The translations under genes and the position numbers were made by a program. This document shows, piece after piece, positions 1 through 64,000 of a stretch of 64,000 nt of DNA. Numbering within the stretch: the first letter of the stretch is position 1; each line of letters begins with the position of its first letter. Source of the DNA: Promethearchaeota archaeon (GTDB lineage: Archaea > Asgardarchaeota > Lokiarchaeia > Sigyniarchaeales > SOKP01). The stretch lies in NCBI GenBank assembly GCA_048939995.1, contig JBHLOY010000004.1, forward strand, positions 192,001 through 256,000, given 5' to 3'. The notes under the pieces were generated by a model that saw nothing but the letters and a program-made list of their open reading frames with translations, was not told the origin of the DNA and did no database searches.

Positions 1-80
1 GTTTATAGGAGCTTTAGGAGCTGCACTGTTTTCTAGACAATATTTTAATTTAAATTTAGAATAAGAAAAAAGAAAAAAGT

Positions 81-599
81 TTAACTTATTAATTTTTGGC
101 GTTCTTGTCTAGCTTTTTTTGTGTTTTTATTCGTAACATAAAATCCAATAAAGTATGCAATCAAAATAAGAATGAATAAGGATAATGCTGCTAAATAATA
201 ATATCGTCCTAGTTCACCAATCATGTCCATAATAATCCATTTGAGTAACCATGACGCTAATCCTCCAACTGTCATAAAAATGATGTCAAATAAGGCATTG
301 CTGAAAGAGTCTCTTCTGTTTTCATATTTTAATCCTAATTTCCATAGAATTGTATTCTCAATAATTTCCCATCCTATTGCAACTATAATAACAAAAATCA
401 GTAGATAATACCAAGGCATAGTCGCAGGTCCTACAAAATACTCCCATAGATTTATAATCAATGAAAAAATAGTAAAACTAGCAATTCCGAAGGCAATATG
501 ACCCCAACTATAATAATCTAAAGGAGAACGTCCAACGTAATCTTCTAAAAGTCCCAAGAAAGGGACATAATATTCTTTATCAGAGTTTTGACTTGACAT
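81..599 (-). CDS. Hypothetical membrane protein (DUF2585-like)
   Basis: 172 aa, about 4 hydrophobic segments; DxxSWGH, WEIIEN and DSFSNALFD motifs. Confidence 0.6.
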   Translation of the reverse strand: MSSQNSDKEYYVPFLGLLEDYVGRSPLDYYSWGHIAFGIASFTIFSLIINLWEYFVGPATMPWYYLLIFVIIVAIGWEIIENTILWKLGLKYENRRDSFSNALFDIIFMTVGGLASWLLKWIIMDMIGELGRYYYLAALSLFILILIAYFIGFYVTNKNTKKARQERQKLIS

Positions 600-1470
600 G
601 TCAAATCACATTAAGATTTATATATTCTGAAGAAATTAAACATAAATACTACATCTCTTACCAATTAATAAATTTAAGTGGTTTTTATTTGAAAAAATGC
701 AATCTAGTTTTCGTGAATTAGTTTAGATAGTACATGAAATGAGTCAATCTTAAAAATAGATGGGTTATAGTTCATTAAAACACATATTAAGTAAACTATT
801 AGAGTAATAGGTGTTTTAATTGTAATTAGAAATGCATTAAGATTATTTCTATAAATGAATTATTACGAATTTAATAGAATGGGATTTATGGTAAACTACA
901 CTAGAGATTTGACAGTTATGCTAAGAGTTTTTGCTTATTAAGTTCTTAATAAAATGTTATTTTGAATGGGTCAGTAACTTCAGTATTGAAAATTTGTGCG
1001 TAAATTGGGTTTGTATATTTAAAAAAAATTGCACTATGTCCTATGAATTATGAGAAAAATTTTTTTTTTTTATTAAAATTATGAACCAACTTAGCTTTTC
1101 TATAGAGAAATAGGAGCATGGTTCTAAATTAGTGGATATAGTATTTCAAATATATTTGTAAAATGTAAATTTATCGAATATTTAAACAGAACGTTTATTA
1201 AATCGACGAAAACTTTTTATAGTTGGGTCACTATTGTGAATATTGTAGAAAAAAAGTTTTTTCTATCAATGTAGTGGAATGTCAAATTTTGGCCATAATT
1301 ATTCCTCCACGAATTCGGCTTAAAATATCATTCCATTACAACTTTTTTTCTTCTTTTGAATTGCTCATTTACCATTATATTGATTTAAAGAAATATTTCC
1401 TTTAACTTTAAATTAACAATTAAATCTAATGGCAGATTTATGGTAAATCTTAGAACATAAAAATATGATT

Positions 1471-2667
1471 TTATTCTTCAATTCCTGTTTTTTTAATTTC
1501 ATCTATAAGGATAGGTATAAATTTGTGTAAATCAGCTACAATTCCATAATGAGCAACATTGAAGATGGGAGCATTGGGATCCTTATTGATGGCAACTATT
1601 ATTTCAGAATTTTGCATTCCGACTAAATGTTGAATTGCTCCAGAAACTCCACAGGCTATATACAATTTTGGGGAGACGGTTTTACCTGTTTGTCCAATTT
1701 GTCTATCTTGCTCTAACCAGTTTAATTCAATGGTTACTCTGGATCCACCTAATTCGGCACCTAATTCTCTAGCTAAATCCTCAATTAATTTGAACCCTTC
1801 TTTTGATCCAACTCCTCTTCCACCTGCTACTATAATGTCAGCATCCTCTAAATTCACTTGTTTTCTCTCCATATTAATTATTTTTACAATTTTAGAAACA
1901 GAATCCTTTTCTTTATATTCCTTTTCAATAATTTTAACATTTACTTGTTTTGGATGATCTTTGTTAATTTTGAAAATACCTGGTCTCACTGTTGCCATTT
2001 GAGGTCTACTCGTTGGAGTTCTAATGGTAGCCATTATGTTTCCACCAAAAGTAGGTCGAGTTTGCATTAAGTTTCTAGTCTTTTTTTCAATATCTAGACC
2101 AGTACAATCTGCTGTTAATCCTGCATTTAATCTTTTCGCAACTCTTGGTGCAAAATCTCTTCCTGTTGGAGTGGCACCAATTAATACAATTTCTGGTTTA
2201 TATTCTTTAATTAATTCTGTTATAATATTAACATATAAATCTGAATAATAATCTTTTAGTATAGGTGACTTTACATAAATTACATCATCTGCCCCAAATT
2301 CACCAAATTTTTTTAATTCATTATCTAGCTTATCCCCCAATAAGATTAAAGTTAGTTTTACATCTAATATTCCTGCTAGTTCTTGCCCTTTACCTAAAAG
2401 TTGATAAGCTACTTTATTAATTTCTTGCTTAAAATGTTCGGCAATAACCCAAATCCCCCTATACTGACTTTTATCTACTTTATCAATATACTTTTCATGT
2501 TCTAAAGTAATAGCTTCGACTGAACAAGCATCCACACAAACTCCACATAAATTACAATCTTTTGTAATTACTGCTTTATTATTAATAACTTCAATCCCAC
2601 CATATGGGCATGAATTTACACAAGATTGGCACCCAGTGCATAATTCAGTATCAATTTTTATGCTCAT
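1471..2667 (-). CDS. etfA: Electron transfer flavoprotein alpha subunit with N-terminal 2x[4Fe-4S] ferredoxin domain
   Basis: CTGCQSCVNSCP and CNLCGVCVDAC at N-terminus; GLTADCT, IVAGGRG, QIGQTGKTV, SGAIQH, AINKD. Confidence 0.95.
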   Translation of the reverse strand: MSIKIDTELCTGCQSCVNSCPYGGIEVINNKAVITKDCNLCGVCVDACSVEAITLEHEKYIDKVDKSQYRGIWVIAEHFKQEINKVAYQLLGKGQELAGILDVKLTLILLGDKLDNELKKFGEFGADDVIYVKSPILKDYYSDLYVNIITELIKEYKPEIVLIGATPTGRDFAPRVAKRLNAGLTADCTGLDIEKKTRNLMQTRPTFGGNIMATIRTPTSRPQMATVRPGIFKINKDHPKQVNVKIIEKEYKEKDSVSKIVKIINMERKQVNLEDADIIVAGGRGVGSKEGFKLIEDLARELGAELGGSRVTIELNWLEQDRQIGQTGKTVSPKLYIACGVSGAIQHLVGMQNSEIIVAINKDPNAPIFNVAHYGIVADLHKFIPILIDEIKKTGIEE

Positions 2668-2679
2668 TATATCTTCCTC

Positions 2680-3483
2680 TTATATCACTTTATCGTTCTT
2701 TAGATGCTTTATCAAATTTCTTGATATCTCCTCATGAGTGCCCCAAAGTTTTATATGTTCTCCTTTTCTTTCAGGGATGAATATCTTCCAGACTTCTGTC
2801 ATTGAACCATCTAGTCCAACCTCATTTTTATTAGCTTTTAAATCTTTAGCATTCCAAAAAATTATTTGCTTTTTTTGGTAGGCATCCACAATTCCCTTTA
2901 AACCCGGATTTCGTGGCGTATTGATATCCTTTAGTACTGATATCAAAGCGGGCAATTTTGTTTCAATTACTACCACTTCTTCTGGTCTAAAAGCTCTCTC
3001 TACAACTAATTTCTCTCCTTCTAATTGAAAATTTAATACGTATGTAATTTGAGGAATCTCCAGTTCTTCTGCTAATTCAGGACCAACTTGAGCAGTGTCT
3101 CCGTCAATTGCTTGAGTTCCACAAATTACTAAATATTTTTCGTCTCTTAATTCGAGTAATATTTTTTTAATTGCTAATGCTAAAGTATGAGAAGTTGCTA
3201 AAGTGTCGGCGCCAGCAAAAGTTCTATCAGTTAATAGATATGCTTTATCAGCACCCATAGATAAAGCTTCCCGTAAAGCCTGTTCTGCTTGTGGAGGTCC
3301 CATACTTATAGCTATTATTTCACTCCCATACTTTTCTCTTATTGTGAGGGCCAATTCAATGGCATGCTTATCATGTGGATTAACAATTGAAGGAATTCCA
3401 GAACGAACTAAGGTATTAGTTTTAGGATCTATTTTTACTTCTGAAACTCCGGGAACTTGCTTAATACAGACGAAGATTTTCAA
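2680..3483 (-). CDS. etfB: Electron transfer flavoprotein beta subunit
   Basis: KIFVCIKQVP, SMGPPQA, FAGADTLAT, QAIDGDTAQVGP; TTG start after GTGAT. Confidence 0.95.
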   Translation of the reverse strand: MKIFVCIKQVPGVSEVKIDPKTNTLVRSGIPSIVNPHDKHAIELALTIREKYGSEIIAISMGPPQAEQALREALSMGADKAYLLTDRTFAGADTLATSHTLALAIKKILLELRDEKYLVICGTQAIDGDTAQVGPELAEELEIPQITYVLNFQLEGEKLVVERAFRPEEVVVIETKLPALISVLKDINTPRNPGLKGIVDAYQKKQIIFWNAKDLKANKNEVGLDGSMTEVWKIFIPERKGEHIKLWGTHEEISRNLIKHLKNDKVI

Positions 3484-3636
3484 AAATTATCACATAAAGA
3501 GCCTTTCTTACTAATATTAAATATTTAACCACATATAAACCGTATTTTTTCATTTAGATTCATTTTCTTACAAATATTTCAATAATTCTCTGTAACTGAC
3601 CATTATTTCGAATATAAAAAAATTATAAAAAAAGGA

Positions 3637-4791
3637 TCAAAATTTTGTTCTTAACATATGATTTGCGATCACCATTCTCTGGATTTCACTTGTTCCCTCA
3701 TAAATCTCACCCATTTTCGCGTCCCTAAACATCCTTTCAACTGGATAAGCTTTCATTAGCCCATATCCTCCATGAATTTGAACTGCTTGATGAGCTGCCA
3801 TCATACCTGCTTCAGACGCGACCAATTTAGCCATTGATGCTGTTAATCCATAATCCATCCCCTGATCGCACATCCATGCTGCTTTATAAGTCAATAGCCG
3901 AGAAGATTCTACAGCCGTACTTATATCAGCAATTTTCCATTGAATTCCTTGAAAATTAGCAATCTTTTGACCAAATTGTTCCCGTTCATTTGCATATTTA
4001 ACTGCGGCTTCTAAACAACCTTGAGCTAAACCAAGGCATTGAGCAGCAATAGTTATTCTTCCATAATCAAGTATCTGGAGTCCTAATTTAAATCCAGACC
4101 CTACTTGTCCTAAAATGTTTTCTTGAGGAACTCTAACATTATCAAATACCAATTCAGAGGTATTTGAAGCTCTCACTCCTAACTTATCCTCCTTAACTCC
4201 CACAGAATAACCTGGTGTATCAGTATCTACAATAAATATTGTTAATTCTTTTCTAGCTCCTTTTTCTCCGGTTTTAGCTACTACTAACAATGTCTCTGCA
4301 ATCCCTCCATTAGTAGCAAAAATCTTACTTCCATTAAGTATATATTCATCTTTGTCTTTTTCAGCAGTTAATTGTACTCCCCCCGCATCAGATCCAGCGT
4401 TTGCTTCAGTTAAACAAAAGGCACCAATCTTGTTCCCCTTTGCAAGATCAATAAGAAAATTTTGTCGTTGTTCTTCAGTTCCAAATATATAAACTGGGTA
4501 GGTACATACGCTACAATGAACTCCAGTTGTAATAGACCATGATGCGTCTACTCTACCTATTTCCTCAGTGATGATAGCAAAAGCTATCGTATCATTGTGT
4601 AGACCAGCACCACCATATTCTTCAGGGATACACGATCCAAAATAGTTCATTTCTTTCATTTTTTCCATAACATTAGGGTCCAATTCAGATTTTTGATCAG
4701 ATTCTTGAGCTACAGGAACAATATACTGTTCACAGAATTCTCTGGTCTTTTCTCTAATCATTTTCTGCTTCTCAGTTAACGAAAAATCCAT
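3637..4791 (-). CDS. Acyl-CoA dehydrogenase (butyryl/branched-chain type)
   Basis: FCLTEANAGSDA, LNGSKIFATNG, QIHGGYG, EIYEGTSEIQR; co-oriented with etfBA. Confidence 0.93.
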   Translation of the reverse strand: MDFSLTEKQKMIREKTREFCEQYIVPVAQESDQKSELDPNVMEKMKEMNYFGSCIPEEYGGAGLHNDTIAFAIITEEIGRVDASWSITTGVHCSVCTYPVYIFGTEEQRQNFLIDLAKGNKIGAFCLTEANAGSDAGGVQLTAEKDKDEYILNGSKIFATNGGIAETLLVVAKTGEKGARKELTIFIVDTDTPGYSVGVKEDKLGVRASNTSELVFDNVRVPQENILGQVGSGFKLGLQILDYGRITIAAQCLGLAQGCLEAAVKYANEREQFGQKIANFQGIQWKIADISTAVESSRLLTYKAAWMCDQGMDYGLTASMAKLVASEAGMMAAHQAVQIHGGYGLMKAYPVERMFRDAKMGEIYEGTSEIQRMVIANHMLRTKF

Positions 4792-4846
4792 ATAAATCAT
4801 CAATTTTTAGTTTTTTACATGTAATATTACTATCTAATTAAAATAT

Positions 4847-4862
4847 TTTAAACGATTAAATA
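4847..4862. promoter_or_regulatory. Candidate operator TTTAAACGATTAAATA (near-palindrome), copy 1
   Basis: Identical 16-mer at 10087-10102; lies between the divergent ACAD and MBL genes. Confidence 0.4.
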
Positions 4863-4910
4863 ATTAAATAAATTATTATAATTAAATCTGGTATATCCAT
4901 TATTTGAATT

Positions 4911-5726
4911 ATGAATGATAAGAACCAATATTTCAAGGTTTCTAAATATAAAGATCATCTATATGTGATTAATGAAAATATCTCGATTGTTCATCCCGTT
5001 TATACTAATGACCCTCTTAATATGTACTTACTTTTAGGAAGACACTCCGCTGTTTTACTTGATACTGGATGCGGATTGTATCCTTTAAAACCAGTTGTAA
5101 ATAAACTGATTGGTAAAAGGAAGTTATTAGTGTGCTGTACCCATGCACATTTTGATCACGTGCTTGGTAATTTTGAATTTGATGAAGTTTTTATACATGA
5201 AAATGAAAAGTCTATTATTTCAAAATCCTATGATGTATCTTACCTTAAAGATTCGCCAAATGAAATTGTTAAAATATATGAAAAACAAAACTTCCTAATT
5301 CCTCCAGCACTTAATATTAAATCTTTAAGAGATGGAGATACTTTTGATTTGGGTGGAATTAAAATTGAGGTTATCCATTGCCCAGGACATTCTCCGGGAT
5401 CTATATGCTTATTAACAACTAATAACGAGCTCTTCACTAGTGATGTAGCGTATTATGGAGATCAGTTCTTACCAAAAAGAGATGATTTACCTCAAGTGCT
5501 CGAAAGTCTCTCTAAGTTGATAGATATATGCAATGAAAAAGAAATTTCAGATCTTTATCCATCTCATAGAAATTATCCTTGTGATATTACACTTTTGACT
5601 GATCTACATAGAGGTATTAAGAATATTGAAAACCTTTGGAATAGTAAAAAAAAGTTTGAATTTTTCAACAGGTGGCAAATTGATGATCCCACTGGTAAAT
5701 TCCGGTATTACATTTCAATGGATTAA
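4911..5726 (+). CDS. MBL-fold metallo-hydrolase
   Basis: LLDTG, THAHFDH, PGHSPGS, LFTSD, YPSH. Confidence 0.9.
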   Translation: MNDKNQYFKVSKYKDHLYVINENISIVHPVYTNDPLNMYLLLGRHSAVLLDTGCGLYPLKPVVNKLIGKRKLLVCCTHAHFDHVLGNFEFDEVFIHENEKSIISKSYDVSYLKDSPNEIVKIYEKQNFLIPPALNIKSLRDGDTFDLGGIKIEVIHCPGHSPGSICLLTTNNELFTSDVAYYGDQFLPKRDDLPQVLESLSKLIDICNEKEISDLYPSHRNYPCDITLLTDLHRGIKNIENLWNSKKKFEFFNRWQIDDPTGKFRYYISMD

Positions 5727-5865
5727 GAGCTAATATACGCAATAAATACTGAGCCTTTAAAAAAAAATCCCCCTCGGAGTAAATTTCTTATAGTTTGAAT
5801 TAATAATGTTTAAAAAGTGTATACTGCTCTTTCAAGTATAATTTTAATACTAATGGATTTTATAA

Positions 5866-6567
5866 ATGGTTATTATGAGTGATGAAACCAACTTGCCATC
5901 TGAAAGTAAGATTAAAAATGATATTAAGAAAGAAGAGAAAGTATATTTGAGGAACTATTCTAAGGTTGTTTTCTTTTATCCACTCTGCATTACATCTTTA
6001 ATATTGTTTCTAATACAGTATTTTATAGGAGTTAATGAACCTGGACTTGGAGCAATTTGGATTACAGTTTTTTTTACCAATTTGTTTGTTATAGCTTTTG
6101 ACACCTCATCGATAAAATTCTTTATATTGCTCTTAGCTGCTATTATTTTAATATTATTATTCACTTTTCTTTTCCATCCAGAAGTGATAATTTCAGAATT
6201 ATTGTCTTTTGAGGTTAACATTATCATGAGCTATCAATTTTATTTGGCTTCCACTGCGACTTTAGTAGTTACTATTTTAATAGCCTGGATAGCGACTCGA
6301 TTTGATTATTGGAAATTAGAAAGAAATGAAGTAATCCATAAAAAAGGGATATTTGTTTCTGCTGTAAGGTATCCCACAAAAAGTCTACGTATTAAAAAGG
6401 AAATTCCTGATATCTTTGAGCTTTTATTATTAAGATCAGGTTCAATTCAGTTGTTTTTAGGAAATAACGAAGTAATCCATCTTGATACTATTTTAAATAT
6501 CAATCGAAAAGCAAAACAGATTGATTTTCTACTAAGTGATATTGAAGTGGAACTTGATATAACTTAA
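5866..6567 (+). CDS. Membrane protein with C-terminal bPH-like soluble domain
   Basis: 4 TM segments followed by IHKKGIF...GSIQL beta-rich domain. Confidence 0.55.
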   Translation: MVIMSDETNLPSESKIKNDIKKEEKVYLRNYSKVVFFYPLCITSLILFLIQYFIGVNEPGLGAIWITVFFTNLFVIAFDTSSIKFFILLLAAIILILLFTFLFHPEVIISELLSFEVNIIMSYQFYLASTATLVVTILIAWIATRFDYWKLERNEVIHKKGIFVSAVRYPTKSLRIKKEIPDIFELLLLRSGSIQLFLGNNEVIHLDTILNINRKAKQIDFLLSDIEVELDIT

Positions 6568-6592
6568 ATTATTTCAATAACATTTATATTTT

Positions 6593-7843
6593 CTAATTTT
6601 TATCGAGTTTTAATATTAAATTCTCTGTAAGGATTAATGTGTTAAGCAAAACTTGGGCACTCACTTTTTTAGAGGTATCCTCTTTACTGTGAGAATATTT
6701 AGCAGCAATTGGCGTTGAAAAGTCTATTGTATCTAACCTAAACAAATGAAATGGAACTGAATCTGTATGAGCTCCAGAAAGTAATGTATGGCCAAGAAGA
6801 GGGATATTTTTTTCTTTAGCGATTTCATTAATATGATTAATTAAGATTGAAGAACTTTTTTTTTTTGGAAAGATTCCATAAGATTTAATATACTCAACGT
6901 TATTTTTATGATTTTGGCATGATATCATATCAAAATTAATTTGAAATGTATTTTTTTTTGTAAGTTCCTGGAAAGTATCAAGGAAAACTCTAGAGCCCAT
7001 GGTGCCTATTTCTTCTGCAGAAAACTGACAAAACCATAAATTAAAGTTATCCAGAGGTTTATTTTTAAAGTATGAACTTAACATAAAAACTAAACTCATT
7101 CCTGATGCATTATCTAAAGAACCAAGGGATTTATTTCTAGTCCTCGTTAATATAATCATTAAAATTGAAAAAATAATTAAACTTGCAATAGTTATAGTAG
7201 AAATTTCTAAAAATAATAAAAAAGGCTTAAAAAGATTAAAATATAAGTCGACTAAGAAAAAAACAAATAGAATTATAAAAATGATAATTCCCAATTGCCA
7301 TATAGAAAAAAATACTACCCGCCAAACTGTCTTAAATGTTTGAGACTTGGAATCTAGATGTGCTGATACTATAATATTTCTCGTTGATTCATCATTCTTT
7401 AAATTATTTGCTGGAATTTTTATGAAAACATTCGTTGCTGATACCAAAGTTCCAAAATGTTTTTCCCAGAATCCTTTTAGTTCTGGATGCTTCAACACTT
7501 TTAACATTGAAAGAAAAATAAGTAAAAATATGATGCCTGTAATTATAGCTGAAAATGGGTAAATATATTTAATCAATAATAAAGCAAAAATTAAAACTAT
7601 ATTCATAAACCCAATGATTTTTATAAGTTCTTCAGAATAAAATGTAGAAAACTCAAAATTAAGTGTTTCTATCTGATTCTTTTCATATCCAATATCTTTA
7701 AAAGTGTTAATCGTTAGCTTCACTGCTTCTTTTTCACCTTCGGATCCAGCAAGTCTAGGAAAACTAAATTTTTCTACATATTCCATTAATTTTTTTTCTT
7801 TTTGCATAAAATTATTATCTTTAATCATAAACAAAACCCTCAA
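6593..7843 (-). CDS. M28-family peptidase with TM inserts
   Basis: PRLAGSEGE, SAHLDSK, DNASG, SAEEIG, HTDS, HSKED; start may be ATG 7828. Confidence 0.85.
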   Translation of the reverse strand: MRVLFMIKDNNFMQKEKKLMEYVEKFSFPRLAGSEGEKEAVKLTINTFKDIGYEKNQIETLNFEFSTFYSEELIKIIGFMNIVLIFALLLIKYIYPFSAIITGIIFLLIFLSMLKVLKHPELKGFWEKHFGTLVSATNVFIKIPANNLKNDESTRNIIVSAHLDSKSQTFKTVWRVVFFSIWQLGIIIFIILFVFFLVDLYFNLFKPFLLFLEISTITIASLIIFSILMIILTRTRNKSLGSLDNASGMSLVFMLSSYFKNKPLDNFNLWFCQFSAEEIGTMGSRVFLDTFQELTKKNTFQINFDMISCQNHKNNVEYIKSYGIFPKKKSSSILINHINEIAKEKNIPLLGHTLLSGAHTDSVPFHLFRLDTIDFSTPIAAKYSHSKEDTSKKVSAQVLLNTLILTENLILKLDKN

Positions 7844-7856
7844 TTTCTATAAAAAA

Positions 7857-9596
7857 TTAAATAAACAATTGCATCAATGATCCAATCCCTAGCATATTTG
7901 AAATTGCAGAACCAAAAAAGATTTGAATAATTATAAAAGAACTAATCATTACAGAACTAAATTTTCCAGTTTTTTCATAAACCAGTGAATTTATTATAAT
8001 TACAGCTAAAAAGATAAAATATGTTACAAGCAGAGCCTCTATGATAAATATTTGGAACGACAAGGCCATTAAGATTAAAACATTAACTATGGCAAGAAAA
8101 CTAGTAAATATTGTCTTTTTAAAGGGCGTTCTGATAAAATATAGTCTAGGAAAAATTATTTTTCTATAAAAAAGTTCTATTGCTAAATAAAAGGGATAGA
8201 TAGAATAAGCTAATATTAAAGAAATAATATTTACTGGTGAGAAAAATGCGAATGGATAACTTAAAGAATATGAAATATAAAAAATGAGAAAAATAAAAGC
8301 TGAAATAAAAGAAAATGATAAAACATTCTTATGGAATTGTGATTTTATTTCATCTTTAAGGCGGTTCTCTATATATTCACTTATACCTTGACCAATTCTT
8401 TCTGCTGTTAAAATATATTTTAAAAAAATTACACAAAAATGAATTAATATTATAATTATGGGTGCAATGATTATACCAATGATTCCTAATATTGAATAGA
8501 ATATTATCCAAATACTAATAAATCCAATAAAATAGAGAATAATTGTAAGGACCTCTTTGAGAATTAACTTCTTATTTGGTTTTATATCATTTCTAGCAGG
8601 TATCTTTTTTTGGGAGTCTTCTTCAAAATTAAATGAAAAGAACTTTGAGCTATACCTTATTAATCTTAATGATGTGATAAATGAACCAACTATACCTAAT
8701 AAAAGTAAAGTTAGAGAATATTTGTAGGATAATAGAATGGGGCCATTAATCATAGTAGATCCAAAAAATTTCGATTCTAACCAACTAATTGTACTTAAAA
8801 GAACTTTGTCAGAAAATAAATAATGGGCTCCTCCAAATAAATGTTCAGTAATATTTATTAAAGTACAATTAGTTAATTTTTGAGCTAATAAAGCATTTTC
8901 TTTATAGGATACGGTTGTATCATAAATAGATTGGATTACTAAAAGATTGGATGGGTTTGAACTATTAATTATATTTGCAGGATTATATTTCAAAAAATCC
9001 TCATTTAGCTCAATTCCTGATATTTCAGCACTAAAGTTTACTACACCAGCCCACGTAATCGTAACTTTAAAGCGAGCATCTAATGCGCTGTTCATTAAGG
9101 CGACTGCTCCACCTAATGAATGCCCAACTATTGCTATTTGGGAAGAGTTAATTCTATTATAAAAAGACAGCCTTTCTATAACATCTAATAATTTAGAACA
9201 ATCTTGGGCAATTGCTGGTACTCTGGTTCTATTTCGATAGGGTTCCGTATTAATATCTAAAAGGTGGCCCGTACTTTCTCCACCACCACGATAATCTATA
9301 GAGGCTACATAAAAACCTCTTTTAGTTAATTCATTTGGTATTCTAATGTCTAAATCTTTTTGACTCCCTAGCCCATGGGCATATATCACTAATGGAGCTT
9401 CACTTTGAAAATCTATATGGTTAGTAGGATGATATAGATTCGCATAAATTTTAGCCCCTGAAGATTCAAACTCAATTCTCTCATAATAGATATAGGATTC
9501 AAATCTATTGGAATAAAGTAAAATCAATATTACTATATAAAATAATAGGGAAGCAACAAGTACTTTATGCTTTTTAAGATTTCTAAATAAATTCAT
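7857..9596 (-). CDS. Membrane-bound alpha/beta hydrolase
   Basis: YAHGLG, GHSLGG nucleophile, YDTTV, GAHY; multi-TM C-terminal half. Confidence 0.85.
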   Translation of the reverse strand: MNLFRNLKKHKVLVASLLFYIVILILLYSNRFESYIYYERIEFESSGAKIYANLYHPTNHIDFQSEAPLVIYAHGLGSQKDLDIRIPNELTKRGFYVASIDYRGGGESTGHLLDINTEPYRNRTRVPAIAQDCSKLLDVIERLSFYNRINSSQIAIVGHSLGGAVALMNSALDARFKVTITWAGVVNFSAEISGIELNEDFLKYNPANIINSSNPSNLLVIQSIYDTTVSYKENALLAQKLTNCTLINITEHLFGGAHYLFSDKVLLSTISWLESKFFGSTMINGPILLSYKYSLTLLLLGIVGSFITSLRLIRYSSKFFSFNFEEDSQKKIPARNDIKPNKKLILKEVLTIILYFIGFISIWIIFYSILGIIGIIIAPIIIILIHFCVIFLKYILTAERIGQGISEYIENRLKDEIKSQFHKNVLSFSFISAFIFLIFYISYSLSYPFAFFSPVNIISLILAYSIYPFYLAIELFYRKIIFPRLYFIRTPFKKTIFTSFLAIVNVLILMALSFQIFIIEALLVTYFIFLAVIIINSLVYEKTGKFSSVMISSFIIIQIFFGSAISNMLGIGSLMQLFI

Positions 9597-9642
9597 AATG
9601 CTTCCTTTTCTAACGATTAATAAAATTTCTTTATAACAAAAA

Positions 9643-9662
9643 TTCTAAATCTAGATTTAGAA
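9643..9662. repeat. Perfect 20-bp palindrome TTCTAAATCTAGATTTAGAA
   Basis: Read directly; 47 nt upstream of the hydrolase ATG and downstream of the Cys-rich microprotein gene. Confidence 0.7.
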
Positions 9663-9700
9663 ATCCAATCAGATTATGGTATGGAAATATTTTATTGAAT

Positions 9701-9883
9701 TTAAGATCTTTTCCCTCTCTTTTTACAACAATCAGAACATAAAAATTCTGTAAATGCTATGAAGCCACAATCCTCCATATAACAATCCCACATCTTTGTC
9801 TCTTCGTTAAACGAAATACTATATCCACAATCTAAGGGTAATGATTCCACTGTTCTACCACAATTACTGCATTTTAAAGTCAT
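9701..9883 (-). CDS. Small Cys-rich putative metal-binding protein (60 aa)
   Basis: CSNC, C, CxxxxC, CSDCC; AGGTGAT SD upstream of ATG. Confidence 0.7.
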   Translation of the reverse strand: MTLKCSNCGRTVESLPLDCGYSISFNEETKMWDCYMEDCGFIAFTEFLCSDCCKKRGKRS

Positions 9884-10086
9884 TTATTTATCACCTTTAA
9901 TATTCTATGCTATAAAGACGAATTTAAATCTTCTTATAATATTTTAAGTAAAAACTTTCAGAAAATAGCTAAAATGAAAAGTTAAAAACCATCTTTCTTT
10001 ATAGGATATAATTTCTCTACCTCTAATTGGTTAAATTGAGTTAAAAACATTAGTTCAGTTTCAGAAAAGTCAATAATTTAAACTAA

Positions 10087-10102
10087 TTTAAACGATTAAA
10101 TA
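10087..10102. promoter_or_regulatory. Candidate operator TTTAAACGATTAAATA, copy 2
   Basis: Identical to 4847-4862; upstream of the acyl-CoA mutase operon. Confidence 0.4.
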
Positions 10103-10169
10103 TTTTAGTAAATAACAATAAATTAACTTATTATATCAATTAAATGAAATAAAATTATGTGATTATCTC

Positions 10170-11843
10170 TTGTTTGACAAAAATTATCTGTATAGATTAG
10201 AATTAAAAAAGCAAGAATGGGAAGAAAAGTATAAAAAATTAAAGGAAAGAGATGTAAAGTTCGTTACTGATTCAGAAATCCCGATTAAACCTCTTTACAC
10301 TCCATTGGATGTAAAAGGTGATTATTTTGAAAAGGTAGGACTTCCCGGTGAACCTCCATATACAAGGGGAGTTTATCCTTCCATGTATAGAGGGCAATTA
10401 TGGACAATGAGATTATTTTCTGGTCATGGAACACCCGAAGAAACTAATAAAAGATGGAAATATTTATATGAAAACGGAGAAACAGGTTTTAGCGCGGCTG
10501 TTGATGCATTAACATTTAATGGGATCGATCCAACTAACCCAGATGGAGCACCTGAAGTAGGAACCTCTGGCGTTCCATTGTATTGTATTGACAGTCTTTT
10601 TGCTCTTACTGAAGATATTCCAATAGACAAAGTTAGCGTTGCTTTAGTTGTTGAACCATTTACTTGTGCACCAGTTTGTTCAATGTACTTTAATATGGCA
10701 AAAATGCGAGGATATGATATCAAAACCTTAATGGGAACTACTCAAAATGATATTTTAACTATGACTGTAGGATATATTCCTTATAAAAATTGCCCCCCAA
10801 ATCATTTGCTTCGAGTTGCTTGCGATTTTATTGAATGGACTATTGCACAAAAGAATGTACCAAAATGGCATCCAATTAATTTTACGGGATATAATTATCG
10901 AGAAGGCGGAATTGATGCTATTCAAGAGCTTGGTTTCGTATTTGGAAGTGCCTGTTCTCATATTGATAATTTAGTAGAAAGGGGTTGGAAAGCTGATGAT
11001 TTTGTAGGAAGATTGGCTTTTCATTTGGCTGCTCATAAGGATTTTTTTGAAGAGATCGCGAAATTCCGTGCAGCAAGACGAATTTGGTATAAATTGATGA
11101 AGGATAAATATGATGTTAAGGACAAGAAGAACCTCGCATTTAGATTTCATGTACAAACTGCAGGAAGTTCGTTAACTGCTCAGCTTCCTATGATTAATAT
11201 AGTCCGTACAGCGATTCAAGGATTAGAAGCTAATTTAGGTGGGTGTCAATCTTTGCATACCAATTCTTACGATGAAGCTATTTGTTTACCATCTGAAGAG
11301 GCAGCTCTTGTTGCTTTAAGAACTCAACAAGTAGTTGCTGATGAGACAAGAGTCACTAATACCATAGATCCCTTGGCTGGAAGCTATTATGTAGAATGGT
11401 TAACTGATGAGGTGGAAGAAAGAGTATGGAAATACCTCGATAAAATTCAGGGAGTTGGATCTATAGATAAAGCATTATCTACAGGGTGGTTATATAAAGA
11501 GATGAGAGATGCTTTTCATAAGAGACGGATGCGTATTGAAAAGGGAGAAGAAATTATGCTTGGAGTTAATAAATATCCTGTATCATACGATACTGTGACT
11601 GATGTGTTTAGAACTAATAAAGAAGCAATTGATATTGAAGTAAATCGTATTAATAAATTGAAAGCACGTAGAGACAACGCAAAATTAGAAAAGATTATGG
11701 ATAAATTACGTAATGCATGTGAAAAAGAAGAAAATGTGATGCCTTTAGTAATGGAAGCAACTAGAGAAGGTGCAACAGTTGGAGAAGTTTGTGATATTTA
11801 TCGAGAAATTTGGGGTATCTGGGAGCCCCCATTAGCTATTTAA
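10170..11843 (+). CDS. B12-dependent acyl-CoA mutase, large (substrate-binding) subunit, atypical specificity residues
   Basis: PYTRGVYPSMYRGQLWTMR, QNDIL, FFEEIAKFRAARRIW, SLHTNSYDEA, DPLAGSYYVE. Confidence 0.93.
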   Translation: MFDKNYLYRLELKKQEWEEKYKKLKERDVKFVTDSEIPIKPLYTPLDVKGDYFEKVGLPGEPPYTRGVYPSMYRGQLWTMRLFSGHGTPEETNKRWKYLYENGETGFSAAVDALTFNGIDPTNPDGAPEVGTSGVPLYCIDSLFALTEDIPIDKVSVALVVEPFTCAPVCSMYFNMAKMRGYDIKTLMGTTQNDILTMTVGYIPYKNCPPNHLLRVACDFIEWTIAQKNVPKWHPINFTGYNYREGGIDAIQELGFVFGSACSHIDNLVERGWKADDFVGRLAFHLAAHKDFFEEIAKFRAARRIWYKLMKDKYDVKDKKNLAFRFHVQTAGSSLTAQLPMINIVRTAIQGLEANLGGCQSLHTNSYDEAICLPSEEAALVALRTQQVVADETRVTNTIDPLAGSYYVEWLTDEVEERVWKYLDKIQGVGSIDKALSTGWLYKEMRDAFHKRRMRIEKGEEIMLGVNKYPVSYDTVTDVFRTNKEAIDIEVNRINKLKARRDNAKLEKIMDKLRNACEKEENVMPLVMEATREGATVGEVCDIYREIWGIWEPPLAI

Positions 11844-11857
11844 TTGAGGTGCTTAAG

Positions 11858-12256
11858 TTGAGCGATAAAAAGATACGAATTCTAATGTCTAAACCAGGAA
11901 TAGATGGCCACTGGCGCGGAGGAATCGTAGTATCACGTGCTTTAAGGGATGCTGGAATGGAATTAATATTTGGAGGGTTCCAGAATGTAGAGCAAATTGT
12001 AGAAGCTGCTATCCAGGAAGATGTAGACGTAATAGGTCTGAGTATCCACTCTGGGGCGCATTTTGCGTATACTCAAAACGTAATTGATCTTTTAAAAGAA
12101 CGAGGTGTGTTCGATCATATAATGATCCTTGTTGGTGGGGTAATACCAGCTAAAGATTTCAATAAGTTAAAGGAAATGGGTGTTGCGAACGTGTATGGTC
12201 CTGGATCAATGACTTCAGATATAGTAGATTTTATAAGAACACATGTCAAAAAATAA
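11858..12256 (+). CDS. Acyl-CoA mutase small cobalamin-binding subunit
   Basis: KPGIDGHWRG (DxHxxG), QEDVDVIGLS, VGGVIP; GAGGTG SD before TTG at 11858. Confidence 0.92.
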   Translation: MSDKKIRILMSKPGIDGHWRGGIVVSRALRDAGMELIFGGFQNVEQIVEAAIQEDVDVIGLSIHSGAHFAYTQNVIDLLKERGVFDHIMILVGGVIPAKDFNKLKEMGVANVYGPGSMTSDIVDFIRTHVKK

Positions 12257-12307
12257 AAAAAACATGTAATATTTTTTTAATTTGTCTAATTTAAATAGCC
12301 TTTCATT

Positions 12308-13300
12308 TTGCGGGGAAATATAAGTTTGAAAGATATGCATGATATCGATAATCTGGTAGAAAAATTTAAGAAGAAAGATAAAATAGCATTAGCAAGGTTA
12401 ATTTCTGTCATTGAAAATGAACCTGAAGAGGTTTATGAGATTTTTAAACGTTTTGAAGGTATTAAACATGATTCTTATATTATAGGAATAACAGGTTCTC
12501 CAGGTGTAGGCAAAAGTACTCTAACTGGGGCATTAACCCAAAGATTTTTAGAAGAGGGTAAATCTGTTGGAATAATTTGTGTAGACCCGACATCTCCTTT
12601 CAGTGGAGGTGCTTTTTTAGGCGATCGTGTGCGAATGTCTAACATCTCTTTACATCCAAATGTATTTTTACGTAGTCTTGCTTCAAGAGGCTATAAAGGC
12701 GGAATTTCAAGAGCAGTTTTTGATATTAGCCTTTTATATGAGGCATGGGGGATGGATATAATAATTATAGAGACGGTGGGCGTTGGACAAGCAGAGTTTG
12801 ATGTATATGATCTAGCATATACTATTGTTGTTGTTCTTGTGCCTGGATATGGCGATGCAATTCAAATGCAGAAAGCAGGGATTATTGAAATAGGTGATAT
12901 TTATGATATTAACAAAAAAGATTTGGGTGGAGAAGATATAGCAGTTCAAATCGAAATGATGCTTGATGATACGATTTTTCAAAGTGGTTGGAGGCCACCA
13001 GTAATTATGACAGATGCGATTAATAGTGAGGGAATTGAAGAACTTCTCCAAAATATTAAGGATCATAAAAATCATGTTGAATTGTCAGGACTTATAAATG
13101 AGAAGAGAAAAACCCGTTTTAGGTATAAAATTAAGGAATTAATCTATTCTAAGGTGGAAGAATTAGTCTCTAAAAGTCTCATTGATGAAAATGAGATTAA
13201 TAACATAATAAACAATGCGTTAGATGATGGGAAATTTAAAATTTATCGTTCTATCCATGATAAATTTGAAAATATTAACTTTGAAATAAAAAAGAAATAA
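12308..13300 (+). CDS. meaB: MeaB/ArgK GTPase, mutase chaperone
   Basis: GITGSPGVGKST, VDPTSPFSGGAFLGDRVRM, IIETVGVGQ, NKKD. Confidence 0.93.
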   Translation: MRGNISLKDMHDIDNLVEKFKKKDKIALARLISVIENEPEEVYEIFKRFEGIKHDSYIIGITGSPGVGKSTLTGALTQRFLEEGKSVGIICVDPTSPFSGGAFLGDRVRMSNISLHPNVFLRSLASRGYKGGISRAVFDISLLYEAWGMDIIIIETVGVGQAEFDVYDLAYTIVVVLVPGYGDAIQMQKAGIIEIGDIYDINKKDLGGEDIAVQIEMMLDDTIFQSGWRPPVIMTDAINSEGIEELLQNIKDHKNHVELSGLINEKRKTRFRYKIKELIYSKVEELVSKSLIDENEINNIINNALDDGKFKIYRSIHDKFENINFEIKKK

Positions 13301-13302
13301 AA

Positions 13303-14082
13303 TTAATTTGATAAGAAATTCATAACTATTTCATTGAATTCCTCTGGTTTCTCAATAGCAACAGCATGTCCAGCATCTTTAATTTCTATAAACTTTGCGT
13401 TTGGAAGTAGTGCAGTGTATTCTTCTTTAATGGAAGAAGGAGCATAATCTTGATCAGATCCAATAATCAATGTTGGACATTTAATCTTGTCTAAGTGATC
13501 TCGAATACTCCAGCCAATTAATGCACGCATTGCTGAAAGATATGCTTTCTTATCATTTTCTTGCCATCTTTCGATTAATTTCTGACGCAAATCTTCTTGC
13601 TCAGGTTTTATAAACAATCTTGGGGCAAGAACTTGTCCCATTTTTTTCATTCCGACTAATCTTACGATAGAAATGCGCTTAAATGCTTCTAATTTCATCT
13701 TAAATGAGTCTGCTGGTATTTCAATACCCGCATTAACAATTATAAGGCTTTTCACTAATTCGGGATAATCTACAGCAAATTGAAATGCAATTCCTCCTCC
13801 TAAGGATATTCCTAGAATATGTGTTGAAGTAACCCCTATTATTTCAAGTAATTCTGCAATATCTTTGGCAAACATCTGCATATTATAAGGTCCCTTCGGT
13901 TTGTCTGTTTTTCCATGGCCTCTAAGATCTATGGTGATAACCTGATATTTCTGAGAAAAAGTTGGTACTTGAAATTCCCAATCACGAGTGCTTGAACCTA
14001 ATCCATGAATCAATAGTAAGGGTTCACCCTCTCCAGTCGACTCATAGTACATTTTAATATCACTAACCTTCTGTTTTGGCAT
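13303..14082 (-). CDS. Alpha/beta hydrolase (enol-lactonase-like)
   Basis: LIHGLG, DLRGHG, GISLGG, DAGH; probable start ATG 14082. Confidence 0.88.
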   Translation of the reverse strand: MPKQKVSDIKMYYESTGEGEPLLLIHGLGSSTRDWEFQVPTFSQKYQVITIDLRGHGKTDKPKGPYNMQMFAKDIAELLEIIGVTSTHILGISLGGGIAFQFAVDYPELVKSLIIVNAGIEIPADSFKMKLEAFKRISIVRLVGMKKMGQVLAPRLFIKPEQEDLRQKLIERWQENDKKAYLSAMRALIGWSIRDHLDKIKCPTLIIGSDQDYAPSSIKEEYTALLPNAKFIEIKDAGHAVAIEKPEEFNEIVMNFLSN

Positions 14083-14425
14083 AAAAAGACCTGTTAATAT
14101 TTTTGTGATTAATATTAATTCAATCTTATGACATTTAAAAGGTTTGTAAAGGCTAGATAAGTGCACCTAATCAATTAAATGAGAAAGAAAAAACTCATTG
14201 AAATAATAGAATTAGGTAAATAAATTCCAATAAATTGTAATTTAAAAAATATTTTGTAATTTGCCTTTTCCTCTCTCTTGTTTTGGGCAGCTTAAATTTC
14301 ATTAATGGATCCTTCCATTTTTTTTAGGGTAATAAATTATACTTTGTATTACAAGTGCACCAATAAGTTTTATAAGCATGATATTAACTTTCTTGTTAAG
14401 TCCATAAATTATGGAGTGAAAAAAA

Positions 14426-15001
14426 ATGAGTTATAGAAGTGACAAAATTAAAAATAAGATAATATCAATCACAACTAGCCTCTCTTCAATTTTTATTCCA
14501 ATTTTTCAGTATGTACCCGCAACCGCAGTATGGTTTGGTATAATGAGTGTTCCAATTGTTGCTTACATTTTCTACTTCTTTCAAAATCCAAGCATTCTAA
14601 TTTACGATTTACTGTTTCTATTTAGGACACCAGGGATATACATCACTTTGTTTGGTTTTACAATTTATTTATATTCTTTTATTTTTCAATTGACTCATAG
14701 AAAACAATTAATTAATAAAGGACCTTATAAAATTATTAGACACCCTCAATATGTTGCATTTATAATTATGACTTTTGGGATGACGTTAGTTGTATTTCAA
14801 ACTACCCCAATATCGTATTTTCCTATATTAGACACCTATTCAGTTATTTTAATTATTTGGCTTATAGAAGTTCTGGCTTATATAATATTGGCTAAAATTG
14901 AAGATTTTGCTTTGAAGTATAAGTTTGGTGATGAGTTTATTGAGTATAAAAATTCTGTGGGTTTTATGTTACCGCGTATTGCTCTAAAAAAGAAGCATTA
15001 G
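14426..15001 (+). CDS. ICMT/PEMT-family membrane methyltransferase
   Basis: GPYKIIRHPQY, EDFALKYKFGDEFIEYK. Confidence 0.8.
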   Translation: MSYRSDKIKNKIISITTSLSSIFIPIFQYVPATAVWFGIMSVPIVAYIFYFFQNPSILIYDLLFLFRTPGIYITLFGFTIYLYSFIFQLTHRKQLINKGPYKIIRHPQYVAFIIMTFGMTLVVFQTTPISYFPILDTYSVILIIWLIEVLAYIILAKIEDFALKYKFGDEFIEYKNSVGFMLPRIALKKKH

Positions 15002-15055
15002 TGGATATAAAAAAATAAATTTAAAGTCTTTAATTAACCATTTTTTTTATTTAAT

Positions 15056-15814
15056 ATGGGTTGGAAAGAAAAGGTATGGAAATATAGTCGGTTGTTTTAT
15101 GTCAAACTATCTATAATAATTTCTTTCATTTTTATTTCTTTATTAGCTATTATTGTCCTTGTTTCTTCATATGGAGTGTTTTTTGAACCGAGCGATTATA
15201 TATGGTTATTGGTTGGAGCTTTATCATTTTTCATTATAATTTTAATATCTTACTTTATTGTTATAACTGTTAATCAATACAAGGACTATTTCAGAAGAAA
15301 AAGTATTATATCTGAAAGATTCACCTATTTAACTTTCGATGATGTATTTAAGAATGAGAAACGGAAAAAAATAATCGAAAGAATTCTAACTGAACCTGGA
15401 ATTCACAATAATGAGCTCCTTAGACAATGTAATTTACAAAAAGGGCAATTACAATGGCATCTTGAAGTACTTTTAGAGTATGGGATAATAAAAAAAGAAA
15501 AGTTAGGGCAATATATTACATTTTTTCCAACATTCACAGATAAGACACAAGAAAAAAGCCTACGTAGACTAATTGCTAAATCAAAAACTACCTTAGAGAT
15601 TTTAGATCTTATTGAAAATAATCCTGGGATTAATTCATTTTCAATCGCTAAAAAATTAAATATCACTCGAAGCTCTGTAAAGTATCATATTGATAAATTA
15701 TCAAGAAAGAATATAATTTCATTATTCCGTCAAGGAAGAGAAATAAAATTATTTATAAATCAGGAAGAAATTCCAGCACTAAACTCATTATCATCTAAAA
15801 GGCTGAACGATTGA
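15056..15814 (+). CDS. Membrane-anchored tandem winged-HTH transcriptional regulator
   Basis: 2 N-terminal TM helices; two wHTH repeats (EPGIHNNEL..QWHL; NPGINSFSIA..KYHI). Confidence 0.8.
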   Translation: MGWKEKVWKYSRLFYVKLSIIISFIFISLLAIIVLVSSYGVFFEPSDYIWLLVGALSFFIIILISYFIVITVNQYKDYFRRKSIISERFTYLTFDDVFKNEKRKKIIERILTEPGIHNNELLRQCNLQKGQLQWHLEVLLEYGIIKKEKLGQYITFFPTFTDKTQEKSLRRLIAKSKTTLEILDLIENNPGINSFSIAKKLNITRSSVKYHIDKLSRKNIISLFRQGREIKLFINQEEIPALNSLSSKRLND

Positions 15815-15877
15815 TTGGAGATATAATCGATGAGATCCAATCAGAATAATGAGCTTTTTCAATTCTTTTTTATCCTT

Positions 15878-16756
15878 TTATTTTAATAATTTAGGAAACT
15901 TATTTTCCATTTTTAATTCTTCTTGAATAATTTCATTCAATAAATCTTCTCGTTCTTTTCCAGCAAGCACTTCTAATTTTCTAATGCTTAATGGATCAAC
16001 TCTTTCCCTTAAAATTTTGATTTCATTTACAGTAGGAGGTGTCGTCTTTTTTAGATTATCGTTAATTAATAATTCAAATCCTGTTGATTCTTTTACACTT
16101 TCAATGCTTACACCCGGATGAATAGATATGACTCTCATACTTTTACTTACTTTATCAAAGTCTAAATAAGCTAAATTTGTTATTACGCATTGAGGACCGG
16201 AACCTCCACATATAGATGATTTACCATCTTGAAATCCTACTCCTGAAATAAAAAATAGCTTCTCAGTTGGAACAAAGGTTCTTGTATCATGTCGAGGAGT
16301 ATATAAAAATGAACCGCGAGAATAAAACATACTAAAATCTGCTATTCCAGCACAACCAGGAAGTCTAACTTTGGGTTTTTCCCAATTTCCTATACAGATG
16401 TTATTAGTATTTCCATATTGATCGATTTGTGCTGGTCTAAAAAATTCTATAGTTGTTAATTTATCAGAAGGTAATGATTCAAGTGTGCATTCTACTGAAT
16501 TTTGGAATCGATAAGCTCTAGCTGTATTCATTTCTAAATAGAGAAGAGACACTTGACGAGGCTCTAAAACAAATGTATTACCCATAATATAATGATAAAT
16601 AGCATCAGTTGCATGGGTTAGTTTCGCTAAAGTAAAAGCAGCCCAGACCATAGGAGTGGCAACACCAACAATCATAACATCATCATTTCTTACCTCCCTT
16701 GCCATTAAGATTGTCATTATTTCATCTACACTATAATCTTTTGAATATTCAGTCAT
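15878..16756 (-). CDS. Family I CoA-transferase-like beta subunit (GctB/AibB-like), catalytic Glu absent
   Basis: AQIDQYGNTN, RLPGCAG, VITNLA, SIHPGVS; ATG at 16756 after GAGGG. Confidence 0.85.
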   Translation of the reverse strand: MTEYSKDYSVDEIMTILMAREVRNDDVMIVGVATPMVWAAFTLAKLTHATDAIYHYIMGNTFVLEPRQVSLLYLEMNTARAYRFQNSVECTLESLPSDKLTTIEFFRPAQIDQYGNTNNICIGNWEKPKVRLPGCAGIADFSMFYSRGSFLYTPRHDTRTFVPTEKLFFISGVGFQDGKSSICGGSGPQCVITNLAYLDFDKVSKSMRVISIHPGVSIESVKESTGFELLINDNLKKTTPPTVNEIKILRERVDPLSIRKLEVLAGKEREDLLNEIIQEELKMENKFPKLLK

Positions 16757-16772
16757 TTTTTCCCTCTTTAAT

Positions 16773-17573
16773 CTAACTTTTAATCCAATCATTAATTGCA
16801 ATTTTAACAGAGCGGCGCATTTCCTTTGAGTAATCTGCAGCCAATTTTGCAAAATAAAATTTTTGTCCTATATTTTTAGCATATTTTATATAATAGCCTC
16901 GTTCCACTCCTTCAAACATTTCGTTAAAATCTTGTTTATTTAATCTTTTATATTGGTTAATGAAATGAATAAATTTTTGAGGAAATCGAGGTTGTAATGG
17001 AATATGCTCCTTATCACCTTTAGGGTAACCAAAACAGACCATAGTGATAGGAAATACCCATTTAGACAAGTTAAGAAGCTCACGATGGATTTCAATATTT
17101 TCTATAATATCACCAATATAACATGAACCGATCCCTAAAGCTTCAGCTGTTATTACCGCATTTTGGGCTGCAATTAAGGCATCGCAACAAGCAAGAAGTA
17201 AATCAGATTCTTGAGGTGTCTCAAAATTCAAACCCATCTCAGCGCATAATTCTTCTACCTCGCAAACATTAAAATAATCCCACCATCTTTGCATATCAGC
17301 TAGAAATACTAAGACTAAAGGTGCCTTAGCTATGTGAGGTTGATTATCGCATGTTTTCGCTAATTTATTTTTTATGTCTTGGTCAGTCACTTGAATAATA
17401 GAATAAAACATCATATTTCCTGCTGTTGGTGCTCTCATTGCTCCATGGATAATTAAATCTATTTCTTCTTGGCTAAGATTTTTTGAATTGTATGCGCGAA
17501 TTGTTCTTCTCTTCTCTATTAAATCTATCGTTTGATAATCTTTTTTATTTATTTTCATATTAACACACATCAA
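16773..17573 (-). CDS. Nitroreductase (NfsA/Frp-like)
   Basis: RRTIRAY, APTAGN, AEALGIGSCYIG, FGYP. Confidence 0.88.
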   Translation of the reverse strand: MMCVNMKINKKDYQTIDLIEKRRTIRAYNSKNLSQEEIDLIIHGAMRAPTAGNMMFYSIIQVTDQDIKNKLAKTCDNQPHIAKAPLVLVFLADMQRWWDYFNVCEVEELCAEMGLNFETPQESDLLLACCDALIAAQNAVITAEALGIGSCYIGDIIENIEIHRELLNLSKWVFPITMVCFGYPKGDKEHIPLQPRFPQKFIHFINQYKRLNKQDFNEMFEGVERGYYIKYAKNIGQKFYFAKLAADYSKEMRRSVKIAINDWIKS

Positions 17574-17581
17574 TACTAATT

Positions 17582-18442
17582 TTATAACAATATATTAAGA
17601 ATAGTTTGTATTCCTCCTGCTTCCTCGAGATATTGCGTATGATTCTTACCAAAAATGAACTTATTTTTATATTCTTCAAATGTCAATTTAAGATATTCTT
17701 GAATATGGAGAGGATCAAATGTATATATGGGATAACAACTTGTAGGATGCGCTCCAAATGGAGACCTGACTACTGCACTAGTAGTTTGCATCGGAAGTTG
17801 AGCTTTTCCAGGTGAATACCTAATATCTTCAGTTTCAACAAGTTTTTCACATATAATTATTGTTTTTTTGGCTGTTTTTGCCATATCATCGTCCATCCAA
17901 ACTGCTCCAGCAATATTTCCATTTCCGCACTCATCAGCATAAGGTACATGCAAAATAGCAACATCCAAATCAATTTTAGGGACTGCCATAACTTGAACTC
18001 CTGAACCAAGTGGATCTTCAATTTGTTTAATATCTTTTCGAACTTTAGAAAAATCAGTACCGATAATCCCTTTCAAAGGCATAAAAGGTACTTTTAGATA
18101 AGACGCTCTTAATCCTAAAGCAATCGTCGCCTCACTTTCTTCAGATATCTTAACAGAACCAGATTCTACCGCGTTCTTATAGTTAGGAGCCATACCAAAT
18201 ATTTCAACTGAAACGAAACATGATTTTACCTCAGAAACACATTCAGCTCCAATTAACATATCCACTTCAATTCCACCCACAAAAGTGCATATTGTTAATT
18301 TCTTTTTATTTTGTTTAATAATCTCCCTACAGGCACTAATTGGTTTTCTCCAAAATGACAATCCTCCAAATCCAACAAGATCACCATCTTGAATGAATGT
18401 TGAGACGGCATCACTTAAGGACATTAATTTACTTTTTCTCAT
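17582..18442 (-). CDS. Family I CoA-transferase-like alpha subunit (GctA/AibA-like)
   Basis: KLMSLSDAV, DGDLVGFGG, DMLIGA, GAHPTSC. Confidence 0.87.
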   Translation of the reverse strand: MRKSKLMSLSDAVSTFIQDGDLVGFGGLSFWRKPISACREIIKQNKKKLTICTFVGGIEVDMLIGAECVSEVKSCFVSVEIFGMAPNYKNAVESGSVKISEESEATIALGLRASYLKVPFMPLKGIIGTDFSKVRKDIKQIEDPLGSGVQVMAVPKIDLDVAILHVPYADECGNGNIAGAVWMDDDMAKTAKKTIIICEKLVETEDIRYSPGKAQLPMQTTSAVVRSPFGAHPTSCYPIYTFDPLHIQEYLKLTFEEYKNKFIFGKNHTQYLEEAGGIQTILNILL

Positions 18443-18568
18443 TAGTAATCTCTCGATACAAAAATAGCTATAATAAAATACTTTACAATTATAATTTTTT
18501 ATCTAATTAAAATTAATATGAATATAGTTAATTATTCTAATTTTGGATTGTGAAAATATTAAGTATAT

Positions 18569-19336
18569 TTAATTCTTTTTCACTTTTTCTAATTGTTCTT
18601 TTAATTTGATAAAGTATTCGGGAGTTCCCAACTTAAAAGGGATGGGATAACGAGTTCCAAATTTGTGAGTTTCTTCCATTCCATGAATTATATCATTAAT
18701 CAAAGCAAATGGGATTGAAGCTATTAAATCTGAATCTTTTGCCATTCCATAACGACGATCCCCTAAGCACGGAAAAGCAATTTGTAAATCATCTGTCAAT
18801 ATGGGATTTGAAATTGTATCGGCGCACACTCCATCACAAAATGTTGTTATTGAAATTCTCCCCCCTTTTTTCCATAAATATCCTTGGATAATGCGCATAA
18901 TCTGAGCTGAGTTTCCCCAAATCAATAATAAATCCGGCTTGAAATCTATTCGATGCAAAGCCCCAGCAACAATAGCATTGTATTTACCAAATGGAATTTT
19001 AGGAATACTTGCTGTAGTTTTTTTGGCAGCCTCTTTAGTTTCATTATATCTTCCGATGAAAAAAGCCCCTTCCTCAAAAAGTTTATGTGATCCTTCAAAT
19101 CCAAGCGATATTCCAGCGAGAGGACATAGATTATCCTCTTTTGTGCAACCCATTGTCCATCCATAATATCGTGCATAACTAAAAATTTGACAAATAACTA
19201 ATTTCTCTTCAGGTTTTTTAAGAAATTTTATTTTGTCAAGTTCTTTTGAATCTTCTAATAGCTTGACGCCAATAGGAAAAGTACTTAATCGTAAGTATTT
19301 ATTTAATTTAGTATCTAATTGTTTTAAATCTTCCAT
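18569..19336 (-). CDS. DUF169-family protein
   Basis: LRLSTFPIGVKL, CQ, CPLA, C-x3-C, PCLGDR. Confidence 0.8.
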   Translation of the reverse strand: MEDLKQLDTKLNKYLRLSTFPIGVKLLEDSKELDKIKFLKKPEEKLVICQIFSYARYYGWTMGCTKEDNLCPLAGISLGFEGSHKLFEEGAFFIGRYNETKEAAKKTTASIPKIPFGKYNAIVAGALHRIDFKPDLLLIWGNSAQIMRIIQGYLWKKGGRISITTFCDGVCADTISNPILTDDLQIAFPCLGDRRYGMAKDSDLIASIPFALINDIIHGMEETHKFGTRYPIPFKLGTPEYFIKLKEQLEKVKKN

Positions 19337-19352
19337 AAAATCTTCTCATTTA

Positions 19353-20474
19353 TTATATTTTTAGGATCTTACTCTTTCTTTGACTTATTCTGTCAAATAA
19401 ATCGTCCATAGTTGGAAATGGCATAAATTGCTTATCTTTCTTTTTTAATTCAATTGCTTCTGAAGGACACTTTACAATGCAATTTCCACATCCAATACAA
19501 CGTTTCTGAATAATAGATGATAATTCATTTTCCAAAATAATTGCTTCCATCGGACAAGTCTCCTTGCATGTTCCACAACCTGTACAGAGTTCAGGATCCA
19601 CTTCAGCAAAATAGTTTGAAATTGTTAGTTGTCCTGGATTTGGAAGCTTCACATATCTGGATAAGGATTCACAACAACAACTACAACAACTACAAATAAA
19701 ACATAACTGTTGAGAATTATCTGGTTGAAGGACTAATCCATCTTCTTGGTTTTGTAGTAAGATGTTTAGTGCTTCATCCTTTGTTATTTCACGTCCCCAA
19801 CCTTGCTCGATATAAAGTTTAGCTCCGAAACCGAATCCTAGACAAAGTTCTCTCCGTGAAGTAAGTTCACATGATTCTTCCATAATGTCTTTCAATTGCC
19901 TACAAATACAATTAGTAACCATAAATGGACCTTCAGTAGTTTCAATAAGTTCTTTCAAATCATCATAAAAGCTGACATTTTGTTTAATATTGATACTTTT
20001 TTCAACTGGTATTGTACGCAATTGAGCTCCTTTCACTCGGAATGCTTCTTTTAGCCATCCTTCATCAAAATAATCGTGGAAATCTTTAATGAACTCTTTG
20101 GGAAAGTTATCAAGCTTATTCACTTGGAATTCAAATATTCCAACCATTAAAAGTGCATTACCATAGAACTTAACACCATTTTCTTTTTTGAACATGATTA
20201 GACCCTTTTTAGTCATACAATCAAGTTTCTCTTCTAAGTCCTCCTTCGAGATATTTTTATTTTTAACTCGCTCATAGATAGTGTCTAATGTTTCGAGATC
20301 ACGATTCCAGCCAAATCGTAATAACATAGCAGTTTCAGCTTCATCAGGACTAAATAAATGCTTTAATAATCGTATATCAGATCCTGATTTGGTTCGTGGA
20401 AAACCAATGGGCATTTTATCAAGATGTAATTGAAGTCTTCTGTAAACATCTTTCTCCTCTGTATTTGAACTCAT
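19353..20474 (-). CDS. 4Fe-4S dicluster-domain protein with Cys-rich core
   Basis: CICR, ICSCCSCCC, CTGCGTCKETCP, CIGCGNCIVKCP. Confidence 0.85.
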   Translation of the reverse strand: MSSNTEEKDVYRRLQLHLDKMPIGFPRTKSGSDIRLLKHLFSPDEAETAMLLRFGWNRDLETLDTIYERVKNKNISKEDLEEKLDCMTKKGLIMFKKENGVKFYGNALLMVGIFEFQVNKLDNFPKEFIKDFHDYFDEGWLKEAFRVKGAQLRTIPVEKSINIKQNVSFYDDLKELIETTEGPFMVTNCICRQLKDIMEESCELTSRRELCLGFGFGAKLYIEQGWGREITKDEALNILLQNQEDGLVLQPDNSQQLCFICSCCSCCCESLSRYVKLPNPGQLTISNYFAEVDPELCTGCGTCKETCPMEAIILENELSSIIQKRCIGCGNCIVKCPSEAIELKKKDKQFMPFPTMDDLFDRISQRKSKILKI

Positions 20475-20664
20475 ATTTAGATTCTTGACCCTTTTTTATA
20501 TAAAAAATAATTAAATGATGAAATATTTCCAATCTTAAATTTATTTTTTATTCCTTTTTAAACTAAAAAGAAGGATTATTATTAGTAAAATAGGCAAAGT
20601 TTAAACCACATTTAATCTGATTCTGTCTCTTCTTGCATCTAAATTAAATTCGATCTATCTCACA

Positions 20665-21981
20665 TCATAATGAATCAGTTGGATTTACTTTTCTATTTTT
20701 AATAGTTCTCTTATTTATAATCAGACCGATAGTAATGATTAAAACTACAAAAACCAATATATATATACTTGGAATTTCTCCATCTGTTACTGATGTTACA
20801 ATTCCCCCATCTCTAATAAGCCAATTAAAATTATTAATAATAGCTTGTTTTGCATCCTTGGCTGCACTACTATATTTGGAGGAACCTGCATCAAAAGTTA
20901 CATTAAATCGCAAGGAAAGTTGCGACCAACCTATTAATAATTGATCATAATTCGAGGTCGATAGTGCAACCCCATAGAACATATAATCCATATTTTTCAC
21001 ATTTGAGACGTTCCAATTACCGAGAGGCTGATCAAACGAAGGAGCAAAACAGAACATGAATCTCATTGTATTTACGCTCGGGACATCCCAGTTGCCCAGG
21101 GGTTGATTGAATGATGAAGCAAAATAGAATATATAATCCATATTTGTCACATTTGAGACATTCCAGTCACCTATGGGTTGGTTGAATGAGGATGAGTCGG
21201 TAAACATATAACTCATGTCATTCACACTCGAGACATCCCAGTCACCAAGGTATTGATTGAATGAAGAAGCTCCATGGAACATGAATCTCATAGTTGTCAC
21301 TCTGGAGACATTCCAGTTATCGATGGATATATTGAATGAAGAAGCTCCATAGAACATAAAATCCATATTAGTGACCTTGGAGGTGTCCCAATTATTCATA
21401 TTACCATTGCTACTTAAACTGGGGCAATTCCTAAAAGCAGAATGTAAACTTGTTGTTCCCGTTAAATTTATATCATCAGTTGCAGTAAGTGCTAAATTAG
21501 AACATCCTGAAAAATATTTTTCTGAATTTCCTAATTGCAAGCAACCCCATTGTTGAATTTGGAGTATCTTTAGCTTATCACCCCCGAAACCAAATCTCCA
21601 TCCAATAATAGTTCCCATGATGCTTATAGTATATACTCCTTCGGAATTATAGGTGTGTATAGCAGTAGGTTGATCCCAATTTATGATTGTATCATTGTTC
21701 ATATCCCCCCATTCTACTGTGAAATTATATGTTCCACTCGATTCTAATGGTAGGCATACTTGATTGCTACTGCTAGAACCCTCACTTATCTTTGTTGTAT
21801 CCCAGACAGAGATAAACTCTTTCGGGTTTGATGCGACAGGATTATGTGAATCTAAGTCGGTGGTAGCTCTTTTTAGCTCATAAAAGGGATACTCATGAGT
21901 CGAAATACTCAAGGATATCGATAGTAAGACTATAGATACTACACATAGTTTTGTTAATTTAAATTTTTTCAAACTAATCAT
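20665..21981 (-). CDS. BspA-like/DUF285 repeat surface protein with C-terminal TM anchor
   Basis: N-terminal hydrophobic leader, PKD-like domain, W(D/N)xSxVxxMxxMF repeats, TM plus basic tail. Confidence 0.88.
   Translation of the reverse strand: MISLKKFKLTKLCVVSIVLLSISLSISTHEYPFYELKRATTDLDSHNPVASNPKEFISVWDTTKISEGSSSSNQVCLPLESSGTYNFTVEWGDMNNDTIINWDQPTAIHTYNSEGVYTISIMGTIIGWRFGFGGDKLKILQIQQWGCLQLGNSEKYFSGCSNLALTATDDINLTGTTSLHSAFRNCPSLSSNGNMNNWDTSKVTNMDFMFYGASSFNISIDNWNVSRVTTMRFMFHGASSFNQYLGDWDVSSVNDMSYMFTDSSSFNQPIGDWNVSNVTNMDYIFYFASSFNQPLGNWDVPSVNTMRFMFCFAPSFDQPLGNWNVSNVKNMDYMFYGVALSTSNYDQLLIGWSQLSLRFNVTFDAGSSKYSSAAKDAKQAIINNFNWLIRDGGIVTSVTDGEIPSIYILVFVVLIITIGLIINKRTIKNRKVNPTDSL
20960..21400 (-). 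repeat. About 6 tandem 75-bp (25-aa) DUF285 repeats
   Basis: Repeated GAGACATTCCAGT/GAGACATCCCAGT and GGTTGATTGAATGA units at 75-nt spacing. Confidence 0.8.
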
Positions 21982-22335
21982 TTTTTACTGTCTTTTGTAA
22001 AATACTGGACTTCTTCAAGAATATTATTAGAAAATAGAATTTTTAAATCTTTTTCAAAGTTAATAATTAGAAAAAAATTTCTAAAATAATTTAATTAAAA
22101 TATTTTTATCGCTTCTCTTTTGGTGATTTATAGATAATTGCAGCATTGACGGCTCTCCTTCATCAATTATTTTATCATAATGTAAATTACAACACTCTTG
22201 AGACTATAGTATCTTTAAAAATGTGCATTGAAAAATATAGAAAATTTAAATTTTATTCAATTTAAATCATTTTTATTGATTAAAGATTATTATTAATATT
22301 TAACTTATATTTGACATTTTATTTGGTGATTAAAA

Positions 22336-22872
22336 ATAACTCGAAAAAGGCTGACTATTGGCTTAGTGCAATGTTACTTTGGAAGAGGTAAAGGAAAGAC
22401 TACAGCCGCATTAGGTCAAGGATTTCGTGCTACTGGACAAGGTTTCAAAGTTTACATGATTCAATTTATGAAGGGTTGGGACAAATATGGAGAGGTGAAT
22501 GCAATTAAAAATACAGATAATTTTGAACTTAAACAATTTGGTACACCCGATCTTATTTCTGAACCAAGAGAAATCGACTATGAGGAGGCTAAAAAAGCAT
22601 TGAAATTTGCTGAAGAAATTATTACGAGTGATAAATATGATATAGTAATTTTAGATGAGATCGGGGTTGCTATCGAATATAATTTGATTGCGGTTGAAGA
22701 AGTCTTGGAATTAATAAATAAAAAACCCGAAAAAGTTGAATTAATATTGACTGGTGGTCCTAATATACATCCCAAGATAAAAGAAAGAGCTGACTTATTA
22801 ACTGAAATGAGGATGATTAAACATTATTACTCTTCAAAAGGGATCACTGCAAGGTTAGGTATTGAATATTAA
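22336..22872 (+). CDS. cobO: Cob(I)yrinic acid a,c-diamide adenosyltransferase (CobO/CobA/BtuR)
   Basis: GRGKGKTTAALG, IQFMKG, ILDEI, LILTG, GIEY; the conserved GLV lies upstream of the GTG, so an ATA start at 22336 (5 nt after GGTGAT) is proposed. Confidence 0.92.
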   Translation: MTRKRLTIGLVQCYFGRGKGKTTAALGQGFRATGQGFKVYMIQFMKGWDKYGEVNAIKNTDNFELKQFGTPDLISEPREIDYEEAKKALKFAEEIITSDKYDIVILDEIGVAIEYNLIAVEEVLELINKKPEKVELILTGGPNIHPKIKERADLLTEMRMIKHYYSSKGITARLGIEY

Positions 22873-22892
22873 TAAGAAATTTAATTAAAAAA

Positions 22893-23645
22893 ATGGATAT
22901 TAATAAACTTTATAGGAAAATTATAAGTGATCTAGAAAAGGAAGCCATTAGTAAATTTAAATCAAAGGATGATTATTTAAGTTGGAATCATGAAGTTTTC
23001 AACAAATATGGATATAGAGCTTATAACTTAAGTGTACCAGAAATAGACAATATAGTTAAGAAATATCATAATCAATTTAAAATGCTTTCCTTTGATGAAA
23101 GGTTAGAGTTATCAAGTAAATTTTACAAATCGGGATATATTGGACAAACTAGCTTTGGATTACAAATTCTAAAAATTAGTCTACCAGAATTAAGACCCAA
23201 ATATTTTGATTATCTTGATGAAATTGTTAGCACTTTTACTGGTTGGGGTCCAACAGATTCTTTTTCTCTCTATATAATGCAACCTTTGTTAAAGAGATAT
23301 CCTAATGAAGTAAAAAAATTGTTAGAAAAGTGGAATGATTCTCAGCATCTATGGAAAAAACGAGCAAGTGTCGTTGTTTTTACAAGAAAAGTTGGAGCTA
23401 GTGGTGAACACCTAGATTATCTCCTAAAATTATGTGATAATTTAATATGGAATAATGAGGATTTAGTAAGAAAAGCAGTTGGTTGGGCACTTAAAGATAA
23501 TATGGTTGGAAAAAATAAAGAAAAAGTGTTAAATTATATTAAAGAATTGAGGAAAAAGGGTGTTTCATCAACAATAACTCTTTATTCAATTCGAAGATTA
23601 AAAGGAAAAGAAAGAAAAGAAATCTTAAGAATTAAACCAAAATAG
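22893..23645 (+). CDS. AlkD-like DNA alkylation repair (HEAT-like) protein
   Basis: WGPTD, WKKRASVV, DLVRKAVGWALK. Confidence 0.82.
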   Translation: MDINKLYRKIISDLEKEAISKFKSKDDYLSWNHEVFNKYGYRAYNLSVPEIDNIVKKYHNQFKMLSFDERLELSSKFYKSGYIGQTSFGLQILKISLPELRPKYFDYLDEIVSTFTGWGPTDSFSLYIMQPLLKRYPNEVKKLLEKWNDSQHLWKKRASVVVFTRKVGASGEHLDYLLKLCDNLIWNNEDLVRKAVGWALKDNMVGKNKEKVLNYIKELRKKGVSSTITLYSIRRLKGKERKEILRIKPK

Positions 23646-23687
23646 AAATCAATAAAAAAATTATAGAAATAATAATTATCTCATAAT

Positions 23688-24050
23688 ATGAATGAAAAAA
23701 TAGAAAATAGATTAATAGCTTATTGTGGTATTGATTGTGGAAGGTGCAACATTTATCTTGCTCCCAATAATCCTAAGATTGCTAAAGACTTAATAAGAAC
23801 TTTTGAAGGTGCGTGGGATAATGTTAAACCAGAAGATTTTTCGTGTAGTACTTGTAGAGGTCCAATTGATGAATGTTGGAGTTCAGAGTGTTGGATTCGA
23901 GATTGTTGTTCTAAGATAAAAAAACTAAATTATTGTTATGAATGTGATGAATTTCCTTGTGCTAATCTAGAGAAATGGGCTTTAAAAAGCAAAGGTTATA
24001 AAAAAGCACTAAACAGACTCAGGAAAATGAAAGGCCTTGATTTTAAATAA
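23688..24050 (+). CDS. DUF3795-family Cys-rich protein
   Basis: AYCGIDCGRC, CSTCR, CWIRDC, CYECDEFPC. Confidence 0.82.
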   Translation: MNEKIENRLIAYCGIDCGRCNIYLAPNNPKIAKDLIRTFEGAWDNVKPEDFSCSTCRGPIDECWSSECWIRDCCSKIKKLNYCYECDEFPCANLEKWALKSKGYKKALNRLRKMKGLDFK

Positions 24051-24738
24051 AAAACCCTTTGATAATTAAAATTCCCCCTAAATTAAATAGAATTAAGGCA
24101 AGACTCTCAGTTAACATTTCTTCAGAAATGCCACCAATTAAATTTGATGCGAGTCCAATAACGACTATAATTATTCCTACAAAAAACCATTGTAATCTTT
24201 TTTTAGTTCCTCCTTCAACCTTTTTAGTCATCATTGCATATTTGCATATAACATAAATCGCTAAACTAATCCTTAGAAGATTTACCAAAGAGAACCATAT
24301 TAAAGCAGCACCAGTAGTCAAAGTATCAACCATACCCTGTTCATACAAACTTAGGTTCAAAGATGGTCTCCATATAAAGAATCCAAAACTCATTAGGATA
24401 AATAAAATCATCATTGTTCCGAAATATTTAATACTCATAGCTACTTTTTGGGATTTTTCTAAGATAAAAACTGTCATTACCAAGGATATAGGAATGAAAT
24501 TGAAAAAGATTTGAGCTGGAATCCTGATTGAAATAATGAGAGACTCACATCCACCACAAAATATCAAATGATAAATTAGATATAACAAAAATCCAAAAGA
24601 AGCAGAGTAGAAAAATAGCGCAAACCATCTATTTAGCCAATTTGTTCGATTTAAGCGTAGTTCAATAAACCCTCCTATAAATGTAATTATAACTGTTATC
24701 CCTACAATAATCATTTCTAAAATATAGAAACCAATCAT
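24043..24738 (-). CDS. 7-TM hypothetical membrane protein
   Basis: About 7 hydrophobic segments; LNRWFALFF motif. Confidence 0.65.
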   Translation of the reverse strand: MIGFYILEMIIVGITVIITFIGGFIELRLNRTNWLNRWFALFFYSASFGFLLYLIYHLIFCGGCESLIISIRIPAQIFFNFIPISLVMTVFILEKSQKVAMSIKYFGTMMILFILMSFGFFIWRPSLNLSLYEQGMVDTLTTGAALIWFSLVNLLRISLAIYVICKYAMMTKKVEGGTKKRLQWFFVGIIIVVIGLASNLIGGISEEMLTESLALILFNLGGILIIKGFFI

Positions 24739-24912
24739 CAGTATTTTACCCTTTTAATATTAAAACATAATAATGACTTATAATAATTTTAAATTTACCT
24801 TTCTTGATTAAAAAAACAATATCTTTAAGTTTTAAATAATAAAAAATTAGATATATCAAATATAAAATATTTTCTATTCATTTATTCAATACTCCAATTT
24901 TGATGTTTACAT

Positions 24913-26547
24913 ATGCCCAAATGCTTTGTGATATCTCCCATCCGTGTAGATAAATATGATCAAGTTTTTAATCAAATTATTAAACCAGCGATGGAAAATT
25001 GTGGAATAGAAACATTCTGTGAAACGAAATTAACCAATAAAGTATTTGATTTAATACCCACCTATGATCTATGTATAATAATTCATTCAAAAGATCATCC
25101 GTTAATATATTATCAAACTGCTATCGCTAAATGTGCTGGCAAGCCTCTTATCTTCTTGAAGGCAAAAGGAGAGTCCCTCCCATTCCACCTCAATAATGAA
25201 CATAATGTAAATTACGATCTAAAGGATTTAACTCAATTAAATGTTGAGGATGTCATTAATGATATAATTAATAGAGTAAAAGAAATTGAATTAAATGATT
25301 GGGAGGCCCTCCAACCATTTAACTTCGAAAAGATCCAAAAAATTAAAGATTCAATTCAAAAAGATAATTCAAAAAAATGTTATATAATTCAACCTATTGG
25401 CCGGGAAGGATCAGATACGTGGGAACACATTGATAGCGTATTTAATTATATAATTAAACCAGGATTAAAAAAGTTCGATCTTAAACCTTATACAATTATG
25501 GACTTAAAATCTAAGGTAACATCATTCGAACCTGGATTGCTATCAGAACGAAAACTTAGATTATTATCTGAAAATAGCCTTGAAATCTTATCTGAACAAG
25601 TTTACAAAGCAATTTTGACTATGGACCTATGCATCGCAATCTTAACCTACCCAGATCCAAATGTATTCTTTGAATTAGGTATGGCACATTTTGAATCTCG
25701 ACCGGTTATTAAATTAATGGATAAGGAGACTTATAGAAACTATCCTTTTGTTCTAAGAAAGAAAAAAGATCTAATTTTATATACTTATCAATATTTATCT
25801 TTAAAAAGCGTATTTTATGATAAAACGTATACCAGTCAGATTTTAGATTACATTAAGGATTTAGAAGTCGCAGATTGGAGAGTTCAGAATTTTCGTTTTA
25901 AAGATATCGTTATTGAAAATGAATTTAACAAATATATCAAGAAAAAAATATCACAAACACATAGAGAAATAAAATTTGATAATTTAGCCGCTAAAACTGG
26001 CTTAGAACCTCAAAAGATTGAAGAATTGATTGAGAAATTGATATTAAGAGGAGAATTGGATGCAGAAATTATCAAAAATAAAATTATATTTAAACCATCT
26101 GAAGCTGCTTCAATTGAAGTTGCATCTACAATACCTCCTGGTAAAAAGATTTTAATTTTTATTAGTTATGCTACTAAAGATGCTGATTGGTTTAAGGTTC
26201 AAGAGATTGCAAGATCATTAACTACTTACCACGAAATAGAGAAAGTCTTTTATTGGCAAGAGGACATGAAAGACAACATTTATGAATATATGGATGAATA
26301 TTTAGGTAAATGTGATCTTATGCTCCTATTTTGTTCCCCTAATGCTTTAAAATCTAAACCAATAATGAAAGAATGGACAGCAGCAGATAGTATGGAAATA
26401 CCAATTATTCCTGTCTTTTTTAGCTCAGAACATATACCCCCACTTTTGAAATCAAGATTAGGCGTTAAATTTTTTCCTTTTGAGTTTGAGAAAAATGTAA
26501 GTAAAATTCATGATCTAATCATTAAAAAGTGTGAGGAAAAAACCTAA
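24913..26547 (+). CDS. Multidomain protein: 2x nucleoside 2-deoxyribosyltransferase-like + PCI-like winged helix + TIR
   Basis: CFVISPI and CYIIQPIG..DPNVFFELGMA; EIKFDNLA..LILRGELDAEI; IFISYA..LFCSPNALKS..KEW..IIPVF. Confidence 0.78.
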   Translation: MPKCFVISPIRVDKYDQVFNQIIKPAMENCGIETFCETKLTNKVFDLIPTYDLCIIIHSKDHPLIYYQTAIAKCAGKPLIFLKAKGESLPFHLNNEHNVNYDLKDLTQLNVEDVINDIINRVKEIELNDWEALQPFNFEKIQKIKDSIQKDNSKKCYIIQPIGREGSDTWEHIDSVFNYIIKPGLKKFDLKPYTIMDLKSKVTSFEPGLLSERKLRLLSENSLEILSEQVYKAILTMDLCIAILTYPDPNVFFELGMAHFESRPVIKLMDKETYRNYPFVLRKKKDLILYTYQYLSLKSVFYDKTYTSQILDYIKDLEVADWRVQNFRFKDIVIENEFNKYIKKKISQTHREIKFDNLAAKTGLEPQKIEELIEKLILRGELDAEIIKNKIIFKPSEAASIEVASTIPPGKKILIFISYATKDADWFKVQEIARSLTTYHEIEKVFYWQEDMKDNIYEYMDEYLGKCDLMLLFCSPNALKSKPIMKEWTAADSMEIPIIPVFFSSEHIPPLLKSRLGVKFFPFEFEKNVSKIHDLIIKKCEEKT

Positions 26548-26662
26548 TATAAAGTCATGCCTTAATTTTCAAATTTTTTTAAAAAATAAAAAATAAAATA
26601 ATTCAAAGATTCCATAAGTTAAAATACAATTTTATTTCGAATAAAAAACTTAAGATGATAAT

Positions 26663-27922
26663 ATGGCAAAATTAGCAAGACAAGTTGCTGTGGTTGGAGC
26701 AGGAATGAGTAAATTTGGTCAATGGTTTCCAACAAAAAGAAATCCAGATTTATGGATTGATGCCTGGTTAGATGCTGTTAGCAAAACAGATAATGGGATA
26801 GAACCTAAAGATGTTGATGCATGTTATGTAGGTAATTATTCATCAGATTTATTTAATCATCAAGGACACTTAGGTCCTCAAATGGCAAATCTTGTTGGGC
26901 TAACACCAAAACCCGCTCCAAGAATGGAGGGTGCTTGTGCAAGTAGTGGAGTCGCTCTACGACAAGCAATTATAGCAATAGCATCAGGAATTCATGATGT
27001 AATTGCGGTATGTGGTGTTGAGAGTATGACAGAAGTTTCGACAACATTAGTGACCGACACATTAGCTACCGCATCAGATAATTTGTTCGAATATCCTGCT
27101 GGAGCTACATTCCCTGGATTATATGCTGCTATCGCTTCAGCCCATTTTCATAAACATGGGACTACTCCAGAAGATTTAATGAGAGTAGCAATTAAAAATC
27201 ACCAGAATGGTAAAGAAAATCCCTATGCCCAAATGCAACAATCCATTGATGATATAATGAAGAGTAAAGTAAAGAAGTTTGAAAGCCAAGGAAAAGAAGC
27301 TCCAGATTGGAAAAATGAATTTGACTTTTTGAAGAGTAGTTCAAATCCATATATCGCTTCACCGCTTCGGTTATTTGATTGTTCTCTCGTGACCGATGGT
27401 GCTGCCTGTGTTTTTTTAGCAGCTAAAGATATCGCAAAAAAGTTTACAGACACACCAATATGGATAACTGGTACAGGTCAAGGAAGTGCATCCTTATCAT
27501 TACATGATAGAGAAAGTATTACAAGTTTTATAGCTGCAAAAGAAGCAGTAAGACAAGCGTATAAAATGTCTGGTTTAAAACCAAATGAAATTCAGATAGC
27601 AGAAGTACACGACTGTTTTACTATAGCAGAGATAGTTGCTCTAGAAGATTTAGGCTTTTACGAAACAGGAAAAGCTGTAGAAGCAATTAAAAATGGAGAA
27701 ACAAGACGTGATGGGGCTTTACCAATTAATACTTCGGGTGGTTTGAAGAGTAAGGGCCATCCAGTTGGAGCTACGGGGGCAGCAATGGTAGTTGAAACGT
27801 TTAAGCAGATGAGAGGTATTGCTGAAAGGAATAGACAAGTTAAATTCGACGTTGAAAGGGCTCTGACTCATAATTTAGGTGGTAGTGGTGGAACCTGTGT
27901 TGTAACTATCTATCAAAAATGA
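26663..27922 (+). CDS. Thiolase (archaeal/SCP2-type acetyl-CoA acetyltransferase)
   Basis: EGACASSG, EVHDCFT, NTSGGLKSKGHPVGATG, HNLGG. Confidence 0.93.
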   Translation: MAKLARQVAVVGAGMSKFGQWFPTKRNPDLWIDAWLDAVSKTDNGIEPKDVDACYVGNYSSDLFNHQGHLGPQMANLVGLTPKPAPRMEGACASSGVALRQAIIAIASGIHDVIAVCGVESMTEVSTTLVTDTLATASDNLFEYPAGATFPGLYAAIASAHFHKHGTTPEDLMRVAIKNHQNGKENPYAQMQQSIDDIMKSKVKKFESQGKEAPDWKNEFDFLKSSSNPYIASPLRLFDCSLVTDGAACVFLAAKDIAKKFTDTPIWITGTGQGSASLSLHDRESITSFIAAKEAVRQAYKMSGLKPNEIQIAEVHDCFTIAEIVALEDLGFYETGKAVEAIKNGETRRDGALPINTSGGLKSKGHPVGATGAAMVVETFKQMRGIAERNRQVKFDVERALTHNLGGSGGTCVVTIYQK

Positions 27923-27932
27923 GGTGAAAAAG

Positions 27933-28355
27933 ATGTCTGAAGAAAAAGAAATTACGATTCAAAACTATTTAGATTATATGACGAATAATAGGCTTATGGG
28001 TTCTAAGTGCAAGAAATGTAGTGCTAATTATGTTCCTCCAAGAAAATTATGCACTAAATGTAACTCAACAGAGTTAGAATGGGTAGAAATGTCTGGTAAG
28101 GGAAAAATTGCCGCATATTCTTGTATAGGCGTTGGAACAACCTTTATGGTGGGTAAGGGTTATTCTATGAAGAAACCTTATTGTTTTTCAGTTATTAAAC
28201 TTGATGAGGGTCCTATGGTATCGGGCCAATTAATCGGAGTAGATGAGACAAAACCGGAAACAATAAAGATAGAGACTCCTGTGAAAGTTAGCTTTATAAA
28301 AACTGAGCTTCAAGGTGGAGAAACCAGAGTCGATCTAGGCTTTGAACCCATATGA
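27933..28355 (+). CDS. DUF35 Zn-ribbon/OB-fold thiolase partner
   Basis: CKKC..PPRKLCTKC, SGKGKI, VIKLDEG; GAGGTGA SD. Confidence 0.9.
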   Translation: MSEEKEITIQNYLDYMTNNRLMGSKCKKCSANYVPPRKLCTKCNSTELEWVEMSGKGKIAAYSCIGVGTTFMVGKGYSMKKPYCFSVIKLDEGPMVSGQLIGVDETKPETIKIETPVKVSFIKTELQGGETRVDLGFEPI

Positions 28356-28406
28356 AAAATTAATATAAACCTTTTTTAATTTTTTTTGAATTTAAAATTC
28401 TATTAG

Positions 28407-29594
28407 GTGGAGTCAATTAAAAGGACATATAAGATCATTTCTATAATCTTATTAATTTCAATAATAGCCAGTGGTTTTTTGTTACCTCTTGTCTTGGTAA
28501 ATCGGAATTATATACAAAATATTGATATTGATTTGAAATTCGAAGGAGATAATGCATTTCTTTATGTTCAAGATCAAATAGAAATTAACCAAAGTCATTT
28601 TAGGATTCCTGGCACGCAAGGTAGAGAGAAATGTGCCCAATATTTTATAACTAAATTCCAAGAAATTGATATTAATATAACCTATATACTACATAATTTC
28701 ACAGTTCATTCAATTGATTGTCAAAATGTTTTATTCAAGTTAAATGAAAATTATAACAATATAGTTATATTGGCATCTCATTATGATTCTAGAGCAAAAG
28801 CAACAAAAGATCCAATAATTGGAAATAGAACAAAGCCAGTTCCAGGCGCTAATGACGGAGCAAGTGGATGCGGAGTTTTAGTTGAATTAGCCCGAGTTTT
28901 ATATGAAAAAATAATGAATCTTAGCTGTCAAATCTGGTTTTTATTTTTAGATGGGGAAGATCAAGGCTTTGATTATGATGCTGGTATTGAGGGTTGGGAT
29001 TGGTGCGAAGGATCAAAAGCTTTTGTGAATTCAATTAATAGTTTTTATAACTTCTCAAACGAGTATTTTGATTGCATGATCTTATTAGATATGGTTGGAG
29101 GGGTAAATCTTCAATTTATAAATGAACAGTATTCGACTTCGTCATTATTAGGCGAACTATTCGAAATTGGTCAGCAGTTAGGCTATACATCTCAATTTCC
29201 AAATGATGCATATTCAGCAAGGATAACTGATGACCATGTTGCTTTTGTAAACTATGGAATACCCTCAGCAGACTTAATTATAAAATTTTGGAATAATCCT
29301 GAATGGCCATATCATCATACAGTCCAAGATGATTTATCTAATATCTCAAATATGAGCCTAGACATTACAGGAGAAACAGTTGAACAATTTCTTTATAATA
29401 ACTATCTGATTCTGTTATCTAATGATTATCAAGGCAATTATCCTTGGAAAGAAGATATTAATCTAGTAGATACTGATGTTATAATTACTATAATAATAAT
29501 ATTAGCGTTAATTGGCGTGTCATTCTTATTAATTTTTTCAATAAAATGGATATCTAAGAAAAAAAGAAATGTAAATACCGAAAATACTTATTAG
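28407..29594 (+). CDS. M28-family peptidase (glutaminyl cyclase-like), membrane anchored
   Basis: SHYDSR, GANDGASG, DGEDQG, LLDMVG, DDH, YHHT. Confidence 0.87.
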   Translation: MESIKRTYKIISIILLISIIASGFLLPLVLVNRNYIQNIDIDLKFEGDNAFLYVQDQIEINQSHFRIPGTQGREKCAQYFITKFQEIDINITYILHNFTVHSIDCQNVLFKLNENYNNIVILASHYDSRAKATKDPIIGNRTKPVPGANDGASGCGVLVELARVLYEKIMNLSCQIWFLFLDGEDQGFDYDAGIEGWDWCEGSKAFVNSINSFYNFSNEYFDCMILLDMVGGVNLQFINEQYSTSSLLGELFEIGQQLGYTSQFPNDAYSARITDDHVAFVNYGIPSADLIIKFWNNPEWPYHHTVQDDLSNISNMSLDITGETVEQFLYNNYLILLSNDYQGNYPWKEDINLVDTDVIITIIIILALIGVSFLLIFSIKWISKKKRNVNTENTY

Positions 29595-30412
29595 AAATAC
29601 ATTCTAAAAGCAAATCCTATCAAAGTTGCTGCTACCAATAGTTGAAGATAAAGATTTGGCATTCTCTTTGAAACATTGGCTCCCAGGAACGCCCCTATAA
29701 TGGATCCTATGCCAAGTGTAAGTCCTAGAGCTAACTCTACTTGACCTATCAATAATTTTGTTATTGAATTATAAATTGCAGTAAAGAAAATTATTGAAGT
29801 GGAAACTGCTGTAGCATAATGAATTGGAAAATTCAAGACTAGATTTAATCCAGGAGTAATAATTACTCCACCTCCAATTCCCAAAAAGTTTGAAATAAAA
29901 CCTGCCAATAAGAAAAGAGGAATAGTAACCCTCATTTTCTCCTTATAATCATAATCTCTCAAAAATGAGAAATCTTCATTAAAACTTATATTATTATTCT
30001 CTTTATGCTGATTATTTGATATTCTGTGATTATGAATACTTTTAAATACCATATATAATCCCGAAGTAAGCAATAAGGTGGCAAACAATATTCTTAGAAT
30101 TACATTATTTATTTCTATAAATAGCAATATTAGTGTGCTTAGTAAACATCCAAGTATAGAAAATCCACTATATATCAAGGAATTCTTTAAATCAGTTCTT
30201 TTCCCTTTTAAGTATGTTAAAAATCCTGAAGCTGAAGTTAATAAGATTATGAAATTTGAGGTATCAATTGAAACATTAATGGGGACTAGAAGGAATATAG
30301 TAATAAAACTAACATAAAAAATACCTCCTCCTTGTCCACTCATAACGCTTATTAATCCAAATATTAACCCACAAAATGATAAAATAATTATAATTTCCCA
30401 TGTAAAATTCAT
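29591..30412 (-). CDS. TauE/SafE sulfite exporter family protein
   Basis: GQGGG and GIGGG repeats, about 8 TM. Confidence 0.87.
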   Translation of the reverse strand: MNFTWEIIIILSFCGLIFGLISVMSGQGGGIFYVSFITIFLLVPINVSIDTSNFIILLTSASGFLTYLKGKRTDLKNSLIYSGFSILGCLLSTLILLFIEINNVILRILFATLLLTSGLYMVFKSIHNHRISNNQHKENNNISFNEDFSFLRDYDYKEKMRVTIPLFLLAGFISNFLGIGGGVIITPGLNLVLNFPIHYATAVSTSIIFFTAIYNSITKLLIGQVELALGLTLGIGSIIGAFLGANVSKRMPNLYLQLLVAATLIGFAFRMYF

Positions 30413-30471
30413 TATAAAATTTCAAATTATAAAAAAAATTTTAACTTTTCCTAAAAAAAATGTGATAAAGA

Positions 30472-30933
30472 GTGGTAAAATACAAAGATATATTGAAAAT
30501 TAGCGAAAATTTTGAGGAAGAATTTTGCAGCGCGATCAATAATAGTCAAGATTATAATCGGGCAGCAAAAGGGTGGGGAGTCGAATTTGAGGGGGCTTTA
30601 CTATGGATGATGGGTGCTAGTGGTGAAATAATTGACAGTTTAAGAATCTTTCTAGATCTTAAGGATGGAAAGTGTTTAGGAATAAACATTTTAGCTCCAA
30701 ATGAAGATATTCCACGAGATGCTATATTAATCTTAAGTGCACCACTTAATATTTGGAAAGAAATGGGTACAAAAAGAATTAATCCAAATCAATTTATTAT
30801 GTCAGGTAGAGTGAAGATTGAGGGGAATATTGCTCTAATGATGAGATATTCTAAAGCTGCGCTTGAATTAGGAAAATTGGCGGGGAAACAAATCTTTTTC
30901 CGAAAACTATTTACTGAATATGATTTAGGCTAA
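30472..30933 (+). CDS. SCP2 sterol/lipid-binding domain protein
   Basis: INPNQFIMSGRVKIEGNI. Confidence 0.8.
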   Translation: MVKYKDILKISENFEEEFCSAINNSQDYNRAAKGWGVEFEGALLWMMGASGEIIDSLRIFLDLKDGKCLGINILAPNEDIPRDAILILSAPLNIWKEMGTKRINPNQFIMSGRVKIEGNIALMMRYSKAALELGKLAGKQIFFRKLFTEYDLG

Positions 30934-30943
30934 ACTAGTAGTA

Positions 30944-31567
30944 TTATTCTTTAATTCCTAAAATAGCCCGATGTTTTGTTTTGTCAATATAAACTTTTAA
31001 TATATCAAAAGAGTGAAAAACTTCATAAATTTCTTCTATTGTAAAAAAATGATGATATAGACCTTTTTCTGGACCTGATAATGGAATAAATGTTCCTTTT
31101 TCTATTTCTTTTAGTTCCCACTCATCAACCTTAGTTCCACCGCTTAATATGGGAAAAGTTATAAATATATACCCCCCTTGTCTTAAAATTCTCTCGATTT
31201 CTTTTATAGTAAATAAGATATCTTTCATCAAATTATGATGAATAACTTGAGTTGAAATAATAGCATCAAAAAAGCCATTTTCAAAAGGAAATTTCTTCTC
31301 GATTCTATGTTGAATTAGTGTTGCTTTTAAATTTTCTTCAATTAACCACTTTCGAGCAATTTCCAAACCTTTAGGTGAAGCATCTACTCCATAAACATCA
31401 AAACCATATTTAGAAAAATAAACTAAATGCCTTCCTGTACCACATCCAATATCGAGTATCTTCTTGCAATTATTTTTTTGAAAAAGTTCCTTTATTTCTC
31501 CCATATTTGGATGTGGTTCTAAGAATGTTTTACCATTCTTAGTAAAAATGAAATTCCAACTATCCAT
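30944..31567 (-). CDS. Class I SAM-dependent methyltransferase
   Basis: ILDIGCGTGRH, FDAII, RILRQGG. Confidence 0.9.
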   Translation of the reverse strand: MDSWNFIFTKNGKTFLEPHPNMGEIKELFQKNNCKKILDIGCGTGRHLVYFSKYGFDVYGVDASPKGLEIARKWLIEENLKATLIQHRIEKKFPFENGFFDAIISTQVIHHNLMKDILFTIKEIERILRQGGYIFITFPILSGGTKVDEWELKEIEKGTFIPLSGPEKGLYHHFFTIEEIYEVFHSFDILKVYIDKTKHRAILGIKE

Positions 31568-31618
31568 ATTGATTTACTCTTTATAATTATATATTAAGAA
31601 TTAGGCAAAATTTAAGTA

Positions 31619-32611
31619 TTATTTACTTTTACGACTTTTTAATTCGTCCCAACATTCCCACATATAGTGACCATACTTTAATTTGAATTCTTCAGCAAAC
31701 TCATTTGTTCTTGGTCTAATAAATTCATAACCATTATGAATACACTCATATGTGACTGGAACTGGTCCTAATACTTCACCATCAACTTGACTGAAATATG
31801 AATCGCCTTGTGAACCTCTCATTTCAACTCTTACTTTCTGACTTCGAAATTCTTTCACATTTGGATGTGGAAGAAGAGACGCAGAATACATTTTCCTAAA
31901 TTGCCTAGCTAATTGAACCTTATCAATATTAACAACACTTATATCAAAAAGACCATCATTAATGTTAGCTCTTTGACAGATAAACATTCCACCTCCATAT
32001 GCTCCAGAAAGTCCAACAGCAGCTAGATTTGCTTCTCCTTCATATGTGTCATTATCCATTTTAACTATAATTTCTTTGTTTTCCCATGATTTTAATGCAC
32101 TAAGAATTATCATATTGTAGTCTTTTTCTTTATTTTCATTTGATAATCTTGCTACCTCTGAATCGAATCCTTGAGATCCTATACCAAGGAAATACCTTTC
32201 TACTCCAGCGTCAGTTCTTGCAAACCCAATGTCACATTTACTTGAATGTCCTTCAGCAATAATTTCACATGCCCTTTTAATATCTGCTTTATACCCTACT
32301 GCCGCAGGAATGTCATTTCCGGAACCCATCGGAATAAAGCCACAAAGAGCACCTGAATTTGAGCTTATTGTTCCATGGAGTACCTCATTTGCAGTTCCAT
32401 CTCCACCTGCAGCTATCACTCTATAACCCTCTTTAGCAAGATTAATTGCTAATTCAATTGCATGACCCTCATGAGCAGTTGGGTAAAGCTTATATGAAAC
32501 ATTTAAATTATCCAGATATCGAGTTACTAATGCAATATCCTTGGCCACTTTTCCTTTATTTGCCATTGGATTGTAAATAACAGCATGATCTACTTCCATT
32601 ATAAAACCCAA
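31619..32611 (-). CDS. Diacylglycerol/lipid kinase (YegS/DgkB family)
   Basis: IYNP, AAGGDGTANEV, PMGSGND, GFD, VDGE. Confidence 0.9.
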   Translation of the reverse strand: MGFIMEVDHAVIYNPMANKGKVAKDIALVTRYLDNLNVSYKLYPTAHEGHAIELAINLAKEGYRVIAAGGDGTANEVLHGTISSNSGALCGFIPMGSGNDIPAAVGYKADIKRACEIIAEGHSSKCDIGFARTDAGVERYFLGIGSQGFDSEVARLSNENKEKDYNMIILSALKSWENKEIIVKMDNDTYEGEANLAAVGLSGAYGGGMFICQRANINDGLFDISVVNIDKVQLARQFRKMYSASLLPHPNVKEFRSQKVRVEMRGSQGDSYFSQVDGEVLGPVPVTYECIHNGYEFIRPRTNEFAEEFKLKYGHYMWECWDELKSRKSK

Positions 32612-32732
32612 AATAAAAACGTAAATTTAATTTGTAATATATTTTTAAATATCGATTTATTTAAATGTTTACTTAAGACGAGTTAATTTAATATACAGTA
32701 AAATTAAATCTTTATATATCAATATTGCTATC

Positions 32733-33239
32733 TTATCCTTCTCTCCATTGGCAACCACAGCCACTACATGAGTACTTCTTCCCATAAACACGCGGATAAT
32801 GGCTTATTATGTAGTGTTTGTCTATAATTTCGTGGATTTTAAACCAACTTTCATTCCCACAAATAGGACAAGTCCGACGTCCATTTGGTTTAGGAAGAGT
32901 TAAAATTTCTTCAGAATACTTAAACATCGGCTTCTTAGATATTGACTTTAGGATATTTTTCTTTTGAATGAAGTTTTTTATAATTGGTTCCATTTGTTCA
33001 GAGACAGTTTTCTCTTTCTTAATAGATATATTCTCTTCCTTATCATCTTCAATTACTTTAATATAACTTTTAACAATAGAATTAATCTCATTCTTTTGAG
33101 GTAATCGATGATACTCTTCTTGAAAGTTTTCAATGAAATGTTCCACGTACAATTTTTCAATATTAAAACCTCTATCTTCTATTTCTTTTTTGATTTCGTT
33201 AACAATATAACCTTTTAAAACAGGGTTTTCTAAAAGCAA
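32733..33239 (-). CDS. Hypothetical protein with C-terminal zinc ribbon
   Basis: CPICG...CSGCG at C-terminus; AGGTGG SD. Confidence 0.7.
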   Translation of the reverse strand: MLLENPVLKGYIVNEIKKEIEDRGFNIEKLYVEHFIENFQEEYHRLPQKNEINSIVKSYIKVIEDDKEENISIKKEKTVSEQMEPIIKNFIQKKNILKSISKKPMFKYSEEILTLPKPNGRRTCPICGNESWFKIHEIIDKHYIISHYPRVYGKKYSCSGCGCQWREG

Positions 33240-33485
33240 ATTATTCCACCTAAACCTAGAAGGGATTTTATATATTCGATCTACTAATATCTAAAGATTA
33301 GGATGTTATTATATAAAACATTTTCTTCCTTTGTTCAAACTTTTTTGATCTATTTTTTAATGTTTAAATAATATGAAAGCAATTATTGCTAACATTTAAT
33401 TTTAAGTCAGAATTTATTCTTTAAAACAAAATTTATATTCCTAAATTTATTTATTTAGACAAAAGAAACGATATATATTTGAAAT

Positions 33486-34103
33486 ATGAAAGAAAATGAT
33501 CCAAAACTAGATTCTAAGAAAGAAAAAAAAGCAATATCTAAGAAAAAAGTTATAATTGCAGTAAGTATGATTTTTATTGCTTTCTTTGGCTCATTTTTAC
33601 TTTATTTTATTTTGCAAGTTTCATTAAATACTCAAACTCCTGTTGTTGTTGTAGTTTCTGGATCAATGAAACCAGCTTTAAACGAGGGGGATTTGCTTTT
33701 TGTAAGAGGAGTGAATCCTGCTTCTATTAGAAATGGTACAATTGAAGATAAGGATGGTGATATTATAGTATTTGACGCACATGGAGTTTGGAGCTTCCCC
33801 CCAGCCGATCCAATAGTTCATCGAGTAGTTAACAAACATTATGCTGGTAGTTACTGGGAATTTCAAACAAAAGGAGATGCTAATCCTTCTGTTGATGAAG
33901 GTTGGGTTCCTGATTATAAAATATATGGAATTGTATGTGGGGGCATACCATACATTGGTTGGGTAAAAATAATCCTTGCAGACTCCGGTTTATTAATTCC
34001 CCTACTTGTCATTATTTCCGCTATTTTAATTATAAGTATAATTTGGGATGTAGTGAAAGAAGAAAAAAAGAAAAATGAACCTAAGCCAGAAAATTTAGAG
34101 TAA
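33486..34103 (+). CDS. sec11: Signal peptidase I (archaeal Sec11 type)
   Basis: VVSGSMKP, GDLL, IVHRV, TKGDAN. Confidence 0.92.
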   Translation: MKENDPKLDSKKEKKAISKKKVIIAVSMIFIAFFGSFLLYFILQVSLNTQTPVVVVVSGSMKPALNEGDLLFVRGVNPASIRNGTIEDKDGDIIVFDAHGVWSFPPADPIVHRVVNKHYAGSYWEFQTKGDANPSVDEGWVPDYKIYGIVCGGIPYIGWVKIILADSGLLIPLLVIISAILIISIIWDVVKEEKKKNEPKPENLE

Positions 34104-34262
34104 TTTCGTAAGTTCTTTATTATTAAAGTCATAATAAGATTTTTATGAAATCAAATATTCAAAAGAAATGTTATTACTCGTAATTTTATGATTACGATAG
34201 TACATGAGTACATACAAACAAAAAAACAAGTTATATAACAAACAAACATAGAGGTTTTAAAC

Positions 34263-34544
34263 ATGTCAAAAAAAGAAGAAAACGCCGTGTTCGTGGGCCG
34301 TCGTCCTACTATGAATTATGTAATGGCGACTATGATGATCCTTAACAAGGGTGAGGAATGCACCGTTAAGGCCCGTGGAAGAGCAATCTCTCATGCAGTA
34401 GATGTGTGTGAGATTTTAAGAAACAGATTTCTAAAAGGCACAATATACAAAGATATTAAGCTCTCCACTGAACAATTAGAAGGTGAAAATGGTCAAAATA
34501 ATAACGTCTCAAGCATTGAGATCGTTTTAGCACCACCAAAGTAA
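34263..34544 (+). CDS. albA: DNA/RNA-binding protein Alba
   Basis: VFVGRRPTMNYV, KARGRAISHAVDV, VSSIEIVL. Confidence 0.95.
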   Translation: MSKKEENAVFVGRRPTMNYVMATMMILNKGEECTVKARGRAISHAVDVCEILRNRFLKGTIYKDIKLSTEQLEGENGQNNNVSSIEIVLAPPK

Positions 34545-34788
34545 ACTTATAGAGAAAAAACTTTCTCTTCATCAATACTAAGAACCTTCAATCTCTATTT
34601 TTTTTATTTTTATTTGAAACTCGACCTCGCGGGGAGATTATGTAAATTTTAAAACTTGAATACTCTTATTGCTTTAAAAATGAGTGAATTGATATATTAT
34701 TAAAAAAATAATATGAAACTTTAAAGATTTTAGATAAATCTTATTGTATTGTTAAATCTCAAATAATAAAAAAAATTCAGATTCCAAA

Positions 34789-35919
34789 ATGAGATCTGTA
34801 AAAAAGCTGTCAGCACTTCAAGAATGTATAAAATTTATTGAAGAAAAGAAAACAGATTTTGTAGAAGATGACTCTGCTCTAACAATAGAAGATGGTGAAG
34901 AATCATTCACAATCTCAGATGATCATATTTTTAAAATACCTGATGTTGAAGATCAAAGACCTATAGGATTTGTTGATGGAGGAACAGAACCTATAATAAA
35001 AGGTTCAGATTTTAGTATTAGTCTTTGCCGAGTGGCAGGAATCATATTTAATTCGAGAAATATAGTTATGCCCCAAAACATTCCTTTTATGATTGAGTTT
35101 TATTCGGCTACTATTTCTGAAAAAAATGATAAAGGCGAAATCGTTTTTAGAACGCGATATTTCTCAAAGGAATTTGATTATAATAAGTATTTGCCTCAAA
35201 AAGATCTTATTATTCCCTATAAGGATCCATCAATTAGAATGCAAGGTAAGTTTATCATGCCTATTGAGAATCATGGTAGTATTGCAATGCGATTTAGTGA
35301 ATGGACATATGCTAACCAATTCATTCAAAATGAATTAAATAATGGGGAAATCTTTATTCGCGATGGATCGCTGCAAACTGGATACCCTGGGGAAGCTAGA
35401 CTGGCTAATGAAGTACATTCTGCTGGAATTAATAAAAATGTATATATTACTGGCTTGTCAAAGTCATGCCGATTACTAAATAGAGGAGGAACCTCTTTAA
35501 ATGCTCAAATAAATATAATTGGTAATTCCAAATATCCTAAATCACGATGGTACTATTATCCTACGATAAGGTTTGCCAAAGCTGACAATCAAGCAGATCT
35601 TTTCTTTCTTAAGTTAAATAAGGATTCACCATATTCATTTCGATTTGATATTTACCTAGAGCAATCTAATTTACTTGATAAAAAAGAAAGGGAAATAATT
35701 ATTTCTAATATCGCTAATAATGCAAATGATCCAGCATTTCTAGGATATCCTTATGGCTTTATCAAAGTAGATCAATTAGCAAGAATCTCGAAGAGGGAAG
35801 TGGAGTCTGAAAAAATTCAGTTATTAGTTGAATTTGATAAAGATATATTTAATAAACATATAGTATCACGATTGCGTTCAATAGATGCTCATGATATTTT
35901 AAATAAAATAAGAAAATAA
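34789..35919 (+). CDS. nurA: NurA nuclease
   Basis: FVDGG, RDGSL, GLSKS, GYPYGFIKVDQLA; first gene of nurA-herA-mre11-rad50. Confidence 0.85.
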   Translation: MRSVKKLSALQECIKFIEEKKTDFVEDDSALTIEDGEESFTISDDHIFKIPDVEDQRPIGFVDGGTEPIIKGSDFSISLCRVAGIIFNSRNIVMPQNIPFMIEFYSATISEKNDKGEIVFRTRYFSKEFDYNKYLPQKDLIIPYKDPSIRMQGKFIMPIENHGSIAMRFSEWTYANQFIQNELNNGEIFIRDGSLQTGYPGEARLANEVHSAGINKNVYITGLSKSCRLLNRGGTSLNAQINIIGNSKYPKSRWYYYPTIRFAKADNQADLFFLKLNKDSPYSFRFDIYLEQSNLLDKKEREIIISNIANNANDPAFLGYPYGFIKVDQLARISKREVESEKIQLLVEFDKDIFNKHIVSRLRSIDAHDILNKIRK

Positions 35920-35936
35920 TATAAAATGATATTAGA

Positions 35937-37496
35937 ATGATGGATTTAGGAAAAAAGATTGGTAGTTTTGTCTCTGGTTCTTTTGTTTCTCTTATTTTAA
36001 GGCAGAAGTCCAAGGAGGAATTTGAATTAGGGCAACTATTTATAGCTGGAACGCATAAAGATGATTATTCAATATTTCAGATAAAGGATTTATTCTATGG
36101 GAGTCAAATTCCAGAAAGTTCTTTAGAATTAATAGCAGGATATGGATTAGAAAGAGAAGGTATGGATCTTAAGATATATGAACCTGAGTTAAGAAATTAC
36201 GTTTTAGCTCAAGCAAAACCCCTTATTAATGTCAAAAACCTTCAATTGTTTTTACCAAAAAAGCTTCCTCAATTTTTTGGAGCAATTTATGAAATTACTG
36301 AGGACCATCTACAATTTTTTAAGGAAAAGAGATTTGATGATCCTATAACCTTAGGAAAAGTTCGCTCTGGCTCTAAAGTATTAGATATAGATGTGAGTGT
36401 TAGTGCTTCAGAAGTTTTGCGCCATCATGTTCTGATTCCAGCTACAACAGGAAGAGGTAAAAGTAATCTGGTAAAAGTAATTTTATATAACATTATCGAA
36501 AATTTATCGTGTGGGAAGTTAGTATTCGATCCACATAATGAGTACTATGGAACTCCAAAAGTAAAGGGTCTTAAAGATCACCCAAAAAGTAATGAATATG
36601 TAAAATATTATACTTCTCGAAACATACCTAAGAAACTTGATTTAAAATTTAATGTAAAATATCTTTACCCAAGTCATGTTTTAGGGAGTATAGATCTGTC
36701 TCAAGCACAAAGTGATGCACTAACTCTATACTATAGATTATATAAAAAGCAATGGATACAAAAGATTTTTGATAAAAATGAGAAGTTACCTGAAGGGATA
36801 AATACGATTACAATATCAGTCCTACGCAGAAAGCTAGCATTATTGCTTGAATTTGGATTTGATGATGAAGACAATATTATTGAAAATGGAATTTACACCC
36901 TCGATAGCTACGAATCTACTATTGAAGATATGATAAGTTTCTTAGCTAACGGAAAAACAGTAATCATTGATACTTCTCTTTTTTCAGGAAATGAAGAAAT
37001 ATTCATTGCTACAATTATAGTTGAGAGTATATTTAATCGATATAAATATTATAAGTTTAAAGATGAATTAGAAGATAAACCTGTTATAACGATTGTGCTT
37101 GAAGAAGCTCCTCGAGTAATTGGAATTAAAGCATTAGAAGTTAAAGAGAATGTTTTTGGAAAAATTGCAAGAGAAGGAAGAAAATTTAAGATTGGTTTAA
37201 TAGGAATTACTCAATTACCAAGCTTAATTCCTCGTGAAATACTTGCTAATATGAATACAAAGATAATACTTGGTAATGAAATGGGTCCAGAAAGGCGCGT
37301 ATTAATAGAAAGCTCAGCACAAGATTTATCTGACGATAGTCAGACCATAGCAAGCTTAGATATTGGTGAAGCAATTGTTACTTCTAACTTTACAAAGTTT
37401 GCGATACCAATTAAAATACCATTATTCGATAAGTTGATAAGGAGTAATCTTCAATCTGAAAAGAAAATAAAGAAAGCTTCGCCGGGATTCTCATAA
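35937..37496 (+). CDS. herA: HerA helicase/ATPase
   Basis: [39 protein letters not shown]. Confidence 0.92.
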
Positions 37497-37520
37497 TAGA
37501 ATAAAAAAAAAGGCTAGATT

Positions 37521-38801
37521 ATGAAAATCAAATTTGCTCATTTGTCAGATTGCCATTTAGGTGCGTGGAGAAATGAAAGATTAAACGTTCTTGGATATAG
37601 AGCTTTTGAAGAGGCAATTAATATAATCATCAAAGAAGACGTCGATTTCGTGATAATTAGTGGAGATTTATTTGATGTTAGCAATCCAAAAGTTGAGGTT
37701 GTGGATTTAACGGTTAGAGAGCTAAAGAAATTAAAGGATAATGGGATACCTGTTTATGGCATTATGGGATCACATGACTTTTCTCCCTCAAATAAATCTA
37801 TGATTCGGCCTTTAGTAACTGCCGGACTTTTTATAAACGTATCAGAAGGAGAAACTATCGATGATAAACTAAAATTATCTTTTACTCAAGACCCAAAAAC
37901 TCAAATTAAATTAACCGGATTAAGAGCGAGAAAGAGAAGTTTGGAAATTGAAGATTATGAGAGATTAGATAAGCAGTTTTTAGAAACTGAACCTGGAATT
38001 AAGATTTTTGTTTTCCATACAATGTTAAATGAATTAAAACCAATCGAATTTAAACAGATGGAATCTACTCCTAAATCTGGTTTACCCAAAAATTTTCATT
38101 ATTACGCAGGGGGGCATCTTCATAAAACTGTTCCACAAGAATTAAGAGCGAACCCAATAAAAATATCATATAAAAATAATATCATTTATCCAGGAGCTTT
38201 AAGTTTAACTAATTTTCGAGAAATCGAGAGTTATAAATTTGGAGGCTTTTGTATAGTCTCGGGGGATATGGATGATAATAAATGTGACTTTAGCGTTAAA
38301 TTTATTCCTTTAAAAATAAAAGATGTAATTACTATGGATTTTAATTGTGATAATAAGACTGCTTTACAAGTTCAAAGCATTCTTAAAGAGAAGTTTGAGA
38401 CTCTCAGTGTCAAAGATAAAATCATCACACTGCGAATTCATGGAATTCTATCATCTGGTAAAACCTATGAAATTAAAACTAATAGTTTTATCCAATCTTT
38501 AAAACAAAATGGCGCTTATGAGGTTTTAATAAATAAGTTTTCACTATCCTCAAAAGAATTTACCTCTATAAAGGTTCCAACTGGAAAAAAAAATGAAGAA
38601 ATAGAAGATGTATTTATTCATGAACATGTTCAAAATACAAATATTAAAAATGTTACTAAAAAAGATTTAGAGAACAGGATACATGAGCTTATAGCGATAA
38701 TTGGAAAGGAAAGAGAAGAAGGTACGAAAGTAAAAGACTATAATGATTTATTAGTAACTAATTTTAAAAGAATTTTTCAGATAGATGAAAAAAAGGAATG
38801 A
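37521..38801 (+). CDS. mre11: Mre11 nuclease
   Basis: SDCHLG, SGDLFD, GSHD, GGHLH, YPG. Confidence 0.93.
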   Translation: MKIKFAHLSDCHLGAWRNERLNVLGYRAFEEAINIIIKEDVDFVIISGDLFDVSNPKVEVVDLTVRELKKLKDNGIPVYGIMGSHDFSPSNKSMIRPLVTAGLFINVSEGETIDDKLKLSFTQDPKTQIKLTGLRARKRSLEIEDYERLDKQFLETEPGIKIFVFHTMLNELKPIEFKQMESTPKSGLPKNFHYYAGGHLHKTVPQELRANPIKISYKNNIIYPGALSLTNFREIESYKFGGFCIVSGDMDDNKCDFSVKFIPLKIKDVITMDFNCDNKTALQVQSILKEKFETLSVKDKIITLRIHGILSSGKTYEIKTNSFIQSLKQNGAYEVLINKFSLSSKEFTSIKVPTGKKNEEIEDVFIHEHVQNTNIKNVTKKDLENRIHELIAIIGKEREEGTKVKDYNDLLVTNFKRIFQIDEKKE

Positions 38802-40908
38802 GAAAATGATCATCGAATCAGTGAAAATAAAGAATATAAGAAGTATAATGAATTTAGAAAGAGAATTTCCTGCTTCAACAATTCTATTCTATGGAGATAT
38901 TGGAAGCGGCAAATCTTCAGTCTTAAAAGCAATAGAATTTGGATTATTCGGAACGTTGACTGCCGCAGACTTAGGGGGTGATTCTCTCTTAAGAAGAGGT
39001 GAAAATAGAGGTTCAGTTGAATTAACCTTTCTTATTGATAATAAAAAATATACTATTAAAAGGAAATTGAAAAGATTTATTAAAGATAAAAAGTCCGCTG
39101 TTACTCAAGAAGAAGGCTCATTTATTGAATATACAGACAATAATGTGTCAGAAACTTCTTATGCCCCTACAGATCTAAGAAAAAAAGTATTAGCCCTTCT
39201 AAATTATTCAATAACTCGTTATGAGAAGGCTCAAAAGATTCCGATATTTCGTTATACAGTCTACACTCCACAAGAACAAGTAAAGGAAATACTACAAGCG
39301 AAACCAGATGAAAGATTTGAAATTTTAAAAGAAGTTTTTGGTATTGAAAAGTATGAAATTGCTCTAAAAAATGTTAACGTAATTAATGATTATTTATATC
39401 ATGAAGGGAAAGAAACACAAATCATTCTAGAGACGATTGGACAACCTGAGCTCTTGATCCCTATGAAAGAACAGGAAATAGAGGAACAAAAAAAGAAAAT
39501 TGAAAAAATACAAGGTGTCATAAAAGAAAAAGCAAAAGAATTGGAAAGAGAGGAACTAAAAGGTGAAAAAATACAGTTAGAATTAAATGAATATTCTAAG
39601 AAACTTATTCAAATAGAAAATTATCAAAAAACTATTATAAGTTCAACAGATTCTAAAACGCAAAACCAAAACTCATTAGATATATTAATCAGAGAAATTT
39701 CAGATTCTGAAATAGAAATAAATAACTTACCTCAGATAAAAATAGAGGCTGATATGACTGAAGAGTACTTAGAGGCTCAACTTAAGAAATCAAATAAACT
39801 CCAATCTAATATAGAGAAAAAAAAAGCAGTTTTGGAGAAAAAAGTTGAAGATATAAATAATCTTTTGAAAGAAGGTAAATGTTCTTTATGTGGCCAAGAA
39901 ATACACGAACAAGAAAGATTTGATTTAGAACTTAAAGAGATAAATGAAACAATTAAGCGATATTCAAGAGAATTCCAGGATTTGGAGACTCAAATACTTA
40001 AATATGAATTACATTTAAAAACTTTGAAAGAGTATAATAGTGTTAAAACACAGAAGGAAGCTTTATTAAAGTTACTTGAGGAAAAAAGGAAAAGAGAAGG
40101 CGCATTAAACAAAATTATCAATCAATATAATGAAATTATTGAACAGAACAAAAAATTAATAGTTGATGTTCTTAATAAGTACGATATAACAGATTTAGAA
40201 AAGTTAAAAGAACTAGAAGCCAAATTGAATGCTAAATTTATAAACCAGAAGAATTTAATTAAGGAAATAAATGAAAAAAAGGTAGAATTTGAAAAAAGTT
40301 TAGTCGCTGAACAGACGAATCTTAAAGTCTTAAATTCAGAATTAATCACATTAAAAGATGATCTAAAAAGAAAAAATCTACTTAGAAAAAAACTTGAATA
40401 TGTATCAGATTTAAGAGACTGGATTAGAGATAAATTCCAGATCCTTATAAGGGATATTGAAAGAGAAATTATATCTTCAAGTGCCCTTCAATTTAATGAA
40501 TATTTTAGAGAGTGGTTTACAACTTTAGTAGAGGATCAAAATATTGAAGTAGAAATTCGATTAGATGATTTTGAGCCCGTAATAACAGTGAATGGGTATG
40601 ATTCACCATTTAATGATCTATCTGGAGGAGAAAAAAGCGCCTTATCTTTATCATACAGACTTGCTTTAAATAAGATAATCAATGAACGATATCAAGAAGT
40701 TAAAACTAAGGATCTATTAATTTTAGATGAACCTACTGATGGATTCAGTCAAGAGCAAATTAATAAGATGCAAGAAGTATTTGAGAAACTAGATACTTCC
40801 CAAATGTTCATTATTTCTCATGAGAGGAATCTTGATTCATTTGTAACTGATATTTTTAACTTTAAAAAAGAAAGACATCAAACAAAAGTTATACAAGAAC
40901 AAATATGA
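38785..40908 (+). CDS. rad50: Rad50 ATPase
   Basis: GDIGSGKSS, coiled coil with CSLC hook, LSGGEK, ILDEPT, IISH; start may be ATG 38806. Confidence 0.93.
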   Translation: MKKRNEKMIIESVKIKNIRSIMNLEREFPASTILFYGDIGSGKSSVLKAIEFGLFGTLTAADLGGDSLLRRGENRGSVELTFLIDNKKYTIKRKLKRFIKDKKSAVTQEEGSFIEYTDNNVSETSYAPTDLRKKVLALLNYSITRYEKAQKIPIFRYTVYTPQEQVKEILQAKPDERFEILKEVFGIEKYEIALKNVNVINDYLYHEGKETQIILETIGQPELLIPMKEQEIEEQKKKIEKIQGVIKEKAKELEREELKGEKIQLELNEYSKKLIQIENYQKTIISSTDSKTQNQNSLDILIREISDSEIEINNLPQIKIEADMTEEYLEAQLKKSNKLQSNIEKKKAVLEKKVEDINNLLKEGKCSLCGQEIHEQERFDLELKEINETIKRYSREFQDLETQILKYELHLKTLKEYNSVKTQKEALLKLLEEKRKREGALNKIINQYNEIIEQNKKLIVDVLNKYDITDLEKLKELEAKLNAKFINQKNLIKEINEKKVEFEKSLVAEQTNLKVLNSELITLKDDLKRKNLLRKKLEYVSDLRDWIRDKFQILIRDIEREIISSSALQFNEYFREWFTTLVEDQNIEVEIRLDDFEPVITVNGYDSPFNDLSGGEKSALSLSYRLALNKIINERYQEVKTKDLLILDEPTDGFSQEQINKMQEVFEKLDTSQMFIISHERNLDSFVTDIFNFKKERHQTKVIQEQI

Positions 40909-41022
40909 TTTTAAATATTCTATTTAAAGCCTTTCATTAATAATAAGAAAATTGAAGATTTTTCAAGTACAAAAAGGTATTGTCCTAATTGCGGGACAAT
41001 CCTAGATGAGGAATTTTAACTT

Positions 41023-42207
41023 TTATTTTAAGAACTCCTCTAAAGAATTAAATGTTTTTTCAAGTATTTCCTTATTAGGTAGGAATGTTAGTCTAATATG
41101 TCCTTTACCGTATTCTCCAAAACCAGAACCAAAAACAGTACACACTCCTTTTTCTTTAAGAAAACTGATAGCAAAATCCTTATCATTCTTCCATTTAGAA
41201 AAATCCTGAAGTTCTATTTTTGGGAATAAGTAAAAAGCCCCACTAGCATTTACACAATTTATTCCTTCAATCTCTTTTAATCTTTTGTAGGAATAGTCAC
41301 GCCGTTCTTTTAATTTTCTTACCATTTCTTTGGTGTGATTACTTTTAGTTCTAAAAATTTCAACAGCGGCATATTGAGCTATTGTACTAGCAGATAAACG
41401 AGCTCTTGCCATTTTTGCTATACCTTCTTTTAACTCGGATAATTTATGTGCTGGATCATGGTAATATAAATAACCCAACCTCCAGCCAGTCATTAGATGT
41501 GCTTTTGAAAATCCATTCATCCCAATTATGGGGACATCCTTACTTAAACTAGCTGGACATACAAAATCCCTTTCATAGGTAATTTGATCATAAATCTCAT
41601 CTGACAATATTGGTAAATTAAACTCTCCTGCTAAGTCAATAATTTCTTTAACTCTCTTTTCTCTATATAAAACACCTGTAGGATTGTTTGGACTACAAAT
41701 TAAAATTCCTTTAGTTTTATTGGTAATTTTTTTTCTTAAATCATCAATATTAGGATCCCAATCATCTTTTTCGTCTAATTCATATTCTACCGGAATTCCA
41801 TCATAAAATCGCGTATTATTAATATATAGTGGATAAGTAGGGCCGGGTATAAGAAACTCATCGCTTTTCTCAACGAGTGCCGCCAAAAGAAAATAAATTG
41901 CTTCAGTTACACCTGTTGTAATTACAATATCACTAGAACTTATATTTAGATTATACTTACGTCTCATAAATTTACTAAGTTCTTCTCTTAGCTCCATAAC
42001 CCCCATGGAATCAGCATAATAGTTCTTCCCATTAAGGCTTGCACTTGCTAATGCTTTAGAAATAAATTTAGGTGTCTCAAAGTCATAAATAGCGGGATCT
42101 CCAATATTTAGAGAAATAACCTCTTTTCCGGATTTTTTTACTTCATTTGCAATAACAGCAATATCTCTTATTGCATATTCTATATCTTTTACTCTACGTG
42201 AAACCAA
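41023..42207 (-). CDS. Class I/II PLP aminotransferase (AlaA-like)
   Basis: LNIGDP, PNNPTG, SDEIY, GFSKAHLMTGWRLG. Confidence 0.92.
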   Translation of the reverse strand: MVSRRVKDIEYAIRDIAVIANEVKKSGKEVISLNIGDPAIYDFETPKFISKALASASLNGKNYYADSMGVMELREELSKFMRRKYNLNISSSDIVITTGVTEAIYFLLAALVEKSDEFLIPGPTYPLYINNTRFYDGIPVEYELDEKDDWDPNIDDLRKKITNKTKGILICSPNNPTGVLYREKRVKEIIDLAGEFNLPILSDEIYDQITYERDFVCPASLSKDVPIIGMNGFSKAHLMTGWRLGYLYYHDPAHKLSELKEGIAKMARARLSASTIAQYAAVEIFRTKSNHTKEMVRKLKERRDYSYKRLKEIEGINCVNASGAFYLFPKIELQDFSKWKNDKDFAISFLKEKGVCTVFGSGFGEYGKGHIRLTFLPNKEILEKTFNSLEEFLK

Positions 42208-42302
42208 TAAATATCACTTTATATTGTGAAAACCTTTTTGCAGTAAGTATTTTCTAAAATTAAATAAGTTTATTATTAGAAAAAGGGATAAATGATTATT
42301 GA

Positions 42303-42533
42303 TTAATAAAGCTCTAATTTAAGGTTATCAATTAGAGATGCTATATATTGAGCATTAAATGATTCTTTGTCTTCTAATTCATCATAAGCTCTCATATACT
42401 CACTCAATTGTTTTTGTTTCTCAAAATATTCTAATTCAAGATACCCTATCGAAAATTCAGGTAAAAATTGCTTGCATGAATCATCAATGACTTTTCTTTC
42501 CATTTCATCCAAATTTTTCACGTCAATTTCCAT
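42303..42533 (-). CDS. Small helical protein, partial paralog of 46775..47392
   Basis: Gapless 52-aa alignment with 16 identities to the middle of 46775..47392. Confidence 0.75.
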   Translation of the reverse strand: MEIDVKNLDEMERKVIDDSCKQFLPEFSIGYLELEYFEKQKQLSEYMRAYDELEDKESFNAQYIASLIDNLKLELY

Positions 42534-42610
42534 TAAAACCACAACCTTTTTAGAAAGTTTAAAATTTTGTTTTATCTGAGTAAATAACCATTATCTCTCA
42601 ATTTAAAAAA

Positions 42611-42668
42611 TTTGATAAGAAGATTTTTTATAGGTTTGATAAATTTTTTTATCAAAATTATTTTTAAG
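42611..42668 (-). promoter_or_regulatory. Operator-like element: half-site plus palindrome TTTGATAAA-N4-TTTATCAAA (42635-42656)
   Basis: 43/58 identical to 47477-47534; adjacent to a TATA-like TTTTTAAA on the minus strand. Confidence 0.6.
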
Positions 42669-42696
42669 TAATTTTTTTAAAATAAGAATATAAAAG

Positions 42697-44961
42697 TTAG
42701 CGATAAAGATCCTCTGGTAGTTCCTTGATAGCTTCTTTATATGAGTGCTTAGCTTTATCTGCCCCCCTTTTTATTTTATCAGTTGCTTTTTCAAAATCCT
42801 CTTGAGAAATTTTGACTTTCGTATATGAGGCAGGATTTGTGAGATCGGCATTAGTATCGAATACTACTCTCCTAATTGCTAAAATTGAGGCTTCCTCGCA
42901 TACTGCTTTAATATCAGCGCCAGTATATCCCTCTAACATTTCTGCTAATACTTCAATATCAACATTATTATCTATAGGACGATTAGATAAATGAATCCCA
43001 AATATCTTCTTACGAGAAATTTTATTTGGTAATGGAATCTCTATGTGTCTTCCAAATCTACCTGATCTCAATAAAGCTGGATCTAATAAATCGGGGCGAT
43101 TTGTAGCAGCAATCAAGACTACATTCTTCAATTCTTCAAGTCCATCCATTTCTGTTAGAAGTTGAGCAACAACTTGTTCATTTACTCTTGAACTAGAAGA
43201 TTCAGCCCGTCTTGAAGCTATAGCATCTATTTCATCAAAGAAAATTATGCAAGGCGCAGCAGATCTTGCCTTTCGAAAGGTTTCTCGAACCGCTTTAGCA
43301 CTTTCACCTACCCATTTAGATAGAAATTCGGGACCTTTTACTGAAATAAAATTGATTTCGCTTTCGTGAGCAAGTGCTTTAGCCAATAAAGTTTTACCTG
43401 TCCCAGGGAGTCCAAACATTAAAATTCCACTTGGAGGTTTTGATTTCATGTATTTATAAAACTCTGGATATTTTAATGGCCATTCTATCACTTCTCTTAA
43501 TTGTTGTTTAACATCTTCTAAGCCGCCAATATCGTCCCAAGTTTCTGTTGGCTGAGTAATCAACACTTCCCTTAATGCAGAGGGCTCAATACTGTTTAAG
43601 GCTTCAATGAAATGATGCATTTTAATTTTTAATTTACTTAATACTTCTTCAGGGATAGGTTTATCTAAATCTATTTCGGGGATAATTTCCTTAATAGCTA
43701 GCATTGCTCCTTCTCTACAGAGGGCTTTAATATCAGCACCAATAAATCCATGAGTCTTTTCAGCTAATTCTCTTAAATCTACACTTTCATCTAAGGGTAT
43801 CCCTCGAGTATGAATTAATAAAATTTCATTTCGTCCATCAGTATCTGGAACCTTGATTTCAATTTCCCGATCAAATCTACCTGGTCTCCTTAAAGCATTA
43901 TCAACATTATTAACTTTATTCGTCGCTCCTATAATTATCATTTCACCCCTTCCCTTTAAGCCATCCATTAGAGAAAGCAATTGAGCAACGACTCTTGATT
44001 CTGCTTGGTTTTTTCCTTCATCTCTTTTTGGAGCAAGAGAGTCCAATTCATCTAAAAAAATTATTGATGGAGCATTTTCTTTCCCCTCTTCGAAAATTTT
44101 TCTTAGATTTTCTTCACTTTGACCAAAAAATTTACTCATTATTTCAGGGCCACTGACACTTATAAAATGAGCATCAGTTTCAGAAGCAACAGCTTTTGCT
44201 ATTAAGGTCTTTCCTGTACCAGGGGGGCCATGAAGTAAAACTCCTTTAGGAGGATCAATTCCTATCCTCTCAAATAGTTCTGGATGTCTTAATGGAAGTT
44301 CAATCATCTCTCTTATCTTCTGGATTGTATCTTCTAAACCCCCTATATCCTCATAAGTTATTCTTTCACGAATTTTTTGTAATTTTTCCTCTATATCGCT
44401 GATTCCTTCATACTTTACCACTTTTCTTTTAATCTCAATTGAAGCTTGAGTATTTTCAGTAAAAATTATTTTTGTATTTAGATTAATTCTAACAGCTTCT
44501 GTTTTAGGTGTATAATCCATAACAACTAAATCAATCCTATGAGCCATAGCATAGAAACTTAGACTATCACCCTTCATGATAACTCGATTTTCTAATTTTC
44601 TTGCTAAAGCTTGGGGATCTCGTGGGACTAAAGAAGAATCTAAACCAGCAAAAGTTATCACTTCGGCTAAATCAGCCTTTATTTTTTTTATTTCTACTAA
44701 CTCATCAATGGAGGCATTTAGATTTCGTCTTAAAGAAGGATCCATTCTAATTATTCCCTTTCCTTTGTCTTCACTCCTTCCTGTAGATAATAAAGCAACA
44801 GTTTTTTTGTTTAATACCGGGTGGTTGATCCGTATTATATCACCAATTTTTAAATCTAATATGTTTATTACATTTGGATCAATTCGAACAATTCCTCTGC
44901 CAGCATCTTCCTTAAACGCATCTTTAATTCTTAATTTTTTTTCTACTTCCAATTTAATCAC
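42697..44961 (-). CDS. cdc48: CDC48/VCP-family AAA+ ATPase
   Basis: N-domain DAGRGIVRID; two AAA modules (GPPGTGKT, GLPGTGKT); C-terminal LYR HbYX; probable start TTG 44952. Confidence 0.95.
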   Translation of the reverse strand: MIKLEVEKKLRIKDAFKEDAGRGIVRIDPNVINILDLKIGDIIRINHPVLNKKTVALLSTGRSEDKGKGIIRMDPSLRRNLNASIDELVEIKKIKADLAEVITFAGLDSSLVPRDPQALARKLENRVIMKGDSLSFYAMAHRIDLVVMDYTPKTEAVRINLNTKIIFTENTQASIEIKRKVVKYEGISDIEEKLQKIRERITYEDIGGLEDTIQKIREMIELPLRHPELFERIGIDPPKGVLLHGPPGTGKTLIAKAVASETDAHFISVSGPEIMSKFFGQSEENLRKIFEEGKENAPSIIFLDELDSLAPKRDEGKNQAESRVVAQLLSLMDGLKGRGEMIIIGATNKVNNVDNALRRPGRFDREIEIKVPDTDGRNEILLIHTRGIPLDESVDLRELAEKTHGFIGADIKALCREGAMLAIKEIIPEIDLDKPIPEEVLSKLKIKMHHFIEALNSIEPSALREVLITQPTETWDDIGGLEDVKQQLREVIEWPLKYPEFYKYMKSKPPSGILMFGLPGTGKTLLAKALAHESEINFISVKGPEFLSKWVGESAKAVRETFRKARSAAPCIIFFDEIDAIASRRAESSSSRVNEQVVAQLLTEMDGLEELKNVVLIAATNRPDLLDPALLRSGRFGRHIEIPLPNKISRKKIFGIHLSNRPIDNNVDIEVLAEMLEGYTGADIKAVCEEASILAIRRVVFDTNADLTNPASYTKVKISQEDFEKATDKIKRGADKAKHSYKEAIKELPEDLYR

Positions 44962-44993
44962 CCCTTTTAAAAAAAAAAAAAATAAGGTTATTT

Positions 44994-45980
44994 TTACTTA
45001 TTAAGTAATCCCGATGCTATTTCAAAGGCATAATTATAATCAAATATCTTTAATCCCTTTGTTTTTGAAGCTTCTCTTAAAATTTGACTCTCTGTATTCG
45101 CTTTCAGTGCTCCTAGCGCTAAAGCACCAATACAAAATACTCCTGGATAAATCTCATCATTTTTATGTTTTGGTTTAATACCTTCAATACCGTAGGGAGG
45201 TACAAGATTAATATCGATAACAATCTTTTTACCTGGTAATTTTTGCATCCATTCTGAACTTAATATTTCAACTCCCGCTGCTGCGAGAGACCATATTACA
45301 AGTGCATCTTCTGCGATTTCAAACCGTTGTTCTGGTCCTGGAGCAAATACTCCAAAAATCTTTTCTGATTCTCCTCCGGTTTCTTCATTAAGCTCTTTTG
45401 CTAAAGTATTTATGAAATCTTTATTAGATTTCTCCCAAGTCTCAACAATATAGGTTTTACACCCCATCTTTCCCGCTAAAACTGCAGCAATTCTACCAAC
45501 AGGTCCTGCACCAAATATCACCACTTTCTTATCTTTTAAATCTCTAATACCATGTTTCTTATTGGCAATACTAATTGTCATGGCGACGACCGCAGATGCA
45601 GTAGTGTGCGATCCTCTGGGGTCAATAATGATAGGACACTCGAAAGGTGGTACTAATGAATTTTTAACGGCTTTAGCTATTTTTTCGCCTTCTTTTACAT
45701 CTGAACCACCAATAAAGAAAGCTGTAGGGGCACTAGGTTTCCTAGAAAATATTGCATCTTGAACTAATTTAGGAACATATTCTGCTTTCATTTTATTGAG
45801 AGGTATAACAATATCAAAACCAGCATCATAGGCCATATTTATATCAAATGGAGATGCATTATCGTCTGTATCAAAAAAGTAACAAATTTTATCGGAGGTA
45901 TCTTGTTTCTTTATAATAATTGGAGTTAATTCGATTATAGATTTTTTTCCTAAAATACTTTCCACACTTTTCTCAACCAT
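44994..45980 (-). CDS. NAD(P)-dependent methylene-H4MPT dehydrogenase, MtdB-like
   Basis: SPFDINMAYDAGFD, VQDAIFSR, PPF..DPRGSHTTA, GAGPVG, DINLVPPYGIEG. Confidence 0.82.
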   Translation of the reverse strand: MVEKSVESILGKKSIIELTPIIIKKQDTSDKICYFFDTDDNASPFDINMAYDAGFDIVIPLNKMKAEYVPKLVQDAIFSRKPSAPTAFFIGGSDVKEGEKIAKAVKNSLVPPFECPIIIDPRGSHTTASAVVAMTISIANKKHGIRDLKDKKVVIFGAGPVGRIAAVLAGKMGCKTYIVETWEKSNKDFINTLAKELNEETGGESEKIFGVFAPGPEQRFEIAEDALVIWSLAAAGVEILSSEWMQKLPGKKIVIDINLVPPYGIEGIKPKHKNDEIYPGVFCIGALALGALKANTESQILREASKTKGLKIFDYNYAFEIASGLLNK

Positions 45981-46023
45981 TTTTTTCAACTCATTTCGTA
46001 ATTCAATTTTATAATAAAAAATT

Positions 46024-46755
46024 TTATTTTGAAATATCAATTTCTACATCTTTTTCGAAATCCTTTTCAAGTTCCTCAGTTTTAATAGTTCTTTTAATTT
46101 TAACTTGTTCCATTTCTATGCCTAAATCTTCTGATAGTTTTTCAATCCCATTAAAATGTCGAACATCGCATATAAACATCCCTTTCAACTTCTTTCCTTC
46201 TACATTCTTCGCAAGATTAAGAATATTCATCATCATCCATGCTTCTCTTACTTTATATCTTACTTCATCTTCTTGATTATCATAATCCTTCTTTAAATAC
46301 TCCTTCCATAATATTAACTTTTGAAACAGTTCATCATCTTCGGGAACTTTTCCTTGCTTTTGGATTAGTTCTCTAATTCTACATTCAAGATTTTTAATTG
46401 TAGATCTATGTTCATCTAAGGCTGATGAAAGATATAATTCAGCATTTTCAGAAATATCAGCAAGTTTGAAAGGAATCTTCCTTTTTTCAAATAGAGTTTT
46501 TAATGGATCATTTGCTTGATTTGCGTTATTCCAAAAATTCGGCTTTTCTTCCACAGCAAAATCAGGTTTATACTTTTCAATTAACGAATCAATCAATTGG
46601 AGGTATTCTTTTGAAATTAAATGAAGATTCCAAATAATATCTTCTTTAATTTCATCAGGAACTTCAAACCACCAATCAATTGGGAATTCACTCTCAACCA
46701 TTATCAATTTTAAATATTTATCCTTTAATGATTTTAATTCTAACACTTCTGGCAT
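46024..46755 (-). CDS. Uncharacterised protein, possible TraB/GumN/Tiki-like fold
   Basis: KYKPDFAVEE and VREAWM..MFICDVRHFNGI resemble TraB-type motifs; AGGAGG SD; paralog of its neighbour. Confidence 0.6.
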   Translation of the reverse strand: MPEVLELKSLKDKYLKLIMVESEFPIDWWFEVPDEIKEDIIWNLHLISKEYLQLIDSLIEKYKPDFAVEEKPNFWNNANQANDPLKTLFEKRKIPFKLADISENAELYLSSALDEHRSTIKNLECRIRELIQKQGKVPEDDELFQKLILWKEYLKKDYDNQEDEVRYKVREAWMMMNILNLAKNVEGKKLKGMFICDVRHFNGIEKLSEDLGIEMEQVKIKRTIKTEELEKDFEKDVEIDISK

Positions 46756-46774
46756 TTATTATCTCCTCCTTCTT

Positions 46775-47392
46775 TTAAAATATTATATTTTGTATTGTAT
46801 GTTTTTTATTATAAGAAACTACTTTTACACCTAATTCCCTCAAATTGTTTGTAATCTCTGGGCAAATATCTTCACAAATATCTTCTTGAACAAAATGTAC
46901 AAAAGCAATGATGTCTTTTTCGTACTTTGACAATAAGTCTAACATTCTCTTAACAATCCATTGAGGTCTTAGTTTTAAACTTAGAAATATTTCTTTTTCC
47001 TGAATCTCTTCACCTAACATGTCAATCCAATTTTTTAAACTAAGCCCTTTATATGACTCTTTCTCAATCATATTTTCATATTCTTCAAATAATTCAGTTT
47101 GTAACTGTTGGTTTTCAATAATTTCTTGATATAAATATCCCATTGCATAATCTGGAATATCAACTTGGAAATAAGGGATTTTAAGCTCATTTAATGTTAG
47201 AGCAAACGGAGTTTTGCTAAATTCTTTCATATTAACTTGAAAATCTACTGTCACAAAATCTACATTGTTCTTTCTTAAAAATTCTCTTAGTTTTGTGGTA
47301 TCTTTATTTTGAAAATACTTAGCATTTTCTTTCGAGGAAATATAGGCAATAATTTTTTTATTTTTTATAGGCTTTAATTCCAAAACCTCCAT
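46775..47392 (-). CDS. Uncharacterised protein, paralog of 46024..46755
   Basis: Shared xVLELKxxKxK start, IP(Y/F)xxxDI..YL and K(L/V)RxxW motifs; GAGGTG SD. Confidence 0.65.
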   Translation of the reverse strand: MEVLELKPIKNKKIIAYISSKENAKYFQNKDTTKLREFLRKNNVDFVTVDFQVNMKEFSKTPFALTLNELKIPYFQVDIPDYAMGYLYQEIIENQQLQTELFEEYENMIEKESYKGLSLKNWIDMLGEEIQEKEIFLSLKLRPQWIVKRMLDLLSKYEKDIIAFVHFVQEDICEDICPEITNNLRELGVKVVSYNKKHTIQNIIF

Positions 47393-47476
47393 TTTATAAA
47401 ACACCTCTCTCTAAACCTTTATTTAAAAGTTTAATATTACTCTAAGATTATAATCAAATTCTCAGAATAAAAAGAG

Positions 47477-47534
47477 TTTGACAAGAAAATTTTGTGATAA
47501 TTTGATAATTTTTTTAGTCAAGATTTCTTTTAAC
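47477..47534 (-). promoter_or_regulatory. Operator-like element: half-site plus TTGAT-N10-GTCAA (47501-47522)
   Basis: Same layout (half-site 24 bp from palindrome) and similar distance to the start codon as 42611-42668. Confidence 0.6.
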
Positions 47535-47633
47535 AAAATTTTATTTGTTATATGCAAAATCGAAATTTCTCCGACTGATAGCGCCATTCTCATTTTTGAA
47601 GTAGAAAATCTCATTGATCAAATCCTGACAAAG

Positions 47634-47685
47634 TTTAAATAGATCGATAACTATCATTATCATGAAGAGAAATAAAATTGTCAAA
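47634..47685 (+). promoter_or_regulatory. Putative promoter of the wHTH-hdrA operon: TATA-like TTTAAATA, degenerate palindrome TCGAT-N10-ATCAT and half-site TTGTCAAA
   Basis: TTTAAATA 47634-47641; palindrome 47643-47664; TTGTCAAA 47678-47685. Confidence 0.4.
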
Positions 47686-47729
47686 TTTCAAAATTAACAA
47701 AAAATTTAATCAAAAGAGGAGATTTAACC

Positions 47730-50276
47730 ATAGGTATTTATAGTATCTTATCTCACCCTTTTCGACAAAAAATCCTACTCTTGTTAGAAAAAGAAGGATT
47801 CATCCCATACACCGATTTAATGGAAAAAATGGGTATCAATCAAACAGGTCAGTTAAATTTCCATTTGAAAAAATTAGGGTCCTTAATAAATAAAGATAAA
47901 AAATCTTATTATTTAAGTGAAGATGGCAAAAAAATTTTAAGAATTATGAATTTGAGCAAGCGTATTTTAGCAGGTGAAGAAATAGAATACTTAGATAAAA
48001 AAGGGAGTGAAATTAGTAGAATAGGAGTGATTTTATGTGGTTGTAATACTGAAATATCCAATATAATAAATATCAATGCATTGGAAAGTCAAATTGAAAA
48101 ATTAGATGGAGTAGTTTCAGTGAAGGTTTTTGATAATTTATGCCAAGAAAAAAATTTAAATAATATAACAAATTGGTCAAAAGAAAATTTTTTAAACAAA
48201 GTTGTTATAGCTGCTTGTTCCCCTAAAACTCATCAACATATTTTTGAGCGAATTTTCAAAGATGTGATTGATAATGCAAATATTGAAATAGCAAATATTA
48301 GGGAACAATGTTGTTGGGTTCATCATTCAAATATTCAACAATTTGATCCTTTATTAGCATTAAAGAAAGCGAGTTTATTAATTGAGGCTGCAGTTGAACG
48401 TGTAAGGCTTCAAAAAGAGGTTAAAATAAAAACTGTAGAAGTGGAAAAAAGCTGTGCAATATTAGGGGGTGGTATCGCAGGTATGACATTAGCCCTTAAT
48501 CTTTCACGTGCAGGGATAAAAGTATACCTAATTGAAAAATCACCTACTTTAGGCGGGAAAGTAGCCAGATGGCATCGGATTTCTAACATGGGGGATTGCT
48601 CTATATGTTTTATTTCCGAATTAATTGGTGAAATCGTAAAAGAAAAAAATATTGAAATTTTGACTAACACTGAAGTAGAAACCGTTTCTGGAGAAGTAGG
48701 AAATTTTAGCTTAGATTTAATCAAGAAACCTCGATTTGTTGATGAGAAAAAGTGTACTGGGTGCAAACAATGCATAAATGTGTGTGGCAAAGAAAAGAAA
48801 AATCAGTATGAATTTGATTTAACTAATCGAAAAATAATATATATCCCCTTCCAAAATGCATATCCATATGCTCCTCTAATTGACGAAGAAGATATTAATA
48901 ATTGTTTAAACTGTAAGATATGTGAACGTGTTTGTATTAATAAAGCAATAGATCTAAGCCAAAAAGTTGAAAAAGTTCGAATTAAAGTCGGAGTTAAAGT
49001 TATAGCTATAGGTGCTGACCTGTACTCCAATCTAGTGAAATATCTATATAATCCTCAAAAAGATATTATCACTTCTGCTGAATTTGAGAGAATTCTATCT
49101 TCGGATGGCATTACTGAGGGAAAATTGCTAAGGTTATCAGATAAAAAACCGATAAATTCCATTTCAATCATTCAAGAAGTTGGTCCATCTAAATATCTTG
49201 CAGAATATTCTGAAAACTTAGCGCAAAAATATATTGAGGATATTAAAATAAGAAGTCCTGACTGTGAAGTAAATGTTTTTTACGATTTAAGTAAATTAAA
49301 AAATAAAGATGAGATATTTCTAAAATCAACCAATCCAAGATTTCTTTACGCTAATAACATATCTATTGAGTCTAATGGTAAAATTAACTATGTTATAGCC
49401 GATAATATTGAATTTCCAAGCGATCTGATAGTTTTAAATCTCAAATGTATACCTAATAAAGATCTAAAAATATTACGTAGATTCATGGATTTTACATTGA
49501 ATGATTACGGTTTTATGAGTGAAGAAACCCTAGCGTCAGGTATTTATGGAGTTGGAACAATATTTGGGGCTTTAAATTACCAAACTACCCTTTCTACAGT
49601 GAATACTGTTGCGTTAAAAATTATTGCACTACTCTCAAATGATTATTTATTAGCTGAATTTACTGGAATTGAAATTAATGAAGATAAATGTGGATTATGT
49701 GGATTATGTGAGAAAGCATGTCCTTATAATGCAATAACTATAGAATCGAATAAGATTAATATTGATAAATTTAAATGTAAAGGATGTGGTACATGCGCTG
49801 GAGTGTGTTCTACAAACGCCATTGAAATGAACATCGATACTTCAGAAAAGATTTTAAGAACAATTGAGATTTATTCAAAATTTGCTAAAAATCCTAAAAT
49901 TATCGCTTTTTGTTGTTCTTCTTGTGGTTATGCCGCAGCTGATGATGCTGGTCTAAAAAAGGAGTTATATCAACCAAATATTTTTGTGATCCGCATTCCC
50001 TGTACTGGAAGATTAGATACTGAATTTATTTTTAAATCTTTTGAGGTCGGATTTGATGGAGTAATGGTAATAGGATGCAGGAAAGATGCTTGCAGATATA
50101 TTGATGGTATTGAAAAAGCACAAAAAAAGATAACTCTCCTAAAAAGGATATTAAATCCCAAATATAGCAACCGAATTATATTTAAAAATTTAAATGCTGT
50201 AGAGGGCCATAAGTTTGCTGAGATCGCAAATAAATTTTATAATATTTTAAAGGAGGGGGCTACTAATCAAACTTAA
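47730..50276 (+). CDS. ArsR-like winged-HTH - HdrA-like flavoprotein/Fe-S - MvhD fusion
   Basis: IYSILSHPFRQKIL..GQLNFHLKKL (wHTH); GVILCGC, ACSP, NIREQCCWVH, GGGIAG, ferredoxin motifs (HdrA); IAFCCSSCGYAAAD, PCTGR, DGVMVIGC..CRY (MvhD); proposed ATA start after GAGGAG. Confidence 0.88.
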   Translation: MGIYSILSHPFRQKILLLLEKEGFIPYTDLMEKMGINQTGQLNFHLKKLGSLINKDKKSYYLSEDGKKILRIMNLSKRILAGEEIEYLDKKGSEISRIGVILCGCNTEISNIININALESQIEKLDGVVSVKVFDNLCQEKNLNNITNWSKENFLNKVVIAACSPKTHQHIFERIFKDVIDNANIEIANIREQCCWVHHSNIQQFDPLLALKKASLLIEAAVERVRLQKEVKIKTVEVEKSCAILGGGIAGMTLALNLSRAGIKVYLIEKSPTLGGKVARWHRISNMGDCSICFISELIGEIVKEKNIEILTNTEVETVSGEVGNFSLDLIKKPRFVDEKKCTGCKQCINVCGKEKKNQYEFDLTNRKIIYIPFQNAYPYAPLIDEEDINNCLNCKICERVCINKAIDLSQKVEKVRIKVGVKVIAIGADLYSNLVKYLYNPQKDIITSAEFERILSSDGITEGKLLRLSDKKPINSISIIQEVGPSKYLAEYSENLAQKYIEDIKIRSPDCEVNVFYDLSKLKNKDEIFLKSTNPRFLYANNISIESNGKINYVIADNIEFPSDLIVLNLKCIPNKDLKILRRFMDFTLNDYGFMSEETLASGIYGVGTIFGALNYQTTLSTVNTVALKIIALLSNDYLLAEFTGIEINEDKCGLCGLCEKACPYNAITIESNKINIDKFKCKGCGTCAGVCSTNAIEMNIDTSEKILRTIEIYSKFAKNPKIIAFCCSSCGYAAADDAGLKKELYQPNIFVIRIPCTGRLDTEFIFKSFEVGFDGVMVIGCRKDACRYIDGIEKAQKKITLLKRILNPKYSNRIIFKNLNAVEGHKFAEIANKFYNILKEGATNQT

Positions 50277-51012
50277 ATTTATTGTAGCTTCATTAACTTC
50301 ATGCAGTGGATGTATTTCAACATTGATGGCTTTAGATATGTTTTCTCAATTTTTAGAAAGGACCGAAATTTCATTTTTCCCATTTATTTCAGACCAAATT
50401 GAAGTTAATGATTCAGATATCGCATTAATAGAGGGTTGTGTTTCAGAAATCAGTCAAATAGCAACTTTGAAGAATATTAGGAAACATGCAAAAAAAGTTT
50501 ATGCTTTAGGTACCTGTGCTACTTTTGGGGGAATTTTGGGATTATCTAAAAGAAAAAATTCTGATCAAATCTCAAAATTTATAGATATTGATGGATTTAT
50601 ACCTGGTTGCCCCCCTCCAACAAATCTGCTAGGAAATTCCTTAATGAGACTAATTGAAAATAAGAGCATTATTTTATCAGAAAAAAATATGTGTATTTCT
50701 TGTCCTCTCAAAGATGAAATGCATTTAAATTCTCAAATCTCAAAACTTAGTCCTTCTAATTCTGAAATTATGTCAGATAAACGAGAATGCTTTTTAAATA
50801 ATGGAATTTTATGTTTAGGACCGATTACTCGAGAAGGGTGTAATAATAAATGTATAGAACTGGGAATACCATGTGAGGGATGCTTAGGTCCTCCTAAAAA
50901 ACAGTTTACTTCAAACCTAATTAATTTCTTAAGTCTGGTTCAACTATCCAATAAATTAAAGAGATATTCGGGTATTTTTTACAGATTTTCAAAACCAACA
51001 TTAAGAGGGTGA
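50263..51012 (+). CDS. mvhG: Group 3 [NiFe]-hydrogenase small subunit (MvhG-like)
   Basis: LTSCSGC (upstream of the first TTG), EGC, GTCATFGG, PGCPP, CLGPITREGC..C..PCEGC; start CTA 50263 or ATC 50266 after AGGAGG. Confidence 0.85.
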   Translation, partial: LIKLKFIVASLTSCSGCISTLMALDMFSQFLERTEISFFPFISDQIEVNDSDIALIEGCVSEISQIATLKNIRKHAKKVYALGTCATFGGILGLSKRKNSDQISKFIDIDGFIPGCPPPTNLLGNSLMRLIENKSIILSEKNMCISCPLKDEMHLNSQISKLSPSNSEIMSDKRECFLNNGILCLGPITREGCNNKCIELGIPCEGCLGPPKKQFTSNLINFLSLVQLSNKLKRYSGIFYRFSKPTLRG

Positions 51013-51018
51013 GGAAGA

Positions 51019-52317
51019 GTACAGAAGGTAATAAATGTATGTTCAAGAGTTGAAGGCCATGGGAAAGTAAATTATTTCATACAAAATGAGCATATTGACC
51101 ATGTTGAATTCGAAATTTCTGCATTTAGGGGATTCGAAAACATTTTAATAGGTAAGAAATTAAGTGATATCCCTAAGATTGTTTCACGAATTTGCGGTCT
51201 ATGTCATGCTTCCCAAACAATTGCTAGTTGTAAAGCAATTGAAAAAATTTATGAAATCCAACCTAGTTCTCAAGCTACTTTACTTCGAAGATTATTAATG
51301 ACGGGAGAATTAATTAAATCTCATATTATGCATTTTTTCTTTCAAACCTTACCAGATCTTTTAGAAATTTTTCAAGTGTTTAAAAATGGAATTGATTCAT
51401 ACAATTTAATTAGATTTGATTCTCAATTGAGTACTTGCGTTTTTGATTTAATTAAAGCAGGAACTGAGTTAAATAATCTTTTTGGAGGAAGGATAATTCA
51501 TTTGATTACCCCTGTTCCCGGAGGAATGATCTACTACCCTTCAAAAAAGAAAATTCTACTTGCCCAAAAATATTTGCAGAAATCTGCTTCTAATATACAA
51601 TATGTTTTAGATCGCTTCGTTGAATTATTCTCTACTAAGAATCCTCCTTATGAATTTAATATATCGAATCTATCATATCTAGGAATGACTAATCAAGGAA
51701 AATATGATAGATATAATGGGACTCTAAGCATTATTCCTTTCAATCAGAATAGAATAAATTTTGAAATCAATGATTACGAAAACTATTTTGATAAAGACTC
51801 TTGTTTGTTTGGAATAAAATTTTTATCTGATATAAAGAATATCTTAACTGGACCTATCGCAAGATTCTTTTTAGTAAAAAATAATAATGAAATTGAAAAA
51901 AATACTATAATAAATAACTTTGATAATAATTGGAAAGAAAATCTATTACTTATGAACATTTTGCAACTATTAGAGATCTCTAATGAAATAAAGGGTAGTC
52001 TAGAGATATTAAATAAACATAGTCTAGAAATTAAAGAACCACTTCCCTCTCTTAATTCCACTTTAAATCAAGAGGGTATTGGAATGGTTGAAGCTCCACG
52101 TGGGACCCTCATACACCACTACCATTTGAATAAATCTAAGGTTATTGATAATGTTAAACTCTTTATAGCCACTGAAATTAATTTTCCCCTTTTGAATGAA
52201 AAAATTAAAAATTACGCTCAAGAGTTATACAAAAAAGAAGATTTAGAATCTCTCAATAGAAAAGTTCAAATTATGATAAGAGCTTTTGATCCATGTATCT
52301 CTTGTGCCACACATTAA
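51019..52317 (+). CDS. mvhA: Group 3 [NiFe]-hydrogenase large subunit (MvhA-like), sensor-like features
   Basis: In frame upstream of the track start: RVEGHG, RGFE, RICGLCHASQ; also EAPRG and DPCISCATH-stop; proposed GTA start after GGTGA. Confidence 0.88.
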   Translation, partial: VQKVINVCSRVEGHGKVNYFIQNEHIDHVEFEISAFRGFENILIGKKLSDIPKIVSRICGLCHASQTIASCKAIEKIYEIQPSSQATLLRRLLMTGELIKSHIMHFFFQTLPDLLEIFQVFKNGIDSYNLIRFDSQLSTCVFDLIKAGTELNNLFGGRIIHLITPVPGGMIYYPSKKKILLAQKYLQKSASNIQYVLDRFVELFSTKNPPYEFNISNLSYLGMTNQGKYDRYNGTLSIIPFNQNRINFEINDYENYFDKDSCLFGIKFLSDIKNILTGPIARFFLVKNNNEIEKNTIINNFDNNWKENLLLMNILQLLEISNEIKGSLEILNKHSLEIKEPLPSLNSTLNQEGIGMVEAPRGTLIHHYHLNKSKVIDNVKLFIATEINFPLLNEKIKNYAQELYKKEDLESLNRKVQIMIRAFDPCISCATH

Positions 52318-52337
52318 AAAGATTTAGTGTTGATCTA

Positions 52338-53351
52338 ATGAATAATATCGAAACGATTCGCAAGGATAATGTAGAACCTGTGCAACTATGTGAAATTTTC
52401 TTACTCTACTTTGATGAGGAATTTGGCCCAATGCCACTTCTTATCACTCCGGATGAATCTTTAAAAAATAATCTCGATGTTATGCGGTTAATTAGAATCC
52501 ATTCCATTTGGTTTCTTGATATAAGCGATCAGACCTCTCCTGATCGTATGGATTTAGAATATAAGGAAAAAATCTATTTTGCAAAGAAATTTTTAGTACC
52601 TTCACAGAGAGAAAAACGACGGTCAGGTTCTGAAGGAGATACTTATGAAACACTCGTTTTAATTTTAGCTTTACCAGTTGATATGGATATCTTTGGAGGA
52701 GCTCTTCTCAAAAGAATGGCTGAACGATTAACAAAGCATTTTGCATTAAAATTCACTCGCTTGATAGATTCTGAAGTGGCAAAAATGAATGCCATAAAAA
52801 CGCCTTCAACCTTAACTTTAATTCAGATCGGCGATACTATTAAAAAACGAATAAGCGTTTTAATCAAAAATACATGTGTCCAATATTTTGATGCTGTAAT
52901 CAAAAAAACGGATTCTACAACTTTCAAACTTCAAAAAGCTATATCATATTTATCGTTAAAAGGAGTCCCAATTAACTATATTGTAAGTGAAGAGGGAAAT
53001 TTAGGCTTTTCAAATGTAAAACTGTTTGAATCAAAAGTTTTAGCAAATGACACATATGGAATTCGAAATCAATTTAAGATTTTAAGCACTGATATAGATC
53101 CAGATACTCAGGAAGTTGAAATCTTAATTAAAAATCAAACAAGTAAAGAATTTAATAACATATATGCAAAAGTTATTTCTATTCAAGAATTCTTCGAAAA
53201 AGAGGTTTTACGTGAAAATATTGAAAAATGGCTTCCTGAAGAGGAATTAATTATTATTTTACCAAATATAATCTCAAATTTTGAATACTATTTTTCTATT
53301 CAAGATGTTAGTTCCAATCAGACTCTGTTTAAACAAAAACTAAGATTGTAA
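52338..53351 (+). CDS. Hypothetical protein with longin/uDENN-like N-terminus and beta-rich C-terminus
   Basis: IFLLYFDEEFGPMPLLITP resembles the first strands of NPRL2/DENN longin domains. Confidence 0.5.
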   Translation: MNNIETIRKDNVEPVQLCEIFLLYFDEEFGPMPLLITPDESLKNNLDVMRLIRIHSIWFLDISDQTSPDRMDLEYKEKIYFAKKFLVPSQREKRRSGSEGDTYETLVLILALPVDMDIFGGALLKRMAERLTKHFALKFTRLIDSEVAKMNAIKTPSTLTLIQIGDTIKKRISVLIKNTCVQYFDAVIKKTDSTTFKLQKAISYLSLKGVPINYIVSEEGNLGFSNVKLFESKVLANDTYGIRNQFKILSTDIDPDTQEVEILIKNQTSKEFNNIYAKVISIQEFFEKEVLRENIEKWLPEEELIIILPNIISNFEYYFSIQDVSSNQTLFKQKLRL

Positions 53352-53364
53352 CTTCGAAAATTTC

Positions 53365-53733
53365 TTAAAATTGAAACTCGCGATTTCTTAGTTTCGAAAC
53401 TAAATGCCCCCTACTAAGAAGTTGTATCCCAAATTGATTAGAATAGTCGCGAGCAAAATCAGTTGCGATATTGCACACCATTATTCCCCCTTCAATGTCC
53501 GGAACATCAAGGCATGCTTTATGGAGTTGTCGTAATTGAGTTATAGAGATTTCTCTTTTCCAATCTCGAATAAATATTCCATATTTTCCATATTTTCCAT
53601 CATCCACAATAGCATTGAAATCCCATAGTTTTCCGGATTTTCCTTTTAATTTTTGAGGATTATTATTATACTGAAATTTTTCAGAAAAGACTTTTTTTGC
53701 TAATTCAGCTAAAGGGGTTTCATTAAATGACAT
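53365..53733 (-). CDS. Mrr-like PD-(D/E)xK fold protein, probably inactive
   Basis: GKSGKLWDFNAIV, GGIMV, ARDYS..GIQLL. Confidence 0.65.
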   Translation of the reverse strand: MSFNETPLAELAKKVFSEKFQYNNNPQKLKGKSGKLWDFNAIVDDGKYGKYGIFIRDWKREISITQLRQLHKACLDVPDIEGGIMVCNIATDFARDYSNQFGIQLLSRGHLVSKLRNREFQF

Positions 53734-53905
53734 GAAATCACGACTCTTTTTATTTAAATAAATCGTTTACGTATTATTTAAATGTTAGTTGTATAATTCC
53801 TACTAATCATCATAAAAATATGTAATATATACATATTATGGGTGTATTTTTGAAAATCATTCGTTTATAAAGTAAGAGCTTTGAACCGACAAAAAATTTA
53901 AAAAA

Positions 53906-54769
53906 TCAATGTCGCAATTCCTTTCCTACCTTGAAATGGTTAAAGAGCTTATGTAATGGATATTCACCATTAACATCCATTCCATTCAGCTTAATAAAAT
54001 CGATCAGATTTTGCTTTAAAAATAAAATTATGCGATTAGCTATTTTGTTACATACATACTTGCAATCTAAAAAATCGTGTGGGAGTAAAGGACAAGCTCT
54101 ATTATTTTCTAGGCAGAATTTTTTCATCTGTAGTGAATAACCATCCACTAAAAGAATATTAAAATTATCCCATTTATCAATAAATCCTCCTAACCTACTT
54201 GGTGGAATACTTAGTATAGCTTGTTTTAAAATCTCAGTATTTCTACGCTCTTCAGTTGTAGAATTCAAACCTAAGCGATACCGAACCCTTTTCATTTCAG
54301 ATTTGGCTTCTAACTTACATAAAAAATTGTAGATTTCTAACAATTTTTCAGCTTGAATTGTCTTTTCTGGATCACTTATTTCCCACTCTGCTGATTTTTT
54401 ACATTTAATTACACCATTTTCTGGATTTGAGAAATTAGTAGGATATATCCAGCATTGAGGTGGTTTTATGCCAGAATTATGAACTTTACATCCATTTAGT
54501 TTATTATCAAATAGAAAACATTTTCCATTTTTATCATTAAATCTTAATTCAAATGCAAAAACATCACTTCTAGTAAAGTCTCCTGTAGTTGCGTATCTTC
54601 TGCTAATGTATTCTTCAGCTAATACTTTAGGAACATCAATCTTTATAGAGCAACAACCACCTTTACAAATATTAGGATCTGTGCAATCTGGTCCTTCAAT
54701 AGCAGATTTCATTAAACTATTGAAATTTCTAATAATAAACCAAAAGTAATTATTATTTTGATGCACCAA
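53906..54769 (-). CDS. YkgJ-family cysteine-cluster protein
   Basis: CKGGCC, KCFLF, CKVH..KPPQCWIYP. Confidence 0.72.
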   Translation of the reverse strand: MVHQNNNYFWFIIRNFNSLMKSAIEGPDCTDPNICKGGCCSIKIDVPKVLAEEYISRRYATTGDFTRSDVFAFELRFNDKNGKCFLFDNKLNGCKVHNSGIKPPQCWIYPTNFSNPENGVIKCKKSAEWEISDPEKTIQAEKLLEIYNFLCKLEAKSEMKRVRYRLGLNSTTEERRNTEILKQAILSIPPSRLGGFIDKWDNFNILLVDGYSLQMKKFCLENNRACPLLPHDFLDCKYVCNKIANRIILFLKQNLIDFIKLNGMDVNGEYPLHKLFNHFKVGKELRH

Positions 54770-54855
54770 ATTATTATAATAATCTTAACAAAATTTTTTA
54801 TTTTTTACTATAAACAGAAAAACAATTATATTCAAAAATACAAAAGGTCTAAAAT

Positions 54856-55497
54856 ATGGTTATTTTAACAATTATCTTCGAAATATTATTTATAATTAAT
54901 TTTCCTCTCTATTGGGCAATTACTTTAAAAGTTAACCGAGTAAAAATAAAAAAATATTATACAAAATTCTTTGCAATATTATGGACCTTTTTTATAATAT
55001 TTATCTTGCTTCTTACATCTAATATTATTCAATTTATTTATAAAGAGAATCTCAGTTATTTTCAAGATTTCTGGGCATGGTTTTTAATTTTGGGAATCAT
55101 TTTTACTATTGCAGGCTTTAAAATTACTTCCATAGCGCGGAAGCTATCTAAGGAAAAAGTTTCTAAACCTAAGGACTCGAAATTAACAAAATATGGGATT
55201 TATAAAATAATTAGGCATCCTAATTATCTTTCTTGGTTCTTAATATTCATAGGTTTTAGCTTTATTTTTGATTCGTTTCTAACCATCGTATTTGTGCCTA
55301 TCTTTATTATTCTATTAGAATCACATGCAATTCTAGAGGAGAAATATATCCTTATACCTTTTTATGGGAATGAATATCTCGATTACAAGAAAAAAACCCC
55401 TTTCCGCCTCGTTCCACGACCTTATAGCTACGTCTTTATAATACTTGCTGTTGTTATAGTTTATATAGGATTTTATAATTTCATTTTAAAAAATTAA
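54856..55497 (+). CDS. ICMT/PEMT-family membrane methyltransferase
   Basis: GIYKIIRHPNY, EEKY..YGNEYLDYKKKTP. Confidence 0.82.
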   Translation: MVILTIIFEILFIINFPLYWAITLKVNRVKIKKYYTKFFAILWTFFIIFILLLTSNIIQFIYKENLSYFQDFWAWFLILGIIFTIAGFKITSIARKLSKEKVSKPKDSKLTKYGIYKIIRHPNYLSWFLIFIGFSFIFDSFLTIVFVPIFIILLESHAILEEKYILIPFYGNEYLDYKKKTPFRLVPRPYSYVFIILAVVIVYIGFYNFILKN

Positions 55498-55621
55498 TTT
55501 AATCCTAAGTCAAACGTCTATATATTAGCTTTATCGTATTAAATTCTAATAAATTATAACCCAAATTATAAAATATTTACATACTATTTGAAGAATAAAG
55601 ATTAAGTGAGGGTTTGAAAAA

Positions 55622-56131
55622 ATGACTAAAAAAGTCGCAATCTTGGCAACTGATGGTTTTGAGGATGCTGAATTATTATATCCAAAATTAAGATTGGAAG
55701 AAGAAGGGATTGTTACAGAGTTGATCAGTTTACATAGAAGAGAAATCATAGGGAAACATGGATACCCATTAAAACCAGATAAATTGGTTAGAGAAGCAAA
55801 TACTCAGGATTATGATGGAGTGATAATACCTGGTGGTACTAAAAATCCTGATTATCTACGACGAGAAAAAGAAGTTTTAGATTTCGTTGCAAAAATGGAT
55901 GAACAAAAAAAACTAGTTGGTGCCGTGTGTCATGCGGGGTGGGTTTTAATTTCTGCTAAAATAATAAGAGACCGTAAAGCTACAAGTTATTTTGCAATTA
56001 GAGATGATATGATAAACGCAGGTGCCAGATTTGAAGATAAATCTGTAGTGGTTGATAACAACTTAATAACGTCTCGAAAACCAGATGATCTACCTGATTT
56101 TATGAAAGAAGTTTTGAGATTTTTAAAATAA
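55622..56131 (+). CDS. pfpI: PfpI/DJ-1 family protein
   Basis: GFEDAEL, IIPGG, AVCHAG, ITSRKPDDLPDF. Confidence 0.92.
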   Translation: MTKKVAILATDGFEDAELLYPKLRLEEEGIVTELISLHRREIIGKHGYPLKPDKLVREANTQDYDGVIIPGGTKNPDYLRREKEVLDFVAKMDEQKKLVGAVCHAGWVLISAKIIRDRKATSYFAIRDDMINAGARFEDKSVVVDNNLITSRKPDDLPDFMKEVLRFLK

Positions 56132-56152
56132 AGCTTTTTTTTAAAAATAGAT

Positions 56153-57361
56153 TTAGTTATCTTTTATTTTATTCATTTCAATTTTGATATGTTTCTGTAA
56201 CTTCTCTATTTCTTTTATTTGTTTCTGAAATAAATCAATCTTCTTATTTAGTAATTGCTCTTCTGAAATTTTATCTAATTCGATGTTTTTTTCTACTATG
56301 AGATAAGACTTAATTTGATTTAATGAAATTTCTATATTTGTTACATTTACTTTAATTCCCCGTTTATATTTCCTAAAAATCTCGACTATTGTTCTACAGT
56401 TCTCAATAAAGTTAGTCCATTGTTCTAAATCTTGGACATTCTTCAACACTTCAATTGTATCATTCATATTTTCCAGAAAGGCTAAAAAAATGTTTTTAGG
56501 ATGTATATCTATAGAAGGCTCTTTTGATTTTGGTTCCAAGTTTATATCTTCTATAATATCTTTCGTATAGGTGATAGAAATTTGGTTCATATGCTCTTTG
56601 GTTTCACTTTTAGAATCATTAAATTCTTCAATTTCATCAATATCAGTTATCAATCTTAACTCATCGAGTTCAATCTGGGTAATTAATGGCGTAAATCTTA
56701 CCGAGAGGTGTTTTTTTCCATAATAATGGTTATTAACTCTTAAAACCTGAGTATAAACCTGTATAAAATCCTCACCAATAGGGGCGAATAAAACACCATA
56801 ATTATGATCGAGTTGATCTAACAAGGGATATATTTTTTCTTGCCTAATAGCACCTGTTACTAAAATCTTTTTCCAAGGGCTCATCTCTGGTAGGCCATTT
56901 AAAGGATTCTTCACTAAAATTTGAATTTTATTGCTCAAACCATGACGTTCTAGATTTCCTTGAGTAATTTTTGCTATTCTAGAATTCGCTTCTAAAATTA
57001 CAATTTTTCCTTTTGGAGCTAGTTTATGTGCCAAAGCTGCGATATATCCACTTTTTGCCCCTAATATCAATAAGTCGTCATTTTCATTTAAGATCAAATT
57101 TTGAAGCATTATGGTAATCATATGAGGCGCTGAAACTGTCCTTAAATTTTCAGGCCGTTCCTTCTCATAGTAAAAAAGAACAGGCGCGTCATCATAGATT
57201 CTTACAGATGGTAATATTTCCTTGGGGATAAAATTATCTAGTCTTACATCTAAAAACGCTTTGAATAATCTAAGATCTTTTAGATACCCATTATATAATA
57301 ATGATAATAGTAGTTGTATTTTTGAATAGAAATTATTAGTATTTTCCATAATATCTAACAA
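56153..57361 (-). CDS. Protein-L-isoaspartate O-methyltransferase-like protein with long C-terminal extension
   Basis: TVSAPHM, GAKSGYIAA, ILVTGA, APIG, VRFTPL, then about 170 charged helical residues. Confidence 0.75.
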   Translation of the reverse strand: MLDIMENTNNFYSKIQLLLSLLYNGYLKDLRLFKAFLDVRLDNFIPKEILPSVRIYDDAPVLFYYEKERPENLRTVSAPHMITIMLQNLILNENDDLLILGAKSGYIAALAHKLAPKGKIVILEANSRIAKITQGNLERHGLSNKIQILVKNPLNGLPEMSPWKKILVTGAIRQEKIYPLLDQLDHNYGVLFAPIGEDFIQVYTQVLRVNNHYYGKKHLSVRFTPLITQIELDELRLITDIDEIEEFNDSKSETKEHMNQISITYTKDIIEDINLEPKSKEPSIDIHPKNIFLAFLENMNDTIEVLKNVQDLEQWTNFIENCRTIVEIFRKYKRGIKVNVTNIEISLNQIKSYLIVEKNIELDKISEEQLLNKKIDLFQKQIKEIEKLQKHIKIEMNKIKDN

Positions 57362-57456
57362 AATTATGATAAATCATGTTATTATATCTTTTTATAATAA
57401 TATATTTATAAAGTTATTTAACTCCACAATTCAAAAAATTCCCACACATTAAAATT

Positions 57457-58035
57457 ATGTTTGTATTATCAACTGAAGGCTTTCGAGAAGCAAGAATCAC
57501 TTTTATTTTAATCACAATTAATATTGTTTCCTTTATATCGATCAACTTTGCTCTTGAGCCGAGTATATTCCTTTTATTAGTACAAGATAACGATCGAATC
57601 ATTAACTATTATGAATTTTGGCGATTAATTTCTGCAATGTTTCTTCATAATGATATTCTCCATATATTTTCCAATATGTTTGCACTATTAATATTTGGAA
57701 CATTTATTGAATCCAACTTTTCACGAATAGCTTATATTGGTTTATATCTTATTTCAGGATTAATCGGAAATCTTTTTTCACTAATTTTACTCCCTTTAAA
57801 TACGATTAGCCTAGGAGCATCAGGTTGCATTTTTGGATTAATTGGAGCAGCTCTTGCTTTTATTATAAAACAAAAGAATAGGATCTTATTAATACTAAGT
57901 GGGATATATATTGTATATTTTATAATATCATCATTTTCACCGGGAATAAATTTTTATGCACATATTTTTGGATTATTGGGAGGTTTCTTTTTTAGCCTTT
58001 TCCTAAAAAAAAAGAAAAAAGTGGATCAATATTAA
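57457..58035 (+). CDS. Rhomboid intramembrane serine protease
   Basis: WRLISAMFLH, HIFSNM, GASG, AHIFGLLGG. Confidence 0.92.
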   Translation: MFVLSTEGFREARITFILITINIVSFISINFALEPSIFLLLVQDNDRIINYYEFWRLISAMFLHNDILHIFSNMFALLIFGTFIESNFSRIAYIGLYLISGLIGNLFSLILLPLNTISLGASGCIFGLIGAALAFIIKQKNRILLILSGIYIVYFIISSFSPGINFYAHIFGLLGGFFFSLFLKKKKKVDQY

Positions 58036-58049
58036 TAATTTGAAAGATA

Positions 58050-58721
58050 TTAGGAAGATTTGGTTTTATTACTTCTTTCCTTCTTAATTTCCATGGAAAA
58101 ATCTTTCGGACAGGATTTGTTTAATGGACAAACATTACACTTAGGATTATTAGGTAAACAACATTCCTGACCAAATCTAACGAGTAAGCGATTAATACGA
58201 ATCCATTCCCTCTTAGGAATTAATATTTTTAATTCTTTCTCAGTATCTTGAGGATTTTTAGTTTTAACCCATCCTAACCTATTACTTATCCTATGTACAT
58301 GTGTATCTACAGGAATAGCAGGAATCTTAAAGGCGTAAACTAAAACGCAATTTGCGGTTTTTGCCCCTACACCTGGGAGGGTTAATAAATCTTCGAATTT
58401 ATCTGGAACTATCCCCTTAAATTGTTCTAATAATACCTTGGAAACTTCTTTTATGCGAGTAGCTTTTACTTTATAGAAACCAGATTTAAAAATAAGCTGT
58501 TCCAATTCCACGATATCTGCGTTGGCAATTTCTTGTGGAGTATGATATCTAGCGAATAACATTTCAGTTGCTTCCTTAGTATTTGCATCTCGAGTTCTTG
58601 CCGATAGTATAGTTGATATTAAAATTTTAAAAGGATCTTGCTTTTTATTTGCTAATTCATCCAAATGAGCTTCTCCTTTAAGTGCCCCTTCTATATTATC
58701 TAAAATTTCTGTAATCTCCAT
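58050..58721 (-). CDS. nth: Endonuclease III
   Basis: [44 protein letters not shown]. Confidence 0.94.
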
Positions 58722-58739
58722 ATAAAGCTCTTTTTAGGT

Positions 58740-60143
58740 TTATTTTTCAAATAAATAAATCTTCCTTTTAACGATTTGTCCTTTTTTAGCGTCAATCAAC
58801 GCTCTTGTTTGGCTTTTTTGAAATTGTAACTTTCTATTGGACTTATTAATAATCCGATTAGTATCCAATAATGGAATTAACTTAAATTTATTTTCAATTG
58901 CGATCTTTTCGATATTTATTTGAACATCTCCTCCATCCAAAGTTTCGAAAATAGGAGAAATAATACAAATTCGCCCATTATCTTTAAGAACTTTATAACT
59001 TTCCTTAAATGTACTTTCATAGATTGGCTCTAGCTTAGATTCAATTAACGTTTTAGCCTCAGTATAGTATGGTTTTTCTGTATAAAAAGGACCTAATTCT
59101 GGCTCGGTACATATTCCATCAAAAAACTTTTCTTTGAACACAACTGATAAGTTAACAATATCTGTCAAAATTATTTTATCCATTAATAAGAGTGGGGTTG
59201 GTTCTTCAAGTTCATTTAATAACCAGTTTACATTTCTAATTGTATTATTAACCTTCACTTTATCTATGTCCGAACCATAAATTTGAAAATCTTGAATTAA
59301 AGCAAACAAAAGAATAGTTCCATTTCCTACAAAAGGATCAAGGATGGTATTTTTATGCCTATTACCAAATAGATTCAAGAAATTTAGCATAATCAGTGCT
59401 AATTTTGGTGATATACTACTCTTGAATTCTTTATATGGTCTCTCTTCATCAATCTTTTTTTTAAAATTTGGATCATCACAAGTATATGTTCTAGCAATAT
59501 ATACACCTTCTTCTGTAAAGCCAAAAATAATCTCAGCTCGATCTTTATTGAATAAACCATATTTAATAATATGATGTGGAAAAATAGGATTTAATGTTCC
59601 CTTTTTAATATATTCTTCTGGATATTGATAATATAATGCTTTTTTCACGCCCTTTTCTTTTAAAATATTCATTATTTCTTTATTTAGAAAAGGTAAAAAA
59701 TGTTTTACTAATACCTTTGAGTAATATTCCTCTTCATAAAGATTTGGGTATATGGAGACTGCATAAAATATACTTTCATTCTGTATTTTAAGAAATATTT
59801 TCTCTAAGCTAGCATCTAAGACTGATATAATCTTTTCTCGAACTTTTTGAATTTTTTTGAAATTATCAATCTTTAAAGGAAACGCTTCAAATATATCATG
59901 AATATGGATGAAATCAAATATCCTTGCTACTTTTTGAGTCCCACCTAACATATATTGGAATTCCATGAGTTTATTAATATAATGCTTATCTTTATGTAAT
60001 TTCTCAAACTCAACAATGGCTATATTGGCTGAATAATCTGTAATTTTCCCCTTAAATTGGGAGTAATTCAAAACATTATCTAATTCTGCTAAAGAAAGTT
60101 GCCAATTTGATCCTAAAACTATTAAAAATTTTTCCATCATCAA
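58740..60143 (-). CDS. Trm11/Trm14-like RNA methyltransferase
   Basis: ISPKLALIMLN, ILDPFVGNGTIL, GSDID, CTEPELG. Confidence 0.75.
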   Translation of the reverse strand: MMMEKFLIVLGSNWQLSLAELDNVLNYSQFKGKITDYSANIAIVEFEKLHKDKHYINKLMEFQYMLGGTQKVARIFDFIHIHDIFEAFPLKIDNFKKIQKVREKIISVLDASLEKIFLKIQNESIFYAVSIYPNLYEEEYYSKVLVKHFLPFLNKEIMNILKEKGVKKALYYQYPEEYIKKGTLNPIFPHHIIKYGLFNKDRAEIIFGFTEEGVYIARTYTCDDPNFKKKIDEERPYKEFKSSISPKLALIMLNFLNLFGNRHKNTILDPFVGNGTILLFALIQDFQIYGSDIDKVKVNNTIRNVNWLLNELEEPTPLLLMDKIILTDIVNLSVVFKEKFFDGICTEPELGPFYTEKPYYTEAKTLIESKLEPIYESTFKESYKVLKDNGRICIISPIFETLDGGDVQINIEKIAIENKFKLIPLLDTNRIINKSNRKLQFQKSQTRALIDAKKGQIVKRKIYLFEK

Positions 60144-60206
60144 TGTAATAACATTTTAGGGTTAAAAAAGAAGGATAAGATTTCTATTTTATTTTATTAA
60201 AATAAA

Positions 60207-61469
60207 TTATTCAATTCCAAATACAAATTTAATAACATCAATAATATCAGCCTTTCTTGCATTAGAAGGTAATTCTATCTCATATTCACTGCAAAATTTT
60301 TTTAATTCCCTCACCGTCCAATCATTTAAATCTTCAGGTAATTTAGCCAATCCCTGCTTCATTTTCTCCTCTTTCTTAAAATCAATTGTACGTTCTAATT
60401 TCTCCCCTGTCAAATCTTCAATTGCTCCCAGTATATCTTCTAAATCTTCTTTACTCCTTTCTGGAATAACCTCTAATAACTCTTCTTCGGGTTTTTCTTG
60501 ATTTTCCAAAGCTTTTTTGATTGCTTCTAAATGTTCTTTTTTCCTTTCTAATTTATCTTTTTTTAATTTTTCAACTTCTTTCAAAATTTCATTATAATTA
60601 TCCTTAAAATATTTTAGACTTGCATTAATCAGATCTGAAAAGTTATCCCAATCTTCTGCTCTTATAACAGAGCTAGCCCAATGAAATAGATCTAATTGAA
60701 GATCAATTGTAATTACTTTTCCTTCCATTTCAATATCTGTGGTTAACCATCTCAAAATGTTAGCTATAATTAAATCATTATCAAATGCTGAAAAGCCATA
60801 TTCACGTCCTAATGAAGATAAAATTGATAAAGTACCGAAAGCAACAACTTTTCCCTTGAAATACTCAACAGCTACCATTAATGGAATTTTTGGGCAATCC
60901 TCCTCAATCCATTCCTCTCCATCAAATACATTTCTCCAGCAATTTAATCCTCCTTTAACAATCATTTCAATCCTAATGTTTTTTTCTTCTAAAAAGTCTA
61001 AAACTTCAATAGAGCATGGATTTGAGAGAACAATTTTCTTTATTTGTTCAGTTATAAAATGGGGTTTAAAATTTTGCAGTAAAGGGCGTTTTTGCAGATT
61101 AACATAAGTAACCGAATCAGATATTTCATCAGAAGCAAACTTAAACCCAAAATTACGTGTTAATTCATTTAAGTTGGTGCGGTTTAGATAATCTCCCCCT
61201 CTAGCTCCCATTATTAACAAACTTCCACCATTTCTTACAAAGTCCTCAAGAGTTTCTATCTCTTTCGGATTTAGACTAATATTTTTAGGAGTTGATATAA
61301 TTATTACATCATAATTTCCTAACTTCTCTGAGGAGAAACCAGCTTCAATTTTACCTAATTTATATCCAGAATTGAACAGGAATTGGGTGAAATCAGCATA
61401 ACTGGGAGCTTCTAGACTTAACATATTATTATGCGAGTAATCTAACCCAATTGCAATATCATTCTTCAT
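60207..61469 (-). CDS. GATase-like (GIFT/DUF4350) domain + RHH-like + coiled region + HeH/SAP-like domain
   Basis: DYSHN, YDVIII, FVRNGGSLLI, LNELT, GKVVAFG, ANILRWL; VITIDL..FSDLINASL; WTVRELKKFC..NARKADII. Confidence 0.65.
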   Translation of the reverse strand: MKNDIAIGLDYSHNNMLSLEAPSYADFTQFLFNSGYKLGKIEAGFSSEKLGNYDVIIISTPKNISLNPKEIETLEDFVRNGGSLLIMGARGGDYLNRTNLNELTRNFGFKFASDEISDSVTYVNLQKRPLLQNFKPHFITEQIKKIVLSNPCSIEVLDFLEEKNIRIEMIVKGGLNCWRNVFDGEEWIEEDCPKIPLMVAVEYFKGKVVAFGTLSILSSLGREYGFSAFDNDLIIANILRWLTTDIEMEGKVITIDLQLDLFHWASSVIRAEDWDNFSDLINASLKYFKDNYNEILKEVEKLKKDKLERKKEHLEAIKKALENQEKPEEELLEVIPERSKEDLEDILGAIEDLTGEKLERTIDFKKEEKMKQGLAKLPEDLNDWTVRELKKFCSEYEIELPSNARKADIIDVIKFVFGIE

Positions 61470-61569
61470 AGTTTTTGATCATTCCTTTTTACTCTGTTAA
61501 ATAATAATACTTCTTATTTTTAAATTTCTTTTTAGCTCATTGTGTAATTTTTGATTAATCGAAGTAAAT

Positions 61570-62427
61570 CTAAGTCTTTAGGGCTAATATATCAATTACT
61601 GTATGGTATAAATTAGGTCCGTATGATTTAACAAATCGTTTCCCCAGAATTTTGCAATTTAAATTCTCTGTTTTAGCTATCGCTTTAAATTCCTCAAACA
61701 ATAATAAATATTCTTCCTTTTTTGTGACTCCTTCATAGTGATATATCGTACCTTTTTCCTTTACAAGTGATAAAGCGTCTTTAACATAATCCTTTGGTGC
61801 AGGAAACACACCCATGATAACTCTATCTACTAATATTCCGGATTTACTTAATTTTATTACTTCTTGTTTACAATCCCCTTGAATTGGAATGATAATATCC
61901 TCAAGATGATTAAGTTTAATATTTTCAACTAAATAGCGATACGCATCTGGATTTAATTCAATACTATAAATCCTTTTAGGTTTAGCATTTTTAGCAATCG
62001 GTAGAGAAAAATAACCTATTCCAGCAAACATATCCACGATAATTTCATTTTCTTTGACTAAAGTTGCCAAATACTTCCTCTCGTTCACATTGCCTTTACT
62101 AAACATTAATTTTGTAATATCAAATTTATATATCACATTATGTTCCTTATGTTCAACTATGGGGTTGTCTTCTCCTGCAATCAATTCCATTTTTTCTGGA
62201 GTTCTAAACTTTCCAACTATTTTACCAGAATTAAGATACACAGATCTATAATTGGGAAAAATATCTAAACATGCTTCCCCAATCAAAAATCTGCTTTCAA
62301 AGAGTTTTGAGTCCAATCGCAATATTATAACCTTACCTAAATTTTGAAATCCGCTAGGTAGATAAGAAAGTTCTTGTTCTGTTAATACAGATTTTAGTTT
62401 TTGTTTAAGATTGTCTTTAAAACCCAT
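61570..62427 (-). CDS. taw2: Taw2/TYW2 (Met-10+/Trm5 family) tRNA wyosine aminocarboxypropyl/methyl transferase
   Basis: MFSKGNVNER, DMFAGIGYFS, ELNP, RVIMG, VKSYGP. Confidence 0.78.
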   Translation of the reverse strand: MGFKDNLKQKLKSVLTEQELSYLPSGFQNLGKVIILRLDSKLFESRFLIGEACLDIFPNYRSVYLNSGKIVGKFRTPEKMELIAGEDNPIVEHKEHNVIYKFDITKLMFSKGNVNERKYLATLVKENEIIVDMFAGIGYFSLPIAKNAKPKRIYSIELNPDAYRYLVENIKLNHLEDIIIPIQGDCKQEVIKLSKSGILVDRVIMGVFPAPKDYVKDALSLVKEKGTIYHYEGVTKKEEYLLLFEEFKAIAKTENLNCKILGKRFVKSYGPNLYHTVIDILALKT

Positions 62428-62567
62428 GAATTATCATATAGGTGATTTATTCAATAATAAATTTATAAAATTGTCAAGTTAAATTATTATATAATCATAA
62501 ATCATTCATATTATTAGAATATATGAAAATTAAATTTAATAAAAAACAAAAAAATAATGAGTTTAAT

Positions 62568-64000
62568 ATGCCAAGCATAGAAGATGAAGAATTCCATATA
62601 GATGAATCGAAAGTATGGTTTACTGGTGGTTATTGGCCAGAAGGAGTTCCGCACCAATTAAAGGATATAGAAGATGTTGTAGTTTTGCCATTATGGGACT
62701 ACTTTATAGATGCTGCTAACAGATATGAAACCTGGGACAAACATATTTGCGATTTTGTCTATGGTTCATATATTGAGCGCGTAACACTTAGAACTTTATT
62801 TGATTACGCTAAACGATTTGGGTCATTCCTCTATGATGATTTAGGTATCAGAAAGGGCGATGTAGTAGCAATAGACCTGCCAAATTCTATCAATTTTGTC
62901 GTAGCTTATATGGGATGTCAATATATAGGAGCTATTGCTCAAGGTATCAATCCTACTTATAGACCAATGGAACTTTTACACTCCTTAAACATGACTAACG
63001 CTAAAGTATTTGTAATGATGGATATGCTTTATATCGCAGGACCTAAGGATATCCTACCTAAAACAAGTGTGAAGTATGTAATTCCTTCGAATTTTGCTGA
63101 TTTTCTGACTGCTGATGAAGCCACAATCGAAAAATTAGGAATTCCAAATGCTAGAGATAAGATCCCAAATGAAACAGAACACTATAAAGTATATTGGATG
63201 GATAAAATTATCAAGAATACAAAACCAATTGAAATAGAAACCAGAATTGATCCTTGGGTGGATCCAGCTGTCTATTTAATGACGGGAGGAACTACTGGAT
63301 TGCCAAAGGTGGCTATGCTCTCCCATGCGAATCTCAGCTGTAATCTTAATATGGCGAAACCTTGGACAAATCTGAAGGCGGGAATGATAACCATCGGATC
63401 TATTCCGTTTTTCCATAGCTTCGGTTTGACATGTGTTATGAATGCAGCTCTTGGTTTGGGAATGGTTATGCTTTTATTCCCAAAACCACCTTCAGATGAT
63501 GTTTTGTGTGAAGCGATAAATAAAATAGATGCTCCTGAAGGAATAATGTATGTTGGTGTTGAAATGTTATTTAAAAGACTTACCGATTTTGTAAATGAAA
63601 TGGGAGTAGATGAATTCAAGAAAAAGTACGATTTTTGGAAGAAATTGAGATATGCAAATCAAGGTGCTGGACCTCTCCACGACTATGTGCGAATTCCATT
63701 TGAAGAGATTTTCTGTTCAATACGTTCTGGTTATGGATTGACTGAGACATCTCCCATGCAAAGTATTGCTCCTTTTTGGGGACCTACTAAAACTGGAAAA
63801 TTAGGATTACCAATTCCTGGTGCTGATTGGGCTATTTTTGATTCTGAAAATTTTGAAGCAGGTCCAATCTGTGATGGCACCAAAGAAAGAGGCGGATTTG
63901 GAATAGAAAATACAGGAGAGATATGTTGCGCAGGACCGCATATTATGTTAGGCTATTTAGGTAAACAAAAAGAACAGGAAGATAATATAAAGTATTGGGG
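62568..64000 (+). CDS. Long-chain fatty-acid-CoA ligase (runs off the window end)
   Basis: Open frame from ATG 62568 (or 62523): GDVVAIDLPN, MTGGTTGLPK, PFFHSFG, GYGLTETSP, GEICCAGP. Confidence 0.9.
   Translation, partial: MPSIEDEEFHIDESKVWFTGGYWPEGVPHQLKDIEDVVVLPLWDYFIDAANRYETWDKHICDFVYGSYIERVTLRTLFDYAKRFGSFLYDDLGIRKGDVVAIDLPNSINFVVAYMGCQYIGAIAQGINPTYRPMELLHSLNMTNAKVFVMMDMLYIAGPKDILPKTSVKYVIPSNFADFLTADEATIEKLGIPNARDKIPNETEHYKVYWMDKIIKNTKPIEIETRIDPWVDPAVYLMTGGTTGLPKVAMLSHANLSCNLNMAKPWTNLKAGMITIGSIPFFHSFGLTCVMNAALGLGMVMLLFPKPPSDDVLCEAINKIDAPEGIMYVGVEMLFKRLTDFVNEMGVDEFKKKYDFWKKLRYANQGAGPLHDYVRIPFEEIFCSIRSGYGLTETSPMQSIAPFWGPTKTGKLGLPIPGADWAIFDSENFEAGPICDGTKERGGFGIENTGEICCAGPHIMLGYLGKQKEQEDNIKYW

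Follow-up and report, generated by a model that had tools for sequence, protein, structure and literature searches.

The 64,000-nt window analysed here (contig JBHLOY010000004.1, positions 192,001 to 256,000) belongs to the Asgard archaeon genome G000. It contains three adjacent genes of a hydrogenase operon, each without an ATG, GTG or TTG start (Table 1). The element upstream of gene 1, TTTAAATA, presumably fits the archaeal TATA consensus. An Rfam scan of positions 47000–53500 gave zero matches, and the product of gene 4 has no Pfam or NCBIfam match.

Table 1 Features of the hydrogenase operon, in positions of the 64,000-nt window
Feature	Position	Strand	Remarks
TATA-box-like element, TTTAAATA	47634–47641	+	Putative, read from the sequence; upstream of gene 1
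Possible operator, palindrome GATAA-N6-TTATC	47646–47661		Seen in the sequence; between the TATA-like box and gene 1
Gene 1 Shine-Dalgarno, GAGGAG	47716–47721	+	GAGG ends 10 nt before ATA 47730, the modal GAGG spacing of the genome
Gene 1, wHTH-HdrA-MvhD fusion, 848 aa	47730–50276	+	Best-supported start ATA 47730; Pfam DUF7347, FAD/Fer4 domains, FlpD
Gene 2 Shine-Dalgarno, GGAGG	50252–50256	+	Aligned spacing to ATC 50266 is 6 nt
Gene 2, MvhG/VhuG-like small subunit, 248 aa	50266–51012	+	Best-supported start ATC 50266; Pfam Oxidored_q6, NCBIfam VhuG/ShyD
Gene 3 Shine-Dalgarno, GAGGGTGA	51005–51012	+	Includes TGA 51010, the stop of gene 2, and GTG 51009, which is out of frame
Gene 3, MvhA-like [NiFe] large subunit, 432 aa	51019–52317	+	Favoured start GTA 51019; Pfam NiFeSe_Hases
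Alternative gene 3 start, ATA	51031–51033	+	One-mismatch codon; not among the initially listed candidates
Gene 4, 352-aa protein	52293–53351	+	Ordinary ATG start; 25-nt overlap with the end of gene 3

Reading frames and gene products

The frame of gene 1 is open from 47676, following TAA 47673. In the stop-to-stop product, the Pfam wHTH domain DUF7347 begins at residue 22, ahead of the first canonical codon, TTG 47781, which is residue 36. Gene 2 is open from 50251, following TAA 50248, and both the beginning of Oxidored_q6 (residue 18) and the CSGC motif (50302–50313) lie upstream of its first canonical codon, TTG 50323. The frame of gene 3 is closed by TGA 51010 and open from 51013, with RVEGHG (51046) and RICGLC preceding ATG 51298 (residue 96). 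The initial annotation had placed essential motifs between the in-frame stop and the first canonical codon of each gene, and the Pfam domains and metal-ligand motifs confirm this in all three.

The matches to PF00374 and PF01058 score 102.6 and 67.2 bits and exceed their Pfam cut-offs, that of the small subunit included. The small subunit has its N-terminal CxxC (CSGC), and the large subunit has the nickel-ligand motifs L1 (RICGLC, for RxCGxC) and L2 (DPCISC, for DPCxxC). The best HMM matches of the hydrogenase proteins are group 3 enzymes. The NCBIfam equivalog scores remain below their cut-offs: 550 for HdrA2 over residues 97–842 of gene 1 (cut-off 1100), 124 for VhuG in gene 2 (450), and 157 for VhuA and 175 for ShyA in gene 3 (800 and 700). 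By sequence, the hydrogenase proteins form a divergent, lineage-specific group outside the Mvh/Vhu or Shy equivalogs. Gene 3 also carries sequence signatures of regulatory hydrogenases: in RICGLCHASQ the L1 His is replaced, and the protein ends at DPCISCATH with no C-terminal extension.

Automated callers had been expected to truncate these genes and to overlook the L1 motif, which describes a part of the public record. Logan entries for the small subunits of close relatives are only 224–232 aa long and have lost the CxxC. The truncation is not universal, as a 248-aa small subunit starting at the ATC position and a 428-aa large subunit starting at ATA 51031 have been called; the L1 motif is thus not missed everywhere. 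The 339-aa product from ATG 51298 has no exact match in the public collection. Gene finders that accept only ATG, GTG and TTG lose the DNA-binding helix, the small-subunit CxxC or the nickel-binding half of the large subunit, and Asgard metabolic reconstructions relying on such truncated calls can miss or misclassify hydrogenases.

Start positions of the three genes

The Shine-Dalgarno (SD) sequences of all three genes agree with the genome consensus GGAGGTGA. Their aligned spacings to ATA 47730, ATC 50266 and GTA 51019 are 7, 6 and 6 nt (genome mode 6), the normal spacing that had been claimed for each candidate. These three codons, proposed in the initial annotation alongside others, are the candidates best supported by ortholog comparison and SD context.

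Start positions were compared among 14 same-genus orthologous operons. BLASTP extension upstream of the first canonical start in G010 and G019 was rejected as evidence, as about half of all pairs extend; it is uninformative because the close relationship of these genomes extends conservation to 5' untranslated regions. It was replaced by more distant genomes of the same genus and a column-wise comparison of start codons. In the orthologous operons, the ATA and ATC positions are canonical starts elsewhere. ATA 47730 aligns with ATG in 11 orthologs. The ATA itself is kept in G010 and G019, where the SD is conserved as GAGGGG, and in G010 an in-frame TAA stands one codon before it. For gene 1, ATA 47730 is the best-supported start on this alignment. 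Gene 2 shares its first 11 nt with the end of gene 1, and at the codon of ATC 50266 orthologs have GTG, TTG or ATG. The ATC is kept in three species and is directly preceded by TAA in G010; translation of gene 2 is best supported from here. CTA 50263, earlier listed as another candidate for gene 2, is ruled out, since the same codon is TAA in the closest relative.

Whole-gene dN/dS is 0.05–0.06 for gene 1, 0.10–0.14 for gene 2 and 0.13–0.14 for gene 3, at a dS of 0.7–0.97. The 126 codons that separate near-cognate from first canonical starts have a dN/dS of 0.07, with 41 of their 61 differences at codon position 3. All three genes, upstream segments included, are under strong purifying selection. 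Among three species (G010 included), indels and stops are found 5' of the near-cognate codons, and the sequence downstream evolves as coding. These observations bear on the possibility that translation uses the first canonical codons only, or that the genes are decaying, the upstream segments being untranslated remnants. The gene 1 product from TTG 47781 would still have the whole HdrA-MvhD part. However, a start at TTG 50323 deletes the CxxC cluster ligands and one at ATG 51298 deletes RVEGHG and the L1 nickel ligands, and neither the low dN/dS, with changes mostly at third codon positions, nor the position of the indels and stops fits untranslated remnants. We consider this very unlikely.

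The start of gene 3 is the weakest call of the three, because GUA differs from AUG at two positions. Genes 1 and 2 have one-mismatch starts (AUA, AUC), while the SD-supported GUA of gene 3 is a two-mismatch codon. Gene 3 probably starts at GTA 51019 and, less likely, at ATA 51031. GTA 51019 aligns with the M of MQKV in public orthologs, and its counterpart is ATG in G019, ATT in G010, TTG in four genomes and ATA in G007. Its layout, GTGA-N6-start, is the commonest in the genome (50 of 809 clear ATG starts). GTA has no genome-wide enrichment, with 4 of 179 leader sites against 1.9% internally. The 428-aa public product begins MNVCSRVEGHG, which corresponds to ATA 51031 read as M; this ATA has no SD at usable spacing, as it lies 18 nt from GGTGA.

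We read GTG 51009 as part of the SD GGTGA, not as a start. The layout GGTGA-N6-ATA is found independently in G007, where the GTG frame closes after two codons. Genes 2 and 3 lie in one frame with TGA alone between them, and GTGA is a classic stop/start overlap, as would suit recoding: either read-through of TGA 51010, giving a fused small and large subunit, or a start at GTG 51009 with a +1 frameshift. Both were rejected on comparative grounds. The frame relation is not conserved: gene 2 of G010 and G019 ends in another frame than gene 3, so read-through cannot fuse the two, and the short GTG frame of G007 argues against the frameshift. Wherever a GGTGA SD stands at 6-nt spacing, its TGA is bound to be in frame. 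Neither a slippery motif nor an Rfam element was found, and genes 1 and 2 would be left unexplained. Recoding is thus highly improbable.

A further alternative is that sequencing or assembly errors made canonical starts seem lost. In the spacer between the gene 3 SD and start, G000 has one base more than its two closest relatives, G010 and G019, and if the assembly were wrong by 1 nt between 51012 and 51019, GTG 51009 would come into frame, as in G010. The initial annotation had named such an error, joining GTG 51009 to mvhA, as a refutation. The extra base does exist, but it is located in the spacer, and the GGTGA-N6-ATA of G007 keeps the same layout. A sequence-identical 428-aa product is called on a different 22.9-kb contig without GTG 51009. 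Moreover, three MAGs that were assembled independently, in different studies, agree on ATA and ATC, and three errors all falling in start codons, with none in 1,500 codons of intact ORF, are implausible. This is the least likely of all the explanations considered.

Near-cognate starts across the genome and genus

For genome-wide counts, SDs were defined as exact 5-mers of the consensus in aligned register, and leader counts were deduplicated for overlapping 5-mers. An SD-region position weight matrix was dropped, since variable spacing blurred it too far to discriminate. The codon-usage score of open leaders is biased upward, because these are without stops by construction, and was used solely to filter real genes. 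ATT, ATA and ATC account for 73 of the 179 non-canonical leader codons found behind a strong SD at 5–7 nt (41%), compared with 9.5% at internal SD-like sites (p = 2e-28). In the stop-bounded subset of leaders, ATH is found in 37 of 58. CTG is likewise enriched at SD-led leader positions. Sampled DNA of five relatives (G010, G019, G017, G005 and G020) has a matching AUH enrichment, and of 122 orthologs with a clear ATG in a relative, 6 carry ATT or ATA in G000. The housekeeping gene ABCE1 requires ATA or ATT: Fer4_RLI begins at residue 3, with the first canonical codon 97 codons downstream.

We estimate that ATT, ATA, ATC and CTG serve as starts in roughly 2–5% of genes, genome- and genus-wide. 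At a few percent of genes, the use of AUA, AUU and AUC starts is far above what is documented in bacteria. In a literature search of limited coverage, no description of routine AUH starts in Asgard archaea came up; such a description may nevertheless exist.

We favour, with a probability of about 80%, the reading that the three hydrogenase genes are intact and expressed and that their near-cognate starts, placed by strong SDs, are an instance of this genome- and genus-wide habit. The SD would pair with the 3' end of the 16S rRNA and thereby place in the P site a codon some 6 nt downstream. With an assumed anticodon CAU, the initiator tRNA would match such a codon at two positions out of three, and GUA at one position together with a G:U pair. 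Complexes of this kind would, in this lineage, escape proofreading often enough to act as regular starts. We infer Met decoding by the initiator tRNA, the initiation efficiency and the relaxed proofreading. The initiator tRNA was not found in the assembly: aragorn reports 9–24 tRNAs, none with the anticodon CAU, the Rfam tRNA model gives 21 matches, and anticodon-arm regex searches returned nothing convincing.

It was proposed initially that weak starts were selected in all three genes to hold a DNA-binding, hydrogenase-based sensor at a low, matched level, which might come on top of a lineage-wide tolerance. A near-cognate codon behind a strong SD is found in the leader of 80 of 3,214 coding-like ORFs. 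Among these there are only two adjacent pairs, and the hydrogenase operon is the sole run of three. Roughly 0.05–0.3 such runs are expected at the genome-wide rate; the one observed exceeds this prediction, and three in a row may have some operon-specific cause. Both ATA and ATC have persisted in three species over a dS of 0.7–1.0. Other non-canonical states have arisen independently in the same operon (ATA in G007 mvhA, GTA in G011 mvhG and ATT in G022 mvhG), as against just 1 of 97 control genes in the G017/G005/G020 sample, although this enrichment (about 3/32 versus 1/97) is post hoc, has small counts and ignores shared ancestry. Truncated entries for the small subunit, about 70% identical, point to an old non-canonical start in their clade.

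On the other hand, the SD of each of the three genes is strong and optimally spaced, which points to compensation rather than deliberate weakness. Gene 4 of the cluster has an ATG start, and the sensor role is itself putative. The dosage idea is further weakened by the roughly 80 or more ORFs of G000, housekeeping genes such as ABCE1 among them, and the five relatives with near-cognate starts. As dozens of genes across the genome and genus share such starts, they are probably not a device special to the hydrogenase operon. While dosage control is the most credible of the alternatives, we still regard it as unlikely. At this locus, conserved and selected near-cognate starts are solid; a deliberately low sensor dosage is conjecture.

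Near-cognate starts could also constitute a regulon that start-codon stringency reads out. Across this genus, aIF1 itself has a conserved ATT start and would set both its own level and the output of AUH genes. With near-cognate codons in all three genes, one of them the two-mismatch GUA, the hydrogenase operon would be the most stringency-sensitive unit in the genome. A redox- or H2-responsive DNA-binding complex would then be coupled to the state of the translation apparatus. No aIF1 gene was found in G000 or its closest relative, and if this loss is real, start selection there would be permanently relaxed. We consider such a regulon a doubtful proposition, with low odds.

Comparison with known systems

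The operon resembles group 3 Mvh/Vhu-type [NiFe]-hydrogenases in the N-terminal CxxC of the small subunit, the RxEGH, L1 and L2 motifs of the large subunit and the HdrA and MvhD modules. It differs in the fusion of HdrA-MvhD to an N-terminal wHTH and in the large subunit, which ends without a cleavable tail. The NCBIfam scores all fall far short of the equivalog cut-offs, and an enzyme or sensor role is putative.

Starts 11 nt before or 6 nt after an upstream stop, as in genes 2 and 3, have the geometry of coupled reinitiation. Gene 1, however, is the first gene and has its own 5' leader, yet starts with ATA. Translational coupling cannot be the general cause of near-cognate starts, because gene 1 leads the operon and many ATH starts across the genome do not adjoin an upstream stop in another frame.

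ATT, ATA, ATC and CTG are the same four near-cognates that have measurable initiation in E. coli, where only two genes (infC and pcnB) are confirmed and near-cognates give 0.1–3% of AUG output (bioRxiv 10.1101/063800). In 36 groups of prokaryote genomes, a switch from AUG to AUU was seen for 1 of 61,358 ancestral AUG starts (PMC5622118). The AUU starts of infC and pcnB, and the rare initiators ATT, ATC, ATA and CTG of NCBI table 11, are similar to the present case in that a one-mismatch codon at normal SD spacing is the only start of a conserved full-length protein. In contrast to E. coli, G000 has about 80 or more ORFs with near-cognate starts, three in one operon; ATT or ATA is found in 6 of 122 sampled orthologs of ATG-start genes, and one candidate, GUA, differs from AUG at two positions. 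The AUU of infC is an autoregulatory device; we do not claim such logic for the hydrogenase.

Archaea and eukaryotes share an eIF1/eIF1A/eIF2 core, by which pairs of codon and anticodon in the P site are either accepted or rejected (PMC6237735). Lowered stringency raises near-cognate use. In this genus, aIF1 has a near-cognate start of its own. In contrast to eukaryotic initiation at CUG, GUG and ACG, the starts described here are positioned by an SD without scanning, and third-position variants (AUH) are preferred. The habit is found in the archaeal lineage closest to eukaryotes, and since this lineage shares the eIF1-type proofreading core with them, start-codon stringency in Asgard archaea is directly testable.

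The hydrogenase gene cluster

Four tightly packed genes run in one direction at 47.7-53.4 kb of the window (G000:C13:192001-256000), in an assembly (G000) of 3.75 Mb, 30% GC and 38 contigs. The gene 3 product contains RVEGHG and the L1 motif RICGLCHASQ, and it terminates exactly in DPCISCATH, without a C-terminal extension. The cluster proteins score well under all NCBIfam equivalog cut-offs, so the hydrogenase is regarded as divergent and group 3-like. RICGLCHASQ and the missing extension of the large subunit recall the regulatory hydrogenases, whereas its top HMM matches are group 3 enzymes. The gene 4 product has no match in Pfam or NCBIfam. A TATA-like element, TTTAAATA, is followed, 4 nt on, by the perfect palindrome GATAA-N6-TTATC, which lies about 70 nt 5' of ATA 47730 and may be an operator for the winged helix-turn-helix (wHTH) protein. 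The 5' leader of gene 1 is kept between G000 and its relative G019.

Features of the cluster and of other genes with near-cognate starts. Positions are those of the window unless a contig is named; genes 1-3 are listed from their candidate starts.
Feature	Position	Strand	Description
TATA-like element and palindrome	47634-47661		
Gene 1	47730-50276	+	fusion of wHTH (Pfam DUF7347), an HdrA-like flavoprotein part that carries ferredoxin domains, and MvhD (FlpD)
Gene 2	50266-51012	+	MvhG/VhuG-like small subunit; Oxidored_q6
Gene 3	51019-52317	+	MvhA-like [NiFe] large subunit; NiFeSe_Hases
L1 motif of gene 3	51187-51216		
C-terminus of gene 3	52291-52317		
Gene 4	52293-53351	+	352 aa; begins at ATG; overlaps the large subunit gene by 25 nt
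Corrinoid adenosyltransferase	22330-22870	+	CobA/CobO/BtuR
ABCE1/RLI (locus L078)	G000:C5:50186-51997	-	
Cys-rich product	G000:C13:48036	+	outside the window; GTA
Flavodoxin-like	G000:C16:15506	+	CTG

The initial annotation held that genes 1-3 lack a canonical start (ATG, GTG or TTG) ahead of their essential motifs, and the reading frames bear this out. The gene 1 frame is open from 47676, and its earliest canonical codon, TTG 47781, lies 14 residues past the beginning of the wHTH domain. Gene 2, open from 50251, first reaches a canonical codon at TTG 50323, 3' of the CSGC cluster ligands. The gene 3 frame opens at 51013, immediately past the gene 2 stop (TGA 51010), and contains no canonical codon until ATG 51298, 95 codons in and past both RVEGHG and the L1 nickel ligands. 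Predicted tryptic peptides encoded 5' of these codons include FIVASLTSCSGC..., VINVCSR and VEGHGK.

Against G010 and G019, the two closest relatives of G000 (90-92% protein identity), dN/dS is 0.05-0.06 for gene 1, 0.10-0.14 for gene 2 and 0.13-0.14 for gene 3, at dS 0.7-0.97. The 126 codons between the near-cognate and first canonical starts of the three genes give a dN/dS of 0.07, with two thirds of the differences in third codon positions; indels and stops set G000, G010 and G019 apart 5' of the near-cognate codons. Judged by this pattern of substitution, genes 1-3 are functional and their 126 N-terminal codons are translated sequence.

For comparison of the start codons, the orthologous operon was gathered from 14 genomes of the genus. 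Gene 1 begins with ATG GAx (A/G/C)Tx TAT (M-D-I-Y-S-I-L-S/A-H-P) in eleven genomes; G000, G010 and G019 carry ATA at the codon of this ATG, behind GAGGAG or GAGGGG, and in G010 the codon right before it is TAA. The homologous start of gene 2 is GTG, TTG or ATG in most genomes, ATC in G000, G010 and G019, GTA in G011 and ATT in G022. CTA 50263, which had been offered as an alternative, is ruled out by a TAA directly before the ATC in G010. In gene 3, the codon preceding Q-K-V is TTG in four genomes, ATG in G019, ATT in G010 and GTA in G000; G007 has ATA at the equivalent start, and public orthologs of 70% identity begin with MQKV. The candidate starts largely remain those first proposed, and ortholog start positions, SD context and purifying selection together argue for near-cognate initiation of all three genes.

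Automated callers had been expected to truncate these genes. Logan small-subunit entries from close relatives do begin past CxxC (224-232 aa), but a public small subunit of 248 aa begins with MKLKF, at the ATC position, and a public large subunit of 428 aa begins at ATA 51031. The product from ATG 51298 has no record in the public collection.

The start of gene 3

The 809 unambiguous ATG starts of G000 served as the SD reference set, with the upstream signal GGAGGTGA. GTGA ends 6 nt before the start in 50 of them, which is plainly the mode. The gene 3 leader matches this layout exactly: GAGGGTGA occupies 51005-51012, and GTA comes after a further six bases. TGA 51010 is in frame because a GGTGA site 6 nt before a start produces it automatically. 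G010 and G019 read GGTGA-N5-ATT/ATG, so the one-base excess of G000 falls in untranslated spacer. In G007 the layout is GGTGA-N6-ATA, and the GTG frame is shut after two codons. Modal spacing, the G010/G019 spacer and the closed frame in G007 together assign GTG 51009, in all probability, to the ribosome-binding site. A single-base assembly error that hides a join of GTG 51009 to the gene 3 frame had been raised as an alternative; the base difference appears to be spacer, and the gene 3 product of identical sequence called on another contig (22.9-kb) likewise bypasses GTG 51009. Read-through of the TGA or frameshifting between genes 2 and 3 was rejected as not conserved, since the two genes occupy different frames in G010 and G019.

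The start of gene 3 is the weakest of the three calls. GTA is two positions off ATG and lacks genome-wide enrichment. One further good GGTGA-N6-GTA case was found, for the Cys-rich product on the same contig (N-terminus GHCEFCGKK...), where GTA lies 2 codons past an in-frame stop and 46 codons ahead of the first canonical start. ATA 51031, four codons 3' of GTA 51019, is of the favoured codon class and was chosen in a public gene call, but inspection of the gene 3 leader revealed no ribosome-binding site within its reach. We give GTA 51019 slightly better than even odds; ATA 51031 is a credible second candidate, and another codon, or the use of both, is improbable.

Near-cognate starts across the genome and genus

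In 3,214 coding-like stop-to-stop ORFs of G000, codons were counted that precede the first canonical codon and follow an exact 5-mer of the SD signal at an aligned distance of 5-7 nt. ATT, ATA and ATC (ATH) make up 73 of the 179 leader codons (41%) versus 9.5% at identical intragenic SD-like sites (binomial p = 2e-28), and CTG makes up 5/179 versus 0.3% internally. For sites no more than six codons past the upstream stop and ten or more ahead of a canonical start, the counts are ATH 37/58, CTG 3 and GTA 2. An SD-led near-cognate leader site is present in 80 ORFs, at a median of 2 codons past an in-frame stop and 23 ahead of the first canonical codon; 140 first-canonical starts pass the same SD criterion. 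Where relatives have a well-defined ATG, the G000 ortholog (n=122) carries ATG in 97 cases, TTG in 7, GTG in 1, ATT in 3 and ATA in 3. The ATH excess recurs in sampled DNA of five relatives (G010, G019, G017, G005 and G020).

The housekeeping gene ABCE1/RLI has its first canonical codon 97 codons downstream, and Fer4_RLI begins at residue 3 of the ATA-started product. Its leader, ATG TGG TGA AGC ATA ATT, holds a 2-codon mini-ORF ending in the SD GGTGA, with ATA 3 nt or ATT 6 nt behind it (GGTGA-N6-ATT) as start options. The corrinoid adenosyltransferase starts at ATA 22336 behind GGTGA-N6; its first canonical codon in G010 is 42 codons in, past the P-loop. The flavodoxin-like gene (LKVLIVYYTKYGNTEK...) has CTG behind GAGGTGA-N6, 101 codons ahead of the first canonical codon; CTG therefore serves as a start too. 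Between G000 and G010/G019, conservation of 5' untranslated and promoter DNA reaches near-coding levels at many loci; protein alignments therefore overrun true starts and can mimic N-terminal extensions.

The near-cognate starts of the operon most likely reflect a lineage-wide tolerance for SD-led near-cognates. The initial annotation proposed that weak starts were selected in this operon to keep a sensor at low, matched copy number. This is compatible with lineage-wide tolerance and would account for the operon being the only run of three near-cognate starts in the genome (roughly 0.05-0.3 expected, given 80-150 affected genes), and for additional independent departures from canonical starts in G007, G011 and G022, against 1/97 control genes in a G017/G005/G020 sample, a comparison that is post hoc and ignores phylogeny. 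However, housekeeping genes carry the same codons, genes 1-3 have strong, well-placed ribosome-binding sites and gene 4 begins at ATG; we consider such selection unlikely. In a survey of 36 prokaryote groups, an ancestral AUG to AUU switch was scored in 1/61,358 starts (PMC5622118).

Initiation factor aIF1 and known systems

The archaeal 30S complex is brought into position by the SD, and aIF1 destabilises complexes with incompletely paired initiator tRNA, favouring discrimination against non-canonical starts (PMC6237735). In this genus, AUH third-position mismatches behind a strong SD would escape the aIF1 check often enough to act as sole starts. In 15 of 15 main aIF1/SUI1 genes of the genus (loci L085-L109), which encode the start-codon fidelity factor, the stretch from an in-frame TGA to the zinc knuckle is free of canonical codons. 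Their leader consists of AAGGTTGTGA, then nine bases and the conserved ATT AAA GAx that precedes the knuckle. The aIF1 start is ATG, GTG or TTG in other genera of the order.

Neither Pfam HMM nor tblastn searches with five relatives' proteins found aIF1 in G000 (98% complete) or G010. In G000, its two conserved neighbours (a GTPase-like protein of ~180 aa and one of ~313 aa) gave nothing better than paralog-level matches, and since both are missing, a block left unassembled and a real loss are equally likely. Aragorn detected 9 tRNAs in G000 without and 24 with intron search, none with anticodon CAU, and 21 matches were obtained with the Rfam tRNA model. Introns are probably frequent in these tRNA genes, or the genes are atypical in another way.

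The ATT-started aIF1 may offer a lead toward the cause of AUH tolerance in the genus, and its start parallels the AUU start of bacterial infC. The four codons enriched in G000 are the four near-cognates with measurable initiation in E. coli, where they reach 0.1-3% of AUG (bioRxiv 10.1101/063800).

Follow-up and report, generated by a model that had tools for sequence, protein, structure and literature searches.

Some regulators of transcription are themselves enzymes or descend from enzymes: PutA, a trigger enzyme, is a flavoenzyme with a fused DNA-binding domain and is switched by redox state, BirA and archaeal RbkR are further trigger enzymes or enzyme-derived one-component regulators, and SurR of Pyrococcus is an ArsR-type redox switch over hydrogen metabolism. 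None of these is a multi-subunit hydrogenase, and SurR acts as a free-standing protein whose switch is a CxxC motif. The role of SurR is mentioned elsewhere (PMC5937170).

Among hydrogenases, the closest described systems are the methanogen MvhAGD-HdrABC complex (5ODC) and the HdrA2-type HdrA-MvhD fusions (NF040770), which have the same modules, folds, FAD residues and most of the cluster ligands found at the locus described here. In HdrA, the HA4 cluster passes the high-potential electron to the heterodisulfide (PMC12350162), and Lys409 has a role in the electron-bifurcating form (PMC13514486). The best comparison for H2 sensing is the HoxBC-HoxJ-HoxA system of Cupriavidus necator (group 2b; HupUV likewise), a second hydrogenase alongside the energy-conserving one, which works with a histidine kinase and a response regulator and whose HoxC subunit carries Gln67 and has no C-terminal extension (PMC8229454). 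A 2011 survey of two model methanogens found no H2 sensor, a sensory hydrogenase being lacking (PMC3087415).

The 64,000-nucleotide stretch of Promethearchaeota DNA analysed here (the window) encodes a three-gene cassette whose first product joins an ArsR-type winged helix (wHTH), an HdrA body and an MvhD domain, as the earlier note had read it; the motifs it quoted lie in the open reading frame at 47730-50276. The cassette consists of the following features.

47730 to 50276, plus strand: wHTH-HdrA-MvhD fusion, 848 aa, with an ATA start after GAGGAG (47716-47721)
47730 to 47975, plus strand: ArsR-like winged helix (DUF7347), residues 1-82, with a flexible linker at residues 84-93
48015 to 49883, plus strand: HdrA body, retaining the N-terminal cluster Cys, GGGIAG, Glu453, Lys500 and the inserted and C-terminal ferredoxins
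49176 to 49214, plus strand: stretch in which the HA4 [4Fe-4S] ligands have been lost, with none of the four Cys left at residues 483, 490, 494 and 495
49884 to 50276, plus strand: MvhD domain with invariant [2Fe-2S] Cys 729, 732, 758, 783 and 788
50266 to 51012, plus strand: [NiFe] small subunit of 248 aa with an ATC start; its 12 invariant Cys suffice for three clusters
51019 to 52317, plus strand: [NiFe] large subunit, 432 aa, GTA start

The fusion's reading frame is uninterrupted from stop to stop (47676-50276), with DUF7347/HTH (residues 4-72), HdrA and FlpD/MvhD domains in that order. The ATA at 47730, with the GAGGAG Shine-Dalgarno 5' of it, falls in an alignment column where homologues have ATG, TTG or GTG. 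The fusion is no chimera, because it is found in 120 of 400 Asgard genomes, spread over nine families, and in Bathyarchaeia; contigs from other studies have the same wHTH-HdrA junction and first start codon, and a single 4.3-kb contig from another sequencing study runs from HdrA through the large subunit. The trio is intact in 37 of the 40 loci fetched. The search proposed earlier, for this architecture beside mvhG/mvhA-type genes in other archaea, returned many Asgard loci together with Bathyarchaeia, the only holders identified outside Asgard archaea (seven 50%-identity clusters, two of them without a name). None of the three genes has a normal start codon, yet decay into pseudogenes is ruled out by Shine-Dalgarno sequences at the homologous start columns and by dN/dS values of 0.04-0.15. 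Near-cognate starts are scattered across all three genes in close relatives, which suggests low expression.

That the N-terminal domain folds as a winged helix is borne out by the predicted model (helices 1-4, wing, helix 5; pLDDT 72-90) and by matches to DUF7347 in Pfam (E 4e-12) and to the profiles of 1y0u (E 1e-6) and PagR. The domain is under purifying selection (dN/dS 0.04-0.09), its conservation (61%) equals that of the cofactor domains, and Thr39, Gly40, Asn43 and His45 of the recognition helix are nearly invariant; a DNA-binding role is very probable. As a homodimer joined through its first and last helices (residues 2-13 and 68-82), the domain is modelled with a score of 0.48 (best control 0.00), a mark that 20 of 30 solved pairs attain, compared with 1 of 23 single chains; the runs share at least 88% of contacts with pLDDT of at least 89, and the prediction may reflect likeness to solved ArsR dimers. 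The earlier proposal that HdrA dimerises the wHTH thus needs amending: a dimer is predicted, but HdrA need not provide it, since the wHTH is predicted to dimerise unaided.

Candidate binding sites for such a dimer lie between the cassette and a divergent operon, where the palindrome WTGAYAA-N6-TTRTCAW occurs, as it does in 45 of 63 upstream regions against 1.8 in shuffled sequences. The sites and the divergent genes are as follows.

47634 to 47641, plus strand: putative TATA box TTTAAATA of the cassette, with the same placement towards the operator in related loci
47644 to 47663, either strand: operator 1, two bases beyond the TATA box, PWM score 18.2
47665 to 47684, either strand: operator 2, a weaker tandem copy, PWM score 10.5; the tandem pair recurs in relatives
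47502 to 47521, either strand: operator before the divergent operon, PWM score 16.4
46775 to 47392, minus strand: up1, an unknown protein paralogous to up2, first gene of the divergent operon
46024 to 46755, minus strand: up2, an unknown protein of alpha/beta type that has a long helical hairpin and a weak likeness to TraB/ChaN
44994 to 45980, minus strand: MtdA-like methylene-H4MPT dehydrogenase, NAD(P)-dependent, of which no second gene was found in the genome
42697 to 44961, minus strand: Cdc48-type AAA ATPase, 33 bp after mtd and probably co-transcribed with it
42636 to 42655, either strand: operator upstream of a 76-aa ORF, the best-scoring site genome-wide, conserved in relatives
42303 to 42533, minus strand: 76-aa ORF resembling the up1/up2 helical hairpin (HHalign probability 69%, E 4e-5)

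Operator 1 is the second-best site of the genome when its own genus is left out of training. Across relatives the operator stands 2-3 bp after the TATA box, and a site just past TATA is a repressor position (PMC5937170). Outside the training set, it precedes up2-mtd in 11 of 11 loci of family f19 and Thorarchaeia, and also the FrhB-like gene and the gcvH-hydCBD-[FeFe] operon of Bathyarchaeia; the operator accompanies partner genes when these are relocated, be it the NADP-type mtd, the FrhB-like/Sec-HdrA pair or the [FeFe]-hydrogenase operon. Genomes with the cassette have on average 3.5 exact sites, those without it 2.2 (control about 1; related genomes are not independent). Loci of f28, f4 and some Helarchaeales have no site above threshold, and the remaining high-scoring sites lie mostly inside open reading frames, so that no large genome-wide regulon appears. 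Among the divergent genes, up2 occurs in all 66 cassette-bearing genomes and in 6 of the 23 that have no cassette, and is fused to Mtd in many relatives; its fold search is dominated by the helical hairpin, and the likeness of the modelled protein to ChaN (Z 8.3, rmsd 4.0, 146 aligned) and TraB (match 0.82) offers weak leads only.

The same three genes are shown for Helarchaeota in Fig. 5 of Seitz et al. 2019 (PMC6478937) as a "possible energy-transferring complex", on contigs of 7209 and 35804 bp whose lengths agree with those of our loci L055 and L056, the large subunit of L056 having the ambiguous bases that the paper mentions. There the trio is read as a membrane electron-transfer complex with predicted membrane segments, and the accessible parts of the paper are silent on a wHTH, an operator, the loss of HA4 and features of a sensor. 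For that proposal to hold, the wHTH would not bind DNA and the palindrome would belong to another regulator, as it could, five other DUF7347 matches being present in the genome. Hydropathy peaks at 1.1-1.7, the same as in the soluble housekeeping homologues, and does so on the FAD- and cluster-binding motifs, the model has the soluble HdrA fold (TM 0.81-0.84 to HdrA), and the operator goes with the cassette all the way from Loki to Bathyarchaeia together with a nearly invariant recognition helix, all of which makes a membrane complex very unlikely; hydropathy lends it no support.

The small and large [NiFe] subunits adjoin the fusion as the earlier note stated, but the large subunit is not the group 3c MvhA that it named. 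Against the VhuA model it scores 126 bits (housekeeping copy 457), and 36 cassette large subunits form a branch of their own within group 3 (SH-aLRT 97, in a quick tree with long-branch warnings); by these sequence comparisons it belongs to a separate group-3 clade outside Vhu/Mvh. The small subunit does not have the C-terminal ferredoxin extension seen in the genome's VhuG. The large subunit retains the four Ni Cys, Glu12, Asp113, Arg361 and Thr385, and it shares two features with HoxC: Gln66, equivalent to Gln67, a position that is His in 43 of 45 other hydrogenases, and an end at the terminal His, both of which hold for family f1 only, deeper lineages being different. Tail-less large subunits also occur among non-sensory hydrogenases. 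Since HoxC falls far outside the cassette branch in the same quick tree, with its long-branch warnings, the large subunit is on sequence grounds not related to HoxC by descent and the shared features are convergent. Unlike in HoxBC, the output would be a fused DNA-binding domain, and among the adjacent window genes scanned no PAS histidine kinase or response regulator family was matched.

In the HdrA body, the FAD site (GGGIAG, and Glu453 and Lys500, the equivalents of Glu356 and Lys409) is invariant, as are the Cys of the N-terminal, inserted and C-terminal clusters and of the MvhD [2Fe-2S] cluster in 39 of 39 members. The motif at residues 483-495, which we take from 5ODC to be that of HA4, has none of its four Cys, in contrast to the methanogen complex. 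In the comparison with MvhAGD-HdrABC and the HdrA2-type fusions (NF040770), the score is 550 for a cut-off of 1100. HA4 is lost in 53 of 66 members (0-2 Cys), including every Loki, Hel and Jord member examined, and intact in 13, the members from Thorarchaeia, f19, f28 and Bathyarchaeia retaining the four Cys, the NiFe-site His and a tail of 7-13 residues; these look more catalytic for that reason. The idea of a repurposed Mvh-HdrA wire with a sensor-like large subunit is therefore supported for the present lineage, the deeper ones having kept HA4, the His and a short tail. The window has no hdrB or hdrC, as had been noted (zero CCG/HdrB matches), and no hdrB lies close to any of 70 partly redundant cassette loci. 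Taken alone this absence is weak evidence: many copies exist elsewhere in the genome, with 42 CCG-domain matches that include complete hdrBC. The Glu356/Lys409 equivalents, residues that support bifurcation, are invariant, and the HoxC gas-channel residues Ile62/Phe110 are replaced by Leu61/Gln109; both count against a sensor-repressor.

The retained NiFe ligands, catalytic residues, FAD residues and remaining clusters would also suit a trigger enzyme in the manner of PutA, a working metabolic hydrogenase that doubles as a repressor of its own genes and those of its partners. It would be an H2:ferredoxin enzyme or, where HA4 is kept, a fully bifurcating one with HdrBC supplied from another locus, and its DNA binding might follow redox state, cofactor load or partner availability. 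The 13 members with intact HA4 and the plentiful hdrBC genes fit this, as does the Bathyarchaeia arrangement, in which the cassette stands directly behind hydC-hydB-hydD-hyhS/hydA and supplies the only large subunit near that hybrid operon. Such group F [FeFe]/[NiFe] operons are described (PMC11216029, no regulator being mentioned in its accessible parts); the one in Bathyarchaeia, with the operator in front, is a likely target or partner rather than the cassette itself. The loss of HA4 throughout the Loki, Hel and Jord members examined, the separate housekeeping VhuAU-Hdr set, which evolves more slowly than the cassette large subunit, and the low expression suggested by the scattered near-cognate starts speak against metabolic work, and we consider a trigger enzyme rather doubtful.

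A selenium-free backup is harder still to defend. The cassette would then supply Cys-only isoenzymes for the Sec-containing VhuU, VhuD and HdrA, with a built-in repressor, as in the vhc/hdrA/fwdB precedent of Methanococcus (PMC11097638); the housekeeping VhuU does contain UGA, SepSecS is present, and fwdDB adjoins the cassette in f28. However, no SepSecS was found in four f19 genomes (84-91% complete) that have cassette and operator, large subunits of Cys type other than the cassette's are present in the two of these that were checked, the present genome has further HdrA and MvhD copies of Cys type, and the cassette HdrA cannot substitute for Hdr function because HA4 is absent. This reading is extremely improbable.

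The complex probably senses H2 or redox state and controls genes directly, because it has its own DNA-binding domain and matching operators. The regulatory part of the earlier interpretation is well supported by the wHTH fold, its purifying selection and a conserved operator in repressor position that also marks partner genes. The best reading, to which we give a probability of about 0.55, is a low-abundance sensor-repressor with an attached H2/redox wire as its readout. Two fusion proteins would dimerise, their wHTH pair binding WTGAYAA-N6-TTRTCAW over the transcription start and blocking RNA polymerase, while the large and small subunits would dock on the MvhD domain. H2 oxidation at the NiFe site would reduce the wire as far as FAD, which, having no HA4 exit to HdrBC in this lineage, could drain only via the ferredoxin clusters, so that the complex would report H2 against the ferredoxin pool. 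The wHTH is attached to the HdrA N-terminal domain, which belongs to an arm whose rotation sets apart the states seen in Hdr structures, and this gives redox state a possible way to act on DNA binding. Targets would be the cassette and alternative electron routes: the NADP-type Mtd here, the FrhB-like/Sec-HdrA pair or the [FeFe]/HydBCD operon elsewhere. As to direction, repression at plentiful H2 and release when H2 or nickel is short is a guess, only slightly better than even.

Instead of external H2, the regulator could read the pool of ferredoxin or F420H2, the damage that O2 does to its clusters, or nickel loading, with the hydrogenase as drain or reset. Both ferredoxin domains are invariant and could accept cellular electrons, one clade has an FrhB-like gene in the cassette operon, the Cdc48 and unknown proteins of the divergent operon fit a stress response, and nickel-limited methanogens change to F420H2-fed Hdr (PMC12350162). 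We regard such a signal as unlikely, since the hydrogenase genes are translationally coupled and accompany the fusion in every intact locus, and the convergent HoxC-like changes are located at the NiFe site.

The earlier statement that no system of this kind is described holds for the fusion and its DNA-binding role in the literature found, but the gene trio was already in print with another interpretation in the accessible parts of PMC6478937. No paper describing a wHTH-HdrA fusion was found in a search that covered little of the subscription literature, nor was any that reports DNA binding by a hydrogenase complex, which applies to the trigger-enzyme reading too. Chances are even that the cassette is an independently evolved archaeal one-component H2 sensor, built from a group-3-derived hydrogenase, a dead-ended HdrA and a fused repressor, that switches C1/H2 electron carriers in Asgard archaea and Bathyarchaeia. 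If so, an electron-bifurcating module would have been turned into a signalling device whose intermediates are alive, with HA4, His and tail kept in some lineages and lost in others. Cassette genes should be treated with caution before they are counted as metabolic Mvh-Hdr in Asgard metabolic reconstructions. The exchange of H2 with partners, on which Asgard archaea depend, lies at the heart of syntrophy models for the origin of eukaryotes, and a dedicated H2-reading regulator with a defined operator would make their response to H2 testable.

The predicted domains, open reading frames and gene order agree with the earlier note's proposal of a wHTH-HdrA-MvhD fusion followed by small and large [NiFe] hydrogenase subunits. 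In the fusion, a DUF7347/HTH domain (residues 4-72) is followed by the HdrA body and a C-terminal MvhD domain, and the three genes overlap or almost abut one another.

Features of the cassette
47676-50276, + strand: open frame encoding the fusion (848 aa)
47730, + strand: ATA start codon of the fusion, behind GAGGAG; relatives' starts in the same column are ATG, TTG or GTG
50266, + strand: ATC start of the [NiFe] small subunit, 3' of the fusion gene
51019, + strand: GTA start of the [NiFe] large subunit, 3' of the small-subunit gene

All three genes open with near-cognate codons, each behind a Shine-Dalgarno motif, and relatives' cassette starts include ATT, ACG and TTA as well. Directly 3' of the large subunit lies a gene for a 352-aa protein (52293-53351), retained in some family members only and with no match in Pfam or NCBIfam.

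A chimeric assembly would leave the fusion unique to this genome, but the wHTH-HdrA junction is present in 120 of 400 Asgard genomes, across nine families, and on contigs from other studies; the search of Asgard and other archaeal genomes found it in Loki-, Hel-, Jord-, Thor- and Sigynarchaeia and also in Bathyarchaeia, and it was not found in any of the 14 genomes of family f3, including three single-contig assemblies. The cassette is contiguous in 37 of 40 fetched loci (of the rest, two stop at a contig edge and one is a truncated copy). Judged from these genomes, the fusion is real and old. All cassette parts are under purifying selection, and the wHTH (dN/dS 0.04-0.09) matches the cofactor domains in conservation. 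In family f28 (loci L032-L035), the cassette sits behind fwdD-fwdB and ahead of an NAD(P)H-hydrate repair gene, without a clear operator, and the large subunits have no terminal His.

That the N-terminal domain folds as a wHTH is supported by the predicted structure, which contains a winged helix (pLDDT 72-90), a disordered linker (residues 84-93) and an HdrA fold (TM 0.81-0.84 against solved HdrA), and by profile matches to the ArsR-like proteins 1y0u and PagR. A wHTH homodimer through the first and last helices is predicted with a score of 0.48, against 0.00 for controls, a mark reached by 20 of 30 true pairs and one of 23 single chains; the score may stem from resemblance to known ArsR dimers.

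Of 63 upstream regions, 45 contain the palindrome WTGAYAA-N6-TTRTCAW at a score above threshold, compared with 1.8 for shuffled sequences. When the organism's own genus was excluded from training, the two top-scoring sites of the 3.75-Mb genome (42636 and 47644) both fell within the window. The site at 47644 lies two bases 3' of TTTAAATA, a putative TATA box, with a weaker copy behind it, a layout shared by many relatives; archaeal regulators bound at such a position block polymerase recruitment (PMC5937170). The strongest test was out of sample: a matrix trained on fusion promoters only finds a site ahead of up2-mtd in 11/11 f19/Thorarchaeia loci, where that gene lies downstream of the cassette. 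In one Loki clade it finds the site ahead of an FrhB-like gene and ahead of a divergent Sec-type hdrA, and in Bathyarchaeia ahead of the gcvH-hydCBD-[FeFe] operon. Exact sites average 3.5 per genome with the cassette and 2.2 without, in genomes that include non-independent kin, and in f28, f4 and some Helarchaeales loci no site above threshold was found. The Bathyarchaeia operon gcvH-hydC-hydB-hydD-hyhS/hydA (L151, 3378-8629) is a group F-like hybrid without its own large subunit, the sole one nearby being the cassette's. In Helarchaeales (L054-L056, L155), a gene for a conserved 180-aa protein, unrelated to up1/up2, replaces them divergent from the cassette, behind an operator in L055 and L155; the gene 3' of the large subunit encodes a NifB-like radical SAM protein in L054 and a radical SAM protein in L155.

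The divergent operon reads up1, up2, an MtdA-like NAD(P)-dependent dehydrogenase gene and probably cdc48, beyond which a 76-aa hairpin fragment has its own operator. In well-assembled family genomes, up2 is present in 66/66 with the cassette and 6/23 without. Up1 and up2 (46024-47392) form an unannotated Asgard family that is weakly TraB/ChaN-like without a conserved catalytic set; its members are duplicated up to three times and frequently fused with Mtd. The promoter blocks 42611-42666 and 47477-47532 (about 56 bp) align gap-free with the operator in both, which points to a promoter that was duplicated together with the 76-aa up1/up2 fragment. Since the genome also encodes an F420-dependent Mtd, regulation of the MtdA-like gene could change which electron carrier the H4MPT branch uses. 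Domains, ligands, operator and regulon are established at the level of sequence, and comparative evidence strongly supports the fusion as a DNA-binding regulator.

The FAD motif, the equivalents of Glu356 and Lys409 and all cluster ligands are invariant in the fusion, except those of the cluster beside FAD, which has lost all four Cys here and keeps two at most in 53 of 66 members, and which we take to be HA4 of 5ODC. HA4 hands the high-potential electron to the heterodisulfide, and the HdrA N-terminal domain, to which the wHTH is tethered here, forms part of an arm that rotates from one state to another (PMC12350162). No hdrB was found near the cassette at 70 partly redundant loci; many hdrBC genes occur elsewhere in the genome, whose Hdr-like repertoire is very large (14 MvhD domains, 42 CCG-domain matches, just two [NiFe] large subunits). 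H2 would reduce the wire as far as FAD, from which the electrons could not leave through Hdr, and occupancy of the operator by the wHTH pair would be set by where the arm stands. Among explanations of the signal, H2 sensed by way of the attached hydrogenase is the best (probability roughly 0.55); a regulator that reads internal redox, O2 or nickel instead is unlikely.

The large subunit keeps the four Ni ligands, the proton-transfer Glu and the canopy Arg and Asp. These intact catalytic residues would also fit a trigger enzyme still turning over H2, above all in HA4-bearing lineages, a reading that is possible though not probable. The description "sensor-like MvhA" holds in part: as in HoxC, the large subunit of the Cupriavidus necator regulatory hydrogenase, the chain stops at the terminal His with no tail, and its Gln66 aligns with HoxC Gln67, a position that is His in 43 of 45 other hydrogenases (PMC8229454), but HoxC's gas-channel residues are absent. 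The HoxC-like features are convergent: a quick tree places the 36 cassette subunits on a group-3 branch separate from the Vhu/Mvh, HoxH-like, 3b-like and HoxC sequences. The changes form a stepwise series: His, tail and HA4 are all present in Thor, f19, f28 and Bathy, HA4 is gone in Jord, Gln appears in f4 and Helarchaeales, and the tail is gone in the window's family.

A normal Sec-type VhuAU is encoded in the genome too, together with hdrABC, HypD and a maturation protease, and most cassette-bearing relatives checked have a housekeeping copy of this kind; its large subunit evolves more slowly (85% identity to the relative G161, versus 49% for the cassette subunit). The housekeeping enzyme consists of split VhuA and VhuU with an in-frame TGA for selenocysteine (contig C17, 418964-421790), as in families f9, f21, f28 and f31. 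The cassette as a selenium-free backup, which has a precedent in Methanococcus (PMC11097638), is highly improbable given f19 genomes that carry it and in which SepSecS was searched for and not found.

For Helarchaeota, Seitz et al. 2019 (PMC6478937) depicted the same three genes, on contigs that match L055 and L056 in length, and interpreted them as possibly forming a membrane complex for energy transfer; no mention of a wHTH or operator was seen there; neither hydropathy nor fold supports a membrane complex, which is very improbable. Nor does any other paper in the searchable literature describe either element. What is new are the cross-lineage tests: out-of-sample tracking of the regulon, the connection to Bathyarchaeia, the series of losses, the head-to-head comparison with HoxC, the tree and the match to prior art. 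As a guess, the balance tips slightly towards repression by the reduced form, because the target genes resemble pathways that would serve the cell when H2 is low. The complex falls outside both group 3c Mvh-Hdr and the group 2b sensors and, if the H2-reading interpretation is true, would do the work of a sensory hydrogenase and, in the same complex, that of a one-component repressor.

Follow-up and report, generated by a model that had tools for sequence, protein, structure and literature searches.

Is a [NiFe]-hydrogenase large subunit that carries Gln in place of the L1 His, and that lacks a C-terminal extension, part of a hydrogen sensor? The question is raised by a gene at 51019–52317 (+) of the 64,000-nucleotide stretch of Lokiarchaeia DNA analyzed here (the window), which encodes 432 residues on a group 3 scaffold. 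The earlier note had read its L1 motif as RICGLCHASQ and its chain end as DPCISCATH, and had likened both to the regulatory group 2b enzymes; translation bears out each reading. The L1 motif (51187–51216, +) contains Cys59, Cys62 and Gln66, the last aligning with HoxC Gln67, while in the L2 motif (52288–52317, +) Cys426, Cys429 and His432 are followed at once by TAA, so that the L2 His is the last residue. The group 2b comparison also holds, in that HoxC of Cupriavidus necator pHG1 reads RVCGICSVSQ and ends DPCMVCTVH-stop. Intact, too, as had been claimed, are the four Ni-ligating Cys, the Glu of RVEGHG (Glu12, at 51046) and the Arg of EAPRG (Arg361). Across 43 aligned members the four Cys, Glu12, Glu40, Arg361, Asp113, Asp424, Thr385 and His432 are invariant; the Ni-Fe ligands, the proton-transfer Glu and the canopy Arg and Asp are all conserved.

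A few further features of this gene deserve mention. Glu386 (52174–52176), which adjoins the CN-binding Thr385, is invariant in a column that holds Ala, Asn, Thr or Val in other group 3 enzymes, and Gln109 stands where the gas channel usually has Leu. Of 121 homologues, 20 carry Gln, Arg, Cys, Ser, Asn, Lys or Tyr in place of the RxEGH His (within the subset P0008–P0016 and P0045–P0073). The large subunit is followed by a gene of ~345 aa and no known family (52293–53351), as in ~30 of 80 loci.

By sequence, by fold and by its four Cys ligands, the subunit belongs to group 3. Its best matches are MvhA of 5ODC (E 1e-48) and HoxH of 5XF9, the predicted model agrees with these group 3 folds at TM 0.86–0.87, and the NCBIfam models ShyA and VhuA match it below their cut-offs. 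In a tree with two group 2b and two group 1 references, drawn without groups 2a, 2c–2e and 3a, it falls inside group 3 (support 100/100), where its lineage makes up a separate clade (100/99), distinct from the 3b-like and 3c/3d-like clades and hence not with MvhA/VhuA. A tree constrained to unite the Gln clade with the two HoxC sequences is rejected (delta lnL 113, p-AU 7e-49). Clustering within group 2b, the outcome against which the earlier note had set its own reading, is thereby ruled out, and from the group 3 placement together with the rejected union it follows that the Gln is convergent.

Nor are the two traits peculiar to one genome. Gln is present in 120 of 121 homologues (51–100% identity; Promethearchaeota wherever a name is given), the chain ends at the L2 His in all 121, and the two occur together in 79/79 complete loci on GTDB contigs; being common to the whole lineage, they reflect neither chance nor local truncation. 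The earlier note had also raised the prospect that ordinary Asgard group 3 enzymes might share them. Among 76 such subunits from 19 family-level groups, none has Gln or ends at the His: all carry the L1 His, 47 with a tail and 29 either split in the VhuA manner or cut off. The 110 more distant group 3 representatives include none with Gln and 18 whose chain ends at the His, and group 4c/4e hydrogenases are catalytic, yet without a tail (PMC7294309). Given such tail-less His enzymes in group 3 and in 4c/4e, tail loss is, on these alignments, the weak trait and Gln the rare one. The L1 His is stated to be conserved in all [NiFe] hydrogenases but the regulatory ones, and the same source holds that the L1 Gln “seems not to be involved in H2 sensing” (PMC5665086). 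Tail-less His-type enzymes resembling group 3b (L177:6001–7752; P0235, P0240, P0264) occur without adjoining diaphorase genes, and some tail-less 3b-like enzymes are small–large subunit fusions of ~585 aa. Beside the tail-less His enzymes on the short contigs L171–L173 and L177, no wHTH partner was seen.

Such a partner is, by contrast, a fixed companion of the Gln-type enzyme. The gene order is wHTH-HdrA-MvhD fusion, small subunit, large subunit wherever the flank suffices to show it (69 of 69 loci; contig ends interrupt the other 11), and no such fusion was seen without hydrogenase genes among the loci examined. MvhG, MvhD and HdrA are thus all linked to the large subunit, as in group 3c. 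The small subunit (50266–51012, +; ~248 aa) resembles MvhG (E 2e-33) and hardly aligns with HoxB at all; it conserves the ligands of three Fe-S clusters, has no HoxB-type C-terminal tail, and probably starts at ATC. In-frame ATG, GTG and TTG starts are absent from all three genes (window positions 47730, 50266 and 51019). The large-subunit frame opens TGA GGA AGA GTA CAG, in which the GTA at 51019 occupies the column of the relatives' Met, the other candidate start being the ATA at 51031. Near-cognate starts (ATA, ATC, ATT, CTG, GTA, ACG) recur in several relatives, whereas VhuA and VhuG always have ATG; across the same 11 genomes, ATG opens 5/11 large-subunit genes versus 11/11 for VhuA. A GTG at 51009 lies one base out of frame, and in the 80%-identical relative L002 the same GTG starts the gene (51009–51021), either through a real change or through an assembly error.

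The fusion itself (47730–50276, +; ~848 aa, probable ATA start) places an ArsR-like winged-helix domain (DUF7347; 47730–47990, +) ahead of HdrA and MvhD. The recognition-helix motif TGQLNFHL is invariant in 38 wHTH sequences, although the PDB sequence search returned only weak LrpA/ArsR matches for the domain. It is modeled as a homodimer, with a score of 0.47 against 0.01 for the best control, pLDDT of at least 88 and 92% contact agreement; the mark used is reached by 20 of 30 true pairs and 1 of 23 monomers, and the score may reflect likeness to solved ArsR dimers. Conserved recognition helix, modeled dimer and palindromic predicted operator (below) are together those of an ArsR-like regulator. 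In the HdrA-MvhD portion the FAD motif, the Cys pair DCSIC (48594), the Glu356 equivalent (49080), the Lys409 equivalent, both ferredoxin domains and the MvhD 2Fe-2S ligands are kept. Downstream of the Cys pair and the Glu, and following the flavin domain, the segment at 49173–49229 (+) retains the Lys409 equivalent and has none of its four cluster Cys, with 0–2 Cys in 69/69 relatives; we take it, by 5ODC numbering (Wagner 2017), to be the flavin-adjacent HA4 site. HA4 passes the high-potential electron to HdrB (PMC13580544), while the Glu356/Lys409 equivalents mark bifurcating flavins (PMC12054007). Identity across genomes declines from the wHTH (78%) through the whole fusion (71%) and the small subunit (62%) to the large subunit (55%).

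With the partner in hand, the order of events can be read along the lineage, which is carried by 65 of 89 genomes of the source genome's family and extends to two other Asgard families. Deepest among the members whose wHTH partner is confirmed are L176, L153/L154 and L087; they combine His with all four HA4 Cys. L085 and L150–152 branch next, with His, a tail of 7–8 aa and a single HA4 Cys. P0123 pairs His with a missing tail, L084 and L086 pair Gln with tails of 5–7 aa, and in the large crown group Gln goes with loss of the tail, reversion being rare. Tails of the basal His-type wHTH-coupled members measure 3–8 aa. As read from these sequences, the wHTH fusion came first, with Gln and tail loss following later and separately. 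The terminal L2 His, which normally binds Mg, is gone in the basal L153, L154, L087, L169 and L170, whose chains end in Val, Leu, Ala or Gln.

This sequence of changes divides what had been proposed. The expected co-occurrence with the wHTH fusion is found in one direction, in that every Gln-type enzyme examined has a wHTH partner; in the other it fails, basal wHTH-coupled members having His or a tail. Similarly, of the idea that a sensor evolved convergently on the group 3 scaffold, the scaffold and the independent Gln stand, but the two traits as signatures of sensing do not, in light of the basal members with His and tail, the tail-less His enzymes and the HoxC literature (PMC5665086). Gln and the missing tail are convergent and, among Asgard enzymes, specific, yet they arose late and cannot by themselves identify a sensor. 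A sensor reading must rest instead on the partner protein and its putative operator.

That operator is the palindrome TGAYAA-N6-TTRTCA, recovered by de novo search of 40 dereplicated promoters with a log-likelihood of 147, compared to 20–36 in shuffles, and present in 5/9 held-out deep loci (p<0.004). The predicted site lies upstream of the fusion (43/68), of a 209-aa gene (34/39, a count that is partly circular, as the PWM was trained on promoters shared with this gene), of an FrhB-like gene (20/22) and of a split HdrA gene (20/25); almost none of the other neighboring genes has it. In the window, two operator-like palindromes (47645–47662, 47666–47683) sit directly downstream of a TATA-like box (47634–47641), a position that suggests repression. 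A further one (47503–47520, score 15.6) precedes a divergent operon of probably regulated genes (44994–47404, −), whose products are an MtdB-type methylene-H4MPT dehydrogenase and two proteins without an assigned family (209 aa and 243 aa). The Atlas search yielded no name for the 209-aa protein; the 243-aa and Mtd genes (44994–46755) are fused, at ~560 aa, in several relatives (L056, L057, L060, L084, L085). The genome's best non-coding match (42637–42654, score 17.6) is upstream of a 79-aa gene (42303–42542, −), and no convincing distant regulon emerged among the 17 non-coding matches with scores of at least 12 in a genome-wide PWM scan. The PWM was used in place of simpler counts: GATAA-N6-TTATC with one mismatch allowed gave 13 matches in the window against a mean of 8.4, too few to stand out clearly from chance, and exact spaced-palindrome counts were swamped by A/T runs. 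In L005, L013, L024, L028 and similar loci, an FrhB-like gene upstream of the fusion and a divergent HdrA both have the operator, and this HdrA is split into 183 + ~477 codons, probably joined by Sec readthrough.

The remainder of the genome bears on function as well. Canonical VhuA is also present in 57 of 65 carrier genomes, with none detectable in the other 8 (incomplete assemblies possible); the source genome additionally encodes VhuG/A/U, a maturation protease and Hyp proteins. Across the same 11 genomes pN is 0.28 for the large subunit versus 0.10 for VhuA at equal pS (0.65 versus 0.68), by which measure the former drifts ~3-fold faster, still under purifying selection; against the nearest relative pN is 0.10 and pS 0.48, with reading frames intact. 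HypD is not detectable in 6 carrier genomes. Five genomes (G045, G064, G153, G161, G179) have the sensor-like subunit and neither detectable VhuA nor HypD; since hypD and vhuA are close together on a single contig in many genomes, the joint absence fits assembly gaps, which are the probable cause. At G000 C17:418964–421800, canonical VhuG/VhuA are followed by a short VhuU-like peptide with an in-frame TGA (probable Sec), an unusual D-C-U-x-x-C motif and a tail, and an Lrp-type regulator with a Cys-rich end lies just upstream. A search of the genome for HoxA/HoxJ-like partners gave only generic kinase matches elsewhere; a kinase gene near some loci lacks the operator, and the conserved three-gene unit contains none.

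Taken together, we lean toward regarding the large subunit as the catalytic-site subunit of a putative H2-responsive one-component regulator built from an MvhAGD-HdrA complex. Because it is always encoded with a flavoprotein bearing its own DNA-binding domain, it probably reports H2 directly to gene expression. The case is made by that partner, by the lost HdrBC branch, by the separate catalytic hydrogenase, and by the faster drift and weak start codons. Hyp proteins would load the NiFe site without proteolysis, and H2 would be split there slowly, with electrons passing from the small-subunit clusters through MvhD to the HdrA flavin and ferredoxin clusters. Exit to HdrBC being cut (no HA4), the fusion would be held reduced while H2 is present. 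In solved complexes the HdrA N-terminal domain is part of a mobile arm (PMC12350162), and as the wHTH is fused to this arm, redox state could alter operator binding: reduction would shift the arm and its wHTH dimer, changing the grip on the predicted operator. Targets would be the unit's own operon and Mtd here, and FrhB-like and HdrA genes in other genomes. Gln and tail loss would then have come late and by convergence within one sub-lineage; they would accord with low turnover and maturation without a protease, and would not be the cause of sensing. A fuller claim we put at about even: that this is an H2 sensor, the first from an archaeon, and arose when a group 3 [NiFe] hydrogenase was remodeled step by step (wHTH fusion, HA4 loss, His to Gln, tail loss), such that H2 directly switches DNA binding and the active site has converged on the 2b sensors. 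Against sensing count the apparent dispensability of the Gln in HoxC (PMC5665086), the basal members with His and tail, some of them with all four HA4 Cys, the missing HoxC gas-channel residues, the retained bifurcation-type Glu356/Lys409 and the 8/65 carriers with no detectable VhuA.

Several of these observations would suit a working metabolic hydrogenase, non-bifurcating and passing electrons from H2 to ferredoxin or F420, whose flavoprotein represses its own genes in the manner of a trigger enzyme and whose Gln and tail loss are quirks of the lineage. Retention of all catalytic residues, the three small-subunit clusters, the ferredoxin domains and the Glu/Lys at the flavin speaks for such an enzyme, as do the FrhB-like gene co-oriented upstream in 22 loci, the existence of tail-less catalytic enzymes in groups 4c/4e (PMC7294309), and the closest NCBIfam model, HdrA2, given that type Ia HdrA may react with F420 (PMC12054007). 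Its drift relative to VhuA, its weak start codons and the RxEGH His replaced in 20/121 homologues are nonetheless hard to square with a metabolic role; most carriers already have a catalytic hydrogenase, and FrhB is missing from most loci, this one included. We consider this account possible but rather unlikely.

Less likely again, and in our view improbable, is that the fusion responds to the general redox state (ferredoxin, F420H2) or to nickel/maturation status, with the hydrogenase an accessory input under relaxed selection. The fall in constraint from wHTH to large subunit points that way, as do the loss of the terminal His in some basal members, the six carriers without detectable HypD, and the replacement of Mvh by FrhB-type donors in methanogens under nickel limitation (PMC12350162). 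The NiFe-site residues, however, are invariant in the 43 aligned members, large-subunit pN is far below pS, the fusion is never seen without hydrogenase genes, and the missing HypD, where vhuA is missing with it, fits assembly gaps. Horizontal acquisition of a group 2b sensor would explain the shared Gln and missing tail, and decay into a pseudo-operon in the source genome the want of canonical starts, but both are scarcely credible given the group 3 placement, the rejected union with HoxC, the MvhG-like small subunit, the intact frames with pN well under pS, and near-cognate starts recurring in other genomes.

Should the complex sense H2, it would show how syntrophic Asgard archaea could monitor the gas tying them to their partners, a capacity central to hydrogen-based models of eukaryote origin. 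The Gln here represents a second, independent origin, in a lineage wired to a DNA-binding domain, and the natural series of His with tail, Gln with tail, and Gln without tail offers a way to test its role. Counts of “group 3b/3c” enzymes in Lokiarchaeia genomes may also include a regulator rather than a metabolic enzyme. We found no description of the system in the literature on Asgard hydrogenases, HdrA-HTH fusions and archaeal H2 sensors, of which our coverage is incomplete.

Among known systems, the nearest in apparent function is the group 2b HoxBC-HoxJ-HoxA of C. necator (HupUV type), with which the Asgard unit shares Gln for the L1 His, the lack of a cleavable tail, a separate catalytic hydrogenase alongside and a likely transcriptional output; a specific activity of 3.8 U/mg is given for RH (PMC8159394). 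HoxC nevertheless lies on another branch (26% identical across the first 110 aa), and its gas-channel residues Ile62 and Phe110 are Leu61 and Gln109 in the Asgard subunit, which thus lacks the residues of the narrow 2b channel. The unit of this archaeal anaerobe differs from the C. necator system also in its MvhG-type small subunit, in lacking a linked kinase and response regulator, and in placing its output in a wHTH fused to HdrA-MvhD. For construction, the model is group 3c: MvhAGD-HdrABC of methanogens (PDB 5ODC, 9SW2) and the genome's own VhuGAU are the best matches for all three proteins, which have in common with it the fold (TM-score 0.86), MvhD, FAD, the Cys pair, the Glu356/Lys409 equivalents and the ferredoxin domains. 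Group 3c enzymes, however, have the L1 His and a cleaved tail or separate VhuU, whereas here there are Gln and no tail, the HA4 ligands are lost, the unit has no hdrBC, a wHTH is added at the N-terminus, and the large subunit forms its own lineage. Redox enzymes and regulatory outputs are also united, in one protein or complex, in trigger enzymes with built-in DNA-binding domains and in sensory [FeFe] group C hydrogenases with fused output domains, although folds and cofactors are unrelated; none in either class is known to use a [NiFe] site or HdrA. Judged by its sequences, then, the Asgard complex would act like a group 2b sensor without being one, and is built of group 3c parts yet stands outside group 3c.
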